Part shown: piece after piece, positions 1 through 64,000 of the stretch | Layout of the letters: each line of letters begins with the position of its first letter | How positions within the stretch are numbered: the stretch's first letter is position 1 | NCBI GenBank assembly: GCA_047947115.1 | Contig: CP170459.1 | Span: 5,920,001 to 5,984,000, forward strand | Length of the DNA: 64,000 nt | Direction: 5' to 3' | Source: Verrucomicrobiota bacterium | GTDB taxonomy: Bacteria > Verrucomicrobiota > Verrucomicrobiia > Limisphaerales > AAA164-E04 | Notes under the pieces: model-generated | Database searches by the model: none | Seen by the model: only the letters and a program-made list of their open reading frames with translations | What the model was told of the DNA's origin: nothing | Program-made: the position numbers and the translations under genes

Positions 1-395
1 TTGCCAGCCTCGAAATGATCGGCAAAGTACTTCATCTGATCGTCGGGCAATTCACGAAAGCGCGTGAACAAAACCACAAGATCGGCATCCTTTACAAAAT
101 GCATCCCCTTGATATTCGTCTGATTGTTGGGATCAATCGTGCCGGTCGCATCATCCATGGCAAACAACACATTGCAATCAAAACCATGCCGAAACGACAG
201 GATCTTGGCCATCTGCGGCATTCCCTCCTCGGACCGATATTCTTCATCACCGGTAATGAAAACGATATGCTTCCCCTTCCCCGGCCCCTCCTTACCCTCA
301 AACTTGATCCAACCCTCCGCCGAGGCATTGATCTGCGACCATACCCCCAGACAAATTGCCAACCTGAACAAGGCGGTTCCTACATTCCCAGACAT
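1..395 (-). CDS. Secreted ThuA-like (class I glutamine amidotransferase-like) domain protein, 3' end runs off the window
   Basis: Not in the ORF track. Manual translation from ATG 395 gives MSGNVGTALFRLAICLGVWSQINASAEGWIKFEGKEGPGKGKHIVFITGDEEYRSEEGMPQMAKILSFRHGF...: a signal peptide plus the GDEEYRSEE motif typical of PVC ThuA-like proteins. Confidence 0.8.
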   Translation of the reverse strand, partial: MSGNVGTALFRLAICLGVWSQINASAEGWIKFEGKEGPGKGKHIVFITGDEEYRSEEGMPQMAKILSFRHGFDCNVLFAMDDATGTIDPNNQTNIKGMHFVKDADLVVLFTRFRELPDDQMKYFADHFEAG

Positions 396-506
396 GATTA
401 ATGTGTATACCAGATTCATAGAAACCAAGGTTGTAACCGAGAATCCAGAGAATGACAATCCGTTTCAAAACGACCTGGCTTCCGTGAAAATGAACCCCAT
501 CTATTC

Positions 507-1001
507 TCAAGTCCCTGCGTCTACCAGTTCAAAACGGTGGGACGATTCATCCCATTGGAAAGCTTTCCAGTGTTTCAAACGACCTTCAATGACCGATAAA
601 ACGAGGTAGGTGACTTCGGGAAACTTGGGGTGATCATCCCACATCGCATGCCGAATGTCTTCATCCGAGAAATAGGCCGGAGCATCCACGTGGGAATGAT
701 AGAGGATGGCCAATCGAGCTTCCTTACGGTTGATCCTCCCTTGAATAGCCATCCATTCTGCGGGATCGATCACGAAAGCAGTATCTGCCTTGCGGGGGAA
801 AAAAGCGGGAACCTGGGCGTGCATGTCGTTCTGAATGTTACGACAGGCGAGCCATTCCAAGGTGTTTGCTTCTGAGGTCGGATTTTCCAAAAAGACCCCA
901 CAGCATTCATCCGGATGCTCACTTTCAGCCTGCCTGCGCATGTTCCCCCAATCACGGAGGGAAATGCGCTTCGTCCCGACTTTAATGTAAGTCCTCATCA
1001 T
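507..1001 (-). CDS. JAB/MPN (Mov34, M67) metallopeptidase, Mec-like
   Basis: N-terminal PDECCG glutamate and the JAMM motif YHSH-x7-S-x2-D (YHSHVDAPAYFSDED). Start 998-1007 uncertain. Confidence 0.88.
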   Translation of the reverse strand: MMRTYIKVGTKRISLRDWGNMRRQAESEHPDECCGVFLENPTSEANTLEWLACRNIQNDMHAQVPAFFPRKADTAFVIDPAEWMAIQGRINRKEARLAILYHSHVDAPAYFSDEDIRHAMWDDHPKFPEVTYLVLSVIEGRLKHWKAFQWDESSHRFELVDAGT

Positions 1002-1141
1002 CGGCACACCGGTCGACTTGCAACGGCTGAGATCAATTCAAATCCAGTCGCCCGAAATTTCACCATCACATCACCCCCGAAAAGAGAGCCATCGGCCTGC
1101 ATGACAGGTATCGGCTAAACGAACCACGTGATTAAAACAAT

Positions 1142-2014
1142 TCAGGCTTTTATGTTGAGAAATGATTCCAACCGCAGGATTTCTTTGACCTCGTCAAATC
1201 CCATTTTATCGGACAAGTATCCATCCAACCTCCCATCCTTCAGCAAAGCGGTCATCATGGACTGCAAGGCCGTCCCGCAAACCAGCAAGGTTTCGATGGG
1301 ACTGACGGCAAATTTGTAACCGAGGTTTTCCAATTCGGTGACTGAAAGAATCGGGGTTTTGCCTCCCACCAGCATATTGGCAAAGAGAGGGTGTTTGACA
1401 TTTCTGGCAATTTCCTCCAATTCACCCTGACTCTCGGGAGCTTCTATGAAAGCAATATCCGCTCCCGCCTGGCAACAGGCATCCACTCGATCCATCGCAT
1501 CCTGCAATCCGTGGACTGCCCGGGCGTCGGTACGTGCAATCACCACAAAATCAGGATCCGGCTTGGCGGCGACGGCAGTTCGAATCTTGGCAACCATTTC
1601 TTCCCTGGAGATGACTTCTTTTGAACGGAAATGTCCGCACCGTTTGGGGAACACCTGATCTTCCAGCAACACTCCGGAAGCTCCCGCCGCAGAGAGACGT
1701 TCAACGGTTTGCCGGACCTGCGGAAGTCCTCCGTGGCCGGTATCGCCATCAGCAATCAAGGGGATCGACAAGACACCCGAGATGTGCCTCACTGCGGTTT
1801 CCATATCGGAAAGGTTTAGAAAATTCAAGTCAGGCAATCCAAGCCTGGAAGCGCTGATGCCAAATCCCCCCAGAAAGATCACTTCAAACCCGGCCTTCTC
1901 AGCCAATAGTGCTGAAAAGGCATCATGGACTCCCAGACTGACAATCATACCAGGTCGGCCCAATCGTTGCCTCAATACTCGATTTTTGCCTTTGTTATGC
2001 TCAATATTGTTCAT
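1142..2014 (-). CDS. Isocitrate lyase/PEP mutase family enzyme (methylisocitrate lyase / oxaloacetate decarboxylase-like)
   Basis: DGDTGHG, EDQVFPKRCGH and ARTDA motifs. Confidence 0.9.
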   Translation of the reverse strand: MNNIEHNKGKNRVLRQRLGRPGMIVSLGVHDAFSALLAEKAGFEVIFLGGFGISASRLGLPDLNFLNLSDMETAVRHISGVLSIPLIADGDTGHGGLPQVRQTVERLSAAGASGVLLEDQVFPKRCGHFRSKEVISREEMVAKIRTAVAAKPDPDFVVIARTDARAVHGLQDAMDRVDACCQAGADIAFIEAPESQGELEEIARNVKHPLFANMLVGGKTPILSVTELENLGYKFAVSPIETLLVCGTALQSMMTALLKDGRLDGYLSDKMGFDEVKEILRLESFLNIKA

Positions 2015-2148
2015 GTGTTTGCAGCGGATTTCAATTGCGATAAGATGAACATCATAGAGGGCATTACCACCCTTGAAAAGTCTCAGAACACAAAGTAAGT
2101 AGCCATATTGCGCTTGAATCAGCCTATGGCGAGGAGCAAAATCGAATC

Positions 2149-3624
2149 ATGTCAAACTGCACACCTGTCGTCTTCAACAACACAGTCCTTCGGGACGGAC
2201 ACCAATCATTGGCAGCTACTCGCATGCGCACCGAGCAAATGGTTCCAGTTGTCGAAAAGCTGGACGGCCTCAGGTTTGGCGCTTTGGAAACATGGGGAGG
2301 GGCCACCATTGACTCCTGCCTGCGCTTTTTGAACGAGAACCCGTTTGACCGTCTTGACACTCTCAAAAAGCTTTCACCCAACACCCCGCACATGATGTTG
2401 TTGCGTGGGCAGAACATCGTTCAATACACCAGTTTCCCGGACGATGTGGTGGAAACATTCATCCAATGCTCGGCAAATCATGGCATGGACATCTTTCGTG
2501 TGTTTGATGCCTTGAATGATGTACGCAACATCAGGACGGCGGTGCACGCGGTGAAAAAGGCAGGCAAGCACGCCCAGGGAGTGATTTGCTACACTACCAG
2601 TCCGGTTCACACGATCGAAAGCTTTCTGAAATTGGGGCAAGACCTGGAGGCCATGGAATGTGACTCAATCTGCATCAAAGACATGGCAGGACTGATCTCT
2701 CCCTCTGTCGCTTCCGATCTGGTCAAGGGGTTGAGGGAGATAGTCAGGATACCCATCGTATTGCACAGTCACAGCACGGCCGGCATGGCGGCAGCCGCCT
2801 ATTATGCGGCCATTAATGCCGGAGTGGACACAGTCGACACCTCCATTGCACCCTTTGCCAATGGCACGGGGCAACCAGACACCCTGCTTATGCAATCCAT
2901 GTTGGAAACCAGCCCGAGAAAGCCGGATTACGACACCAAAATATTGTCGGAGTTGGGGGAATATTTTAAGCAGATCTATTTGGAGCTGGACGCCTTCACC
3001 AGCCCCAAAAACGAAAAAGTCGATGCGGATATTTTGATCTACCAGGTGCCAGGAGGCATGATGAGCAACTTCCGCAATCAACTCAAGGAACAGGGCATGG
3101 CGGACAAATTGACCGAAGTCATGAAGGAAATCCCCTACGTACGTGAACGGCTTGGTTGGATTCCGCTGGTGACCCCCACCTCGCAGATCGTCGGCACACA
3201 GTCGATGCTCAATGTCAAATTCGGACGATGGAAAATGCTATCACAACCGGTGGTTGACATTTTGTTGGGTAAATATGGAAAAACACCCGGCCCGGTGGAT
3301 CCCGAACTGCGTAAGAAGGCGGAAGCCCAGGCGAAGCAGGAATCCATTGATTGCCGGCCTGCCGACTTGCTTGAGCCCCGGATGGATGACCTGAAGAAGC
3401 AACTCGCGGAAGCCAACCTGCCGGTCAGTAACGACATGGCAGTCTTGCACGCCATGTTCCCGCAGGAATTGAAAAAGCATGTGGAGAACAAGGGCAAACC
3501 AGTTGCAGCTCCCGCAGCGCCAAAAGCAGCGACTATTTCTAAAAATGAAAGGCAGCAGGCACGTCAATATGCCATGACGGTGCAAGGCAATCGTTTTGAA
3601 GTGACAGTTGAGGAATTAAACTAA
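2149..3624 (+). CDS. Pyruvate/oxaloacetate carboxyltransferase subunit (PycB/OadA/transcarboxylase 5S-like) lacking a biotinyl domain
   Basis: LRDGHQSL, WGGAT, MLLRGQN, IKDMAG, HSH, QVPGGM and LVTPTSQIVG motifs; no AMKM biotin motif. Confidence 0.92.
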   Translation: MSNCTPVVFNNTVLRDGHQSLAATRMRTEQMVPVVEKLDGLRFGALETWGGATIDSCLRFLNENPFDRLDTLKKLSPNTPHMMLLRGQNIVQYTSFPDDVVETFIQCSANHGMDIFRVFDALNDVRNIRTAVHAVKKAGKHAQGVICYTTSPVHTIESFLKLGQDLEAMECDSICIKDMAGLISPSVASDLVKGLREIVRIPIVLHSHSTAGMAAAAYYAAINAGVDTVDTSIAPFANGTGQPDTLLMQSMLETSPRKPDYDTKILSELGEYFKQIYLELDAFTSPKNEKVDADILIYQVPGGMMSNFRNQLKEQGMADKLTEVMKEIPYVRERLGWIPLVTPTSQIVGTQSMLNVKFGRWKMLSQPVVDILLGKYGKTPGPVDPELRKKAEAQAKQESIDCRPADLLEPRMDDLKKQLAEANLPVSNDMAVLHAMFPQELKKHVENKGKPVAAPAAPKAATISKNERQQARQYAMTVQGNRFEVTVEELN

Positions 3625-3886
3625 ACTCCAATAATAACAAGAGCCTCTCGGAAACCACGTTGGTGCTGCTGGTCAGTTCCTCGCATGCTACGGAAACGCT
3701 GGACACACTGTCTGCCGTTTCCTTGCTCAGGAGCGCCAGCGTGGAAACTCAATTGATGGGTTTGTTCTGCACAATCAGTAATCTGATCCGCCGCGCTTTG
3801 AGTCCATCCATTGCCAACGCAGAACTGTTCCTTCGGTCCCGCTTTTTTTGCTATGCCTTTGATCCGATTCTTTTATGCTCGGATCC

Positions 3887-5209
3887 ATGAAAAAGCCCTG
3901 GTACCGCCAATTGCACTGGCAAATTATCATCGGACTGATCCTTGGCGTCCTCTTCGGCGTGATGGCCGCCTCCAAGGGTTGGAGTGCATGGACCCGAAAC
4001 TGGATCAGTCCTTTCGGCACCCTGTTCATCACCCTGCTGAAACTGATCGCAGTTCCGTTGGTATTGACATCCCTGGTATCCGGTGTGGCTTCCCTGTCGG
4101 ATGTGAAGAAATTGAGCCGTATGGGAGGGAAGACCATTGGCCTTTATATTGGCACCACCGCGGTTGCTGTCCTGATCGGCCTGGTCATGGTCAACCTGTT
4201 CAAACCGGGTAAAAACCTGCCAGCGGACACCAGAACCCAACTCCAGGCAGCCCACCAATCCGATGCCACCAACCGCCAATCCGCGGCTGATGAAGTCAAG
4301 CAACGAGGGCCTCTGGATTTCCTGGTGGATATCGTCCCGGACAACGTCCTGGCTGCCTCCTCCAACAACAGTAGCATGCTGCAGGTGGTCTTTGTGTCCC
4401 TGCTGCTGGGCATAGGTCTCACTCTGACTCCGGACGAAAAAAGCAAACCGGTCCTGAAAATCTTTGACGGACTCATGGAAGCGGTGATCCAGATTGTTCA
4501 CCTCATCATGATACTGGCGCCCATCGGCGTCTTTGGCCTGATGGTCAACACAATTGTTACACTGGCGCAGGATGACCTTGGGCAGGTCAGGGAATTGTTG
4601 AGTGCCTTGGGATCCTATTGTCTGGTGGTCGTGGGCGGTTTGGCGGTTCACTGTTTTGTGATTTATCCCATCCTACTCAAATTTTTCACCCCCATCCCCG
4701 TTAGAAAATTCTTTTCGGGAATCAGTTCCGCTCAACTGCTGGCCTTTTCGACCAGCTCCAGCGGCGCCACCCTGCCAGTCACCATGGACCGATGTCAAAA
4801 GCGTCTCGGGGTTTCCGAAGAAGTGGCTTCGTTTGTATTGCCGCTGGGCGCCACGATCAATATGGACGGCACCGCACTCTACCAGGCGGTTGCTTCCGTC
4901 TTTATCGCACAGGCACTCGGCATGGACCTCACCATCGCCGCACAGGCAACTATTGTACTGACCGCAGTTCTGGCCTCCATCGGCACCGCTGCCGTACCGG
5001 GAGCGGGAATCATCATGTTGGTGATTATCCTCGAAGCCATCAATGTCCCCAGTGAGGGGATCGCTTTGATTCTGGGCGTCGACCGTATTCTGGACATGCT
5101 GCGAACCGTCACCAATGTCACCGGAGACGCAACGGTTGCCACGATCATTGCAGCCAGTGAAAACCAACTGGAAGAACCCGAAGAGCCTTTTCCAGCTCAG
5201 GGGATGTAG
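3887..5209 (+). CDS. Dicarboxylate/amino acid:cation symporter (DAACS, GltP-like)
   Basis: AFSTSSSGATLP, GATINMDGTALY and DRILDMLRTVTNVTGD motifs; multiple TM segments. Confidence 0.95.
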   Translation: MKKPWYRQLHWQIIIGLILGVLFGVMAASKGWSAWTRNWISPFGTLFITLLKLIAVPLVLTSLVSGVASLSDVKKLSRMGGKTIGLYIGTTAVAVLIGLVMVNLFKPGKNLPADTRTQLQAAHQSDATNRQSAADEVKQRGPLDFLVDIVPDNVLAASSNNSSMLQVVFVSLLLGIGLTLTPDEKSKPVLKIFDGLMEAVIQIVHLIMILAPIGVFGLMVNTIVTLAQDDLGQVRELLSALGSYCLVVVGGLAVHCFVIYPILLKFFTPIPVRKFFSGISSAQLLAFSTSSSGATLPVTMDRCQKRLGVSEEVASFVLPLGATINMDGTALYQAVASVFIAQALGMDLTIAAQATIVLTAVLASIGTAAVPGAGIIMLVIILEAINVPSEGIALILGVDRILDMLRTVTNVTGDATVATIIAASENQLEEPEEPFPAQGM

Positions 5210-5301
5210 CATTTCACGGAGGAAAACAGGAAACAATTCAATCAGGCCCCGTGTGGATGTAGGTTTGCGCCACTAAACCCGGCATCAGGTATAGAACTTT
5301 T

Positions 5302-7335
5302 ATGAAATGGATCAAAGGACTGCTTTTGGTGTTGTCATTATTGATTGGATTGCCGCTGTTGCTGGTATTCCTGTTATCACGGTCAAGTTCCGATCTGAGG
5401 ACGTTTAGATGGCCAGGGGGAGAATTACTGAGCATTGAACAGGTAACCCACGGGTCCATTCATCGATTTGGGCCACCTCCTTTTATCGGAGGCCTCAAGA
5501 AGGTGCTTAGCTCATTGCCGATTCTGCCATCCATCGAGCATTATGCCACATCCGATTCACTGGTGCTTTGGTTAACACTCGAAGACACGGAACAAGGATT
5601 CATGATCCCGTTGACAAACGTTGTCAAAGTAGTTGCAAGAGACGGCAACGGCAGCCGCTACATCAGCAGCGAAATCGAGACACGGGATGAAAAACACTGG
5701 CGCACCCGACCTTCGTGGGGCGGAACTCAGACGCCCCCGCCAACTTCCAAATGGTTCATTTCCACGGTCACACTCCAGCAATATCCCAAAGGAGAAGATT
5801 CCTTTGAAGTGGATTTACTGGATCCCTATGGAAATGTCGTGCAAACCATGGAGATCCAGAATCCCAACATCACCCAACCCAGCGAATGGGAATGGTCTCC
5901 TCTGCCGGTCGAAATCACGCATGATGATTTGATCATTCGATTTACCGCCTTCACAAACACCTGGGCCATCCGTCATATTGGACAGGATTATGGGGAAATC
6001 CCTCAGTTCAAACCTCACTTCGAATACCTGACCCGGGACAATAAAACCGCTCCTTACTGGCTATCCGACTCAGGAAGCGCTATGGACACTTTCGGAAATG
6101 CAGTGTCCTTATCGGGAAGTGATGCGGGCAACTTGAGTCTCAGATCCAAAACATGGAAAATCACATACGATTTCTACAGACAGGCTGAGTCTCCGTTCCC
6201 GCCGGATCAGGTATGGGAATTGACACTGGAAATGCCTGAAGAAGGAAAATCCAAAACTCTGGAGCTTGAAAAGCAACTGATGGGAGTGCCTGTCAAAATA
6301 TTGAATATCACCGGCCCCAAAACCAAAGCTGTCTTTAAAGATGGCGAACTGGAAAGTGCCGAACCGGCCCAAGGAGCAAACGGAGCCAGTCTTTCCTCCA
6401 GCAGCACCTATGTTGGCGGGAAATTTGTCAGCACCGTGACTTATACGTCCGAAGCCTCCTATTTGGGAGTCCACTTTCCAGAGGATTATCACAAATACCG
6501 AATACAACTGCTGGCAAAGAATAAAAACGGGGACTACGTCCGCCTTTCTTCCAACAGCCGCTCCCAACACCATCACTTTATATCGCTCCAAGTCGAGCCT
6601 ACTGAGTCCAGTGTAGACCTTAAAGTCATTGTCCAACCTGTTTTTCAAAAAAGTTTTATTGTTGAGCCATCCATCACGCCTCCGGTTCACCAGTTTACCA
6701 AAGCCGAGAAAATTCCTGCGAGACCCAACGACGTACCGCCCAGGGCAGTGGATCTGTCGGATTACTATACCCAGAGGCTCGACCAACATGCACACCTTAT
6801 TGGGCGCATCGGAACACGTTCCTACGGGGCCTCGTTCAACTACTACAGTGTGGAGACTGGAGTTCATCGCATCAACGGCCAGGATTGGGATTTACGGGGA
6901 GCTGTGCTCATGACCGGCAAGTGCCTTTACAATTTCTATTTACAGTATCCAGAAAAAATCGAGAGCATCCCCATCTCATCCAAAGCTTCGAAAGTCCACT
7001 TTCTTCATGGATGCCTGTGGCCAGGTCATGAAGGACAGGAGATTGGGAACTACCAGGTTCATTACACCAATGGGACGACTTATACGATCCCACTGATATA
7101 TGATAAAAACATCGCCAATGTCTGGGATCAACCCGGCGAGACGACCGTTTCGGAAATCGAACAGGCGACACTGGTAAAACTTCCAGTAAAGGAGGAGCGA
7201 AAAGGTTCAACTGCAAATTACAGTTACCATTTCACCTGGAACAATCCAAACCCAGAGCTAACCATTGAACATATTGCAGTGCAATCCAATCGAAAAGATT
7301 CAGCTCCACTGCTCCTTGGGATCACCTTGGAATAA
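5302..7335 (+). CDS. Membrane-anchored extracytoplasmic hypothetical protein with a C-terminal beta-rich domain
   Basis: 677-aa ORF with an N-terminal hydrophobic anchor; C-terminal KVHFLHG...IGNYQVHYTNG...IPL...W...WNNPNP pattern. Confidence 0.8.
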   Translation: MKWIKGLLLVLSLLIGLPLLLVFLLSRSSSDLRTFRWPGGELLSIEQVTHGSIHRFGPPPFIGGLKKVLSSLPILPSIEHYATSDSLVLWLTLEDTEQGFMIPLTNVVKVVARDGNGSRYISSEIETRDEKHWRTRPSWGGTQTPPPTSKWFISTVTLQQYPKGEDSFEVDLLDPYGNVVQTMEIQNPNITQPSEWEWSPLPVEITHDDLIIRFTAFTNTWAIRHIGQDYGEIPQFKPHFEYLTRDNKTAPYWLSDSGSAMDTFGNAVSLSGSDAGNLSLRSKTWKITYDFYRQAESPFPPDQVWELTLEMPEEGKSKTLELEKQLMGVPVKILNITGPKTKAVFKDGELESAEPAQGANGASLSSSSTYVGGKFVSTVTYTSEASYLGVHFPEDYHKYRIQLLAKNKNGDYVRLSSNSRSQHHHFISLQVEPTESSVDLKVIVQPVFQKSFIVEPSITPPVHQFTKAEKIPARPNDVPPRAVDLSDYYTQRLDQHAHLIGRIGTRSYGASFNYYSVETGVHRINGQDWDLRGAVLMTGKCLYNFYLQYPEKIESIPISSKASKVHFLHGCLWPGHEGQEIGNYQVHYTNGTTYTIPLIYDKNIANVWDQPGETTVSEIEQATLVKLPVKEERKGSTANYSYHFTWNNPNPELTIEHIAVQSNRKDSAPLLLGITLE

Positions 7336-7472
7336 ACCACAAAAAGTTTGGAGCTTTATGGAGCCATCCCCACGGAGCTCCCCATAAGAAACACACACAA
7401 AAACAGGTACCTTCATATTTATTTCCTTGGTATTTGTAACCTGATTGCCACAATTTGGTCTAAGTATTTTCC

Positions 7473-8162
7473 ATGAATGCGGATCCGAAGTCATTGTTGA
7501 ATTTTTTTGCGGCTCAGAATGCCGAGATCGATATCGTATGGTTCATCGTTCATTTTCTGTTGGCGGCGTTATTGAGCTTCCTGCTCAAGCAAGTTTACGT
7601 TCATTTCGGCAATGCGCTTTCAAACAGAGAACTGTTCGGACGCAACTTCATCCTGCTGAGCATGACCACCATGCTCATTATCACCATCGTAAAATCATCG
7701 GTGGCACTTTCATTGGGCCTGGTTGGAGCCCTTTCGATCATACGCTTCCGGGCGGCTATCAAGGAGCCTGAAGAACTCAGCTACCTGTTCTTCGCCATTG
7801 CCATCGGCCTGGGAATGGGCTCTCAGCAGGCCCTCATCACTGTGGTCGCCTTTCTGGTGGTTGTTGCGATCCTGGCCCTCCGGCATTACACGCGATCCGG
7901 TGACACAAAACCCAACTTGTATCTGACACTGTCCGGTAAAAAAGATGAGGAAGATTGCCTGCCGCAAATCACAAAGGTTCTGACGGATGAGGCAAGTGAT
8001 TTTCGCCTGCGACGCATCGATGAAACCGACCAGTTGTTCGAAGTGTCCTTCCAGATTCAATTCAGAAACATCGAGCACATACAATCCTGTCGAACGGCAT
8101 TGCACCGGGTTCATCCCGGACTTAAAATCAGCCTGATCGATGATCGTGGCATAGGAGGATGA
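7473..8162 (+). CDS. DUF4956 family membrane protein
   Basis: SLGLVGALSIIRFRAAIKEPEEL signature; adjacent to a VTC gene. Confidence 0.9.
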   Translation: MNADPKSLLNFFAAQNAEIDIVWFIVHFLLAALLSFLLKQVYVHFGNALSNRELFGRNFILLSMTTMLIITIVKSSVALSLGLVGALSIIRFRAAIKEPEELSYLFFAIAIGLGMGSQQALITVVAFLVVVAILALRHYTRSGDTKPNLYLTLSGKKDEEDCLPQITKVLTDEASDFRLRRIDETDQLFEVSFQIQFRNIEHIQSCRTALHRVHPGLKISLIDDRGIGG

Positions 8163-8169
8163 CAATCAG

Positions 8170-8892
8170 ATGAGTGTTTCGGATGTAGCGGCCTCAGAAT
8201 CGATTGCCCACGAACCACGCCAGGGTTACCGGTTCGAACGGAAATACCACATTGAAGACTTCCCGCCGGAGGAAGTGGCGATGTGGGTCAAACGATCTCC
8301 CGCATTGTTTTTCGAATGTTTCCCGCCGCGATACATCAACAATATCTATTTCGACACCCCCAGCCTGGAGAATTACCACGAGAACCTCAGCGGACAAGCG
8401 GCACGCACTAAAATCCGGCTCAGGTGGTACGGGGACTTCCTTCACAGTCCTGCCAACCCCACCCTTGAATACAAAATTAAAAGCGGCATGGTCGGTACGA
8501 AAAACAGCTTTAAACTCCCCCCGCTGAACCTTGCGCCCGGCTTTGGCCACGACAACCTTGATGCCTACTGGTCAAAAGGCGATTTGCCCGACACAGTCCA
8601 GATGGATCTGAAAGGAGTGATCCCCACCATGTGTAACCGGTATCACCGCAAATACTACCTTTCAGCAGACGGCATGTATCGCATCACCATCGACACCCGC
8701 CTGGAATTTATCGCCATCGACCGGTTCGACAGCCAGTTTCACCGGCGCCGAATGATGGATCACAGCGTTGTCATGGAACTTAAATACGCTGGCGACATTT
8801 CGACACTCGATGAGCGGCTTGTTAATTTTTTTCCTTTCCGAGTCACTCGCATGTCGAAATACGTCACTGGTATCGAACTGTTAAATAGCTGA
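8170..8892 (+). CDS. VTC-domain (polyphosphate polymerase-like, CYTH/TTM fold) protein
   Basis: RFERKY, IYFDT, KIRLRWY, LEYK, RITID, MELK and SKY motifs. Confidence 0.9.
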   Translation: MSVSDVAASESIAHEPRQGYRFERKYHIEDFPPEEVAMWVKRSPALFFECFPPRYINNIYFDTPSLENYHENLSGQAARTKIRLRWYGDFLHSPANPTLEYKIKSGMVGTKNSFKLPPLNLAPGFGHDNLDAYWSKGDLPDTVQMDLKGVIPTMCNRYHRKYYLSADGMYRITIDTRLEFIAIDRFDSQFHRRRMMDHSVVMELKYAGDISTLDERLVNFFPFRVTRMSKYVTGIELLNS

Positions 8893-8908
8893 TCCCCCCC
8901 TTTCCCAG

Positions 8909-9571
8909 ATGAGACCAGACCGACATCAAGGCATCCTGGCACCATGGCAATTCATCGCCATCCTGGCGCTTTTGGTTTGCATCGGGATTTTGCTCAATCC
9001 GGACCTGCTCAAGTTCTATGCAGGGAAGCCGGATCTGTTGATTTCAGAATTTCTCGCGGACAACCAGACAAACCGAATCGATGTCGACGGGGATCATTCC
9101 GATTGGATTGAAATCTACAATGCATCGGATGAAACCATTTCCCTGAAAGGCTGGTATCTCACCGATGATTTCCGGAACTTCAAACAATGGATGTTCCCAA
9201 TAGCGGAACTTGAACCGGGGCAATTTCTGTTGGTTTGGGCTTCAGGCAAGAACCGGACCAATTGGGTGGACGATTTACACACCAATTTCAAACTATCATC
9301 AGAGGGCGAATACCTGGCCCTTGTACGCCCCAACGGCAAAACCATCGCCCACGAATACCTGCCCAAATACCCGAAACAAAAAGCGGACATCTCCTTTGGA
9401 TTAACCAAAAGCCACTTTGAATCCCAACGATGGCTCAGCAAAGAACCTCTTCGGGACTACTCCTACTTTGCATTCCCCTCCCCACTTGAACCCAATTCCA
9501 ACGGAAGTCTCACGAGCAAGGGACTGAAACCAGCTGCCACTGAAAAAAGTAGTGGAGATAACGAGCAATAA
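8909..9571 (+). CDS. Membrane-anchored lamin-tail-domain (LTD) protein
   Basis: N-terminal TM, then ISEFLADN...DWIEIYN...LKGWYLTD...HTNFKLS.EGE, typical of the LTDs found on CotH proteins. Confidence 0.85.
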   Translation: MRPDRHQGILAPWQFIAILALLVCIGILLNPDLLKFYAGKPDLLISEFLADNQTNRIDVDGDHSDWIEIYNASDETISLKGWYLTDDFRNFKQWMFPIAELEPGQFLLVWASGKNRTNWVDDLHTNFKLSSEGEYLALVRPNGKTIAHEYLPKYPKQKADISFGLTKSHFESQRWLSKEPLRDYSYFAFPSPLEPNSNGSLTSKGLKPAATEKSSGDNEQ

Positions 9572-9719
9572 TCAGCTCCATTCAGTGTCCCCCTCCGGCA
9601 ACAGGAATAAGCAGAGGTTCGAGCACAACGTGATCTGTACAGCATTCTCAACATAAGCAAAACGTTCTTCATTTGCGGACGGCACCAGTCAAACCCCATC
9701 ACCCGTTTTTTCAAAGCTC

Positions 9720-11981
9720 CTATCTATCGATGGAACCGATCACCTTCTGTCTCGCCCTCAATGAGACATTCAACCATTCCCCGTCGCGTGAGACCGGCAC
9801 ACTCCAGCGCGCTTCGATGGCTGATCCTTTGAAAGGATCGCGTAGGCGCAAATCCCGATCCACAGTGGCCATTACCTCCACCTGACGGGTCACACCGCCC
9901 TTGCGGATGGCACTGACTTTGAATCCCCCTTCGGCGCGCAGGTCGCGAAAACTCACATCCTGCCAAACGGAAGGCACAGCCGGAAAGACCCTCACTTTTT
10001 CACCCCAACTCTGCAACACCATTTGATGCACGGCTTCCATTGCCAGAAAATTGCCTTCCATAGTGAACGGGCGGTAAGTGGCGCTGACAATTTTTTGATC
10101 CCCCCGCTGCTGCCCATTGGCATGAAATCCGTTGCGGAGGGTGCACCACTCATACCACTTCAAATACTTCAGCGCCATATACGCTCTCCCGGCCCTTGCG
10201 GCAATACAGGCGAACCAACTGAAACTGTATCCCACCCAAGCGTCAGTTCCCAAATGTTCAACCTGATCCAAGGTGGCATCAATGACGTGTTGGGCCTCCC
10301 GACCGTCTTCAATCGTCAGCTGACCAAACGGATGAATGGCCATCAGATTGGAATGATGACGGTGGCTTTGCTGAAAGGGTTCACCCTCACTGAACTGCAA
10401 AACACCATGTTCGTCGACATGCCACGGCTCAAGACTTTCACCCGCGTTAACAAAACGCTCACGATCCTTCGAGGCCCCCACCGCGTCCGCCATTTCAGCC
10501 GCCGTTTCGAAAGCCATCTTGAGCATGGACAGGTCGTAATTGCTGTTGGGTTTGAGAAAGGCACGCAAGGTGTTGTCATGAATTTCCGGAGAACTGGAAA
10601 GCGGGAGTTTGAGATACCCCTGACGATCCGGAACACACAAGGCCAGCAATGCCTCGGCAATCTCCCGAGTAAACGGCCAGGCCTTTTCGCGCAGGAACGT
10701 ATCGTCAGCGGTCATTTTCCAATGCCGATGATAAATCTGCACGATCCATGCCCCGTGCGTCGGTGAAAGCGAATACATCCCCCAACCTCCCAGGGGCTGA
10801 CCTTTATAATCCGCCACGCCGGGCACGACAGCACCTCGATTCAGTCCGTAGAATTCTTTTGCGAACTTCCGATACTGAGGCAGCAAACTCATGTTGTAAT
10901 CCAAAAAACTCAACCCCTCGTCAAACAACCCGGCCGTCGGATAAGCAATGTAAGTGGTTTGGGTGTTGAGATCATGATGGTAATCACCTTTCCATGGAGG
11001 CAAACCACCGGTATCCGCCGTCCAGACGCCCTGCAACGGAATAGGAGGCGCATGTTTTCGACTGGCTGCGCCGTAAAAGTATTTGACCAGATTGTAATGG
11101 CGTTGCAGGGAAGCATCCGGCACATCAACCGACGAACCCGTCCACCATTGATTCCAACACTCGGTGTGTTCCTTTGCAACATCCTCATACCCGTCTTTCA
11201 AGGCAGCTTTCACCCGCGCTTGCCCCAGTGTGAGCGGTTCCTCGCCATCTTCTGAACTGGTGATACTGAGTGCCAACTCCAAGTGGGTGTCTGTTTGTTT
11301 TGCGCCGACGACGATGGCATAAGCCCCATCAGCAACGGTTTTTTGCACCATCCAGAACAACGCTCCCTCCCCGCCGGAATCAGCTTTTGGATACCCCAGT
11401 TTGTCCAGAGATTCCGGACGCACAAAATCCAGTTCAGCCGCCACCCGTGGAAGCCGGGCCACCGCTACCGGTCGGGTGGCTGAAAACAAACATTCCATAG
11501 AAACTGACTCACCCAATTCAACCGAACCGATCGCATGATGCATGTCCAAGGAGAAATTTCCCACCTTGATATGTTCGGGCAGGTTGATCATCAAACGCCC
11601 GCCAGGAATCTTGGTCGGGTACATGTCGCAATCGTAACACTCATCGAAGTGATCCCGGATAGCCTGAATATTTCCTACGGCGACCCATTGTTTGAGGTGG
11701 TCATAATCCCACGTTGCTTGCTGCGTGATGGGATGAGGTCGATTGTCCCAAAGCCCACCGCGATCGAGGGACAATCGAATCTGATTCCCCTCGCCCCACA
11801 ACAACCCACCCGTCAAACCATTACCCAAAGGGATCGCTTCATCCCACCGATCAATGGGACCATTGAGCGTCAATTGCATCGAATTCGGTTGAGCCGAAAG
11901 ATGGCATTGTGAAGTAAAGCAGAAGCAAACCGAAATCACCAGATAAAGAAGAACTACCGAGCAAACCGAGAATAGTTTCAT
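9720..11981 (-). CDS. GH95-like glycoside hydrolase (alpha-L-fucosidase family), secreted
   Basis: Signal peptide; WDEAIPLGNG, LQGVW, WKGDYHHDLN, SSPE, HRHHSNL and VFPAVP motifs. Confidence 0.88.
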   Translation of the reverse strand: MKLFSVCSVVLLYLVISVCFCFTSQCHLSAQPNSMQLTLNGPIDRWDEAIPLGNGLTGGLLWGEGNQIRLSLDRGGLWDNRPHPITQQATWDYDHLKQWVAVGNIQAIRDHFDECYDCDMYPTKIPGGRLMINLPEHIKVGNFSLDMHHAIGSVELGESVSMECLFSATRPVAVARLPRVAAELDFVRPESLDKLGYPKADSGGEGALFWMVQKTVADGAYAIVVGAKQTDTHLELALSITSSEDGEEPLTLGQARVKAALKDGYEDVAKEHTECWNQWWTGSSVDVPDASLQRHYNLVKYFYGAASRKHAPPIPLQGVWTADTGGLPPWKGDYHHDLNTQTTYIAYPTAGLFDEGLSFLDYNMSLLPQYRKFAKEFYGLNRGAVVPGVADYKGQPLGGWGMYSLSPTHGAWIVQIYHRHWKMTADDTFLREKAWPFTREIAEALLALCVPDRQGYLKLPLSSSPEIHDNTLRAFLKPNSNYDLSMLKMAFETAAEMADAVGASKDRERFVNAGESLEPWHVDEHGVLQFSEGEPFQQSHRHHSNLMAIHPFGQLTIEDGREAQHVIDATLDQVEHLGTDAWVGYSFSWFACIAARAGRAYMALKYLKWYEWCTLRNGFHANGQQRGDQKIVSATYRPFTMEGNFLAMEAVHQMVLQSWGEKVRVFPAVPSVWQDVSFRDLRAEGGFKVSAIRKGGVTRQVEVMATVDRDLRLRDPFKGSAIEARWSVPVSRDGEWLNVSLRARQKVIGSIDR

Positions 11982-12265
11982 ACTCACATCCTACCAAAAA
12001 AACGACACCAACGAAGATATTTCATCCATTAAACCCCGTAACGCACCAAGTAAATGAAGCTAATACACCCCCTCAGAAACCGCCCCCAACAAACACCGTA
12101 AGAAGAGCTACTAATATCCAACGGCTCATATTCATCGAAGAATCCCGAACAGCGGCAATAAGGGCGGTTATTTTCCCGCGACTGCGTGGATCCCCGGCGA
12201 GTCGCCTTGTGATTTCCGGATTCCAAGACGTCTTAGTTTCGGGAAGTCTTCGGTATGCAAACACG

Positions 12266-12317
12266 CCACATCCGCATAGCTGACGCTAGCGGGCGGACCG
12301 AGACGCTCCGATCTACC
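12266..12317. repeat. Right half of a GGTAGATCG/CGATCTACC REPIN-like element
   Basis: ccacatccgca...acgctagcgggcggaccgagacgctccgatctacc is near-identical to 45430-45480. Confidence 0.75.
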
Positions 12318-12408
12318 TGGCGCACTCTTCAGGGCTCAATCCTCCTCTCAACGCAAGTCCTGGGGCGATGCCCCAGGCTGATATAGGCTGCCCCTTTGGG
12401 GCGAAAAG

Positions 12409-12444
12409 AAATGAGAGCACGAGTTTCAACTCGTGCTCTCATTT
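12409..12444 (-). terminator. Long perfect hairpin; probable intrinsic terminator of the oxidoreductase gene, possibly REP-derived
   Basis: AAATGAGAGCACGAGTT-TC-AACTCGTGCTCTCATTT, about 30 nt past the stop at 12476, followed by CTTTT on the minus strand. Confidence 0.65.
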
Positions 12445-12475
12445 AAAAATCTTCGTGGCTTGTAGTGAGAAAAAA

Positions 12476-13753
12476 TCAAATGACCCAAGGCCCACGCATG
12501 GGTTGCTTGATATAGCTATTGGCGTCGTCGTCGTTGATGAAGCGCTGGGTCACATTGTCGAAGCGCAGGACACGTCGGGTGCGCAGGGCGATTTTCCCAA
12601 GGTTCACAATGGTGCAGGAGCGGTGCCCGTTCTGATCATTCAACGCAAATGGTTTTCTGTCCCGAACAGCTTCCAGAAAGTCGGTGACCTGTGGTTCGGG
12701 ATCAGGGAATTCAGCGAGTTTTTTCTCCAGATCAGGGATGTCTGACTTGAATCCTTTGTAAAGCTTGCCTTTCGGCCCTTCGATGTAGGCGGCTTCCTTG
12801 AGCTTGTTTTCGCCGTCCAAAAGAATCTCACATCCATCGGCATATTTAAATCGAATCCAGCGCCAGGCCGTGACCGCGTCATCGTCTTGCGGATCGGTGT
12901 CGGCTTCGATTTCGACGGGACTTTCGTTGTCTTTGCCAAGCAGGTATTGGGTGGGATCAATGTAGTGCTGCCCCATGTCGCCCAATCCGCCGCCATCATA
13001 ATCCCAGTATCCCCGGAAAGTGCCGTGCACGCGGTGCGGGTGGTAGGGTTTGAAAGGGGCGGGGCCCAACCAGAAGTCGTAATCCAGTTCCTCGGGGACA
13101 GGCTGTGGGGTAAGATCAGTACGACCACTCCAGTTATGTTTCCAATTGAACCCGGTCGCTTCGTTCAGGGTCACTTTCAACGGCCAACCGAGCAGTCCAC
13201 TTTCCACCAGTTTCTTGATGGGTTTGACCTCGGTTCCCATGCCGTAGAATCCGGATTGAAAACGAAACCATGTGTTGAGTCTGAAAATACGTTTATTGCG
13301 TTGCACGGCTTCCACGACTTTTTCCCCTTCATATATGGTACGGGTCATGGGTTTTTCACACCAAATATCCTTCCCGGCCTCGGCAGCGGCTATGGATATC
13401 AGCGCATGCCAATGCGGAGGTGTGGGGATATGGACGATATCGACGTCCTTGCGTGCCAAGACTTCCCTGAAATCACTGTAGCCTTTGACGTCGGGTCCGG
13501 ATTGTTCGAGAGCTGTTTTCAAATGTCCCCGATCCACATCGCAAACCGCAATGAGCTTCGAACCAGGATTCACGCTTTGAAGGTGCCCACGCCCCATACC
13601 ACCCACACCGATCACGGCTTTGGTGGGGATTTCGTTGGGACTGAGGATACCTTGCCCACCGAGCACATGCCTGGGAACGATTTGAATGGAGGCTGCGATG
13701 GCAGGCAAGGAGCCCAGAAAACGACGGCGAGTGAATGACAGATGCTTTCTCAT
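12476..13753 (-). CDS. Tat-exported Gfo/Idh/MocA family oxidoreductase
   Basis: FTRRRFLG twin-arginine signal; GVGGMG, TPPHWH, CEKP and DMGQHYID motifs. Confidence 0.93.
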   Translation of the reverse strand: MRKHLSFTRRRFLGSLPAIAASIQIVPRHVLGGQGILSPNEIPTKAVIGVGGMGRGHLQSVNPGSKLIAVCDVDRGHLKTALEQSGPDVKGYSDFREVLARKDVDIVHIPTPPHWHALISIAAAEAGKDIWCEKPMTRTIYEGEKVVEAVQRNKRIFRLNTWFRFQSGFYGMGTEVKPIKKLVESGLLGWPLKVTLNEATGFNWKHNWSGRTDLTPQPVPEELDYDFWLGPAPFKPYHPHRVHGTFRGYWDYDGGGLGDMGQHYIDPTQYLLGKDNESPVEIEADTDPQDDDAVTAWRWIRFKYADGCEILLDGENKLKEAAYIEGPKGKLYKGFKSDIPDLEKKLAEFPDPEPQVTDFLEAVRDRKPFALNDQNGHRSCTIVNLGKIALRTRRVLRFDNVTQRFINDDDANSYIKQPMRGPWVI

Positions 13754-13832
13754 GGTGTTGTTGAATACTAATCAAACCCGGTGTGGCGTCAACAATTACG
13801 TGCCGGGGTTACTTGGCGGCTTGGAGTTTATT

Positions 13833-13976
13833 TGAACCGCAGATGGCACAGATTTTCACAGATTCTTAAACTAGGTTACGAAGTGTGGCTATACCAATGT
13901 AATGGTCGCCCATACGGAGCAGAGAGTCTGATTCACCCTTACCTTATCTGCGTTAATCTGCGAAATCTGCGGTTCA
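13833..13976. repeat. MITE-like element with inverted ends built of triple CAGAT/ATCTG units
   Basis: TGAACCGCAGAT (13833-13844) and ATCTGCGGTTCA (13965-13976) form a perfect 12-bp IR, each extended by two more ~10-bp periodic units. Confidence 0.7.
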
Positions 13977-13991
13977 TCAAACAATCTTGAA

Positions 13992-14903
13992 TCAATCCCC
14001 GTTGTGCAGTTTGTAGTAGTCGCAGAGGTAGTCCCAGATCTCTTCCGCGGTTTCGGCATAGGTGAAGATATCCAGGTCTTCCGGGGCAATCGTACCGACT
14101 TCCAGCAGAAAATCCCAATCGATCAATCGATTCCAATATTCCTTGCCGACCAGAATGACCGGTATGGGGTCAACTTTTTTTGTCTGGATCAAGGTTAAGG
14201 CTTCAAACAATTCATCCAGAGTTCCGAATCCACCCGGGAAGCACACCAATGCCTTGGCCCGCTTGAGAAAGTGCATTTTACGCAGGGCGAAGTAATGGAA
14301 TTGAAAACAGAGCTCCGGTGTGATGTAAGGATTCGGAGCTTGCTCATGGGGCAGAACGATGTTGTGCCCAATGCTCTTGGCTTGCACATCATGAGCGCCC
14401 CGATTGGCGGCTTCCATGATCCCTGGCCCCCCCCCTGTGGTCACCACAAAATTGCAGACCCCGGACAATTGGCAACTGGCGGAAACAATCTGGCCCAGAT
14501 TTCTCGCCACGTCGTAATATCTGGACCATTTGAGGAGATGTTCGGCTGATTTGAATTCTTTCTGGATCGCGCTGTTTTCCGTATCGTTTTTCAGCCTGGA
14601 CTGCACTTCATCGAGCCGATTCAACGCATCTTCCCGTGATAAAATACGCGATCCCCCGAACATGACGATGGTGGATTCGACGCGGTGCCATTGTTGAATG
14701 ATCTCCGGTTTTTCAAACTCTAGCAACAGCCGCATGCTCCGCATCTCATCACGAAGAAGGAATTCATTGTCCTGAAATGCCAACTTATAGGCATGAGATC
14801 GGGTCTGTGGCGTCGAAGTCTGATTTTGGGCATCCTTTACAGCGTTCGCCGCCGCGTGGTAGGCCTTGTTCTCGAAAGAAGCGGGTATTTTGATTTTCTT
14901 CAT
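13992..14903 (-). CDS. LOG family (TIGR00730) nucleotide phosphoribohydrolase-like protein
   Basis: TGGGPGIMEAANRGA, RKMHF and FPGGFGTLDELFE motifs. Confidence 0.92.
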   Translation of the reverse strand: MKKIKIPASFENKAYHAAANAVKDAQNQTSTPQTRSHAYKLAFQDNEFLLRDEMRSMRLLLEFEKPEIIQQWHRVESTIVMFGGSRILSREDALNRLDEVQSRLKNDTENSAIQKEFKSAEHLLKWSRYYDVARNLGQIVSASCQLSGVCNFVVTTGGGPGIMEAANRGAHDVQAKSIGHNIVLPHEQAPNPYITPELCFQFHYFALRKMHFLKRAKALVCFPGGFGTLDELFEALTLIQTKKVDPIPVILVGKEYWNRLIDWDFLLEVGTIAPEDLDIFTYAETAEEIWDYLCDYYKLHNGD

Positions 14904-15158
14904 GATTCCTATGGGGTTTGCTGGAAGCTGTTGCATAATGAGGACAAACTCAAGCACAAAGGAATCAGCTCATGGTCATTGGAATTCCAGCCCCTTCCTT
15001 GATCATTCGAAGACATCCAATGCGGTGCCCAGCGCAGGCGAGCCCAAAAAGACTCATCACGGTTTGTTTGAGTCTTGGACGCATTTTTGTGATTCGGAAG
15101 TACATTCAACGGCGAAAGACCAGTTGCAGCTATACACATGGAATCGTATGCTTCGGGC

Positions 15159-16583
15159 ATGAAACGATGTCTCATGCTATTTGCCTTGTTGATGATGGCC
15201 ACTGGAATCTGTATCACATCGCAGGCAGCGGATACGGAACCGACCGATCCATCTGAAGCGCCGGTGTACATCCTCCCCATTCGTGAAGACATCATGCCAC
15301 CGTTGACCTATCTGGTCCGCCGAGGCGTCAAGGAAGCCATCGCAAGCAACGCCCAATGCCTCATCATTGACATGGAAACCAACGGAGGACGCGTGGACGT
15401 CACCGAAGAAATCATCCAACTCATCAACCGGTTCGAGGGTCGCAAAATCACTTACATCAATGCCAAGGCTTTTTCGGCAGGAGCGTTTATCTCGGTTGCC
15501 ACCCAGGAGATTTACATGTCGCCGGTCAGCGTCATCGGAGCGGCGGCTCCCATCATGTTGAGCCCGGGCGGTGGTGCCGGAGAAATGCCGGACACAATGG
15601 AAGTCAAGATGACCTCTGGCATTTCCGCATTGATTCGAGCCACCGCCGAGCAGAACGGTCACGACCCCATGGTAGTGGATGCCATGATCGACAAATCAAA
15701 GGAACTGACCAAGGACGGCGTAATATTGAGTGAAAAAGGTCAGATCCTGACACTCACCAACACAGAAGCCGAAAAAACATATGGCGATCCCCCCTCCCCC
15801 CTACTGAGTAAAGGAACCGTGGCTTCATTGGACGACCTCATCGTCCAGCTGGGATATGGAGAAGCCCCGATTAGATCCATTGAGCCTACCGGTGCCGAAC
15901 AAGTCGGAACCTGGATCAATAAATTCAGTTCAATCCTTCTCATACTGGGCATCCTGGGAGTTTATCTGGAGTTCAAAACTCCAGGTTTCGGACTGCCTGG
16001 GATTCTTGGCCTGACAGCCTTCGCCATTTATTTTCTTGGGGGCTATGTTGCGGGTTTGTCCGGACTGGAATGGGCGGCTCTTTTCGTATTGGGCCTCTTC
16101 CTGTTGATCATCGAACTATTCTTTATCCCCGGCACCATGATCGTTGGGTTGTTTGGAGCGGGACTGATGTTGTGGTCACTCCTGATGGGCTTGGTCGACC
16201 TGGACCCGACCGTTCCGGTCTGGCACATCCCCAGCGCGGCACAATTCAAATATCCGCTTCAAGTGCTCGGAACTTCCATCATCGGTTCGGCCATCTGTAT
16301 CGTCCTGTTGAGCACCATCCTTCCCAAAACCACCTTTTATGGTCAACTGATCTCCGCAACAACCAGCGCTGAACAAAGTGTGGTCACCCGTGAGAAAGAA
16401 GAAAAATCCATGATGGGGTGTGAGGGAGTTTCTGTATCAACCCTGAGACCGGGTGGAAAAGGTGAATTTGACGGAAAACTTTTGGACGTCATCACCGATG
16501 GGGACATGATTTCATCAGGCAAACGCATACGTATCGTGGGGTTTTCGGCTCACGACGCAATCGTGGAGGAAGTCAAGTCCTAA
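15159..16583 (+). CDS. Long-form NfeD family membrane-bound serine protease (ClpP-like domain, TMs, OB fold)
   Basis: Signal peptide; TNGG, AFSAGAFI, IGAAAP and EFKTPGFG motifs; C-terminal LRPGGKG. Alternative start 15138. Confidence 0.9.
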   Translation: MKRCLMLFALLMMATGICITSQAADTEPTDPSEAPVYILPIREDIMPPLTYLVRRGVKEAIASNAQCLIIDMETNGGRVDVTEEIIQLINRFEGRKITYINAKAFSAGAFISVATQEIYMSPVSVIGAAAPIMLSPGGGAGEMPDTMEVKMTSGISALIRATAEQNGHDPMVVDAMIDKSKELTKDGVILSEKGQILTLTNTEAEKTYGDPPSPLLSKGTVASLDDLIVQLGYGEAPIRSIEPTGAEQVGTWINKFSSILLILGILGVYLEFKTPGFGLPGILGLTAFAIYFLGGYVAGLSGLEWAALFVLGLFLLIIELFFIPGTMIVGLFGAGLMLWSLLMGLVDLDPTVPVWHIPSAAQFKYPLQVLGTSIIGSAICIVLLSTILPKTTFYGQLISATTSAEQSVVTREKEEKSMMGCEGVSVSTLRPGGKGEFDGKLLDVITDGDMISSGKRIRIVGFSAHDAIVEEVKS

Positions 16584-16795
16584 ATCATTCTCTTGCATCT
16601 CTTAAAATTTCTTTAGATTGCCCATTGCCAGCCTTCGAAAAATAGGATTATGATGGTTACCTGCCAAGTTGTCCGACGCTCGGAAAAGGCGTGCCTTTGA
16701 ATGATGACACAGGAAGCTTGAGCAGAGCGGGCAGAGTCCCCCGAAAATCGAGTTCGGACCGGATTTTTTGGACCAATTCAAGCTTTTTCGGGCAT

Positions 16796-16825
16796 TGTGA
16801 ATAACTCGTGAATAAGTGTGAATAT
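16796..16825 (-). promoter_or_regulatory. Cluster of three tandem DnaA boxes upstream of dnaA
   Basis: TGTGAATAA (16796-16804, a perfect TTWTNCACA on the minus strand), CGTGAATAA (16807-16815) and TGTGAATAT (16817-16825); a further AGTGAATAA at 17073-17081; AT-rich tract at about 16921-16950. Confidence 0.7.
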
Positions 16826-17120
16826 GTTATGCTCGATGCTTGGGAAAGATTAGAGCTAGTCTTGGTCACGTGCCACGAGATCGGTGGCTCAGCTCCTCGC
16901 CAACTGGAGCGAAACAGAAGTAAGATTTGATTGTTTTTATTAAATATCAACAAGTTGCAACACAGGAAAGCTTGTCATCGTTTTGTAACAACTTGCTCTG
17001 AACCATCGAGTTCGGAAGAGTCGACAAGCCCAACTGAAGAGTGGTCGGTGTCATAGAGACGTAACATTGGACAGTGAATAAAGTAAGATAACGTCGTATT
17101 ATAAGACTATTTTTGATATC

Positions 17121-18506
17121 ATGCGCAAAGAGGCGGAAATCATCTGGAACAGAGCGGTCAAACAGCTCAAGTCCATGCTGAACGAGGAGGTTTACAAACT
17201 GTGGTTTGCCCCCATCGTTCCCCTCCATATTAAAAACAACGTGCTCATTTTGCAGGTTGCAAATGACTTTTGCGAAGTATGGCTGAAGGACAACTACCAC
17301 CAGCTGCTCGAAGAGGTTGTTGGCGGAAATTCGGAACTTAAGTTGGGGATAGCATACAAGGTGGGCACTAGCGCGCCTCCTGTCGCCAAACCCGCCCACC
17401 AGGCCAAGCTCTTTGACCACCTGGAGACCAACAGCAACAGCACCCCCAGGAGCACAACGAGTTCGAGCACCAGGGCAATCCCTTCTCACAACGGGTTCAA
17501 CCCTCATTACACTTTTGATTCGTTCGTGGTTGGAGCAAACAACAGGATGGCTCACAGCGCGGCCATGGCCGTCGCCCAATCGCCCGGCAAGTCTTATAAT
17601 CCGCTCTTTCTGTATGGAGGCGTAGGACTCGGAAAGACCCATCTGCTGCATGCCATCGGCCACCATGTCCTGGCCAAAAAACCCAACGCACGCGTTGCCT
17701 ACCTGTCATGCGAAAAATTCACCAATGAATTTATCGATGGCATCCAGAACAATCAGCTCGTCAAATTTCGCAAGAAATACCGGCAAACAGATGTGCTGCT
17801 GATTGATGACATTCAGTTTCTGTCCGGCAAGGAGCGTATTCAGGAGGAGTTTTTCCACACATTCAACGCCTTGCACGAGGCGCATAAACAGATTGTGCTT
17901 AGCTGCGACAGTCCCGCCTGTGAAATAGACGGGTTGGAACAGCGGTTAAGTTCCCGCTTTGAGTGGGGCTTGTCTGCCGACCTGCAACCGCCTGATGTGG
18001 AAACACGTCTGGCCATTCTGCTCAACAAGGAAAAATCGCTGGGGGTCACCTTGCCAAGGGCAATCGTCGAATACATTGCCAACAACATTCGGGCAAATAT
18101 CCGGCGGCTGGAAGGAGCCCTGCTCCGCGTCACGACATTTGCTTCCCTGACCAAGCAGGAATTAACCATTGACCTGGCCGAGCAATTGTTGCGCGATACG
18201 CTGCAGGAAGAAGGACGTTCGGCTGTCAGTATTGATGTCATCCAAAAGAAAGTGGCCGAGCATTACGATATACGGCTGGCCGACATGACCAGTCGCAGAA
18301 GACCGGAATACATCGCTTTTCCACGTCAGGTCGCCATGTACCTCTCCAGGCAAATGACCGAAAGTTCGCTCAATGTCATCGGCACCGCCTTTGGTGGACG
18401 AGATCATGGAACCGTTCTTCACGCATGTCGTTTGGTGAAAGATCGCATGGAGATGGACAGCTCGGTGCGCCAGGCGGTGCTCTACCTGGAACGGCAGTTG
18501 CAATAG
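17121..18506 (+). CDS. dnaA: Chromosomal replication initiator DnaA
   Basis: YTFDSFVVG, YNPLFLYGGVGLGKTHL, LLIDDIQF, QEEFFHTFN, IRRLEGAL and GRDHGTV motifs. Confidence 0.99.
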   Translation: MRKEAEIIWNRAVKQLKSMLNEEVYKLWFAPIVPLHIKNNVLILQVANDFCEVWLKDNYHQLLEEVVGGNSELKLGIAYKVGTSAPPVAKPAHQAKLFDHLETNSNSTPRSTTSSSTRAIPSHNGFNPHYTFDSFVVGANNRMAHSAAMAVAQSPGKSYNPLFLYGGVGLGKTHLLHAIGHHVLAKKPNARVAYLSCEKFTNEFIDGIQNNQLVKFRKKYRQTDVLLIDDIQFLSGKERIQEEFFHTFNALHEAHKQIVLSCDSPACEIDGLEQRLSSRFEWGLSADLQPPDVETRLAILLNKEKSLGVTLPRAIVEYIANNIRANIRRLEGALLRVTTFASLTKQELTIDLAEQLLRDTLQEEGRSAVSIDVIQKKVAEHYDIRLADMTSRRRPEYIAFPRQVAMYLSRQMTESSLNVIGTAFGGRDHGTVLHACRLVKDRMEMDSSVRQAVLYLERQLQ

Positions 18507-18587
18507 TCGAAAGCCTGGGGAAACAAAGGCCAACCCGATCATAACGGACTCAAGGAACTCGCCCACCCCTGCGTCGCCAGGCAAACC

Positions 18588-19580
18588 ATGGCATCCATCA
18601 TTCAAGTCCGCGATCTGACCAAGGTTTACCGAACCTATCGAAAACAATCGGGGTTCTGGGGATCCATCAAGGGTTTGGTCCACCGCAAATACGATCAAAC
18701 CGAGGCAGTCCACCGAATTTCCTTTGATATCGAGGAAGGCGAGCTGGTGGGCTTCATGGGCCCAAATGGAGCCGGAAAAACCACCACTCTCAAGATGCTG
18801 TCAGGATTGCTCTATCCTAGCTCCGGCAGCGCATCGGTCCTCGGACACGTTCCATGGGAGCGCCACGACGATTATCGTCGTCGATTTGCCTTGTTGCTCG
18901 GACAGAAAAACCAGCTCTGGTGGGATCTTCCTGCGCGGGAGTCGTTGGCTTTGAACGCCAAAATATACGGCATCTCGGACGAACAATGGAGGAAAACTGT
19001 GGGTGAAATGTCAGACATGCTGGACGTCACCGATAAACTGGACATCATGGTACGTGAACTTTCCCTTGGTGAACGCATGAAAATGGAACTGATTGCCTCA
19101 TTGCTCCATCAACCTCAAGTGCTGTTCCTGGATGAACCCACCATCGGTCTGGACGTCATTTCCCAAAAAACGGTCCGTGATTTCCTCAAGCACCTGAATA
19201 AAACCAAGGGGACCACAATTATCCTGACCAGCCATTACATGGCGGACATTCAGGAGCTTTGCCGGCGAGTGATGATCATTGACCACGGAAAACTGTTTTA
19301 TGACGGAGACCTTCAGGGCATCCTTGATCAGTTCGTGGATGAAAAGCGCATCAACATCCTGATTGAAAATCCGCCCGAAACACTACCAGAGGCATACCAG
19401 AATATTGGTCAGATCGAATCCTACACGGATGGCAAACTTCAGATTCGAGTCAAACGCAAAGAAGTGATTCAGGCATCCAAATCCCTCCTGGACATGCTGC
19501 CGATCGCGGATTTGAACATTGAAGAAGTCCCGATTGAAGAAGTCATTCGACAGATCTACTCAAACAACGAGGAGAAATAA
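18588..19580 (+). CDS. ABC-2 type exporter ATP-binding protein
   Basis: GPNGAGKTT, LSLGERMK, LFLDEPT and TSH motifs; GQKNQLWWDLP subfamily motif. Confidence 0.93.
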   Translation: MASIIQVRDLTKVYRTYRKQSGFWGSIKGLVHRKYDQTEAVHRISFDIEEGELVGFMGPNGAGKTTTLKMLSGLLYPSSGSASVLGHVPWERHDDYRRRFALLLGQKNQLWWDLPARESLALNAKIYGISDEQWRKTVGEMSDMLDVTDKLDIMVRELSLGERMKMELIASLLHQPQVLFLDEPTIGLDVISQKTVRDFLKHLNKTKGTTIILTSHYMADIQELCRRVMIIDHGKLFYDGDLQGILDQFVDEKRINILIENPPETLPEAYQNIGQIESYTDGKLQIRVKRKEVIQASKSLLDMLPIADLNIEEVPIEEVIRQIYSNNEEK

Positions 19581-19585
19581 CCGCA

Positions 19586-20761
19586 TCAACCTTTTCGAAC
19601 GAAGGTGGCAATACGTTCCACCGCCACTTCAATTTGAGGCAGCGATGTGGCAAAACAACACCTGAGAAACCCTTCACCACTTTCCCCGAACGCAGTACCG
19701 GGCACGCAGGCAACTTTGGTTTCATTCAATAATTGAATCGCAAAATCCTTGGAAGTCAGGCCGGTCGATCGGATGGATGGAAAAGCATAGAAACTGCCGC
19801 GGGGCAAATGACAGTCCAACCCCATTTCATTGAAGGCCTGAACAATAAAATTACGACGAGCCATATAATGGTCACGCATTTCCATAGCATCCTCATACCC
19901 GTGCCTTAAGGCCTCGATCGCCGCTTCCTGACTGGTAATCCCCGCACAGAGCATACTGTATTGATGAATCCGCAGCATGGCCTCCAGCAGGTGAGTTGGA
20001 GCACATGCGTAGCCAATCCGGAATCCGGTCATGGCAAATGCTTTTGAAAAACCGTGCAGAAAAATGGTCCGTTCCAGCATTCCGGGCATGGAAGCGATGG
20101 AAACATGTTCACCTTCGTAAGTCAGTTCGGAATAGATCTCATCACTGATCACCACCAGATTATTTTCGATGGCAATATCCGCCAGCTGTTGCACCTGGTC
20201 TCGAGTCAAAGTGCCTCCGGTCGGATTGGTGGGAAAGTTCAAGACGATCGCTTTGGTTTGGGGCGTGATGGCTGCTTTCACGGCATCCGGGTTCAATGCA
20301 AAAGCGTCCTCGGAACGGCAGATCACCGGCACCGGCACGCCATGTGCCATTACGATACTCGGCGCATAACTCACGTAACAGGGAGCATTAAAAATGATTT
20401 CATCTCCCGGATTGATCAACGCCCTCAAGGCGAGATCCAGTGCTTCACTAACTCCCACAGTCACCAGCACTTCATTCTCAGGCCGATAGGTCACTTTGAA
20501 ATGTTCGGAGACATAGCGGGAAATTTCCTGGCGCAACTTGATCAATCCCAGATTGGAGGTGTAGGACGTATGCCCCTTTTCCAAAGAGTAAATGGCAGCT
20601 TCGCGAATTCTCCAGGGTGTGATAAAATCAGGTTCACCCACCCCTAGAGAAATGATATCCGGCACCCCCTGAACCAATTCAAAAAAATCACGTATTCCCG
20701 ATCGTGGGATATTAGCCACGTGACGCGCAATCGGCGAAGGTTTCGATGAAGATGTATTCAT
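19586..20761 (-). CDS. PLP-dependent aminotransferase class I/II
   Basis: GEPDF, NPTG, SDEIY and GFSKAFAMTGFRIG motifs. Confidence 0.95.
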   Translation of the reverse strand: MNTSSSKPSPIARHVANIPRSGIRDFFELVQGVPDIISLGVGEPDFITPWRIREAAIYSLEKGHTSYTSNLGLIKLRQEISRYVSEHFKVTYRPENEVLVTVGVSEALDLALRALINPGDEIIFNAPCYVSYAPSIVMAHGVPVPVICRSEDAFALNPDAVKAAITPQTKAIVLNFPTNPTGGTLTRDQVQQLADIAIENNLVVISDEIYSELTYEGEHVSIASMPGMLERTIFLHGFSKAFAMTGFRIGYACAPTHLLEAMLRIHQYSMLCAGITSQEAAIEALRHGYEDAMEMRDHYMARRNFIVQAFNEMGLDCHLPRGSFYAFPSIRSTGLTSKDFAIQLLNETKVACVPGTAFGESGEGFLRCCFATSLPQIEVAVERIATFVRKG

Positions 20762-20829
20762 GATACTTGAGAGACAGGGAATCCCTCACGCACAAGAATG
20801 GGTCTTGGATGGAAGGGATTGCCGCGATT

Positions 20830-22119
20830 CTATGCGGCCGCCGCACTTTTGGATTTCAGCCTGAAGCGCGGCTTGGATTTGCCTTCCACCGAGGCGCGGG
20901 TGATCTTGATACTCTCAATATCATCGCGACCAGGAGCCTCATACATCACATCAAGCATTAATTTCTCAAGCATACCTCGCAGGGCACGGGCACCCGTTCC
21001 CTTCTTGATCGCCAAACGGGCCAGAGCTTTCAAGGCGTCCTGTGTGAATTCAAGATGCACTCCTTCGAGAGCCAGCAGTTTGGCATATTGCTTGACCAGG
21101 GCATTTCGGGTCTTGGTCAGAATGGCCACCAACTGATCTTCTGAAAGTTCATCCAGCACAGTGGTCATTGGAACACGACCAATAAATTCCGGAATGAATC
21201 CATAAGACACCAAATCTTCGGGTTCCACAGCGTGATACGCGGTGTTTTTCACCAAGTGCTCTTGTTCGGCATCATCGTTTTTTCCATGATGAAAACCCAT
21301 CTTGCCGCTTCCAATGCGACGCTCGACAATTTTGTCCAGCCCCACAAACGCACCCCCGCAAATGAACAAAATGTTCTTTGTGTTCACCTGGATGTATTCC
21401 TGCTGCGGATGCTTGCGGCCGCCTTGCGGGGGCACATTGCAAATGGTTCCTTCCATGATCTTCAACAAAGCCTGTTGAACACCTTCACCGGAAACATCAC
21501 GGGTGATGGAAACATTTTCGGTCTTGCGGGCAATCTTGTCGATTTCGTCCACGTATATGATGCCCATCTCGGCACTTTTAACGTCGAAATCAGCATTCTG
21601 GAGAAGACGCAGGATGATGTTCTCAACATCCTCACCCACATAACCTGCTTCGGTCAGACTGGTCGCATCCACCAATGCGTAGGGAACATCCAAAGCTTTG
21701 GCCAAGGTACTCGCCAACAGGGTTTTTCCAGAGCCGGTAGGCCCAACCATCAGAATGTTGCTCTTTTCAATGGTTACATCCTGCAGATCGTGCTTGGAAT
21801 CCAGCGCATCCACGTTGCCTTCCACTTCCGCCTGGATACGCTTGTAGTGGTTGTGCACCGCTACCGCCAAGGTTTTCTTTGCCTCGTCCTGCCCGACACA
21901 GTAATCGTCCAGAATTTCTTTTAGCTCCTTGGGACGCAACAAATTCAATTCCGCAGAAGGGGACTTCTTATCATTCCTGAATTCCTTATCAAGGACGCTT
22001 TTGCAAACCATGACGCAAGAGTCACAGATGTAAACCTGCGGACCGGCAATCAGTTTGCGCACTTCAGAGTGCGATTTGCCGCAAAAGCTGCACATGGTCA
22101 TTTGGGTGGGACGTGCCAT
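20830..22119 (-). CDS. clpX: ATP-dependent Clp protease ATP-binding subunit ClpX
   Basis: CSFCGK...ICDSC zinc finger; [27 protein letters not shown] and GRKHP motifs. Confidence 0.99.
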
Positions 22120-22133
22120 AAGTTATGCGTGAA

Positions 22134-22754
22134 TTATTTCGACTCAGCCTTTGAATCAGCCACTTCTTTCTGTGATTTCACCACTTCATCCACCAAACCG
22201 TATTCCTTGGCTTCATCAGCGCTCATGTAATTGTCCCGGTCACAATCCTTCTCGACCTGGGTCTGGTCTTTACCGGTGTGGTGGGCGATGATTTCATTCA
22301 GGCGTGACTTGAGTTTGAGCATGTAGTTGACCCGAATCTCAACATCGGAAGCCTGTCCCTGCGCGCCTCCCAACACTTGATGAATCATGATGTTGGCGTT
22401 GGGGAGTGCAAATCGCTTTCCCTTCGTGCCGCCACAGAGCAATACCGCCCCCATGCTGGCAGCCTGACCGATGCAATAGGTGTTCACGTCACAGGTCATG
22501 AACTGCATGGTGTCATAAATGGCCAATCCCGCCGTCACACTCCCTCCCGGAGAGTTGATGTAAAGATGGATATCCTTCTTGGGATCGGCATTCTGAAGGA
22601 AAAGCAGCTGGGCAATAATGACATTGGCCACCTGATCGTCGACAGGTGTGCCTAGAAAAATGATACGGTCCTTCAGCAGTCGGGAGTAGATATCATAACC
22701 TCGCTCGCCCCGACCAGTCTCTTCGACCACGTATGGCACCAAATAATTATACAT
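22134..22754 (-). CDS. clpP: ATP-dependent Clp protease proteolytic subunit
   Basis: [25 protein letters not shown] (Ser), MIHQ (His) and DRDNY (Asp) motifs. Alternative start 22772. Confidence 0.99.
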
Positions 22755-23766
22755 GTTTTTTTGAACTTCCATTCGTTGTGGGCAACCTACCCAAGCCCTT
22801 AGGGCACGTCAAGATTGCTTCTGGATTCAAAAAGTCCAGCGCGACATTACCGCCACTCAAAACAACCCCAATTCGACTCCCTTTGAATTGTGACCGGAAC
22901 TCTTCACTAAGCACTGCAGCCAGTGCAACCGAGCCACTTGGCTCCACGATCTGCTTCATCCAGCCCCAGATCAACCGCATGGACCCCAGTATCGCCGGAT
23001 CTTCCACCGTGACAATACCATCCACATAATCCCGCACCAATGGCCATGTCCATTCCCCAAGGCTTGTGAGCAATCCATCCGCGATGGTATCCGGCTGCAA
23101 CTGAGGTAAAAGCTCGCCTTTGGCAAGTGATCGTGCCGCATCATCGGCACCTGCCGGTTCAGCCCCAAAAACTTTGATCCGTGGCCGAAGAGACTTGATC
23201 GCCAAAGCGATCCCCCCCAGCAATCCTCCGCCTCCCACTGGAGCCACGACCACATCCAGATCCAAAATCTGATCCAAACATTCCAAGGCAACGGTCCCTT
23301 GCCCGGTGATCACGTCCGGGTGATCATAAGGCGGAATGTAATAAGCCCCTGTTTGGGCCCTTAACTCTTCCAAAACGCGTTCACGATCACTTTGCCGGTT
23401 GTCGCACCAGTGAATCGTGGCGCCATAAGCGGTCACCGCCTGCTTTTTAACTTCGGGGGCCTGTGTTGGCATCACGATGTGCACTGCGGCCCTGTGCAGT
23501 TTCCCCGCCAAGGCCAGAGCCTGGGCATGGTTTCCGGAACTTTGAGTGATGAGCCCTTGTTTCAACTGGCCTTCGGACAAACGACTTACCGCATGAAACG
23601 CCCCTCGAAATTTAAAAGCCCCGACACGCTGCAAGTGCTCGCCTTTGCAAAAAATGTCATTTCCAGCCAACTCGCTCAGCCGTCGGCTGGTCAAAACAGG
23701 CGTGACATGGGCTTTGCCACGTAAAATATCGGCAGCCTCCAGGATTCGCTTGATGGTGAGACTCAT
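22747..23766 (-). CDS. Threonine/serine dehydratase-like (serine racemase-like) PLP enzyme
   Basis: [28 protein letters not shown] and VLSGGN motifs; no ACT domain. Confidence 0.92.
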
Positions 23767-23794
23767 ATTCTTTCCAAACACCTGTCTGCACTAC

Positions 23795-25567
23795 TCACCA
23801 GGAGCTCGCCTCTCCATCAATACGTGGATCGGAAGCTCCACTAAATGTCTTTGTTTCAAAGGAATACTGAACCGCCTGAGCTGCTCCGAGACTGGATACA
23901 ACCTCCACAATGTGACCTTTGCTTCTAAGTGATTTTATGACCGCTGTGGGCCAGGCCTTTTCCATGACGATGCGGTCAGGCTTCCACTGATGATGAAATC
24001 TTGGGTGAGCCAGGGCCTCATCCACATCCAATCCGAAATCAAGCATCAACAACAAATGCACCAACGTTTGACTGATGATCGTCGGACCGCCGGCGGCTCC
24101 GAGTGAAAGGAAGGGCTTGCCGTCCCGGGTCACAATGGTCGGACTCATACTGCTGAGCGGGCGTTTACCCGGTTGAACAGAGTTGGCTTCGCTACCCAAT
24201 AGTCCGAAAAAATTGGGTTTGCCCGGCTGGGCTGAAAAATCATCCATCTCATTGTTGAGCACAAGCCCCGTCCCGGGAACGATCACTTTCGCTCCCAGAG
24301 TGGTGTTGACAGTCGCGGTACATGCCACCCACCAACCCTCGGCATCAGCCGCCGAATAATGTGTGGTATGGCTGCCAAACAAGGCTTTTCCGGCATGAGG
24401 AGGCATGGCGTGGGAAGGCACTGCGGCGGCTTTGTCTGATCGGATCCGCCTGGCCAATTGTTCTCCATAACCAGGGTCAGTCAAGCCAAGTGGCACATCG
24501 GCATAATCCGAATCTCCCAACCAATAAGCGCGGTCGGCAAATGCCAGTTTCATCGCTTCCACGACCAGATGGATCCACTCGGCATCCATACGATCCATGG
24601 AGCCAATGTCATAAGACTCCAGAATGTTGAGTATCTGAGCCACATGCACTCCGCCCGAACTTGGAGGAGGAAAACCCATGACTTCAAATTCCCGATAAGG
24701 AATGCGCACGGAATTCCTGAATACAGGCTGATACCTTTCCATGTCCTGTTTGGTGATGAGCCCTCCGATATCGGCCATCCAATTCCCGAAGGCTTCAGCA
24801 ATGGGACCTCGATAGAAGTAGTCGATTCCGCGTGAGGCGATGACTCGGTAGAATTGAGCGAGATCCTTTTGAGCGAATGTTTGGCCTATGTCAAAAGGCT
24901 TGCCTTCCTCGGTCAAAAATATCCGACCTATTTCTTTTGATTCTTTCAGATCATCCACCACCGAAGCAATGCGCCGGTAAAAGGTCGGATTGATCTCAAA
25001 CCCATGTTCGGCAATTTGAGCGGCAGGCAAAAGAAGATCCTTCAAATCCAATCGCCCATACCGCTTCAAGGCCACATCAAAAGCGGCCAAGGCTCCTGGA
25101 ACACCCACCGCCAGCGGTCCCTTTTGAGACAATTCCGGAACGGCTTCTCCATCTCTCAAATACATGTCTCTATGCGCGGCCATTGGGGCAGCCTCCCTGC
25201 CATCGATAGCCACGCATTCTCCACGGGGTGTATGAATGAGAATGAAACATCCGCCACCGATTCCGGAATTGAACCCATCCACCACACCAAGTGTCAGGCC
25301 AACCGCCACGGCAGCATCCACTGCGTTCCCACCGCGTTTCATGGCATTCAGGCCGGCCTCTGTCGCCAACGGATGCCCGGCAGCGACAACGCCTTTGTTT
25401 CCGGCCCAACATGCCATCTGAGATTCGATGAAAATCAACAACAAGACCATCCACCGACCACCAAGAGGCCGGGTGAAGCCTTGTCCCAATTGAAGGATGC
25501 TCAGAAGCAAGCCACCGGCATGTCTCCCATTTGGGGGGGAGCAACTTTCATCGACTTGAGATTTCAT
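23795..25567 (-). CDS. ggt: Gamma-glutamyltransferase
   Basis: GGNAVDAAVA, SGIGGG, PPSSGG, HTTHYS (Thr nucleophile), NNEMDDF and KRPLSSMSP motifs; true start may be 25450. Confidence 0.97.
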   Translation of the reverse strand: MKSQVDESCSPPNGRHAGGLLLSILQLGQGFTRPLGGRWMVLLLIFIESQMACWAGNKGVVAAGHPLATEAGLNAMKRGGNAVDAAVAVGLTLGVVDGFNSGIGGGCFILIHTPRGECVAIDGREAAPMAAHRDMYLRDGEAVPELSQKGPLAVGVPGALAAFDVALKRYGRLDLKDLLLPAAQIAEHGFEINPTFYRRIASVVDDLKESKEIGRIFLTEEGKPFDIGQTFAQKDLAQFYRVIASRGIDYFYRGPIAEAFGNWMADIGGLITKQDMERYQPVFRNSVRIPYREFEVMGFPPPSSGGVHVAQILNILESYDIGSMDRMDAEWIHLVVEAMKLAFADRAYWLGDSDYADVPLGLTDPGYGEQLARRIRSDKAAAVPSHAMPPHAGKALFGSHTTHYSAADAEGWWVACTATVNTTLGAKVIVPGTGLVLNNEMDDFSAQPGKPNFFGLLGSEANSVQPGKRPLSSMSPTIVTRDGKPFLSLGAAGGPTIISQTLVHLLLMLDFGLDVDEALAHPRFHHQWKPDRIVMEKAWPTAVIKSLRSKGHIVEVVSSLGAAQAVQYSFETKTFSGASDPRIDGEASSW

Positions 25568-25623
25568 AGAATCGATCTTAGATTGTATGCATTCGAAAAG
25601 GCAATCAAATCAAAGCCCCAGCC

Positions 25624-26250
25624 ATGCATATACAGCGTGAAAAACTTCTTCGCCAGTTACAGGGATTCGGACGACATATCAGCAACCAACGCGTGGTCGA
25701 GGCCATGCTTAAAATCCCACGTCATCTGTTTGTGCCCTTCGATGAAAAGGATCTGGCCTACGAAGACAAACCGCTCCCCATCGGATTCGGGCAGACCATT
25801 TCCCAACCCTACATGGTTGCCACCATGACCCAGCTCATCGATCCACGACCGGATCAATGCATCCTGGAAATCGGAACCGGTTCCGGATACCAGACTGCCA
25901 TCTTAGCCGAACTGGCGGGCCGGGTTCATACGGTGGAACGCATCGCAAAACTCAGTCACCGGGCTCGCGAAACACTCGATCGATTGGGCTATCAAAACGT
26001 GCATTTCCTCACCGGAGACGGATACAAGGGCTGGCCTGAACCCATCGTTTTTGACGCCATCCTCATCGCCTGTGCCCCCAAAGACATACCTTGGGAGCTG
26101 ACCAAGCAACTTAAACCCACCGGCCAAATGATCATTCCCGTCGGTCCCCAAGACAACCAATACCTCAAACGTATTTATCAGAACAAAAATCAATGGATCG
26201 AAGAAACGTTGATGCAAGTGCGCTTCGTGCCCATGGTGTCATCTCTTTGA
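25624..26250 (+). CDS. pcm: Protein-L-isoaspartate O-methyltransferase
   Basis: GQTISQPYMVA, LEIGTGSGYQ, GDGYKGW and VRFVPM motifs. Confidence 0.97.
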   Translation: MHIQREKLLRQLQGFGRHISNQRVVEAMLKIPRHLFVPFDEKDLAYEDKPLPIGFGQTISQPYMVATMTQLIDPRPDQCILEIGTGSGYQTAILAELAGRVHTVERIAKLSHRARETLDRLGYQNVHFLTGDGYKGWPEPIVFDAILIACAPKDIPWELTKQLKPTGQMIIPVGPQDNQYLKRIYQNKNQWIEETLMQVRFVPMVSSL

Positions 26251-26441
26251 ATGTTGGCAAGGCTTCGGCATGGTAGGGCTCACGCTGCTGTGCGTGACCG
26301 TCAGTGCACTGGGCTATAGGAAGACCTATCGTGTCAAACGGATACGCCACGTCAAGGAACGGTTTCATTGACAAAAAAACGCCACCCTCCATATTCGGTT
26401 CCGATAGATGCCAGACAGTATCTCCACCATTTCCGGACAAT

Positions 26442-27431
26442 ATGCTGATCAGATCCGAACCATCAGGATTGTATTGCGAGAAAGGCGACTTTTACATCGA
26501 CCCTTCCCGAGCGGTGGATCGCGCCGTCATCACGCATGCACATTCGGATCATGCCCGGAAAGGTTCTCGCAGTTACCTTTGTTCTACAGCTTGTGAACCG
26601 TTGCTAAGATCCAGACTTGGAAAAAATATCTCGGTCCAGGCGATGGCATATGGAGCCACGACCCAGATCAATGGCGTCAAAGTGTCATTACATCCGGCTG
26701 GACATATCCTTGGATCGAGTCAAGTCAGGGTCGAATACGGCGGTGAAGTGTGGGTGGCAAGTGGAGATTACAAGACGAATCCGGATCCCACCTGCACACC
26801 CTTTGAATCTCTTCGCTGCAACACCTTCATCTCCGAATGCACTTTTGGCCTGCCGATCTACCAATGGCCTGCCCCCGATGACGAATGGCAACGCATGAAA
26901 AGATGGTGGCAGAACAATCGGGATCACGGACTGACCAGCGTGGTGCACGCCTACTCCTTGGGTAAGGCGCAACGTGTCCTGAACGCCCTCAAAGACATCG
27001 AGGCCCCCGTCCTGGCGCATCCTTCCATCATGGAGATGCTCCCAGCCTATACATCACAAGGCGTCTCGTTTCCCAAGGTGGAATTGGCGGATGCCGACCG
27101 GATTCTAACCCACAAGGGCAAGGCATGCGTGATCACACCCTCAACCACCGCCATGGAAAAATCGCTGGGTAAACCGGATGAATGGGAGGCAACGGATGTC
27201 TCGGGCTGGATGCAGGTCAAAAACTCCAGACGCAAACGCCAACTCCCCAGCGGCTTCGTCATTTCGGATCATGCCGACTGGAACGGCATCATCCAGGCCA
27301 TCAAGGCAAGCAACGCCGAACAGGTTTACCTGACACATGGCGACGGCACGCTGCTCAAGGATTGGCTCTGCCAACAAGGCATGTCGGTGGCATTGCTCCA
27401 TACGGGGGACGGTCGTTCGGAAGATTGGTGA
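26442..27431 (+). CDS. Ligase-associated DNA damage response exonuclease (MBL/beta-CASP)
   Basis: GDFYIDP, THAHSDHA, AGHILGS, SGDYK, ECTFGLP, YSLGKAQR, SDHADW and THG motifs all intact. Confidence 0.93.
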   Translation: MLIRSEPSGLYCEKGDFYIDPSRAVDRAVITHAHSDHARKGSRSYLCSTACEPLLRSRLGKNISVQAMAYGATTQINGVKVSLHPAGHILGSSQVRVEYGGEVWVASGDYKTNPDPTCTPFESLRCNTFISECTFGLPIYQWPAPDDEWQRMKRWWQNNRDHGLTSVVHAYSLGKAQRVLNALKDIEAPVLAHPSIMEMLPAYTSQGVSFPKVELADADRILTHKGKACVITPSTTAMEKSLGKPDEWEATDVSGWMQVKNSRRKRQLPSGFVISDHADWNGIIQAIKASNAEQVYLTHGDGTLLKDWLCQQGMSVALLHTGDGRSEDW

Positions 27432-27463
27432 AACACACTGAGAGAACTAGAACCAGGAAATTC

Positions 27464-29170
27464 ATGCAACGCCTCCAACAACTTGTCGAAAAGCTGGACA
27501 CTACGTCGAAAGATTCGATCAAAGTGGAGGCTTTGAAGTCCTACTTTCAATCGGTTCCCCCCGAAGATGCGGCCTGGGCTCTATTTTTTCTGGAAGAACG
27601 CAAACTTCAAACCAAAGTCAGCCTGCGTGTGCTCAAGGAACTGGTGACCACACAAACCGGTTTGCCCTTTTGGCTGATTGACGGCAGCAATCACCGGGTA
27701 AATGATTATCCAGAAACCTTGGCACTCCTTCTCCCCTGGAGCGGTCGAGCCAGCGAACTGTCCCTTTCCACACTGGCGGTGCAATTCATCCAACCGCTTG
27801 CCGGATTCAGCCCCATGGCCAGACGCGACACCATCCGCTGCGCATGGGAAAATCTCAACACCACCCAGCGGGTGTTGTTTAACAAAATGCTGACCGGGGG
27901 ACTCAAACTCAATGTAACACGTGATCAGATCCACACCGCACTCGCCGAACTTTCGAGTGTCTCCAAAAATATTGTGGCAAGACGCCTTGGAGGCGACTGG
28001 CATCCTCAAAGCAGTTTTTTCAATGATCTGATCAAACCCGAAGCGGATCACGAACGGGCACTGAACCCTTATCCCTTCGCCACATCGCAGGAACTGACCG
28101 ATGCCCCCGAATCTCTGGGATCGGCGGGTGAGTGGTTTGGCGAGTGGAACCTCAAGGGCATCCGTGTTCAACTTGTCAGAAGAAAGGATGGATCCGCGAT
28201 TTGGTCGCAGGACATGCATTCGCTGGATGAAGCATTTCCTGAACTCATCACGGCATGCGAACTCTTGCCGACCGGAACGGTCGTTGAAGGAATCATCACC
28301 CCGGCACAGAACGAGGATCCCAACCCCATCACGCCACTCAACAAACGAGTACGACGCAAAAAAACGCCCAGAAAAGAAACCATTCCGATCATGTTGAACG
28401 TTCAAGATGTGTTGGAATGGCGGGGCAAGGACATACGCGAACAGGCATTCACCGATCGGAGAAAACAACTGAACCAGGTGCTCAGCGAGTGGGAACAACA
28501 ATGGAAACTGCATGCCAACGGAGTATCCAAACCGTCCATCGACCCTGATTTTTTTCAACAGGAAATGTTCGCAATCGATGATGTGGTGACTCCGATGCCA
28601 ACGAACGAAGCCCCGCCTCTCCCGTTCCAGGCTTCCCTTTTGGAAACAGCTTCGGATTGGGAGTCCTTTCAGGAACAATTGGGCCAATCGCCTCCAGTTC
28701 CAAGCGATGGAATCATTTTACGACAGATCAACTCGCCATACGCTTCGGATGCCGAAAGCGCTTCCTGGTGGCTCTGGCATCCACGCGCTTACAAAGCCAA
28801 CCTGGTGTTGGCGGGCATTATTCACCCTGCTCCGGAAAAACCTCATGAACGTCGTGCCTATCTTTTTGCCGCCATGGACAAAGGTTCCGCGGTCCTGGTA
28901 GGGAACGTCCAACATGGCATGGATCCGGCCATATCAGAAATGCTGGATGCTTGGGTCCAAAAAAACACCACCAAAAAGCAGGGCCCCGTTCACTTTGTCA
29001 AACTGGAACACGTTTTCGAGATCGCCTTTCAGGAAGCAACACCCGCTCCGCGTTCTGCGGCAACTTTCAAATTGGCGCAACCCAGGATCATGGGCTATCT
29101 GGCAAATCTCACCCTGGAACATGCTTGTCAGATCGACGCGCTAAAAGCCATGGATCCCTCCCCCGTCTAA
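27464..29170 (+). CDS. ATP-dependent DNA ligase homolog (DNA-damage-response type), predicted catalytically inactive
   Basis: N-terminal DBD (DAAWALFF...ETLALL...FNKMLTGG), PYPF and an OB-like VFEIAF...PRI region. Motif I reads EWNLKGIRVQ instead of EWKxDGIRxQ. Alternative GTG start at 27428 overlaps the exonuclease stop. Confidence 0.85.
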   Translation: MQRLQQLVEKLDTTSKDSIKVEALKSYFQSVPPEDAAWALFFLEERKLQTKVSLRVLKELVTTQTGLPFWLIDGSNHRVNDYPETLALLLPWSGRASELSLSTLAVQFIQPLAGFSPMARRDTIRCAWENLNTTQRVLFNKMLTGGLKLNVTRDQIHTALAELSSVSKNIVARRLGGDWHPQSSFFNDLIKPEADHERALNPYPFATSQELTDAPESLGSAGEWFGEWNLKGIRVQLVRRKDGSAIWSQDMHSLDEAFPELITACELLPTGTVVEGIITPAQNEDPNPITPLNKRVRRKKTPRKETIPIMLNVQDVLEWRGKDIREQAFTDRRKQLNQVLSEWEQQWKLHANGVSKPSIDPDFFQQEMFAIDDVVTPMPTNEAPPLPFQASLLETASDWESFQEQLGQSPPVPSDGIILRQINSPYASDAESASWWLWHPRAYKANLVLAGIIHPAPEKPHERRAYLFAAMDKGSAVLVGNVQHGMDPAISEMLDAWVQKNTTKKQGPVHFVKLEHVFEIAFQEATPAPRSAATFKLAQPRIMGYLANLTLEHACQIDALKAMDPSPV

Positions 29171-30951
29171 AACTGCTTGTTGCTCAACCATACGTTTTGA
29201 TAGGGGCGCAGCACAAAACCACCGCGCACATCGTCCACGCCTTCACCACTGATCAGATCCTTCCATGTGTCCGTTGTAATCAGATTAAGGTCCCCCAATT
29301 GAATCTCGATAAAATCGGAACTGACGTTGTTGAGGCAAAAGATGCTCTGGTCGCGCCGCATACTCTGCCGCCAGAAGGCAAACACACGATCCTCCAAATG
29401 CAGCGTGAACTGGGTGGCATTGGGGTGAAACGCCGGTTGACGTCGACGCAGTGCGATCAGTTTGAGAAGCTCTTTGTAAATGCGCGAATGTATGGATGTC
29501 GGCTCTCCCAACAAGGATTCAAGTTGGTCCATTTCCCATTCATGCCGATTGATTGAACGGTTGTGTCCGGTGTGTTCACAGAGTGCGTGATCATTGGGCG
29601 TGCCGAACAAACTGTGAATATAGATACCCGGAATCCCTTCTATCGCCAGCAGAATGGCGTGCGCACACACATACCGATCCAGATGCCACTCGTCCACTCC
29701 GGATTCAAATGTTGCCTTGAACGCATCAAACAAACTGATGTTGATTTCATAGGGTGAAGGGATCCCGCCTTCCGCAGCCCGCCATGAAACCTTGCCACCC
29801 ATGCGTTCCATCGTATCCACCAAGGAACGCATTTCCTGGTCTTCCAACAAACCTTCCGCAGGCCGCAGCCCAATGCCATCATGCGAAGCAATAAAGTTGA
29901 AAAAAGTGGTCCCCTCCTGCGCCGGCGGCATGCTCATCATCCATGCTTTGAGATGCCGGCAGTGCCCTGCAAGCATGGCATGCAGCAGCAAAGGTGGAAG
30001 GGAGAAATTGTAAATGATGTGCGCCTCGTTTCCATTCCCAAAATAGCTGAGGTTTTCATGATTCGGAATATTGGTTTCCGTCATCAACCACACCGGCTCC
30101 GGATACTGATCCACCAAGGTGCGAAGCAGACGCACGGTTTCATGCGTCTTGGGATGGTTGAGGCAGCGGGTGCCGAGTTCTTTCCAAAGATAGGCGATGG
30201 CATCCAAACGAATCACCCTCACCCCTCGCTGCAGATAACCGGCTAGGATGCGAATCATTTCCAGCAGCACCGCTGGTTCACCGAAATTCAGGTCCACTTG
30301 ATCATGACTGAAAGTACACCATACATATTTCACACCAGCATCGGAAGGTACGGGACGTGCCAAAGGTGAGGTCCGGGGCCTGGCCACCTGATTCAGATCA
30401 TCATTTGGTGAAATTTCGATGAAGAATTTATCATAGGGAGACTCCTGGTGCTGGTAGGCCGTAAACCACGGATGGGAAGAGGAACAATGATTGATCACAC
30501 AATCCGCCATCAAACGGAAATCTTCAGCAATCCCTGTCAAATCCGACCAATCACCAAGTTCAGGATTCACGACCTCGTAGTCGGAAATGGCAAACCCGTC
30601 ATCAGAAGTGTATGGAAAAAAGGGCAGAACGTGGACGCCGGAAAAACAGGACTGAAGATGCTTCTTCAAAAAGTCGCACAAGGTTGACAAAGGTTTTTCT
30701 TCTTTTCGTCTCAATGAACTCCCGTAGGTTATCAGGAAACAATCCTGCTGATCCCAGCCCGTATCTGGCCTGCCAGAAAGCATCTCAACGGACGAAGGTG
30801 GAAAAAGTGATAAGACGGACTCTGCCAGAACATCAATCTGACCATCCGGATAAATCACCTCCAGGTGACGTTTCAACCGCTCCTTGAACTCTTCCTGCAT
30901 GATGACTTCTTTTGACATGTCTGGTCTGCAAATTTCAATGGATTCTATCAA
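29167..30951 (-). CDS. GH13_18 sugar phosphorylase, glucosylglycerate phosphorylase (YcjM-like)
   Basis: LITYG, HVLPFFPYTSDDGF, WCTFSHDQVDLN, RLDAIAY, TETN, ASHDGIG and PYEIN motifs; TETN/PYEIN match the glucosylglycerate phosphorylase type. Confidence 0.88.
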   Translation of the reverse strand: MIESIEICRPDMSKEVIMQEEFKERLKRHLEVIYPDGQIDVLAESVLSLFPPSSVEMLSGRPDTGWDQQDCFLITYGSSLRRKEEKPLSTLCDFLKKHLQSCFSGVHVLPFFPYTSDDGFAISDYEVVNPELGDWSDLTGIAEDFRLMADCVINHCSSSHPWFTAYQHQESPYDKFFIEISPNDDLNQVARPRTSPLARPVPSDAGVKYVWCTFSHDQVDLNFGEPAVLLEMIRILAGYLQRGVRVIRLDAIAYLWKELGTRCLNHPKTHETVRLLRTLVDQYPEPVWLMTETNIPNHENLSYFGNGNEAHIIYNFSLPPLLLHAMLAGHCRHLKAWMMSMPPAQEGTTFFNFIASHDGIGLRPAEGLLEDQEMRSLVDTMERMGGKVSWRAAEGGIPSPYEINISLFDAFKATFESGVDEWHLDRYVCAHAILLAIEGIPGIYIHSLFGTPNDHALCEHTGHNRSINRHEWEMDQLESLLGEPTSIHSRIYKELLKLIALRRRQPAFHPNATQFTLHLEDRVFAFWRQSMRRDQSIFCLNNVSSDFIEIQLGDLNLITTDTWKDLISGEGVDDVRGGFVLRPYQNVWLSNKQF

Positions 30952-32213
30952 GCCACATGACGTTCCAAGGCCTCGCCATTTGACATGGGAGAATGACCGA
31001 ACGATTCCATGTCCTCATGAACCGCCCTCGCGAGTTGCCGATGAATGTTGGGATTGGCGCTGATGACTCGATTCCATGAAGGAACAAATGGAGTCTCCAT
31101 GGGATATTCAAGAAAAAGTTGTCCCGCTTTCATCAGGTTTTCAGCAAACAATTCCACGGTGGATTCCTCCTTATGGACATCCAGCTTCAGCCCGTTCATG
31201 ACGGCGTCCTTCCGAAATGATTCTACAAAATCCAACGCCGTGCGATAGTAGGTCGCCTTGATGGTTCTGAAAACTTCCGTGGTAAAAACCACTCCGTTGG
31301 TCGCCAGTTTCCGGTAAAAAGCTTTGCAAATATCAATGGACATTTTGGACAGGCCTTTGTTGGCGTCTTCCGGAGACAAGTCCTGATGTTTATGATCGTA
31401 AACATCCGTCAATTCAACCTGACAGATCCTGTTCACCGAGTAGTTGCGCTTCATCTCGGACAGAATACCGATCTCAAGTCCCCAGTCATTGGGAATGCGC
31501 ATGTCCCGAATCGCGTTTGCCTGAAAGGAAAATTCCCCTGCCAACGGATATCGGAAGCTGTCGAGAAACTCCAGGTGATCATGGTATCCAACCACCTGTT
31601 GCAGAGCTTTGATCAGTGGCGTCACAAGCAAACGGGCCACCCTGCCGTTTAGTTTTCCATCGGCATAACGTGCGTAATATCCTTTGCAGAAGCGAAAATT
31701 AAACGATGGATTTGCAACCGGATACAACAACCGGGCAAGCATCGAACGATCATACGTCACAATATCGCAATCATGCAAGGCCACCGAGGCAAGCTGATCC
31801 ATTGACATGAGGTAGCCCAAACAATACCACACATTGCACCCCTTCCCCAATTCGACCGGAGCCAGATTGTCCTCTTTAAGTTGGTCATCGATGGCCTTGA
31901 GCCGGGGGCCGTCATTCCACAGGACAACATGCTTTTGTGGCAAAACGGAAAAATACTCCAAAGCATGCCGGTATTCCGATTCTGAGGCGCGATCCAATCC
32001 AATGACAATCTGGGAAAGGTAAGGAACCTTTTTGAGTTCATCCAGGATGGTTTGCAAAGCGGGACGTTGCAGTTCAGAATAGAGGCATGGCAGCATCAAG
32101 GTCATGGGATGCTCTTTGGAATAGGTCACCAGATCAGCCTCCATCGATTCCAGAGATCGATGTCGCAAATGGTGAAGAGTCGTGATGATGCCGTTTTGAT
32201 AAAAATCAGTCAT
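30948..32213 (-). CDS. gpgS: Glucosyl-3-phosphoglycerate synthase-type glycosyltransferase
   Basis: DFYQNGIITTLH, GKGCNVW, LHDCDI, KGYYAR, GRVARL, YPLAGEF, DWGLEIG and YDHKHQ motifs; operon context. Confidence 0.85.
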   Translation of the reverse strand: MTDFYQNGIITTLHHLRHRSLESMEADLVTYSKEHPMTLMLPCLYSELQRPALQTILDELKKVPYLSQIVIGLDRASESEYRHALEYFSVLPQKHVVLWNDGPRLKAIDDQLKEDNLAPVELGKGCNVWYCLGYLMSMDQLASVALHDCDIVTYDRSMLARLLYPVANPSFNFRFCKGYYARYADGKLNGRVARLLVTPLIKALQQVVGYHDHLEFLDSFRYPLAGEFSFQANAIRDMRIPNDWGLEIGILSEMKRNYSVNRICQVELTDVYDHKHQDLSPEDANKGLSKMSIDICKAFYRKLATNGVVFTTEVFRTIKATYYRTALDFVESFRKDAVMNGLKLDVHKEESTVELFAENLMKAGQLFLEYPMETPFVPSWNRVISANPNIHRQLARAVHEDMESFGHSPMSNGEALERHVA

Positions 32214-32225
32214 TTCAGTCGTTGT

Positions 32226-33140
32226 TTATTTAATCGAAAGTTCGGTTGGGCCACCTTCACCGGGTGACAGTTCAAGTTGATGCAACAAAGCCAGCACTGA
32301 TTCGCTCCACCCTTTTGGACCGCATGCTGTGGTGTGGTGAACTTTTTTGACAGAGGAATTAAGAGCAGGATTCACCGGGGATTTGACGGCAATTGACACG
32401 TCGGCAGCTTCCAGCATCAGCAAATCATTCGGACCATCGCCAAGTGCTGCCATGCGAACCGCAGCACCGGCCTTGATTCCGAAGTATGATCTCAACCAAT
32501 GCATCGCCTTCCCCTTGTCATGCATGCCGGATACCGTGTAGAACCGTCCCCCTTTCGAAACTTGCAAACCATGTCGTCGAAGTGCCGACCGAAACCTTTT
32601 CAGATCCGATTCCATCCCATCAAAAATCAGGGGCTCGGAAAAATCACGCGTCTGCGCAGCCTCGGCAGCCAGCTCTGAAAGTCCGGTGACTTCCTGCAAA
32701 GCTGCAATGGACAATTCAGAAAAGGATCGAAAGGGAATATGCTCGCAGTTTCGAATGTCCAGGATTGCCATCAGTATGTCACATCTGGGAATTCCCAACG
32801 AGATCCACTGCCCCCTGTGAAAAAACTTTTTGGTGTCAGCCCAGAATGCATGAGGATCGGCCTGTTCAGGAATAAAAATACCCCCGCCATTTTCAACCAC
32901 CATCGGACTCGTCACGCCAAGTAAAGCTGCATAGGACATGAGTTCCGCCCGTGTTTTACTGCTATTGAATACGAGCGGAATATTTAAGCGCCGCAACTCA
33001 TTCAGGGCAGGCAAGGCCTGTTCAAAGGCATAGGTATGGTGATCCAGCAAGGTGCCGTCCATATCCGTCACAACCACCCAGAAATCTTTTGAGCTGGCAG
33101 TGTCTGGAATCGTCATCTTTGGTGCTGTCAATATATCCAT
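32226..33140 (-). CDS. gpgP: Glucosyl/mannosyl-3-phosphoglycerate phosphatase (HAD-IIB)
   Basis: DMDGTLLD, SSKTRAE, ENGG, SEP, GGRF, DKG and LGDGPND motifs; start uncertain (33116-33140). Confidence 0.87.
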   Translation of the reverse strand: MDILTAPKMTIPDTASSKDFWVVVTDMDGTLLDHHTYAFEQALPALNELRRLNIPLVFNSSKTRAELMSYAALLGVTSPMVVENGGGIFIPEQADPHAFWADTKKFFHRGQWISLGIPRCDILMAILDIRNCEHIPFRSFSELSIAALQEVTGLSELAAEAAQTRDFSEPLIFDGMESDLKRFRSALRRHGLQVSKGGRFYTVSGMHDKGKAMHWLRSYFGIKAGAAVRMAALGDGPNDLLMLEAADVSIAVKSPVNPALNSSVKKVHHTTACGPKGWSESVLALLHQLELSPGEGGPTELSIK

Positions 33141-33173
33141 ACTCCTCGCGACAAACGTAGAACAACACACCTA

Positions 33174-33189
33174 AGCAAACGGGATGCCA
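33174..33189 (-). promoter_or_regulatory. Sigma54 (-24/-12) promoter of the glucosylglycerate operon
   Basis: Minus strand TGGCATCCCGTTTGCT matches TGGCAC-N5-TTGCW with exact GG-N10-GC spacing, about 35 nt upstream of the phosphatase start. Confidence 0.75.
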
Positions 33190-33490
33190 TCAGCTTTTCG
33201 CCACCAAAAAACTCACCCCTTCATAAAGCACGTTTTCCACTGCCTTTCAGCATGTTAAAGCAATTGTCAATCAAACGAGAAACACTTTAAGGATAAGAGC
33301 GAGCATCATCTTCAGAAACATTCCTGCCAAAAATGAAACAGGCTGTCTAAAAAGACACAGAGCATCTCTCATCTATTTCTAAAAAACGGCATTACCCACG
33401 TGTCAATCTGGAGTGCAGTAAGTCAATTCCGCTGACGACACCTCGGGGAATGGTGATGATTTCCCCACCAAAACTGTAGCCCCATTTTTT

Positions 33491-33546
33491 CTTAGTTACT
33501 TCGTGACTCAGTGTGAAGAAACAAAATCTCTCACAAAGACACTAAG
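33491..33546. repeat. Back-to-back CTTAGTG.../...CACTAAG short-repeat ends
   Basis: cttagttacttcgtgactcagtgtga ... tctctcacaaagacactaag; homologous to 35926-35995. Confidence 0.6.
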
Positions 33547-33564
33547 TTTTTAGTCCTTTATTTT

Positions 33565-34767
33565 TCACTTACCGAAAAAGGGGTTCTTTCCGGTGGACAA
33601 GGCGTAGATGCTGCCATACTGCTGGGCAAAGCCGACATAAAGCGTTCCATCAGGCGCAAGCAAAGGACGACTCACCAATATAGGTTTGGCAAAACCAAAT
33701 CGTTCCCGGATGATTTTTTTCATCCCATTCCAATTTTGCGGCATTCGAAAATCCCCTTTCTTGGGAACCTCAAACACCCACTTCACGTCTCCATCCGGCC
33801 CCACGGCGGTTACCTTCGGATCGGCGGATGCCACAAATACAGTGCCGTCACGTGCAACAACGGGAGCCTGCATACTGCGGTATTCTCCAAGCTGTAGCTC
33901 CCACTTCAACGATCCTTCCGGGCTGATAGTTTCCAGCCAGCTATCCGTGCTGAGGACATGGATCGAGCCATCAGGCCCTATGACTGGCTCGGTCACTCCA
34001 TGATGGCGGGCATTGGAATAGGTCCAGGCCACCTCCCCGTCAGGTTGGATGGCGGTGAGCGTTAGATTCGTCGATCCGCCCCTCACATAAACCGTCCCAT
34101 CTGAAGCGACAGCAGGCGTGTCATACCAACCACTCCCCCGAAGATCCCACTGCAATGAACCTTCCGAGTTGAGACAATACAGATGCTCCGCAGAGACCAG
34201 ATAGATCGAACCATCTGGCCCAAGCGAGGCAGGACGATAAAGGGACGCGTCCGCAGCAAACGACCATTTCACCTGTCCTGATCGGGAAAGAGCCACAAGA
34301 TTACTACGTGCATTGAAATAAATGGTCCCATCTTTTGACACAACTGGAGGAGCCGAGCGGAAGAGCCTGAAGGCCGTTGTCTGCCACAACTCGGAACCAT
34401 CCGGCTTTTGCGCTCGAAGTGTCGCTTGTGCCCCCTGACCGTGAAACAAATAATAAAAGGTACCATCAGCTTCAACCGCTATGGGACGGGGAAATCTAAA
34501 ACCGTGAACACCCCTGGTAACGTTTGTCCGCAGCACCCCCGCCCGATCCAATTCCAGCAGGTTAGTATACGTTGAAGCCAGTAGACCACCATTCGGCCCC
34601 AACACAAAAGGTGTGCTCGTATCCAAATAAGGCCCGACATCCGCTTTCCATAAAACAGGCACCGGATAGGAAGGATTCCGCTTCAAAACAACAAAGCCAC
34701 CGATGCTGAGCAAAACAATGCCCAACAGAACGGGTAAGCATTTTTTGCTAAAAATACCTAATCGCAT
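33565..34767 (-). CDS. PQQ-like beta-propeller repeat protein, membrane anchored
   Basis: N-terminal TM; repeated PxxgxDGTxY...LxAxxPDGxxKW blades. Confidence 0.88.
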   Translation of the reverse strand: MRLGIFSKKCLPVLLGIVLLSIGGFVVLKRNPSYPVPVLWKADVGPYLDTSTPFVLGPNGGLLASTYTNLLELDRAGVLRTNVTRGVHGFRFPRPIAVEADGTFYYLFHGQGAQATLRAQKPDGSELWQTTAFRLFRSAPPVVSKDGTIYFNARSNLVALSRSGQVKWSFAADASLYRPASLGPDGSIYLVSAEHLYCLNSEGSLQWDLRGSGWYDTPAVASDGTVYVRGGSTNLTLTAIQPDGEVAWTYSNARHHGVTEPVIGPDGSIHVLSTDSWLETISPEGSLKWELQLGEYRSMQAPVVARDGTVFVASADPKVTAVGPDGDVKWVFEVPKKGDFRMPQNWNGMKKIIRERFGFAKPILVSRPLLAPDGTLYVGFAQQYGSIYALSTGKNPFFGK

Positions 34768-34883
34768 ACAGTCCTCTTTTTCTTCAACATCTGCGTCAAT
34801 CTGCGCTTATCTGAGGATAAAAAAACAAACAGTCAAAAAGCTTACCCTCCCCACCAACACCACCAAACAATCAATCCAACCAA

Positions 34884-35834
34884 CTACCCCCAAAACAAAG
34901 GTTTCCGATCATTGATCACCCCATACAAACGGCGGGTGTAAGCCGTATCCACTCCCAAACGTTCCCCCAGCTCAATGATGGCCCCGGCAAACAGTCGGCG
35001 TTCATCGGGTTTTTCCGGATTTTCAAAATCGCGTTGGAAGGATGTTTTTGTTTCGAATGGAAACTGAGTTCCCTTTTCAAGCGATCGCTGCACGATGTCC
35101 GCGTCCAGTGACACACCCAACTCTTTGGCAAGATTTGCAGTTTCATGCATGACTTGCTTTACTTCGCCTTTGAGCCCCGAGTCACCCAGCACCTCGCCCA
35201 ATGTTTTGCCAAACGCTGCCGTGACGATGCCGTATCCGGCGATGAAGATGAATTTCTGCCAGATATCTGATTGAATGTCCGACTTCCACTCGTGCTTGAT
35301 TCCAGCGCTTGTGAAAAGTTGCAACAAACCATCGGGCCGCATTTCTGGGTGTTCCGGATCAGGTCCCAGATATATTTTGCAAGCGCCACCTTTCTGTTCA
35401 ATCACCCCTGGTTGTTGAATGTGGGTTCCGATATATACGCAGCCTGGCAACACGATCCCGGATGAAATCTTTCGGCGCACGCGAGTTGCCACATCCACGC
35501 CATTGAGCAGGGGTAGAATGATGGTGGAAGGTTTGGTGCATGCCTCCAATTCCAACAGCACCCGGTCGAGGTCATATTCCTTAATACACAGCAAGACCAG
35601 GTCCAACGCACCCAATTTCGAGATCTCATCCGTGGCCAAAGCAGGGTGGGCAGTCCATTCGGGCTCATCCTGCGCCATAACATGCAGGCCGTTCGTTCGA
35701 ATCTGATCCAGATGCATTCCCCTGGCCAGAAATGAAACTTGCAATGCCTGCTCTGTTTTGAGCAACCGGCACAGCTTGGCACCGAAATATCCCCCCACTC
35801 CCCCTACACCAATGACTCCAATACTTTTAATCAT
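34884..35834 (-). CDS. panE: 2-dehydropantoate 2-reductase (ketopantoate reductase)
   Basis: GVGGVGGYFG, CIKEYD, LLNG, WQKF and KTSFQRD...E motifs. Confidence 0.88.
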   Translation of the reverse strand: MIKSIGVIGVGGVGGYFGAKLCRLLKTEQALQVSFLARGMHLDQIRTNGLHVMAQDEPEWTAHPALATDEISKLGALDLVLLCIKEYDLDRVLLELEACTKPSTIILPLLNGVDVATRVRRKISSGIVLPGCVYIGTHIQQPGVIEQKGGACKIYLGPDPEHPEMRPDGLLQLFTSAGIKHEWKSDIQSDIWQKFIFIAGYGIVTAAFGKTLGEVLGDSGLKGEVKQVMHETANLAKELGVSLDADIVQRSLEKGTQFPFETKTSFQRDFENPEKPDERRLFAGAIIELGERLGVDTAYTRRLYGVINDRKPLFWG

Positions 35835-35925
35835 AGATTCGAATCTTTTCGCCTACATGCTTTTCAATATAAACGACCGAAAATAACAACCTGCTCACAA
35901 CAAATACCCGGCAAACCTGAAACCT

Positions 35926-35995
35926 CTTAGTGCATTTGTGGCTTTGTGTGAACCCTTCTTCTCTTTTTCTCTCACGAAGTCACTAAGGCACGAAG
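35926..35995. repeat. Back-to-back CTTAGTG.../...CACTAAG short-repeat ends
   Basis: cttagtgcatttgtggctttgtgtga ... tctctcacgaagtcactaaggcacgaag; homologous to 33491-33546. Confidence 0.6.
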
Positions 35996-36201
35996 ATTAA
36001 GAATATGAAGAAAACTAGAGATTGTTCCTGAAACCGTTGCTTTCGAGATGGAGATTAAATGATTCCAGCATGAATCTGCAAGAAGTGAGTCCTTGCGCCC
36101 ACATAGGATTTTCGTCAAGATGATGGCCATCCAGAGCAATGAATCAGTCGTGGCGTGTCATGTTTAAGAGATACAAGACGACTTTGTGATCAAATGAATT
36201 T

Positions 36202-37206
36202 ATGAAGAACAATGTATCAAACATCTTACTAACTGTAGCATGCATCGCCTTGTGGTCACTGGCCACTGGATGTGGGAAGCCGGCTCCCATTGAAAACGAA
36301 ACAGATGGCAGCACGGAAGCTCAAACAAACTCCACAAAGAAGACCATCGGGGTTTCCTTGCTCACTCTTAAAAATCCTTTCTTCAAGGTAATTGGAGATC
36401 ACATCACTTTGGAAGGAGCCAAATCGGGGTATGAAACCATCGTGCTCAGCGCCGATGAAGATGTGGCTAAACAGTCCAATCAGGTGAAGGATTTCATCGT
36501 GAAAAAGGTTTCGGCGATCGTTCTCAGCCCATGCGAATCCCGCTCGATTGTGCCGGTCATCCAGGAAGCAAATGAGGCGGGCATCCCGGTGATCACGGTG
36601 GATATTCCCTGCAATGAACCCGGGGTTAAAATCCTGACTCAAGTCGCTACGGACAACTATAGCGGCGGCAAGGAAGCTGGCAAAGCCATGATCGATGCAC
36701 TCGGCTCGGCGGGTGGCAAGGTCGCCATTCTGCATTTCGCCCAGGCTGAATCCTGTCGTTTACGGGTAAAAGGGTTTCGTGAAATCATCGACACGTACAA
36801 TCAAGCATCCCCTAACAAAATTGACATGGTCATGGAACTCGAGGGTGGTGGCGACAAAGCCATCGGTTACAAAGCGGCCGAGGACGCCCTGCAAGCCCAC
36901 CCCGATCTGCGCGGCATTTTTGCCATCAACGATCCTTCCGCCCTGGGCGCCAGAGCTGCTCTGGAGAAGGCTGGCAAGGCCGATCAAGTGTTGATTATCG
37001 GTTTCGATGGCCAACCGGAAGGCAAACAGGCCATCAAGGACGGAAAGATCTATGCCGATCCGATCCAGTTTCCGGATCGCATGGGTGTCGAGGTGGTCAA
37101 ATCCATCATCGCCCATTCCAAAGGCGAGGATGTGCCACCGGAACAGTTGATTCCAACCAGCCTTTACCGCCAGGAAGACGGACTTAAAGATCCGGACTTG
37201 CAGTAA
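36202..37206 (+). CDS. Sugar ABC transporter substrate-binding lipoprotein (RbsB-like)
   Basis: Lipobox-like LATGC; NPFF, AGIPVITVD, TDNYSGG, IFAIND and IGFDG motifs. Confidence 0.93.
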   Translation: MKNNVSNILLTVACIALWSLATGCGKPAPIENETDGSTEAQTNSTKKTIGVSLLTLKNPFFKVIGDHITLEGAKSGYETIVLSADEDVAKQSNQVKDFIVKKVSAIVLSPCESRSIVPVIQEANEAGIPVITVDIPCNEPGVKILTQVATDNYSGGKEAGKAMIDALGSAGGKVAILHFAQAESCRLRVKGFREIIDTYNQASPNKIDMVMELEGGGDKAIGYKAAEDALQAHPDLRGIFAINDPSALGARAALEKAGKADQVLIIGFDGQPEGKQAIKDGKIYADPIQFPDRMGVEVVKSIIAHSKGEDVPPEQLIPTSLYRQEDGLKDPDLQ

Positions 37207-37232
37207 ACCGTCCACTTTCGACCAGATACGTC

Positions 37233-38093
37233 ATGAGCGAATCTACACCGGATTTCCTTCCATCCCTGGTAGGCTCCATGTCGGAAGGCGCAGCGGGCAA
37301 TCCAACCGTTGAAATGATCGAGGCAGCCTTTCGCCATCACGGACTGCACTACCGCTACATCAACATGGAAGTCGCGTCCGCCGATTTGGCGGATGCCGTC
37401 AAAGGTGCACGCGCCATGGGATTCAAAGGGTTCAATTGCAGTTTGCCCCACAAGGTATCGGTGATCCAACACCTGGATGGCCTGGGCAAATCCGCCGAGA
37501 TCATGGGGGCGGTCAATTGTGTTGTTCAACGTGACGGAAAGTTCATTGGCGAAAACACCGACGGCAAAGGATTCCTGGAATCATTAAAATCACTCATTGA
37601 TCCAGCCGGAAAGAAGATCGTCATCCTGGGCGCAGGAGGAGCGGCACGCGCCATTGCGGTGGAACTCGGATTGGCGGGAGCGGGGCAAATCACCATCGTC
37701 AATCGCTCGACAGAACGTGGTCTGGCTTTGAACACACTTCTCGTGGACAAACTTCAATTGGATTCAAATTTTGTTCAGTGGTCCGACACCTTTCAAATCC
37801 CAGCAGACACCGACGTGCTGGTCAATGGAACGTCTATTGGCCTTTACGATGGCAACGCCACCATGCCGATTGACCTCACGACTCTCAAGCCTTCCATCGT
37901 GGTGGCGGACGTTATATTCAGCCCACCTGAAACCTGGCTGTTACGCGAAGCCAAACAGGCCGGTTGCGCCACGCTGGATGGACTGGGCATGATCGTGAAT
38001 CAAGGCATCACCAGCGTGGATTACTGGACGGGGGTACGTCCCGAAGCATCCGTCATGCGCACAGCCGTCGAAAAGGCACTATCACTCTCTTAA
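37233..38093 (+). CDS. aroE: Shikimate dehydrogenase family oxidoreductase with an atypical substrate loop
   Basis: GFNCSLPHK, GAVN, NTDG, GAGGAARA, NRS and GLGM...Q motifs; lacks the canonical HSxSP. Confidence 0.85.
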   Translation: MSESTPDFLPSLVGSMSEGAAGNPTVEMIEAAFRHHGLHYRYINMEVASADLADAVKGARAMGFKGFNCSLPHKVSVIQHLDGLGKSAEIMGAVNCVVQRDGKFIGENTDGKGFLESLKSLIDPAGKKIVILGAGGAARAIAVELGLAGAGQITIVNRSTERGLALNTLLVDKLQLDSNFVQWSDTFQIPADTDVLVNGTSIGLYDGNATMPIDLTTLKPSIVVADVIFSPPETWLLREAKQAGCATLDGLGMIVNQGITSVDYWTGVRPEASVMRTAVEKALSLS

Positions 38094-38112
38094 CCATCCA
38101 AACCTTCAACTA

Positions 38113-39351
38113 ATGAAACGCATCATCCTTCCACTTCTTATGGCGACCACTCTTTTGGAGGCCAACAGCAAAGAACCCTTGAAGATCACCCTTACCAGCG
38201 TCCAGCAAAACATCCATGTCGACGCATGGCAAATGAGCGGAGCTGATATCACGCCGGAGGCACCTGGTTGGACGATCACCAAACAAACCCTACACGGAGG
38301 CAAACAAGAAGGCGTCGACCTCATCACAGTCAACAACGGCAAACTATCATTCTCCGTCATCCCAACACGCGGCATGGGTATCCTGAACGCGCGCATGGAA
38401 GACATCTATCTGGGATGGAACTCACCCGTCAAAGAAGTGGTGCATCCACAACACATTCGTTTGGAAGATCGAGGCGGACTGGGATGGCTGGAGGGTTTCA
38501 ACGAATGGATGGTGCGTTGCGGCCTCGAAAGCAACGGTCATCCAGGCACCGATTCCTTCATCAACAACGTGGGTGACGAAGCGGTCATGGACCTGACACT
38601 CCACGGCAAAATCGCCAACATCCCCGCCAGCGAAGTGGAAGTGGTCATTGATCGCGAGGCGCCCTACCGCATCCACATCCGTGGTCGTGTAGATGAACGC
38701 ATGTTTTACGGGCCCAAGCTGGAACTATGGACCGAAATTTCCACCACGCCTGATTCACCAGCCTTGCGCATCTCCGACACCATCACCAATCGTGGAGACG
38801 ATCCCCAGGAATTCGAGATCCTATACCACGCCAACTACGGTCCCCCCTTGCTGGAACAAGGTTCCAAATTCCTGGCTCCGGTTGCCAAAGTGATACCCTT
38901 CAATGATCACGCCGCTGAGTCGGTGAGCGAATATGCTCAATACCAGGGACCCACTTCAGGATTTGTCGAACAAGTTTACTGCATCACCGCCCTGGCCGGA
39001 CGCGACGGCAAGACCACCATCGGATTGGTCAATCGTGCCAAAAACAAAGGCATCTCCATGACCTACTCCGTCAAGGAACTGCCATATGTCACTCTGTGGA
39101 AAAACACCAATTCCGAAGGTGAAGGCTATGTCACCGGACTGGAACCAGGCACCAACTTTCCCAACAACCGACGCATAGAGCGTAAATTTGGACGGGTGCC
39201 AAAACTGAAATCAGGTGAAAGCCACAAGGCCACCATCGACTTCACCATCCTCAAAGGACGCCAACAAATCAGCCGACTGGAAGATCACATCCAAGCCTTG
39301 CAACAAAACCAGAAACCAACCATCGAAACCAAGCCCGAAGACAAGGAGTAA
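38113..39351 (+). CDS. DUF4432 / aldose 1-epimerase family protein, secreted
   Basis: Signal peptide; LHGGKQEGVD, PTRGMG, GWNSPV, LTLHGKIAN, YHANYG and VTGLEP motifs. Confidence 0.88.
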   Translation: MKRIILPLLMATTLLEANSKEPLKITLTSVQQNIHVDAWQMSGADITPEAPGWTITKQTLHGGKQEGVDLITVNNGKLSFSVIPTRGMGILNARMEDIYLGWNSPVKEVVHPQHIRLEDRGGLGWLEGFNEWMVRCGLESNGHPGTDSFINNVGDEAVMDLTLHGKIANIPASEVEVVIDREAPYRIHIRGRVDERMFYGPKLELWTEISTTPDSPALRISDTITNRGDDPQEFEILYHANYGPPLLEQGSKFLAPVAKVIPFNDHAAESVSEYAQYQGPTSGFVEQVYCITALAGRDGKTTIGLVNRAKNKGISMTYSVKELPYVTLWKNTNSEGEGYVTGLEPGTNFPNNRRIERKFGRVPKLKSGESHKATIDFTILKGRQQISRLEDHIQALQQNQKPTIETKPEDKE

Positions 39352-39404
39352 ACACTACGACTCAATGCCATCGGCATAGTGAACTTTGTTAACCGATCCG
39401 TTGC

Positions 39405-40889
39405 ATGACCGCCCCCTTACTTAAAATGACCGGAATCGAGAAACGGTTCCCGGGTGTGCATGCACTGAAAGGCGTGGAGTTGTCGCTTCAGCGTGGTGAA
39501 GTCCTCGCCTTGATGGGGGAAAACGGAGCCGGTAAAAGCACCTTGATGAAAGTGCTCGGGGGCGCCCACACGCCGGATGCGGGTTCCATTGAAATCGAAG
39601 GTCATCCGGTTCTAATTGATTCTCCGGTCAAATCACGTGAAATGGGAATTGCGATGATTTACCAGGAATTCAACCTGATCCCTGCCTTGTCCGCCGTTGA
39701 AAACGTGTTTCTCGGACAAGAGATCACGAGATCAGGATGGATCCAACAAGGTTCTGAAAAGCAAAAAACCCTGGAACTCCTTGCTCAACTGGGCATGGAA
39801 TTCAATGTAGACCTGCCTTGTCGCCGCCTGACCGTGGCCCAACAACAGGCCATTGAAATCGCACGCGCCCTCTCGCTCAATGCGCGCATTCTTGTGCTCG
39901 ACGAACCATCGGCAGTCCTGACCTTGCGCGAAGTGGACAAGCTGTTCGAAATCATCCGGCACTTGAAAAACCAAGGCATCGGCCTCATTTACATTGGTCA
40001 TCGCCTGGACGAAATCTTTGAGATCGCCGATCGAGTCCTGGTTCTGCGTGATGGAGCTAATGTGGGAGATAAAACGATTGCCGAGTGCTCCCGCAAACAA
40101 CTGATCGAAATGATGGTCGGGCGCGAATTGAAAAATGAATTCCCCCCAAAGACCTCGAAGTCCTCCACCCCCAAACTTCAGGTCAAAAACCTCAATCGAG
40201 GCCAAGCCGTGAAGGACGTGTCCTTCGAAGCATGCAAAGGAGAGATCCTGGCTTTGGCCGGACTCGTTGGAGCAGGACGCACCGAGTTGGCCCGACTCAT
40301 CTTTGGAGCGGACCGTCGGGATGCGGGCGACATACTTTTGGACGGCAAACCACTCACCATCCGAAATCCGCGCGAAGCCATTGCCGCAGGCATCGGTCTA
40401 CTCACCGAGGACCGCAAACTTCAGGGCCTGATCCTCCCCCACTCCCTGCGCGAAAACTTCGGTCTCCCGAACCTGAACCGGTTTGCGCCAAAAGGCTGGA
40501 TTCATGCCGCTCGGGAACGTGAGGAATTCAATCAATACGCATCAGCCATGCAGGTCAAATGCTCAAGCGAGCATCAAAAAGCGGGGCATCTATCGGGAGG
40601 CAACCAACAGAAGCTGGTCATCGCCAAATGGCTGGCGCGTCACTGCGATGTATTGATCTTTGATGAGCCGACACGCGGGATTGATGTCGGCGCCAAATAT
40701 GAAATCTATCAACTGATGAACAACCTGGCAGCCGCAGGCAAAACCATCATCATGATCAGCTCCGAACTCCCCGAAGTGCTCGGCATGGCTGATCGCGTGC
40801 TGGTCATGCACGAGGGGCGCATTACTGGCGAAATCACGGATGTTTCCAAATCATCACAAGAAGAAATCATGCACTACGCAGTGGCGTAA
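39405..40889 (+). CDS. Sugar ABC transporter ATP-binding protein (RbsA-like, two NBDs)
   Basis: GENGAGKST, LDEP, EDRK, LSGGNQQK and DEPTRGIDVGAK motifs. Confidence 0.96.
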   Translation: MTAPLLKMTGIEKRFPGVHALKGVELSLQRGEVLALMGENGAGKSTLMKVLGGAHTPDAGSIEIEGHPVLIDSPVKSREMGIAMIYQEFNLIPALSAVENVFLGQEITRSGWIQQGSEKQKTLELLAQLGMEFNVDLPCRRLTVAQQQAIEIARALSLNARILVLDEPSAVLTLREVDKLFEIIRHLKNQGIGLIYIGHRLDEIFEIADRVLVLRDGANVGDKTIAECSRKQLIEMMVGRELKNEFPPKTSKSSTPKLQVKNLNRGQAVKDVSFEACKGEILALAGLVGAGRTELARLIFGADRRDAGDILLDGKPLTIRNPREAIAAGIGLLTEDRKLQGLILPHSLRENFGLPNLNRFAPKGWIHAAREREEFNQYASAMQVKCSSEHQKAGHLSGGNQQKLVIAKWLARHCDVLIFDEPTRGIDVGAKYEIYQLMNNLAAAGKTIIMISSELPEVLGMADRVLVMHEGRITGEITDVSKSSQEEIMHYAVA

Positions 40890-40911
40890 AACCAAACGCA
40901 TACAGGTTCTC

Positions 40912-42258
40912 ATGCTGAAACTCGACAAACAACAAATAACCCACTGGATCACCGAATACGGGATGATTCTGGTCCTGTTTCTTTTGGGCGTATTCTTCAG
41001 CGTCATGACCTTGAAGGAACAACAACCAACCGGAGAAACCGCCGGAAACCAATTGGCCTCCGCCATCCAGTCTCAATCATCACCTGACGCAAATATTCTT
41101 ATTGTTTCCCGGGATCTTCCTTTGGACAACGCTTTCGCATCCACATTGACCGGCATTCTCAAAAACAAGGAATACCAGAACATTCATACCGTCGTGGGAG
41201 AACCCAGGGATGCAAGAGCCAAACTCCTCGAACTACAACAATCCAACACACAACTCAGCATCATTGCAGGCAACCAAACAACATCGGGATGGTTGGTCTT
41301 TGAGGATATCCCAAACGATTTTCCAGGTTTGGGAACACCGGCAGTGCTGGGGCCGGAACGCTACCAGTGGCCGAATTTCCTGAAGAAAGACAACTTGGTG
41401 AACATCACCAATCAAATCGCCGTCATCGCCATCATCGCCATCGGCATGACCGTGGTCATCATTTCCGGAGGAATCGATCTTTCCGTTGGCAGTTTGATTG
41501 CATTTTCTGCCGTGCTGGGTTGCCTGATCATTCAAGAAGTGGCCGGGGCATTGGAAGCCTCCACTGCAGCCATGGTAGGGGCCTGCTGCATCGCCATCAT
41601 TGCGTCCGGACTGGTGGGGACATTTACGGGAGCCATGATCACAGGCTTCGCCATCCCGCCTTTCATCGTGACCTTGAGCATGATGATGATGGCAAGCGGA
41701 ACGGCTTATTTGATGTCAGGCGGTGAATCCGTTTACCAGATCCCCGCCAGCTTCGTCTGGTTGGGGCGTGAAGCCTCGTTCCTCGGCATTCCCAATGCGG
41801 TGCTCCTCATGTTGATACTCTATGTTTCCGCTCACATCATGATGTCGCGAACGAAGTGGGGACGGTATGTCTACGCCGTCGGCGGCAACGCTGAAGCCGC
41901 TCGACTGTCAGGCGTCCCCGTCAAACGTGTGCAACTGTTTGTTTACGCGCTCTCCGGACTGCTGGCTGGACTGGGCGGGATCGTCATGGCGTCCCAACTC
42001 AAAAGCGGAGCGCCCACCTACGGTCAAATGTATGAACTTTACGTCATCGCCGCAGTGGTCGTAGGAGGCACCAGCCTTTCCGGAGGCGAAGGTAAAATCT
42101 TCGGCACCCTCATCGGAGCCTTCATCATCGCCGTCATCCAAAACGGAATGAACCTCATGAACATCGAAAGCTACACCCAAAAAGTGATCCTTGGCCTCGT
42201 CATCCTCATCGCCGTCTTGCTGAACAAGATCAAGCAGCGGGGATTTCGCTTGGGATGA
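40912..42258 (+). CDS. Sugar ABC transporter permease (RbsC-like) with a large soluble insertion after TM1
   Basis: GGIDLSVG, IPPFIVTL, GGNAEAARLSG and YELYVIAAVVVGGTSLSGG motifs. Confidence 0.93.
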   Translation: MLKLDKQQITHWITEYGMILVLFLLGVFFSVMTLKEQQPTGETAGNQLASAIQSQSSPDANILIVSRDLPLDNAFASTLTGILKNKEYQNIHTVVGEPRDARAKLLELQQSNTQLSIIAGNQTTSGWLVFEDIPNDFPGLGTPAVLGPERYQWPNFLKKDNLVNITNQIAVIAIIAIGMTVVIISGGIDLSVGSLIAFSAVLGCLIIQEVAGALEASTAAMVGACCIAIIASGLVGTFTGAMITGFAIPPFIVTLSMMMMASGTAYLMSGGESVYQIPASFVWLGREASFLGIPNAVLLMLILYVSAHIMMSRTKWGRYVYAVGGNAEAARLSGVPVKRVQLFVYALSGLLAGLGGIVMASQLKSGAPTYGQMYELYVIAAVVVGGTSLSGGEGKIFGTLIGAFIIAVIQNGMNLMNIESYTQKVILGLVILIAVLLNKIKQRGFRLG

Positions 42259-42510
42259 TTTTTTAGACAGGATGAACAGGATTTACATGATGGGTTCAGG
42301 AGATCGAAAAATCTGGTTCATGTTCAAACCCATTTGTCATAAAAAAGCTTCAGAATCCCCATAAAGTGTCTTCGTTAAGATATTGTCCAATGTGCCAAAA
42401 AGGATCTCAGGCCCAACAGCGGATCAGACTTGGGGACAAAACGAAAATCCCGAAAGTCCTGAAAGGACATTAAAAACATTCTGTCAATCCTGTTCATCCT
42501 GTCTAAAAAA
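42259..42510. mobile_element. 252-bp MITE-like element with perfect 25-bp terminal inverted repeats
   Basis: TTTTTTAGACAGGATGAACAGGATT (42259-42283) and AATCCTGTTCATCCTGTCTAAAAAA (42486-42510); no credible internal ORF. Confidence 0.7.
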
Positions 42511-42572
42511 CAAAACCATAGGTAATCTTGAACAGATCTTCATCTGCCCTGATAATCATACCCAAGCAAATC

Positions 42573-42911
42573 ATGACCACCGAAGCATACGAACCCGCCA
42601 CCAAATGGAGACGCGTCCTCAACGCGTCCCTGGCGGCATTGTCGGGACTCATCGCTTCGGATATGATCCTTGCCTGGGGGCTTCATTTCCTGATCGTGGA
42701 AGGAAACAACTTACTGACCGGCTCTCCGGCAACGCATTTACAGGTACGCATCATGACATTCATTGTCTCTTTGGTGGGTTTCCTGCTTTCGGTCTACTTT
42801 GGGCGTTGGCAATGGAAACGCTCCTGTCAAACCACCCACATGCAGGAAAAAATGATGACCGGAACCTGGATGCTGCTATGCATCGTGCTGTTGGTGAGAC
42901 CCAGGTTCTGA
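42573..42911 (+). CDS. Small hypothetical membrane protein (about 3 TM)
   Basis: 112-aa ORF with three hydrophobic segments filling an otherwise empty gap. Confidence 0.6.
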   Translation: MTTEAYEPATKWRRVLNASLAALSGLIASDMILAWGLHFLIVEGNNLLTGSPATHLQVRIMTFIVSLVGFLLSVYFGRWQWKRSCQTTHMQEKMMTGTWMLLCIVLLVRPRF

Positions 42912-42923
42912 CCCCTCCTTCGG

Positions 42924-42947
42924 GTAGGGCCACGCTGCCGCGTGGCC
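42924..42947 (+). repeat. Solo GTAG-type REP
   Basis: GTAG-GGCCACGC-TGCC-GCGTGGCC; same geometry as the REPs in the 123-bp array. Confidence 0.75.
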
Positions 42948-43107
42948 GCGAGCGCGAGGAAAACATCCAAAAACCTACCTCAGAATGCGCAAACTCCCAC
43001 AAATGAACTGCACCCTGCCAGCCCATCACAACTCACTATTTTCAAACCACTTCCCAACACTACACTATCAACCACTTCAAAAATCGAACGTAGAACTGTG
43101 CTTTCGG

Positions 43108-43150
43108 GAACCTTGTAAATCTGGAATTCAATTCCAGATTTACAAGGTTC
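43108..43150. repeat. 43-bp palindrome (21-bp arms, 1-nt centre)
   Basis: GAACCTTGTAAATCTGGAATT-C-AATTCCAGATTTACAAGGTTC. Confidence 0.85.
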
Positions 43151-43221
43151 GGCAGAACCAAAGAACCTGCTTGCAAACAGCACATCCCAACCTATCTTTG
43201 ATCCCAAAGCATTTGAAAAAC

Positions 43222-45273
43222 ATGATAAATTTAACGAAAACCGCCTTGTTACATATAAAATGGACTTTAATTGGCCCTTGGATGCTTACCTGCCTGCTGA
43301 CATCTCTCATCCATGCCGCCGAAAGGCCAGTATTGGATACTTCCGGTCAAAACAAAGAGGCGCGCCCTCAGGACGATTTCTTTGAGTTTGCCAATGGAGA
43401 CTGGATCAAGAACACCGAAATTCCGGCCGACAAAACGCGCTGGGGATCGTTCGTCATGCTTTACGAAGAAAGCCGCGACGCAGTCCAGTCGATTATCGAT
43501 GAATTAAGCTCCAAAATGGGGCTTGAGCAAGGATCGGATGCCCAGAAAATCCGCGACCTCTTCCAGAGCTTCATGAATGAAGATCGCATCGACACATTGG
43601 ACATCGATCCGATCCTGCCCCTTCTGGACGCCGTCAATGGCATCGACGACAAACAGGTTCTCGGCCAGGCATTCGCTCATGCCGGGCGGATGGGGATATC
43701 AAATCCACTGGGAGGCTACATTAATCAGGACGCCAAGGATTCCACCCGCTACAAACTTTATCTCACGCAAAGTGGTCTGGGACTTCCTGACCGTGATTAT
43801 TATTTTCAGGAAGACGAACGATCGGTTCGACTACAGAGAGCCTACCGCGAGATGCTCACCAAACTGTTTAAACTCGCTACCCTGAGCGAACCTGAAAACC
43901 GTGCCAACCACGCCTATGCATTGGAAAAACGCATCGCCGAACATCACTGGACCCGCGTTGAAAACCGCGACCGAATCAAGACCTACAACAAGAAATCAAT
44001 CGACGAAATCAAAGCCCTGCTCCCCTCCTTTGACACCGATGGCTACCTGGAACTGACCGGTGTGGCGTCAGAATCTTCGATCATCATCCGGCAACCTTCC
44101 TTTCTGGAAGGACTCAATCAAGTCATCGACACCGCATCGTTGGATCACTGGAAAGATTATCTACGAGCACGCGTGCTGGTCGATTTCGCTCCTTACCTGA
44201 GCGAACCCTTTTTCCTGGCACACTTTGAATTCTTCAACAAAACACTCGGCGGACAAGAAGAGCCCGAGCCGCGCGACCGCCGCGCCATCAATCTGGTCAA
44301 CGGCACACTCGGAGAACTGGTCGGCAAGGAATACGTGCAACGCCATTTCCCGCCAGAGGCCAAGGCACGCATGCTGGATCTGGTCGCCAACCTCAAGCTC
44401 GCCATGAAGGACAGCATCTACGAACTGCCATGGATGACCGGTCCCACCAAAGTAGCGGCGTTGAAGAAGCTCGAAAAATTCACCACCAAGATAGGGTATC
44501 CCGACAAGTGGAAGGATTATTCAGGACTCGACATTGATCCCAACGACCTGATCGGAAACATCATGCGATCATCCGCATTCGAACATGAACGCGAAATCAA
44601 CAAACTGGACAAACCCGTCGATCGCACCGAGTGGTTCATGACTCCGCAAACCGTCAACGCCTACTACAACCCGTCCATGAACGAAATCGTTTTCCCCGCC
44701 GCCATTCTGCAGCCGCCTTTCTTCAACATGAAAGCGGATGATGCGGTCAACTACGGCGCCATCGGAATGGTGATCGGACACGAAATCGGTCACGGCTTTG
44801 ACGACCAGGGACGCAAATCCGACGGCGACGGCAACCTTGTGGACTGGTGGACGGAAGAAGACGCGAAGGCCTACGAAGAGCGCACCGCCAAACTGGTCGC
44901 CCAATACGAAACCTTCGAACCCGAACCCGGTTTCTTCGTCAACGGCCAACTGACTCTGGGAGAAAACATCGGCGACCTGGGCGGCCTCACCCTGGCCTAC
45001 CGTGCCTACCAGAAATCACTTGATGGCAAACCCGCCCCAGCCATTGACGGACTCAGCGGCGAGCAGCGCTTTTTCCTGTCACTCGCCCAAATCTGGCGCA
45101 TCAAATCACGTCCCGAAACAACCATCCGCCGCCTCAAAACCGACACCCACTCACCACCCAAATTCCGAGTCAACGGCCCCATCAGCAATTTCACCCCATT
45201 CTACGAAGCCTTTGGTGTTAAAGATTCGGACAAACTCTGGCTACCCTCTGAGGACCGGGTGGAGATTTGGTGA
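43222..45273 (+). CDS. M13 family metalloendopeptidase (neprilysin/PepO-like)
   Basis: PQDDFFEFANG, GLGLPDRDYY, KIGYPD, VNAYY, HEIGH and GENIGD motifs. Confidence 0.96.
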   Translation: MINLTKTALLHIKWTLIGPWMLTCLLTSLIHAAERPVLDTSGQNKEARPQDDFFEFANGDWIKNTEIPADKTRWGSFVMLYEESRDAVQSIIDELSSKMGLEQGSDAQKIRDLFQSFMNEDRIDTLDIDPILPLLDAVNGIDDKQVLGQAFAHAGRMGISNPLGGYINQDAKDSTRYKLYLTQSGLGLPDRDYYFQEDERSVRLQRAYREMLTKLFKLATLSEPENRANHAYALEKRIAEHHWTRVENRDRIKTYNKKSIDEIKALLPSFDTDGYLELTGVASESSIIIRQPSFLEGLNQVIDTASLDHWKDYLRARVLVDFAPYLSEPFFLAHFEFFNKTLGGQEEPEPRDRRAINLVNGTLGELVGKEYVQRHFPPEAKARMLDLVANLKLAMKDSIYELPWMTGPTKVAALKKLEKFTTKIGYPDKWKDYSGLDIDPNDLIGNIMRSSAFEHEREINKLDKPVDRTEWFMTPQTVNAYYNPSMNEIVFPAAILQPPFFNMKADDAVNYGAIGMVIGHEIGHGFDDQGRKSDGDGNLVDWWTEEDAKAYEERTAKLVAQYETFEPEPGFFVNGQLTLGENIGDLGGLTLAYRAYQKSLDGKPAPAIDGLSGEQRFFLSLAQIWRIKSRPETTIRRLKTDTHSPPKFRVNGPISNFTPFYEAFGVKDSDKLWLPSEDRVEIW

Positions 45274-45346
45274 AATTGAATGAAGAATGGTGAATTTAGA
45301 ATAGTGAATTGATGCCGCAAGGTAGCGCAGCGCTGCTGCTCGGCTA

Positions 45347-45480
45347 GGTAGATCGTGTCGACGCTCCCCTTGTGGCTTCCTTCCCCTGCATTTCAACTCC
45401 CAAAGGCAAGCCAGACAGCATACAACAACCCACATCCGCACAACTACGCTAGCGGACGGCCCGAGACAGTCCGATCTACC
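45347..45480. repeat. 134-bp REPIN-like element with GGTAGATCG/CGATCTACC inverted ends
   Basis: 9-bp terminal IR; another left end at 45495-45503; relatives at 12266-12317 and 56550 onward. Confidence 0.72.
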
Positions 45481-45744
45481 AAACACCCCCATCAGGTAGA
45501 TCGTGCCGTCCCTGGCGCACATCCTCATCGTATTCGAATTCACCAATGCCTCCGTTTTGGGAAGCCTCCGGTTTTAGATTGTTTGTGGCGTTTCCATTGC
45601 AGTTGGACGACCATCCGAATGCCACGAGGTTTGAAGTGGGCGCAAGACAGAGCTTGCCCCTCCATGCATGAAGGGCTGGTCCGATCAACCTTTCCGTGCT
45701 TTTTCGATTGCCAATCCGCAAGCTTCCGGTTGTATGCTCTGCGT

Positions 45745-47133
45745 ATGATCAAACGCACACTGGTCAAGCATGCCCTCAAGGCAAAGGAACCCTCGGATGC
45801 CATCCGCATCGAGGGCTGGGTTCGTACGCGGCGTGATGCCAAAGCGTTCTCTTTCGTTGAAATCAACGACGGAACCAGTCTGACCAATCTACAAGTCATT
45901 ATCGACAACACGGTCCCCGGCTACGAAGAGCATATTCCTCAGGCTACAACGGGAGCGGCAATTAGAGTGTTGGGCAAATTGACTCGCTCACAGGGCAAGA
46001 GTGAGGGATGGGAGGTTCTGGCTGAGTCTTTCGAAATTGTAGGGCATGCCGACGCCTCCTATCCGCTGCAAAAGAAAGGGCACTCGGCAGAGTTTTTGCG
46101 CGAGATCGCACATCTGCGCCCGCGATCCAACCTGTTCGGTTGCGTGTTTCGTGTGCGCAGTCGGCTGGCACAGGCGGTACACCATTTTTTTCAACAGCGT
46201 GATTTTGTTTACATCCATACCCCCATCATCACCGCAAGCGATTGTGAAGGCGCCGGAGAATTGTTTCGCGTCACGACCATTGACCCGTCCAAGCCACCGA
46301 TCAAGGAAGGTTTGATTGATTATAGTCGGGATTTCTTCGAGAAACCGAGTTATCTCACGGTGAGCGGACAGTTGGCAGCGGAAGTATTCGCGTGTTCGAT
46401 GTCGAACGTATACACCTTTGGGCCGACCTTTCGAGCGGAAAACTCCAACACTTCACGACATGCCAGCGAGTTCTGGATGATCGAACCCGAGATGGCGTTT
46501 TGTGATCTGAACGAAGACATGGACGTCGCGGAGGAATTTGTCAAAAGCCTCATCGCAGACATCCTGGAGAACTGTCCGGAAGAGATGGCGTTCTTTTCCA
46601 AGTTTGTGGACAAAGGACTGACGGATCGATTGAAATGGGTATTGGACCGACCGTTCGAACGGGTTTCCTACGAGGAAGCGATCGACATTTTGTTGAAGTC
46701 GGGCCAAACGTTTGATTATCCGGTCGAATACGGATTGAATATGCAATCCGAGCACGAACGTTACCTGACCGAGAAACATTTCAAGTGTCCGGTCACGGTC
46801 TACAACTACCCCAAAACCATCAAACCCTTTTACATGCGCGCCAATGACGATGGTAAAACCGTTGCCGCCATGGATGTGCTGGTGCCCGGCATCGGTGAAA
46901 TTGTGGGAGGCAGTCAGCGCGAGGAACGCCTGGATGTGTTGGAACAACATTTCGAGCATCACCAGCTCAGCAAAGAAGATTACTGGTGGTATCTGGATCT
47001 ACGGAGATTCGGCACGGTTCCCCACAGTGGCTTTGGAATGGGATTCGAACGCATGCTGATGTTCGTCACCGGAGTGTCGAACATCCGCGATGTGATCCCC
47101 TTCGCCCGCACGCCAGGGAACGCGGAGTTTTGA
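45745..47133 (+). CDS. asnS: Asparagine--tRNA ligase
   Basis: GWVRTRR, SDCEGAGELF, YLTVSGQL, FRAENSNTSRH, EIVGGSQRE and GFGMGFER motifs. Confidence 0.98.
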   Translation: MIKRTLVKHALKAKEPSDAIRIEGWVRTRRDAKAFSFVEINDGTSLTNLQVIIDNTVPGYEEHIPQATTGAAIRVLGKLTRSQGKSEGWEVLAESFEIVGHADASYPLQKKGHSAEFLREIAHLRPRSNLFGCVFRVRSRLAQAVHHFFQQRDFVYIHTPIITASDCEGAGELFRVTTIDPSKPPIKEGLIDYSRDFFEKPSYLTVSGQLAAEVFACSMSNVYTFGPTFRAENSNTSRHASEFWMIEPEMAFCDLNEDMDVAEEFVKSLIADILENCPEEMAFFSKFVDKGLTDRLKWVLDRPFERVSYEEAIDILLKSGQTFDYPVEYGLNMQSEHERYLTEKHFKCPVTVYNYPKTIKPFYMRANDDGKTVAAMDVLVPGIGEIVGGSQREERLDVLEQHFEHHQLSKEDYWWYLDLRRFGTVPHSGFGMGFERMLMFVTGVSNIRDVIPFARTPGNAEF

Positions 47134-47246
47134 TGAGGCGAAGCCTATGGGGTTGGTAGGGATGAGCTGCTGCTCGTCCGCCTACGCGTGCGAACACGCT
47201 TCAGGCAACCCTACACTTCCAGTGCGTTCGCGGCCCCGAGGCAGCG

Positions 47247-48760
47247 CATGCGCGTCAGGATAAAAATGATTATTTTTAACGATAAAGCTGTACTTTTATG
47301 TACAGTTTGCTTTCTACTTTTCCGAATGACTCTCCAACAAATCCTTGTCAGACAATATCATCTTCAGATCTTCAACACACAACAAGACCTCAACCCAAAT
47401 GTTTGACTTTACTCCCAGATTCACAAGGGGTTTCCCTGCCTCATGAATGGCACCGATGTGCCCAAACATTAACCGGTTGGTTCGCTGATTTCGATTTCCA
47501 GACACTTGCTCGCGCCACCGGCTTTGTCCTGCGAACTCCGCGAAAAATAATGCCCGAATTTTTTCTACAAGCGACTATTCTATTGGTTTGCCAAGGCACC
47601 GCAAGTTTGAGTCGATGGGCGACTTTGTTGGGAATTTTGAGCAATAATACTATTGCCAAACAGTCATTGTGGGAACGAATGAACCAGGGCGCTGTGAATT
47701 ATATTCAATGCATCCTGGCGCTAGTATTAAGCGCCAAATCCAAAGACAATGGCCGCAACGTCCCAAACAAGTTCAATCGATTTCCACGAATCCTTGTTCA
47801 TGATAGCACGACCATCAAAGTAAATTCGAAACTGGCGGCTGCTTTTCCCGGTTCGGCTAACCAAAGTGGTTCCAAAATTGCATCGCTGAAAATACAAGCC
47901 ATTCAGGATATACAAAATCAACAATTCCTCTACTTCGGGATAAGTGGATTTAGACGTAACGACCAAACCGCAACTTATGATATTTTGAAAGTCATACGTA
48001 AGGGGGACTTAATACTCCGTGACTTGGGCTATTTCGTGATAGAATCATTCCAACAGATAGCAAACGCTGGAGCCTATTATTTGAGTCGAATCCGATTGGA
48101 TATCGAAGTGAGGGACCCAGCCACAGGAGAAAAAATCGATTTACTCAAAAAACTGAAACGATTAGGAAATTTGGACTTTGATGTTTTGCTCTCAGATAAG
48201 CAGTTACCCGTGCGATTGGTGGCCATCAAACTTCCCGATGAGATCGCGGCAGAACGGCGACGCAAAGCCAAGAGCAATCGTGATAAAAGGCGAAAGCCCA
48301 ATGCCCAAAGGTTGGAGTTGCTTGGTTGGGCGATATTCACAACCAATGTTCCCCAGAACGAATGCACAGCAAAAGAAGTGGCAAAGATCTACGGTTTGCG
48401 CTGGCGGATAGAAACCATTTTTAAGGCATGGAAAAGCCATTTTCGTATCACCGAGGTTCCTGACGGTTCTGCAGAGCAACTCCGGATAGTGGTTTGTGCA
48501 CGACTCATTTTTATTACCGTTCTTACAAACTTGATAGAGCGTGACTGGCTTGCCCCGGGGCAGACTTGCAACGCGGCGCATTTGAGCATGTTGAAAGTGG
48601 CTGCTCTACTGGGAGATTACTTTTTGGCTCTGTGTTTTGAAGCGTGGAATGTACAAGTCAGCGATGCTATCCCTATACAAATGAGATACCAATGCAAATA
48701 TGACAAACGATCTCGTCAAAACTATGAACAAAACCTCCTGGCTTTATCCTGACGCGCATG
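47247..48760 (+). mobile_element. IS4-family insertion sequence (1514 bp)
   Basis: Perfect 18-bp IRs CATGCGCGTCAGGATAAA (47247-47264) and TTTATCCTGACGCGCATG (48743-48760); flanking CGAGGCAGCG/CGCGGCAGCG duplication; visibly lower GC. Confidence 0.93.
47298..48752 (+). CDS. IS4-family DDE transposase
   Basis: LVHDST (D1), LRDLGYF (D2) and YGLRWRIETIFK (YREK, E); the stop lies inside the right IR. Confidence 0.95.
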   Translation: MYSLLSTFPNDSPTNPCQTISSSDLQHTTRPQPKCLTLLPDSQGVSLPHEWHRCAQTLTGWFADFDFQTLARATGFVLRTPRKIMPEFFLQATILLVCQGTASLSRWATLLGILSNNTIAKQSLWERMNQGAVNYIQCILALVLSAKSKDNGRNVPNKFNRFPRILVHDSTTIKVNSKLAAAFPGSANQSGSKIASLKIQAIQDIQNQQFLYFGISGFRRNDQTATYDILKVIRKGDLILRDLGYFVIESFQQIANAGAYYLSRIRLDIEVRDPATGEKIDLLKKLKRLGNLDFDVLLSDKQLPVRLVAIKLPDEIAAERRRKAKSNRDKRRKPNAQRLELLGWAIFTTNVPQNECTAKEVAKIYGLRWRIETIFKAWKSHFRITEVPDGSAEQLRIVVCARLIFITVLTNLIERDWLAPGQTCNAAHLSMLKVAALLGDYFLALCFEAWNVQVSDAIPIQMRYQCKYDKRSRQNYEQNLLALS

Positions 48761-49068
48761 CGCGGCAGCGGGGCCCTACCGGAGGCGAGGCCTCTGGGGT
48801 CGGTAGGGATGAGCTGCTGCTCGTTCGCCTACGCGTGCGAACACGCTTCAGGCAACCCTACACTTCCAGTGCGTTCGCGGCCCCGCGGCAGCGGGGCCCT
48901 ACCGGAGTCGAAGCCTCTTGGGTCGGTAGGGATGAGCTGCTGCTCGTCCGCCTACGCGTGCGAACATGCTTCAGGCAACCCTACACTTCCAGTGCGATCG
49001 CGGCCCCGCGGCAGCGGGGCCCTACCGGAGGAGGAGCGTCTTGAATCAAACTCCCTATGTAGATTTCT

Positions 49069-50472
49069 CTACCGCCTTTTCCGCGTCCAGGAATTACGAG
49101 GTCTTGGGCGGTTGCGTCCGAGTTGAGAACTTTTGGCAGCTTTGTGATTTCGATTCCCATCTACGGATTTGGAGTGTCGGATGGGTTCCGCAGCGAGAGC
49201 GCAGTGATAGGCATGTTCATGGTCCGCAGGGATGGGCTTTTTGAGAAATCGTTCGATTCCCATCAGTTGCCCACGTTCCTCGGCTGAACAAAACGAAACC
49301 GCGTGCCCGGATTCCCCTGCCCTTGCAGTACGCCCGATACGGTGCACATAAGTTTCAGGTTCTTTGGGCAGTTGGTAATTGACCACGTGTGTGATTCCGT
49401 CCACATCAATACCGCGGGCAGCAACGTCGGTTGCCACCAGAACACGCACTTTGCCATTTCGAAAATGATCCAAAGCCTTCACCCGCGCGGCTTGGCTTTT
49501 GTTGCCATGGATGGCCGAGGAAATGATGCCCGATTTGTTCAATTTTTCAGCAAGCTTATTGGCCACGTGTTTCATCTGGGTAAACACGATCACCTTCTTG
49601 GTGCTGTGGTCGTCAAAGAGGGAAAGCAACAAGGAATGCTTTTTCTTGTCGTTCACGAACATGACTTTTTGCGCGATGCGATCCACGGTCGGTTCTTCGG
49701 GTGCAATAGCTACCTGAGCGGGATTCCTGAGCAGTTCCGCAGCCAGCGCGCGAATATCTTTGGGAAGTGTGGCGGAAAAAAACAGGGACTGCTTGTCTGC
49801 GGGTAATTGCTGCAAGATACGACGAATATCGTGAATGAACCCCATGTCCAACATGCGATCCGCTTCGTCCAGAACAAAGGTTTCAACCGCTTCCAGACTG
49901 ATCATCCGTTGCTGAATGAGATCGATCAATCGCCCCGGGGTTGCCACCAGGAAATCAACGCCGTTGCGCATGGCCTTTTCCTGCGGATGCTGACTTACGC
50001 CGCCATAAACGAGGGCTTCCCGCACCTTGAGGAATGATCCCAGTGATTGAATGTTTTGCTGTATTTGCAAGGCCAGTTCACGTGTGGGAGCTAGGATCAA
50101 TACGCGAGCCGACTTTTGGGTGTAAGGTTTTGGGTGATTGGCAATGTGTTGCAACAGAGGCAAAATAAAAGCCGCTGTTTTTCCGGTGCCGGTTTGTGCG
50201 CTGCCCAAGAGATCCTTGCGCTGCAGCAAATGCGGCAGGCATTCCCGCTGAATGGGGGTCGGGGCCTGGTAATTGATGGCAGCCAGGGCATGTTGCAGTT
50301 CCGGGATCAGTCCACCAAAGGGACAATCGGGTTGCCAGGTCGGCATGGTTTCCGGAAGTTGTTTGGGTGCAGTGAAAACTGCAGTGTTACCGTTTTGCCG
50401 ATCCGATGCGGACGCGGCACGATGCTTGGGTCGACGATCAAAGGATCGACGACGACGAGTCTCATTTCTCAT
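49069..50472 (-). CDS. DEAD-box ATP-dependent RNA helicase (RhlE-like)
   Basis: PTPIQ, AQTGTGKT, PTRELA, TPGRL, DEAD, SAT, ARGID and HRIGRTAR motifs. Confidence 0.96.
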   Translation of the reverse strand: MRNETRRRRSFDRRPKHRAASASDRQNGNTAVFTAPKQLPETMPTWQPDCPFGGLIPELQHALAAINYQAPTPIQRECLPHLLQRKDLLGSAQTGTGKTAAFILPLLQHIANHPKPYTQKSARVLILAPTRELALQIQQNIQSLGSFLKVREALVYGGVSQHPQEKAMRNGVDFLVATPGRLIDLIQQRMISLEAVETFVLDEADRMLDMGFIHDIRRILQQLPADKQSLFFSATLPKDIRALAAELLRNPAQVAIAPEEPTVDRIAQKVMFVNDKKKHSLLLSLFDDHSTKKVIVFTQMKHVANKLAEKLNKSGIISSAIHGNKSQAARVKALDHFRNGKVRVLVATDVAARGIDVDGITHVVNYQLPKEPETYVHRIGRTARAGESGHAVSFCSAEERGQLMGIERFLKKPIPADHEHAYHCALAAEPIRHSKSVDGNRNHKAAKSSQLGRNRPRPRNSWTRKRR

Positions 50473-50639
50473 GTATTTCTTTTGGGTCCGGTGCTAAAAC
50501 ATCTTCTCCACCACCGGACTTGAGGAAAAAAAGCCTGCGAACTTCGCAGATAAATAACCGAGCTCGCTGGTGCGAATCTTCGGAAAAGCAGGAATCGATG
50601 AAGACTCATGGAACGAGCCTTTCGCTGCGTGAATGGCGC

Positions 50640-50667
50640 AACATACGGCGTGAACAAGAAAGGTCAA
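50640..50667 (-). promoter_or_regulatory. Putative sigma70 promoter of the DEAD-box helicase
   Basis: Minus strand TTGACC-16 nt-TATGTT, about 170 nt upstream of the ATG. Confidence 0.45.
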
Positions 50668-50740
50668 GCGAAATAAAAAAGTTTCGTGATTATCATTATT
50701 GAGAATCGGCGCATTTTCTGCTCCTATAAAACCTATACGC

Positions 50741-53700
50741 ATGATGAGAAATTTGATGCAGCAGCGATTGAAATTGAAAAGCAACGTCCACCCAACGACC
50801 TGGATCGGCCGGGTATTCGGCTTGTTCTTGCTGGGACTTTCGTTCGTTTGGACACAAGTCCATGCCGCGGAACAAAATGAGGTTGCGGAAGCCCTGATCC
50901 GGGTTCTGTCGGTGCAGGGGCAGGTGGATGTTTCGAAGACCAAGGGGCAGGATTGGATCCCAGCCAAAGTCGATATGCCCCTTTCGCCAGGGGACATGGT
51001 GCGCACGGGGCGACGAAGCAAAGCGGCTCTACAAATGACCGATAAGACGGTCCTGAAAATCCGTCAATTGACCAGCATGGTGGTGCAGGCGGCGGAGACC
51101 GATGGCGATCAACCCCTGTTGAATCTGGAATCAGGATCGCTCTTTTTCTTCAGCCGGGAAAGCCCCAAAGAGGTCCCCTTCCGCACCTCGCTCACTTCCG
51201 GGGCCATACGAGGCACCGAATTCGAATTGAGCGCGGTCGCAAACGGCGCCACAACATTGACCATGGTGGATGGTATGGTCGACTTGACCACTGCACAGGG
51301 TAACCTTTCGGCGGAAGGAGGCGAACAAGTGGTCATCGAACCGGGACAAGCCCCTCGCAAGTCCGCCATGCTCGATGCGACATCGATCATCCAATGGACT
51401 CTCTATTACCCTGGCATGTTGGATGCATCCGAACTCCAGTGGCTGAATGGCATTCCAGGAGACTGGCAATCCTCATTCAATGCCCATCAGGCAGGCAATC
51501 TCCCCAAGGCCATCGAACAACTGCCCGATGCCGCCGGCAACATTGAAGAAGAGGCGGCCCGATTGCTGCGTGCGGCGATCTGGTTGACACACGGTGAGGC
51601 GAACACCGCAGAGTCCCTGCTGGCACACAACTGGAACATCGACAAACATCGGCATCTGGCGGAAGCGCTTCAATTACTGATCGAAGGTTTGCAGAATCGG
51701 TTGTCGAACACAGCCAACCTGACCGTCATGACACTGACCAACACAGGCTCACTCGTCGCATCCTATCTGGCTCAGTCTGATTTCGATCTCGATCGCGCGT
51801 TACGGATGGCCCGGCGCGCCGCAGAAGATTCACCCAATTTCGGATATGCCTGGGTTCGAGTGGCTGAACTTCAATTTGCTCACGGACATTTGAATGAAAC
51901 CGAAAACGCTTTAACAAAAGCCTTACAGACCTCACCAGAAAACGCCCAGGCACGAACGCTGCAAGGATTCATCCACCTCGCCAATCATCGTCCCGGCGCG
52001 GCACTGGCAGCGATGCAACAAGCCATCGACCTGGACGCCGGATTGTCCAATGCATGGTTGGGACGTGGTCTGGCGAAGTTTCGTCTGGGTGAACGAAGCG
52101 AAGCTCGGCAGGACCTGCAAGCGGCCACCATTCTCGAACCACAACGATCCCTCTTGCGCAGTTATCTCGGCAAAGCATACCAGGTGGATGGCGAATACGT
52201 TCCTGCCCAGCGCGAACTGGATCGCGCCATGGAGCTGGATCCCAACGATCCGACGCCATTCCTCTACCGAGCCTTGATTCGTTATCAACAGAATGAATTG
52301 ATCCCAGCCATCACTGATCTGGAGGAATCCATTCGACTGAACGACAACCGGGGCATCTACCGTTCACGATCCCTGCTGGACAAAGATCAATCCGTTCGCC
52401 AGGCCAACCTTGCTTCCATGTATCGGGACGCGCACATGCACACCTGGAGTCAACGCGAAGCCGCCGCATCCATTGAAAGCGATTACACCAACGCGTCCGC
52501 ACACATGTTCCTGGCCAACAGCTACGATGCTCTGCGCGATCCACGACAGCTCAATCTCCGATACGAAACACCCTGGGCGAGTGAATTGTTCCTGGCTCAG
52601 ATGCTGATGCCCGCCGGTTCAGCCAACCTGTCACGTCAGATTTCCCAGAACGAATACACTGCCTTGTTTGATCAACAACGGTTTCACCTGATCAACACAA
52701 CGGAATATCAAAGCAGCGGTTTGTGGGATCAATCCACATCACACTATGGAAATCTCTCCAACTTGAGTTACGCCGTCGATGTGGACTACTACAATGACCC
52801 CGGCCAGCGCCCGAACAACGACACGGAAAACCTGAGCATCTGGACATCCGCCAAGTTCAGCCTTACACCTCAGGATGAATTGATGCTTCAAGCCGTTTAT
52901 TCGGATTATGAATCGGGAGACGTTGCCCAATATCACACCCAGGCGAACGGAAGCACCACGCAACGCATCGACGAGGATCAGAAACCCCTGCTCTTCCTGG
53001 GTTACAACCGCACATGGCATCCGGACAGCCACACACTTTTCCTGGCCAGTTATTTTGACGACACATTTGTTCGCAACGACCCCACCACGATTGTCCCTGT
53101 GATCGATCGCGATGCGGCCGGCAACGTAACCGGGGTCAATCCGTTCACATTTGACCTGAACTATCAACGAAAACTGCGCGGTTTCGGCGCCGAACTTCAA
53201 CAAATTCTGAAAGGCGAACGTTCCACCACCATCGCGGGGGCCCGTTACCAATGGGCCGAAGTCGATACCGAAGCCACGCTCAACCGCAGAGGCACCGCCT
53301 TCCCCCCCATCTTCTCAACCCCTCCTGCGGATCAAAGAGTGCGCCCCAACCTTGACCGGTTTTCGGCATACGCCTACTACTATTACGAACTCACCGAAAA
53401 ACTGACCGCCTACATGGGAGCATCGGTTGACGCACTGCACTATCCACAAAACACCGAGATTCCTCCGGTTACACCCCTGGAAGAAAGCGACGTTCAAGTT
53501 TCCCCCAAAGTGGGATTGCGCTACGAACCCTTTGAACATACCACCTTGCGCGCAGCTTACTCCCAAAGCCTGGGCGGAGTCTTTTTTGATCAGAGCATCC
53601 GACTCGAACCGACGCAGATGGCGGGATTCGTCACCACCTATCGCAGTGTTCTCCCCGAATCCGGTGCAGGCATTCTTCCCGGAGCCGAACAAGAAGTGGG

Positions 53701-54295
53701 CGGCGTGGCCTGGGATCAACGATTTGGCAAGAAGACATTCCTGACCGTATCCGGCCAATGGCTTCAATCGGATGGCGCCCGACTGTTGGGAACCTTTGAT
53801 TCCACAAACTTTCCGGCCAATGTCGACAACACATCCCAAAGAATCGATTACGATGAGCAATCACTCCTCATCTCACTGAATCAATTGATCGATCCATGGT
53901 TTTTCGCTGGAGCGGATTATCGTTTATCTTACGCCTCAATGCATACTTCATTGACAGGTATCCCCACTGCAGTTTTGCCAACAGGCCGATCCTCCATGGA
54001 CGCCACATTGCACCAATTGAAACTATTTGCCGGCATGCAGCATCCTTCCGGACTCTTCGCGCGCGTGGAAAGTGTCTGGACCAAACAATCCCACGATGGC
54101 ACACCTCAACCAACGGACGATGACGTACTGCAATGGAACCTCTGGGCTGGCTATCGTTTCTGGGATCGACGCGCCGAATTGAGCGCCGGATTGTTGAATA
54201 TCGGAGACCAAAACTACCAACTGCACCCGATCCACTACTACAACGAACTCCCCCGGGAACGCACCTTCGCGGCGAGATTTAGGCTTAGCTTTTAA
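50741..54295 (+). CDS. FecR-TPR-beta-barrel outer-membrane receptor (NsrA-like)
   Basis: Signal peptide; FecR-like LSPGDMVRTG...AIRGTEF; multiple TPRs (AWLGRGLAKFRLG, YLGKAY); C-terminal beta-strand region ending RFRLSF. Confidence 0.87.
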   Translation: MMRNLMQQRLKLKSNVHPTTWIGRVFGLFLLGLSFVWTQVHAAEQNEVAEALIRVLSVQGQVDVSKTKGQDWIPAKVDMPLSPGDMVRTGRRSKAALQMTDKTVLKIRQLTSMVVQAAETDGDQPLLNLESGSLFFFSRESPKEVPFRTSLTSGAIRGTEFELSAVANGATTLTMVDGMVDLTTAQGNLSAEGGEQVVIEPGQAPRKSAMLDATSIIQWTLYYPGMLDASELQWLNGIPGDWQSSFNAHQAGNLPKAIEQLPDAAGNIEEEAARLLRAAIWLTHGEANTAESLLAHNWNIDKHRHLAEALQLLIEGLQNRLSNTANLTVMTLTNTGSLVASYLAQSDFDLDRALRMARRAAEDSPNFGYAWVRVAELQFAHGHLNETENALTKALQTSPENAQARTLQGFIHLANHRPGAALAAMQQAIDLDAGLSNAWLGRGLAKFRLGERSEARQDLQAATILEPQRSLLRSYLGKAYQVDGEYVPAQRELDRAMELDPNDPTPFLYRALIRYQQNELIPAITDLEESIRLNDNRGIYRSRSLLDKDQSVRQANLASMYRDAHMHTWSQREAAASIESDYTNASAHMFLANSYDALRDPRQLNLRYETPWASELFLAQMLMPAGSANLSRQISQNEYTALFDQQRFHLINTTEYQSSGLWDQSTSHYGNLSNLSYAVDVDYYNDPGQRPNNDTENLSIWTSAKFSLTPQDELMLQAVYSDYESGDVAQYHTQANGSTTQRIDEDQKPLLFLGYNRTWHPDSHTLFLASYFDDTFVRNDPTTIVPVIDRDAAGNVTGVNPFTFDLNYQRKLRGFGAELQQILKGERSTTIAGARYQWAEVDTEATLNRRGTAFPPIFSTPPADQRVRPNLDRFSAYAYYYYELTEKLTAYMGASVDALHYPQNTEIPPVTPLEESDVQVSPKVGLRYEPFEHTTLRAAYSQSLGGVFFDQSIRLEPTQMAGFVTTYRSVLPESGAGILPGAEQEVGGVAWDQRFGKKTFLTVSGQWLQSDGARLLGTFDSTNFPANVDNTSQRIDYDEQSLLISLNQLIDPWFFAGADYRLSYASMHTSLTGIPTAVLPTGRSSMDATLHQLKLFAGMQHPSGLFARVESVWTKQSHDGTPQPTDDDVLQWNLWAGYRFWDRRAELSAGLLNIGDQNYQLHPIHYYNELPRERTFAARFRLSF

Positions 54296-54347
54296 TCTCG
54301 GGACTGCTACGATCGGCGCGACGGTGATGGCGCCGTTGTGATTGATC

Positions 54348-56405
54348 ATGTCCGTTTCAGACTCCTTTCAGAGATCCACATGGCTCGGTCCCATCATTGG
54401 GGCCACGCTGACGGTCGTACTGGGATTATTCTGCTTCGACTCACAGATCCCCATCACACAAACACTACACCGAAAAAGCTACGACCTTTCCTTTCACCTG
54501 CGCCAGCGCACCGTTCCGAAAGAAGTGGTTTTGGTCTATATGGATGACGCATCCTATGAGGAATTCAATCCGAGCTACGATCGATGGGATCGACGCCTGC
54601 ACGCCAGACTGCTTGACCGGCTCACAGAGGAAGGAGCCAAAGCGGTGGTATTCGACGTTATCTTCTCGGGGGCCACCACGGATGATCCGGATGCGGACAA
54701 TGTCTTCGAACAAGCCATCGAACGCAATGGCAACGTCATCCTGGGAGCCGATCTCCAAGTAGGCGGTTACTCGGCAGCCATGAAGCACTCCGAATCGTTG
54801 ATGCTTCCCTATGAACCCTTCGAATTTGCCGCCGCTTCCACCGGTTTTGTGCAATTCGACGAAGACGCTGATTTTCTTGTTCGCAAACACCGTCATCAGG
54901 GACAGATCAACCCCCAGATCACCAGCATGACATGGGAAACGGCGCTCTGGACAGGCGCTTCCCATCTCGAGGACGAATCATCGCCCATATTCAAGGAAGT
55001 GCAGGAAGCCTGGGTCAACTACTATGGCCCGCCTCTGACACTGCCCAAGATCAGCTACCACCAGGTCATTCAAGCTGATGGTGTGGCAAAAGGTTTTTTC
55101 AAAGACAAAATCGTCTTTATCGGAGCCAACATCCGCACGTTGAATGTGAACGAACGCAAAGACGAATTTCGCAGTCCCTACGCAGATTTCCTTTACGTCA
55201 AGCAAGTCGACCAATTCATGCCGGGGGTTGAAGTTCACGCGACGATCCTGCTCAATTTGATCCGGGGGGATTGGCTGAGACGAGTTCCGCTGGGCACCCA
55301 AGGCATTGTGTTGGCCCTGACCGGATTGTTCCTTGGGATCGGCATCGGCAGGATGCGCCCATTGACCGCCGTCCCGGTTTCCTTGCTTCTGGCGGCATTG
55401 GTCATGGGAATCTCCCAATGGCTTTTCCAACAACACCGTTATTGGTTTCCCTGGTTGATCATTGTCGCCGTTCAGATACCGGCAGCCATGCTTTGGTCTG
55501 TGACCTTCAACGCGGCCAGACTCTATGTGCAACGTCAATTACTGAGACAATCACTCAACCTTTACCTCTCTCCCCGTCTCGTCAAAGCGTTCCTGGGGAG
55601 AAAAGACCGCGACTTTCTGAAACCGGGGGCTGAAAAACAGGAAGTCACCATCCTGTTTTCCGACATCGCCGGATTCACAGCAGCGACCGAAGGCATGGAC
55701 TCCGATGAACTCGCCCGATCCATGAACGAATATTTCCAACGCATGGTGGAAAACGGCGTTCATCCGCAGGACGGCACCGTGATCAAGTTCATCGGCGACT
55801 CCATCTTCGCGCTCTGGAACGCCCCCGAGTCTCAGCACGACCACGCCTTGAGAGCCTGCAAAGCAGCCATTGCACTCGATCAGCAATCCTTTGCCTTCCG
55901 TGAAGGAGACCCCGTATGCACACGCATCGGCATCCACACAGGCATCGCCAACGTCGGCAATTTCGGCAGTGACAATCGCGTTGATTACACCGCCATCGGC
56001 GAAAACATCAACCTCGCCTCACGCATCGAAGGACTCAACAAATACCTGCGAACCAATATCCTGATCAGTGCCGAAACGCGGAAACTCATTGGGGATGAAC
56101 TGAAAAACGTCCGCTATCTGGGCAAGTTCCGCTTGTCCGGCTTCGAGAAATCAGTCGGCATCTCCGAACTCATGCCCTCCGAGCATCCACTGCTCAAAAC
56201 TCCTGAACTGCTGGATCAATTTGAAGCCGCGCGCCTGTGCCATGACCAGGGCAACATGGAAGAAGCCGTCAAAAAATTCCAGACCATCCAAGCTGCAGCC
56301 CCCGAGGACGGGCCAACCCTCTTCTACACCAAACGCTGCCAAAGCATCCTCCACGGAGCCCTGGAAACCACCACCCCTGACCGCATCATCATCGGAGAGA
56401 AATAG
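54348..56405 (+). CDS. CHASE2-domain class III adenylate cyclase (CyaK-like)
   Basis: CHASE2 (HARLLDRL...GAKAVVFDVIF, KIVFIG, MPGVEVHA) and 3 TMs; catalytic FSDIAGFT, KFIGD and YTAIGENINLASRIEG, with Lys/Thr indicating ATP specificity. Confidence 0.93.
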   Translation: MSVSDSFQRSTWLGPIIGATLTVVLGLFCFDSQIPITQTLHRKSYDLSFHLRQRTVPKEVVLVYMDDASYEEFNPSYDRWDRRLHARLLDRLTEEGAKAVVFDVIFSGATTDDPDADNVFEQAIERNGNVILGADLQVGGYSAAMKHSESLMLPYEPFEFAAASTGFVQFDEDADFLVRKHRHQGQINPQITSMTWETALWTGASHLEDESSPIFKEVQEAWVNYYGPPLTLPKISYHQVIQADGVAKGFFKDKIVFIGANIRTLNVNERKDEFRSPYADFLYVKQVDQFMPGVEVHATILLNLIRGDWLRRVPLGTQGIVLALTGLFLGIGIGRMRPLTAVPVSLLLAALVMGISQWLFQQHRYWFPWLIIVAVQIPAAMLWSVTFNAARLYVQRQLLRQSLNLYLSPRLVKAFLGRKDRDFLKPGAEKQEVTILFSDIAGFTAATEGMDSDELARSMNEYFQRMVENGVHPQDGTVIKFIGDSIFALWNAPESQHDHALRACKAAIALDQQSFAFREGDPVCTRIGIHTGIANVGNFGSDNRVDYTAIGENINLASRIEGLNKYLRTNILISAETRKLIGDELKNVRYLGKFRLSGFEKSVGISELMPSEHPLLKTPELLDQFEAARLCHDQGNMEEAVKKFQTIQAAAPEDGPTLFYTKRCQSILHGALETTTPDRIIIGEK

Positions 56406-56426
56406 TGGGGGGGGTATGGCTTTTTT

Positions 56427-56660
56427 TTCACGCCCGCTGCGCTCGAGACGCAGAGGCGCAGAGTTCTTTTTGAGGTATGGAATCGCTGTTGCGAGTCCGC
56501 CTGCCGACAAGCTCGGAAACAAATTAAGGATTCCTGAGCCTACCAGCCAGGTAGAGCGTGTCGTCCCCGACGCGCATCCTTGTGGCTTCCAAACCCTCAG
56601 ATTGCTTGCGTTTCGGGAAGCCTCCAATTCACTATTCACTATTTTAAATTTTCCATTTCA
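56427..56660. repeat. Composite repeat-rich spacer between convergent genes
   Basis: acgcagaggcgcagag unit (about 56447-56463), GGTAGAGCG REPIN left end (56550-56558) and 7-bp periodic aattcactattcactatttt (about 56626-56660). Confidence 0.55.
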
Positions 56661-58115
56661 CCCCCGAAGCACCTCTTTCACCACACCTCCCTGGACGTCG
56701 GTGAGTCGACGGTCAAGACCGTTGTAGTAGTAGGTGAGGCGTTCGTGATCGAAGCCCAGCAGGTGCAGCACCGTGCCGTAGAAGTCCCAGACGGTGGTCG
56801 GGTTCACCACGGCGCGGCGGCCGAATTCGTCGGTGGCCCCGTAACTCACACCTCCTTTGACGCCAGCGCCAGCCATCCAGCAGGTGAAGCCGTCCGGATT
56901 ATGATCGCGTCCCGAGGTACCTTCCTGATGGGTGGGCATGCGACCGAATTCGGTGGTCCAGAGGATCAGAGTGTCGTCCAGCATACCGCGTTGTTTGAGG
57001 TCGGTGATGAGGGCGGCAGTGGGTTGATCAAAGATCGGACAATGCCGTTCGTAATCGGATTTCAAGGTCTTGTGCGCATCCCAGTTCAACAACCCATCCA
57101 CCCCACTGGCACGCGAGGCACAATAGAGATTAACGTAACGCACTCCGCGTTCCAGCAGGCGACGCGCCATGACGCAGTTCTTTGCGTATCCGGCTTTCAG
57201 CGGATTGGGATCATCCATGCCGTAGAGCCGCCTGATGTGATCGGGTTCGTTGGCCCAATCGGAAACTTCCGGTGCTGACAACTGCATGCGGGCAGCCAGT
57301 TCATAAGCTGCCATGCGGGCCTGCAGCGCTGAATCACCCTGACGTGTGGCGGCATGCTGTTCGTTGAGGAAAGCAATCAGTTCACGTGTGTCTTCCTCTT
57401 GAGAGGCATTAACCACACTGGGTCGCTGCAGGTTGCGTATGGGCTGCTGAGCACTCATCACGATGGCCTGATGTCGAGCCGGAAGAAATCCATTGCTCCA
57501 GTTCGCTTTTCCGTTGGGCGGCTCTCCCCGGACGTCCGGAATGGCCACATAAGCCGGAAGGTTTTCATTGGCGGAACCAAGAGCATAACTCATCCAGGCT
57601 CCCGCGCTGGGAAAACCCTCACTCGGATGCCCCGTGTTCATGAAGACGCAACCGGGCCCGTGAGTGTTGGTCTTGGAATGCATACCGTGGAAGAAAGCGA
57701 TTTCATCCACGTGTTTGGCCAGGTTCGGTAGCATGGATGAAATCTTCTTGCCACTTTGTCCTGAAGCCACAAAGGGCCAGGGGCTTTTCATCAGGTTTCC
57801 GTTTTTACCCTGGAACGAAAGAAATCCTTCCGCCCCTGGCAAAGGTGTGCCATGCCATTTTTCCAAACCCGGTTTATGCTCCCACAGATCCATGTGGGAC
57901 GCCGCACCGGGAGAAAAAATTTGCAGAACACGCGAGGCTTTTGGAGTGTGATGCGTTTTTCCGACGCCGGGCTGCCAAGGAGTTTCGGCAGCGGTCCATC
58001 CTTCTTGCCGCATCAGGCTGGTCAGACCGACCCCCATCAATCCCCTGTAAACGTCATGAAGAAATCCTCTTCGATGTTTGAGGGCGTCCCAGGCTGGTTG
58101 GTTGGTATGATTCAT
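56658..58115 (-). CDS. DUF1501 family protein, Tat-like signal
   Basis: HRRGFL, SHMDLW, YELAARMQ, ARRLLERGVR, WDAH, EFGRMP, GRDHN and GATDEFG motifs. Confidence 0.93.
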   Translation of the reverse strand: MNHTNQPAWDALKHRRGFLHDVYRGLMGVGLTSLMRQEGWTAAETPWQPGVGKTHHTPKASRVLQIFSPGAASHMDLWEHKPGLEKWHGTPLPGAEGFLSFQGKNGNLMKSPWPFVASGQSGKKISSMLPNLAKHVDEIAFFHGMHSKTNTHGPGCVFMNTGHPSEGFPSAGAWMSYALGSANENLPAYVAIPDVRGEPPNGKANWSNGFLPARHQAIVMSAQQPIRNLQRPSVVNASQEEDTRELIAFLNEQHAATRQGDSALQARMAAYELAARMQLSAPEVSDWANEPDHIRRLYGMDDPNPLKAGYAKNCVMARRLLERGVRYVNLYCASRASGVDGLLNWDAHKTLKSDYERHCPIFDQPTAALITDLKQRGMLDDTLILWTTEFGRMPTHQEGTSGRDHNPDGFTCWMAGAGVKGGVSYGATDEFGRRAVVNPTTVWDFYGTVLHLLGFDHERLTYYYNGLDRRLTDVQGGVVKEVLRG

Positions 58116-58132
58116 GGTGTTTGAACAAAGGA

Positions 58133-61024
58133 TTAATCGATGTGAATGAATGCGTTGGCATTGAACAAGGCCCGGCAGAACAAGGGGCCACCCAGCTTGG
58201 CTTTAAAGGCCAATGCCTGCTCCAGTTCTTCATCGGATGGGTTGCGCCCGTAGCATCGCATAAAGGCTTCCTTGATCCAGGAATGATCCAGATCGCCGGC
58301 GGTACGATCAAGGTCATCAGCGAGTGCCTGCGCCATATCCAAAGTGAACGTATGGTTCAACAAAGTCAGCGCTTGCAGGGGCGTCGTGGTGGAAGCACGT
58401 TTGGGCGCGGGAAAGGCAGGGTCCGGACAATCAAACTCGGTCATCAAATCCACTACGGCGGCGCGGGCGTTATGATGATATACCGCCCGACGATAGGTTT
58501 CGGGACCGTGTTCATCGAGCGGCACGTAGGTCGCCACATTGTCCTGCAAATAGCGATAGAGTCTAAAACCAGGACCCCCCATGTCCTTTTGTAAAAGTCC
58601 CGATACCTGCAACATGGTGTCGCGGATTTCCTCGGCAGATAGACGGCGTGGTGGAAAACGCCACAACCACTTGGAGTCCGCATCCAAACGTGAGGCTTCT
58701 TCCCGCATGACGGAAGACTGCCGATAGGCTTGTGACATCACCAACAATTTGTGCATGGATTTGACCCGCCAACCGTTTTCCACCAGCTGTCCCGCAAGCC
58801 AGTCGAGCAGCTCCGGATGGCTGGGTTGATTACCCATGAATCCAAAATCACTGGGAGTATCCACCAGGCCGCGACCAAAATGTTTTTGCCAGATCCGATT
58901 CGCCCAGACACGCGGCGTCAGCGGATTGCTTTCATCCACCAACCAATCGGCCAAAGCCAATCGACGTTCTGCTTCCGGTGTTTCCTTTGCCAACGCATAC
59001 CCACCCGAGACACGATTCAATGCGGTCAATGAAGCGGGTACGACTTCCTTGCCCCGACGTTGAGGGTTGCCTCCGATGAAAACATGCGAGGGATCGTCAA
59101 TCGAAGAAAAATTCCCCGCCCACCACTGAGGCAGATCGGGCACTTGCCGCTTTGAACGATCGATGGACGCAATTTCAAGACGAAGCTCCTTCAACCGGGC
59201 ACTTTCTTCAGCTGTCATTTCAGCGGACATCCACCGATGATTGCGATGGGCTTCGTTGACGGGTTTGCGATCGTGCGAATCCGCCACCCTGGTCCAGGTC
59301 TCACCGTCCAGCGACACTTCGATACGGTATTCCGAAATGAAGGCAGCCACGGAATGATCCCCGGCATCCCCCACCCGATCACTAGAAAAGAACACGCGAT
59401 TCACCTCTGTCGGTTCGGCAAGGGTGATGGTCAGCTCAGGTCCTTGAGCAATCCAGCGGGCACCGTATTTGCCATCAATGGTCAACCGCGCGCTGTAGGC
59501 ATCAGCGAAATCCTCCGCAATTCGGCTCGCGCCTTGAGCGCTCCCCCCCGCCTCAAGTGCTGCAACATTGCGACCGGTCGTCCCAGGCGTCCATACCTCG
59601 AACTCATCAATCCCGTAACCCGAGGTGCCGGCCGGGTTTCGTTCGGTTCCTTCCACTGTCAGGCGAACATAACGCACCTTGGTTTGGTCAAGGTTTTCTT
59701 CCACTCCGGTGCGTTCGATCGGGTCGCGCACCCAGGCTGCGTCATAGGTGGCGGATTTGGATTCCGCGCGTTTGAGGATTTCGGATTCGAGAATTTGTCT
59801 GGCTTTATCCAATTCATGACGTTTTTCATCCAATGGTTGAAGTTCCAGACGTCGTGCCTCGCGTTGTGCGTCGGTCGCAATTTCACGGGAACCATGTTTC
59901 ACGCCGGCAAAGGTGGCATACCAACTGTAATAGTCTTCCTGCGAAATGGGATCGAACTTGTGGTGATGACAACGGCCACAACCGACGGTCAGCCCAAGAA
60001 AAGCCTCGGAGGTTGCGCGAATGATCTCGTCAATGGTGTTGGCTCGAATCTGGGCCGCTTGTGCAGGATCCTGATTCCCCACATCATCATAGGGACCGCA
60101 AACAAGATAGGTTGTGCCGATCTCGACATCAGGATCATTCGGCCCCAGTTGATCGCCAGCCAGATGTTCACGGATCAGACGTGAAAGAGGTTTGTCTTCG
60201 TTAAAGGAACGGATCACGTAATCGCGAAACGGCCAGGCATTGCGGATGATTTCATTTCGCTCGAACCCACGACTTTCACCAAAGCGGACCACATCCAACC
60301 AATGTCGTCCCCAACGTTCGCCGTAGTGCGGTGAAGCAAGCAATCGATCCACCAATCGTTCGTAGGCATCCAGGTCGGTAGAACGAACAAACGCATCCAC
60401 ATCTTCTGGCGTCGGGGGTAATCCAGTCAAATCATAGGCCAAGCGCCGGATCAATGTCCCACGATCAGCCTTGGGTGAGTGACTCAATCCTTGTGCACGC
60501 AAGCCTTGGTGAATGAATGCATCCACCGGATTCTGTCGCCAGCTTTCGGGTGCGTCGGACACATCAGGGACCACGGGGTGAGCCAGCGGTTGGAAGGACC
60601 ACCAGGTTTCGTCGGCTTTGGCGGCTTCCTTGAGCACCACACCTTCTGGCCAGATTGCTCCCTGCATGACCCATTCCCGAATGGCCATGACCTGTGCTTC
60701 GTTAAGAGGCTTAGCCTCCTTGGGCATTTCGGGAGCTTCGCCATTTAATGAAGGTTGGATCAAATCGAGCAGATAACTTTGATCCCCGTTACGCAAGGTC
60801 AAATAGCCACCCTCTCTCAAATGTTCGGGCGTTGTTAGAGAAACATCCCCTTTTTCATTACCCGGGTAATGGCAACGCACACAATGCTGCTCCAGAATCG
60901 GAGCCACTTTTGATTGAAACAGCTCCGTGGAAGGATTTGTTTTTTCTGCGGCAAAGGCCTTACCAACAAATAAAGCCGCCAACACGACCAGCCAGTTCCA
61001 TGGAATTTCAGTTAGGCGATTCAT
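58133..61024 (-). CDS. Planctomycete cytochrome c / DUF1549 (PSCyt2) / DUF1553 (PSD1) protein with an inserted discoidin-like region
   Basis: CVRCH and CGRCH heme-type motifs; WWSFQP, DLTGLPPT, YGERWGRHWLD, NPLTPRVWANRIW, PSHPELLDWLA and TPLQAL motifs. Confidence 0.93.
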   Translation of the reverse strand: MNRLTEIPWNWLVVLAALFVGKAFAAEKTNPSTELFQSKVAPILEQHCVRCHYPGNEKGDVSLTTPEHLREGGYLTLRNGDQSYLLDLIQPSLNGEAPEMPKEAKPLNEAQVMAIREWVMQGAIWPEGVVLKEAAKADETWWSFQPLAHPVVPDVSDAPESWRQNPVDAFIHQGLRAQGLSHSPKADRGTLIRRLAYDLTGLPPTPEDVDAFVRSTDLDAYERLVDRLLASPHYGERWGRHWLDVVRFGESRGFERNEIIRNAWPFRDYVIRSFNEDKPLSRLIREHLAGDQLGPNDPDVEIGTTYLVCGPYDDVGNQDPAQAAQIRANTIDEIIRATSEAFLGLTVGCGRCHHHKFDPISQEDYYSWYATFAGVKHGSREIATDAQREARRLELQPLDEKRHELDKARQILESEILKRAESKSATYDAAWVRDPIERTGVEENLDQTKVRYVRLTVEGTERNPAGTSGYGIDEFEVWTPGTTGRNVAALEAGGSAQGASRIAEDFADAYSARLTIDGKYGARWIAQGPELTITLAEPTEVNRVFFSSDRVGDAGDHSVAAFISEYRIEVSLDGETWTRVADSHDRKPVNEAHRNHRWMSAEMTAEESARLKELRLEIASIDRSKRQVPDLPQWWAGNFSSIDDPSHVFIGGNPQRRGKEVVPASLTALNRVSGGYALAKETPEAERRLALADWLVDESNPLTPRVWANRIWQKHFGRGLVDTPSDFGFMGNQPSHPELLDWLAGQLVENGWRVKSMHKLLVMSQAYRQSSVMREEASRLDADSKWLWRFPPRRLSAEEIRDTMLQVSGLLQKDMGGPGFRLYRYLQDNVATYVPLDEHGPETYRRAVYHHNARAAVVDLMTEFDCPDPAFPAPKRASTTTPLQALTLLNHTFTLDMAQALADDLDRTAGDLDHSWIKEAFMRCYGRNPSDEELEQALAFKAKLGGPLFCRALFNANAFIHID

Positions 61025-61069
61025 GATTGCAAAGGATCATATCTTGTGATCGGTAAAAATGCCGCGGAG

Positions 61070-62473
61070 TCATGGCTGCCACATCTCGTTATCCTGATGC
61101 GCCTGTCCCATGAGCAATTTCAGCTCGGTCACTTTGGAAAGTTTGCCTGCGGCAATATTGGTTTCCTCCCCGAGATCCTGATCCAGACGGAACAATTCAA
61201 AGACACCATCCCGATGCTGAACGCCCTTCCAATTGCCCTGCCGAATGGCCTGAAAATGCTTTCCGCCACCGTAGAATTCCCAATAGAGGTATGGATGCTG
61301 CTTCTGCCTTGCATCCTTTCCGACCAGAGTGTTCACGAAGCTGATCGAATCGAGCCCCTTCGGTGCCCTCGTTTCCGCAAGTTCGGCGGCGGTGGTCATG
61401 AAATCGCCAAAATAGCCGATGTGTTCGGAAACAGTGTTCGGTCGAATCCGGCCCGGCCAACGCACGATCATCGGCACCCGAATGCCGCCTTCGTAAAGAT
61501 CACGTTTGATGCCGCGCAAAGGACCGTTGGAATCGTTGAACAATGGATCATTCCCCCCTTCGCGATGTGGACCGTTGTCAGAGGTGAAGAATACGATGGT
61601 GTTCTCGTCGAGATTCAATTCTTTCAACAAGGCCATGAGTCGTCCGACATCCGCATCCATGTGACTGATCATGGCGGCGTGTCCTTTCTGAGGTTCGGGC
61701 CAGTCCGTGTTGGCGTACTGACCATAGTCAGGTATTTCCATTCCACGCTGGCCTCCTTCGTTGTTGGCGTGAGGAATGGTCAGAGAAAGGTAGAGGAAAA
61801 ACGGACGTGACTGGTTTCTGCGTACAAAGTCCAGGGCTTCTTCCGCGCACAAATCGTGCGAATAGGTGGCTCGTTCCACAGCATAACCGGCTCCGTCCTG
61901 ACGATTATTGTCCACACGATTGCCTTCCAGAGCAACGCGCTCTTCATTTCTGAAGAGAAATTCAGGATAATAATTGTGCGCATGCCGCTGGCATAGATAG
62001 CCAAAGAAATAATCAAACCCTTGACGATTGGGGTGACCGCTTGAATCAGGGCCGCCCAGCCCCCACTTGCCGACCAATCCGGTGGCATATCCGGCTTTCT
62101 TCAGCACCTCGGCGACAGTCACTGTTTCGTCGGGCAAAGGCCATTGGCCCATGGGTTGAATCTCACGATTGCCCCGAACCAACGCGCGACCGGTATGAAC
62201 GCCTGTCATCAGCACGCACCGAGAAGGTGCGCAAACCGTGGATCCGGCATAGAATTGAGTGAATCGCATCCCCTCTTGTGCCATGCGATCAATGTTGGGA
62301 GTTTGAATGCGTTGTTGTCCGTAACATCCCAGATCTCCATAACCGAGATCATCGGTCATGATGTAGATGATATTGGGTTTGGCTGCCAGGGCATGGGTTA
62401 CCAAAGCGCAGCAAGCTATCCATAGAGCTGCCCGATGTGTGAATAGATGCAAAGGATTCATCGTAATCTTCAT
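61070..62473 (-). CDS. Formylglycine-dependent arylsulfatase, secreted
   Basis: PNIIYIMTDDLG, CAPSR, GKWGLG, SDNG and K.DLYEGGIRVP motifs. Confidence 0.96.
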   Translation of the reverse strand: MKITMNPLHLFTHRAALWIACCALVTHALAAKPNIIYIMTDDLGYGDLGCYGQQRIQTPNIDRMAQEGMRFTQFYAGSTVCAPSRCVLMTGVHTGRALVRGNREIQPMGQWPLPDETVTVAEVLKKAGYATGLVGKWGLGGPDSSGHPNRQGFDYFFGYLCQRHAHNYYPEFLFRNEERVALEGNRVDNNRQDGAGYAVERATYSHDLCAEEALDFVRRNQSRPFFLYLSLTIPHANNEGGQRGMEIPDYGQYANTDWPEPQKGHAAMISHMDADVGRLMALLKELNLDENTIVFFTSDNGPHREGGNDPLFNDSNGPLRGIKRDLYEGGIRVPMIVRWPGRIRPNTVSEHIGYFGDFMTTAAELAETRAPKGLDSISFVNTLVGKDARQKQHPYLYWEFYGGGKHFQAIRQGNWKGVQHRDGVFELFRLDQDLGEETNIAAGKLSKVTELKLLMGQAHQDNEMWQP

Positions 62474-62614
62474 TTCTGGAATGAAACGAGGCTAATAAAT
62501 CCGCAGCAGAAGACCAACTTTTAAAATTTGGACCTTCAGCAATTGATTTCAGTCTCCGAGCGAATCTGGAAATCATGACTTGAGGGCGTTCGACAACTTC
62601 AGTATTTTTCCTCC

Positions 62615-64000
62615 GTGGACCCATCTGATCGAATCCAGGAACGTAAACCTGTTCAGTTCATTCACGCGCTGCTGCCCATAGCGTTCTTGAGTTTGGTTAT
62701 CCTTTATGGATTGATTGCGCGACCGCTTTTTCTGAATCGGGAGGCCTTGTCGTTGGAGACGGTTTTTGTATTGGCTTCGTTTTTTTCTGTGTCCCACCTC
62801 TTTTACCTCGGGTTGTCGTGGGAAACGATTCAGGATTCGATCGTTCGAAAGATCTCTTCTGCGCTGCCCGCTTTTTTCATTTTATTTGCCATCGGAATCA
62901 TCATTTCGAGTTGGATGATCTGTGGAACGATTCCCATGCTGGTGTATTACGGTCTCGAGATGGTCGAGCCTCGGTATTTGTATTTGGTGGCTTTTTTGAT
63001 TCCAGTTGTGTTTTCTTCTCTCACGGGAACAAGTTGGGGGTCGGTTGGAACGGTCGGCGTGGTCATCATGGGCATGGCTTCAGCTCTGGAAGCCAATCTT
63101 GGAATCACTGCCGGAGCAATCATCGGTGGCGCCTATTTCGGAGACAAACTTTCCCCTTTGTCGGATACCACAAACCTGGCGGCGCTGGCAGCCAATGTGG
63201 ATCTGTTCGATCACATCCGTTCCATGACGATCACAACCATTCCCTCGGCCATGTTGGCGTCTGTGGGTTATCTGATTCTGGGATTCACGCATCCACCGGC
63301 CTTACAAAGCGCCGAATTGGACACGCTCACCCCGTTTCGTGATTCGCTCACGTCCATCTTCCATTTCAACCTGCTGTTGCTGATTCCACCGGCGATCGTC
63401 CTCATCGGTTCGATCAGGAAAAAAGCGACCATTCCCACACTGTTAGCCTCCGTCCTGTCGGCATTTGTTCTGGCTCTAATCTTCCAACGTTTCACCCTGG
63501 CGGATGTGTCGAATGCGTTATCCAACGGATTTGACACCGCCATGACACCCTGGGCCACGGATTTACCGGAACAAACCATGGCCCTGGTCAATCGGGGGGG
63601 GCTTTACTCGATGAGCCAGGCGATCTTTGTCGCATTTCTGGTGTTTTTCTTTATCGGCTCGATCGACACGATCGATGCCATGCCCACTGTCGTTTCACGT
63701 GTGTGCGGGTTTGCAAAAACACGGTCTGCAACCATCCTTTCAGCGCTCGCAGCAACGGGACTGACCAATGCCTTGACATCCAATCAATACGCGACCAGCT
63801 TCATCGTCGGGGACGCCTTCAAGAGTCGGTTCGATCATATGAAGATACCACGCAAGGTTTTGTCCCGATCATTGGAAGATTATGGAACTATGATTGAAAG
63901 CATTGTTCCCTGGACGTCCACCGCGGTTTTCATGGTAGCCACGCTGGGGGTGCCGTGGGCGGAGTATTGGAACTGGCAATTGCTGTCGCTGATCAATCTT
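62615..64000 (+). CDS. nhaC: NhaC family Na+/H+ antiporter, 3' end runs off the window
   Basis: Not in the ORF track. Manual translation from GTG 62615 gives WMICGTIPMLVYYG, GTSWGS.GT.G, GAIIGGAYFGDKLSPLSDTTNLA, NRGG and SRSLEDYGT. Confidence 0.93.
   Translation, partial: MDPSDRIQERKPVQFIHALLPIAFLSLVILYGLIARPLFLNREALSLETVFVLASFFSVSHLFYLGLSWETIQDSIVRKISSALPAFFILFAIGIIISSWMICGTIPMLVYYGLEMVEPRYLYLVAFLIPVVFSSLTGTSWGSVGTVGVVIMGMASALEANLGITAGAIIGGAYFGDKLSPLSDTTNLAALAANVDLFDHIRSMTITTIPSAMLASVGYLILGFTHPPALQSAELDTLTPFRDSLTSIFHFNLLLLIPPAIVLIGSIRKKATIPTLLASVLSAFVLALIFQRFTLADVSNALSNGFDTAMTPWATDLPEQTMALVNRGGLYSMSQAIFVAFLVFFFIGSIDTIDAMPTVVSRVCGFAKTRSATILSALAATGLTNALTSNQYATSFIVGDAFKSRFDHMKIPRKVLSRSLEDYGTMIESIVPWTSTAVFMVATLGVPWAEYWNWQLLSLINL

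Follow-up and report, generated by a model that had tools for sequence, protein, structure and literature searches.

The question of why a DNA ligase gene should be kept once its catalytic residues have gone, directly behind a nuclease gene whose metal-ligand motifs are intact, is raised by a locus of a Verrucomicrobiota bacterium (GCA_047947115.1). The window, i.e., the whole stretch of DNA analysed here, comprises 64,000 nucleotides (contig CP170459.1, positions 5,920,001 to 5,984,000). Within it, 32 nt separate the gene for a ligase-associated exonuclease (Exo, 329 aa) from a downstream gene on the same strand, which starts with ATG, contains no internal stop and encodes a LigB-like protein of 568 aa (Table 1). 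A four-gene cluster of Exo, ligase, Lhr-core and a metallophosphoesterase (MPE) is described in the available text of PMC7826289, PMC7470946 and PMC10140301; the cluster occurs in many bacteria. A 2020 review treats Exo as uncharacterised, and a 2023 paper gives the pathway role as unknown and reports that the isolated nuclease domain of a fusion protein was insoluble. Naturally dead ligases isolate those roles of LigB that are other than sealing.

The ligase homolog, its maintenance and its genome

An initial annotation of this locus, made from the DNA alone, had described a full-length ligase frame with all catalytic motifs eroded. The open frame, free of stops and frameshifts, and each motif were found exactly as given there. 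We scored 11 catalytic positions derived from the consensus of intact-motif relatives (motifs I, III, IV, V and VI), with the roles of these positions taken from the available text of PMC7470946. Every motif is damaged, although the erosion does not extend to every residue, as R234 and R541 survive. Homology to LigB is clear (E 2e-76), the named homologs being from Verrucomicrobia, and the domains PF04675, PF01068 and PF04679 are all matched, two of them below cut-off; the score against TIGR04120 lies under the family cut-off of 400 bits. On sequence grounds, the protein falls outside the active LigB family and has lost the adenylated lysine, the metal ligands and the AMP-pocket residues. Assembly error was considered as a cause of the motif loss and excluded, because contigs from 4 DNA runs of 4 different studies agree, with no indel and no listed variant in motif I. 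The fold appears to be kept, as the initial annotation had supposed: the AlphaFold2 monomer model shows three domains with confidence (pTM 0.82; pLDDT in Table 1), and archaeal and human ligases were the best matches in a fold search with this model.

Table 1. Features of the Exo-ligase locus, with positions in the window
Feature	Position	Strand	Basis or remark
Weak sigma-70-like promoter match (TTGACA-16-CATATT) preceding the Exo gene	26368..26395	+	10/12 matches
Exo, ligase-associated MBL/beta-CASP exonuclease	26442..27431	+	TIGR04122; metal-ligand motifs intact; dN/dS 0.061
LPIY of Exo (residues 137-140), in the middle of the predicted contact with the dead ligase	26850..26861	+	Lowest-error contacts in the complex model
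Full-length, catalytically dead LigB homolog, DBD-NTase-OB	27464..29170	+	TIGR04120 258 bits; 2/11 catalytic residues; pLDDT 89.9
N-terminal helical domain of the dead ligase, residues 1-195	27464..28048	+	dN/dS 0.053, lowest in the protein; 37/195 clade columns invariant
Predicted Exo-binding surface, dead-ligase residues 9-22 and 65-94, in the N-terminal domain		+	Interface list of the complex model
Motif I, EWNLKGIRVQ, from residue 227	28142..28171	+	Sequence; adenylated Lys to Asn (codon 28148-28150), Asp to Lys
Motif III, VVEGII, residue 273 (canonical VLDGEI)	28280..28297	+	Alignment
NTase-domain segment 340-392, containing an insert of ~35-40 aa	28481..28639	+	53 residues vs about 7-20 in insert-less ligases
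Low-confidence loop of the insert, residues 351-380		+	pLDDT 59-66
QQEMF, putative beta-clamp-type motif, residues 365-369	28556..28570	+	Sequence; invariant in the clade
Motifs IV (DGIILR, residue 415) and V (WWLWH, residue 435)	28706..28780	+	Motif V without both lysines
OB domain	28790..29167	+	Fold kept; DNA-contact loops eroded; dN/dS 0.205
Motif VI, LAQPRI (for LRFPRI), residue 537, within the eroded OB domain		+	Sequence

The upstream nuclease scores 401.7 bits against TIGR04122, above the cut-off of 325 (the 'cisplatin damage response' in the family name is an NCBIfam label), and it retains HAHSDH, GH, GD, SDH and THG, which bears out the earlier claim that all of its metal ligands are present.

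The dead ligase also proved to be maintained. Between this genome and its nearest relative (77% identical), its dN/dS, calculated by our own NG86 script, is 0.119 (bootstrap CI 0.09-0.15), and Exo gives the value in Table 1 for the same comparison. Along the ligase, the ratio is lowest in the N-terminal domain and then passes through 0.095, 0.146 (insert) and 0.205 to the value of the OB domain. The gene is present in 7/7 genus-mates and 3/3 genomes of the sister genus, with Exo directly upstream in nine of these ten and the tenth copy at a contig end. The initial annotation had asked whether the change from Lys to Asn is conserved in relatives under selection; the lysine is lost in all 10 closest genomes, each of which has other residues at its position. 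These substitution ratios indicate that the dead ligase is under purifying selection rather than a decaying pseudogene.

The genome is a single contig and 95.8% complete. A second ATP-dependent ligase was sought and none was found, this gene giving the only PF01068 match, and no extra PF01068 match was detected in the 10 other genomes of the genus and sister genus; the genome has one NAD-dependent LigA (807 bits) and one DnaN. The absence of Lhr-core and MPE, as asserted in the initial annotation, is upheld in this genome, where the best Lhr-core score was 79 bits against a cut-off of 850 and the MPE profile gave no match. Their loss is nevertheless not the defining event. Across the order, Lhr-core is matched in 19/33 genomes with intact-motif ligases vs 7/29 with dead ones, and two dead forms occupy a full four-gene cluster; because genomes with intact forms often gave no Lhr-core match (14 of the 33) and these two dead forms keep the whole cluster, Lhr-core loss is not the trigger of inactivation. 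No significant association between the two was found with 3 independent pairs. Two other arrangements were observed: Lhr-core and MPE form a two-gene unit apart from Exo and ligase at L109-L113 (G004, G010, G008, G030 and G044, respectively), and genome G137 has an intact Exo-LigB pair plus a second pair with a dead ligase (L073 and L076).

Scans for promoters and terminators around the locus stayed at chance level (3 promoter sites vs 2.8 expected). A LexA-type SOS box, in the form that we take to be the Verrucomicrobia consensus and with at most one mismatch, was present upstream of only 1/54 Exos and not upstream of this one. The stretch is contained in 6 RNA runs, four of which were examined as contigs; one of them spans the opposite-strand neighbour continuously, so DNA carry-over is possible. 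A convergent cluster at window positions 29167-33170 (-), with genes for a GH13 sucrose-phosphorylase-like protein, a glucosyl-3-phosphoglycerate synthase-like protein and a phosphatase, probably serves compatible-solute metabolism; the stop codons of its last gene and of the dead ligase overlap. Elsewhere in the window, a DnaA-like ORF, recognised by its translation, lies at 17121-18506 (+) without dnaN behind it, dnaN being located at G000:C1:1113460.

Repeated loss of catalytic residues beside the same nuclease

To estimate how common such proteins are, we surveyed the order to which this bacterium belongs, leaving genome G254 out of all locus counts. Among 62 non-fused LigB loci, 33 retain all scorable catalytic residues and 29 are eroded, 24 of the latter without the lysine. 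An even sample of the order (301 genomes) contained 51 loci, 32 intact vs 19 eroded. Outside the order, the 30 best loci of a phylum sample included 20 non-fused ones, of which a single one was eroded and one was a fragment. A further profile search gave 146 new cluster representatives, 71 eroded and 33 lysine-less; since dead forms had contributed most of the sequences in the profile, these figures are not a frequency. One eroded representative comes from a Bacteroidetes genome, where it lies directly behind an Exo gene, and in the order of that genome erosion was seen in 2 of the 30 best loci. Nothing new came from a second homolog search that used an alignment.

The distribution on trees points in the same direction. 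At least nine changes of state are needed on the Exo tree and at least five on a ligase tree built without the motif columns, in which dead forms sit on long branches; both are quick trees. Dead forms evolve faster than intact ligases. A single origin of the dead forms was examined on the quick Exo tree and rejected, a single clade of dead-partnered Exos having a p-AU of 1e-4. Taken from trees and alignments, the erosion of LigB catalysis beside the same nuclease arose repeatedly and independently. Four insert-less proteins (P0013, P0014, P0022 and L157 of G348) have Met or Ile in place of the motif I lysine with most other motifs present, and their sequences place them at an early stage of erosion.

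Predicted exonuclease contact and the insert motif

Complex prediction for Exo and the dead ligase gave a score of 0.86 in all 3 runs and 0.01 for the best control, a pass that may describe the family rather than this copy because the alignments contained many intact ligases. The mark used for such scores was reached by 116/157 solved and 2/215 mismatched pairs, and is rough here as our own alignments were used. The runs share at least 91% of contacts, with a partner pLDDT of at least 81, and the predicted interface places the ligase surface listed in Table 1 against Exo residues 137-144, 258-271 and 304-311. Since searches of the PDB gave no bacterial LigB and no close Exo homolog, only the distant Exo relatives CPSF73 and SNM1A, it is unlikely that the model was recalling a solved complex. 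It is thus predicted that the dead ligase binds Exo through its N-terminal domain, which lends support to the part of the initial annotation that saw in it a scaffold for the nuclease.

The conservation of this surface was examined in 71 eroded vs 73 intact cluster representatives, the eroded ones having been retrieved after the complex prediction. The intact consensus is kept at 0.76 of the predicted Exo-contact positions in eroded and 0.81 in intact representatives, although some of these positions may double as structural; the values are 0.92 and 0.92 for structural positions, 0.57 vs 1.00 for catalytic positions and 0.39 vs 0.92 for AMP-pocket positions. On the Exo side, the xP[IV]Y motif at the interface centre is found in 29/29 Exos beside intact ligases, in 23/26 beside dead ligases and in 0/5 orphan Exos, which come from 3 lineages and in which the change is mostly a mild Tyr-to-Phe replacement. 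A ligase partner does not seem to be obligatory for Exo, because the five genomes in question keep it without any LigB-like gene. Among the orphan Exos, the most altered interface is seen in L126 (G222, 4750-8237, -), where a gene for a DinG/XPD-like helicase follows Exo in place of the ligase. Within the clade studied here, the interface columns are no better conserved than the rest of the N-terminal domain (0.67 vs 0.71, p = 0.86). Agreement of this Exo with the wider interface consensus reaches only 0.62, similar to some orphan Exos.

The second candidate contact concerns the insert. The available text of PMC11139829 gives QL(S/D)LF as the beta-clamp consensus, with a usually aliphatic position 2, and QADMF for E. 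coli Pol III alpha. QQEMF resembles this consensus in the first Gln, the final Met/Leu-Phe and its place in a flexible internal loop, where a conserved Q-x-x-[LM]-[FL] motif is indeed found, and it differs in having Gln at position 2. The MutS of the same genome ends in QLDLF. A pattern of the type Q-x-[DE]-[LM]-F, chosen with the data already in view, was scored in the insert and was present in 27/28 scorable dead forms and 14/33 intact-motif ligases, against a background of 5 matches in 44,694 residues outside the insert. The insert itself occurs in 30/33 intact-motif ligases. The motif is where the initial annotation had placed it, but it was not gained by the dead form: because intact-motif ligases carry both insert and motif, the insert predates inactivation. 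No significant association between inactivation and clamp motif was found with 3 independent pairs.

The motif appears to be under selection as a clamp-type element, as suggested by 17 clade sequences in which all 5 residues of QQEMF are invariant, together with the N-terminal columns counted in Table 1, 6/118 OB columns and 0/11 catalytic columns. Among the 68 scorable eroded representatives, 17 have a long insert and 51 have none, and the pattern is found in 13, in one case outside an insert; since so few carry insert or pattern, the clamp link would be lineage-specific and Exo binding the common factor. Two further motifs were noted. In one clade of intact ligases (L047, L062, L063, L075, L087 and L089), ETPLL(P/I/C/T)G, possibly a non-canonical clamp motif, replaces the QxDLF-type motif of the insert. 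In addition, eleven ORFs with a common N-terminus (G000:C1:311572-312969 and 10 more), of which the one scanned is IS1182-like, have QQELF at residue 10, likely a clamp motif in a transposase.

Explanations for the dead ligase and known systems

Considering these observations together, we lean towards the view that this LigB-derived pseudoenzyme is an adaptor subunit, which partners the adjacent exonuclease and likely tethers both proteins to the beta sliding clamp through its own QQEMF loop. In such a module, the N-terminal domain of the dead ligase is predicted to bind Exo, the QQEMF loop would dock the Exo-ligase pair on DnaN, and the dead ligase itself might grip DNA weakly; Exo could then trim damaged DNA ends at clamp-marked sites, and the NAD-dependent LigA would do the sealing. 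The binding of Exo looks like an ancestral second job of LigB that outlived catalysis, with clamp tethering added in this order. A broader proposal, which we put forward tentatively and hold as somewhat short of an even chance, is that LigB had two jobs, as a ligase and as the partner of an SNM1-like exonuclease, of which many lineages kept only the second, and that in this order the dead ligase became a nuclease-to-clamp adaptor, giving a clamp-loaded, two-subunit repair exonuclease without a ligase, helicase or phosphoesterase of its own.

It is rather unlikely, in our judgement, that nothing was gained and that the dead protein is simply an entrenched stabiliser, on which Exo depends for folding or activity and whose clamp motif is an inherited leftover. 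The age of the insert, its absence from most eroded representatives, the long branches of dead forms and the existence of orphan Exos are in line with such a state, whereas QQEMF is invariant across sequences only about 35% identical, and dN/dS stays at 0.1-0.2 in the NTase and OB domains, even though the predicted contact with Exo involves the N-terminal domain alone.

The chances are smaller still that the three-domain ring encircles DNA and presents nicks or ends to Exo, comparable to the non-catalytic role of Lig4, which was the nick-binding half of the initial annotation. The retention of all three domains and of the fold, some remaining basic residues (K141, R174, R240, R332 and R530) and, in the available text of PMC10858965, the support of synapsis by catalytically inactive Lig4 speak for such a scaffold. 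For the opposite side, we relied on sets of residues that we take to contact DNA, assigned by us from ligase structures and a general statement in PMC7470946. Erosion has gone as far at these assigned residues as at the catalytic ones, which makes nick binding look unlikely: all 10 clade genomes have lost F289, F539 and the greater part of the GHGRR and KAYSG loops, only 1% of the 71 eroded representatives retain F539 and 7% retain Y483, and the DNA-contact positions are kept at 0.37 in eroded vs 0.94 in intact representatives for the OB domain and at 0.34 vs 0.69 for the N-terminal domain.

Slow decay towards loss of the gene is very improbable and, from the substitution ratios, largely refuted for this clade. 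The faster evolution of dead forms, the damaged copies in G005 (frame shifted by one base within an A run) and G060 (no OB match), the complete loss of the ligase gene in 5 genomes and the G010-G012 pair, whose dN/dS is 0.53 with a CI reaching 1, would agree with decay; they are opposed by dN/dS values of 0.12-0.35 with a CI below 1 in 10/11 dead-dead pairs, not all of them independent, and by a frame that stays open in 8/9 other complete copies of the genus and sister genus at 33-77% identity. That the protein is still a ligase, using the lysine two residues downstream in NLKG (K231, a motif I residue that the nearest relatives share), can be practically dismissed, as other members of the genus have R, D, E, Q or N there and the metal ligands, the adenine-stacking aromatic residue and the motif V lysines are gone.

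Dead ligases suggest a specific heterodimer of Exo and ligase, for which individual contact residues are predicted, offer co-expression as a possible route to active Exo, and would connect the module with the sliding clamp in a single lineage. Furthermore, many metagenome genes labelled 'DNA ligase-1' cannot ligate. The pair of Exo and a dead LigB is a real and new version of a known module: searches of the main texts of papers, for the most part outside the subscription journals, returned none on a LigB inactivated in nature, a complex of Exo with LigB or a LigB clamp motif.

In comparison with the active LigB of the four-gene cluster, the dead ligase has the same domain order, the same gene order (Exo, then ligase) and an intact Exo, and it differs by the loss of 9/11 catalytic residues, a score below the family cut-off, the clamp-type insert and a genome in which neither Lhr-core nor MPE was found; characterised LigB enzymes seal nicks by themselves. 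An MBL nuclease is likewise physically tied to a LigB-type ligase in the Exo-ligase fusion proteins of Opitutus terrae and a Dry Valley metagenome, as given in the available text of PMC10140301. The 11 fusion loci examined in this order differ in keeping all 11 catalytic residues, in belonging to a distant subfamily, and also at the predicted contact surface, where the residue equivalent to L88 is Glu in 11/11. Human Lig4 offers a more distant parallel, and its structure (PDB 3w1g) was among the fold-search matches. The tail peptide of the MBL/beta-CASP nuclease Artemis binds the DBD of Lig4. According to the available text of PMC10858965, Lig4 is an otherwise active ligase with a non-catalytic role in NHEJ. 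As predicted for the dead LigB, Lig4 is bound to a nuclease of this fold, but Lig4 remains catalytically active and needs DNA binding for its structural role, whereas the dead LigB has lost catalysis naturally and is predicted to contact a folded nuclease.
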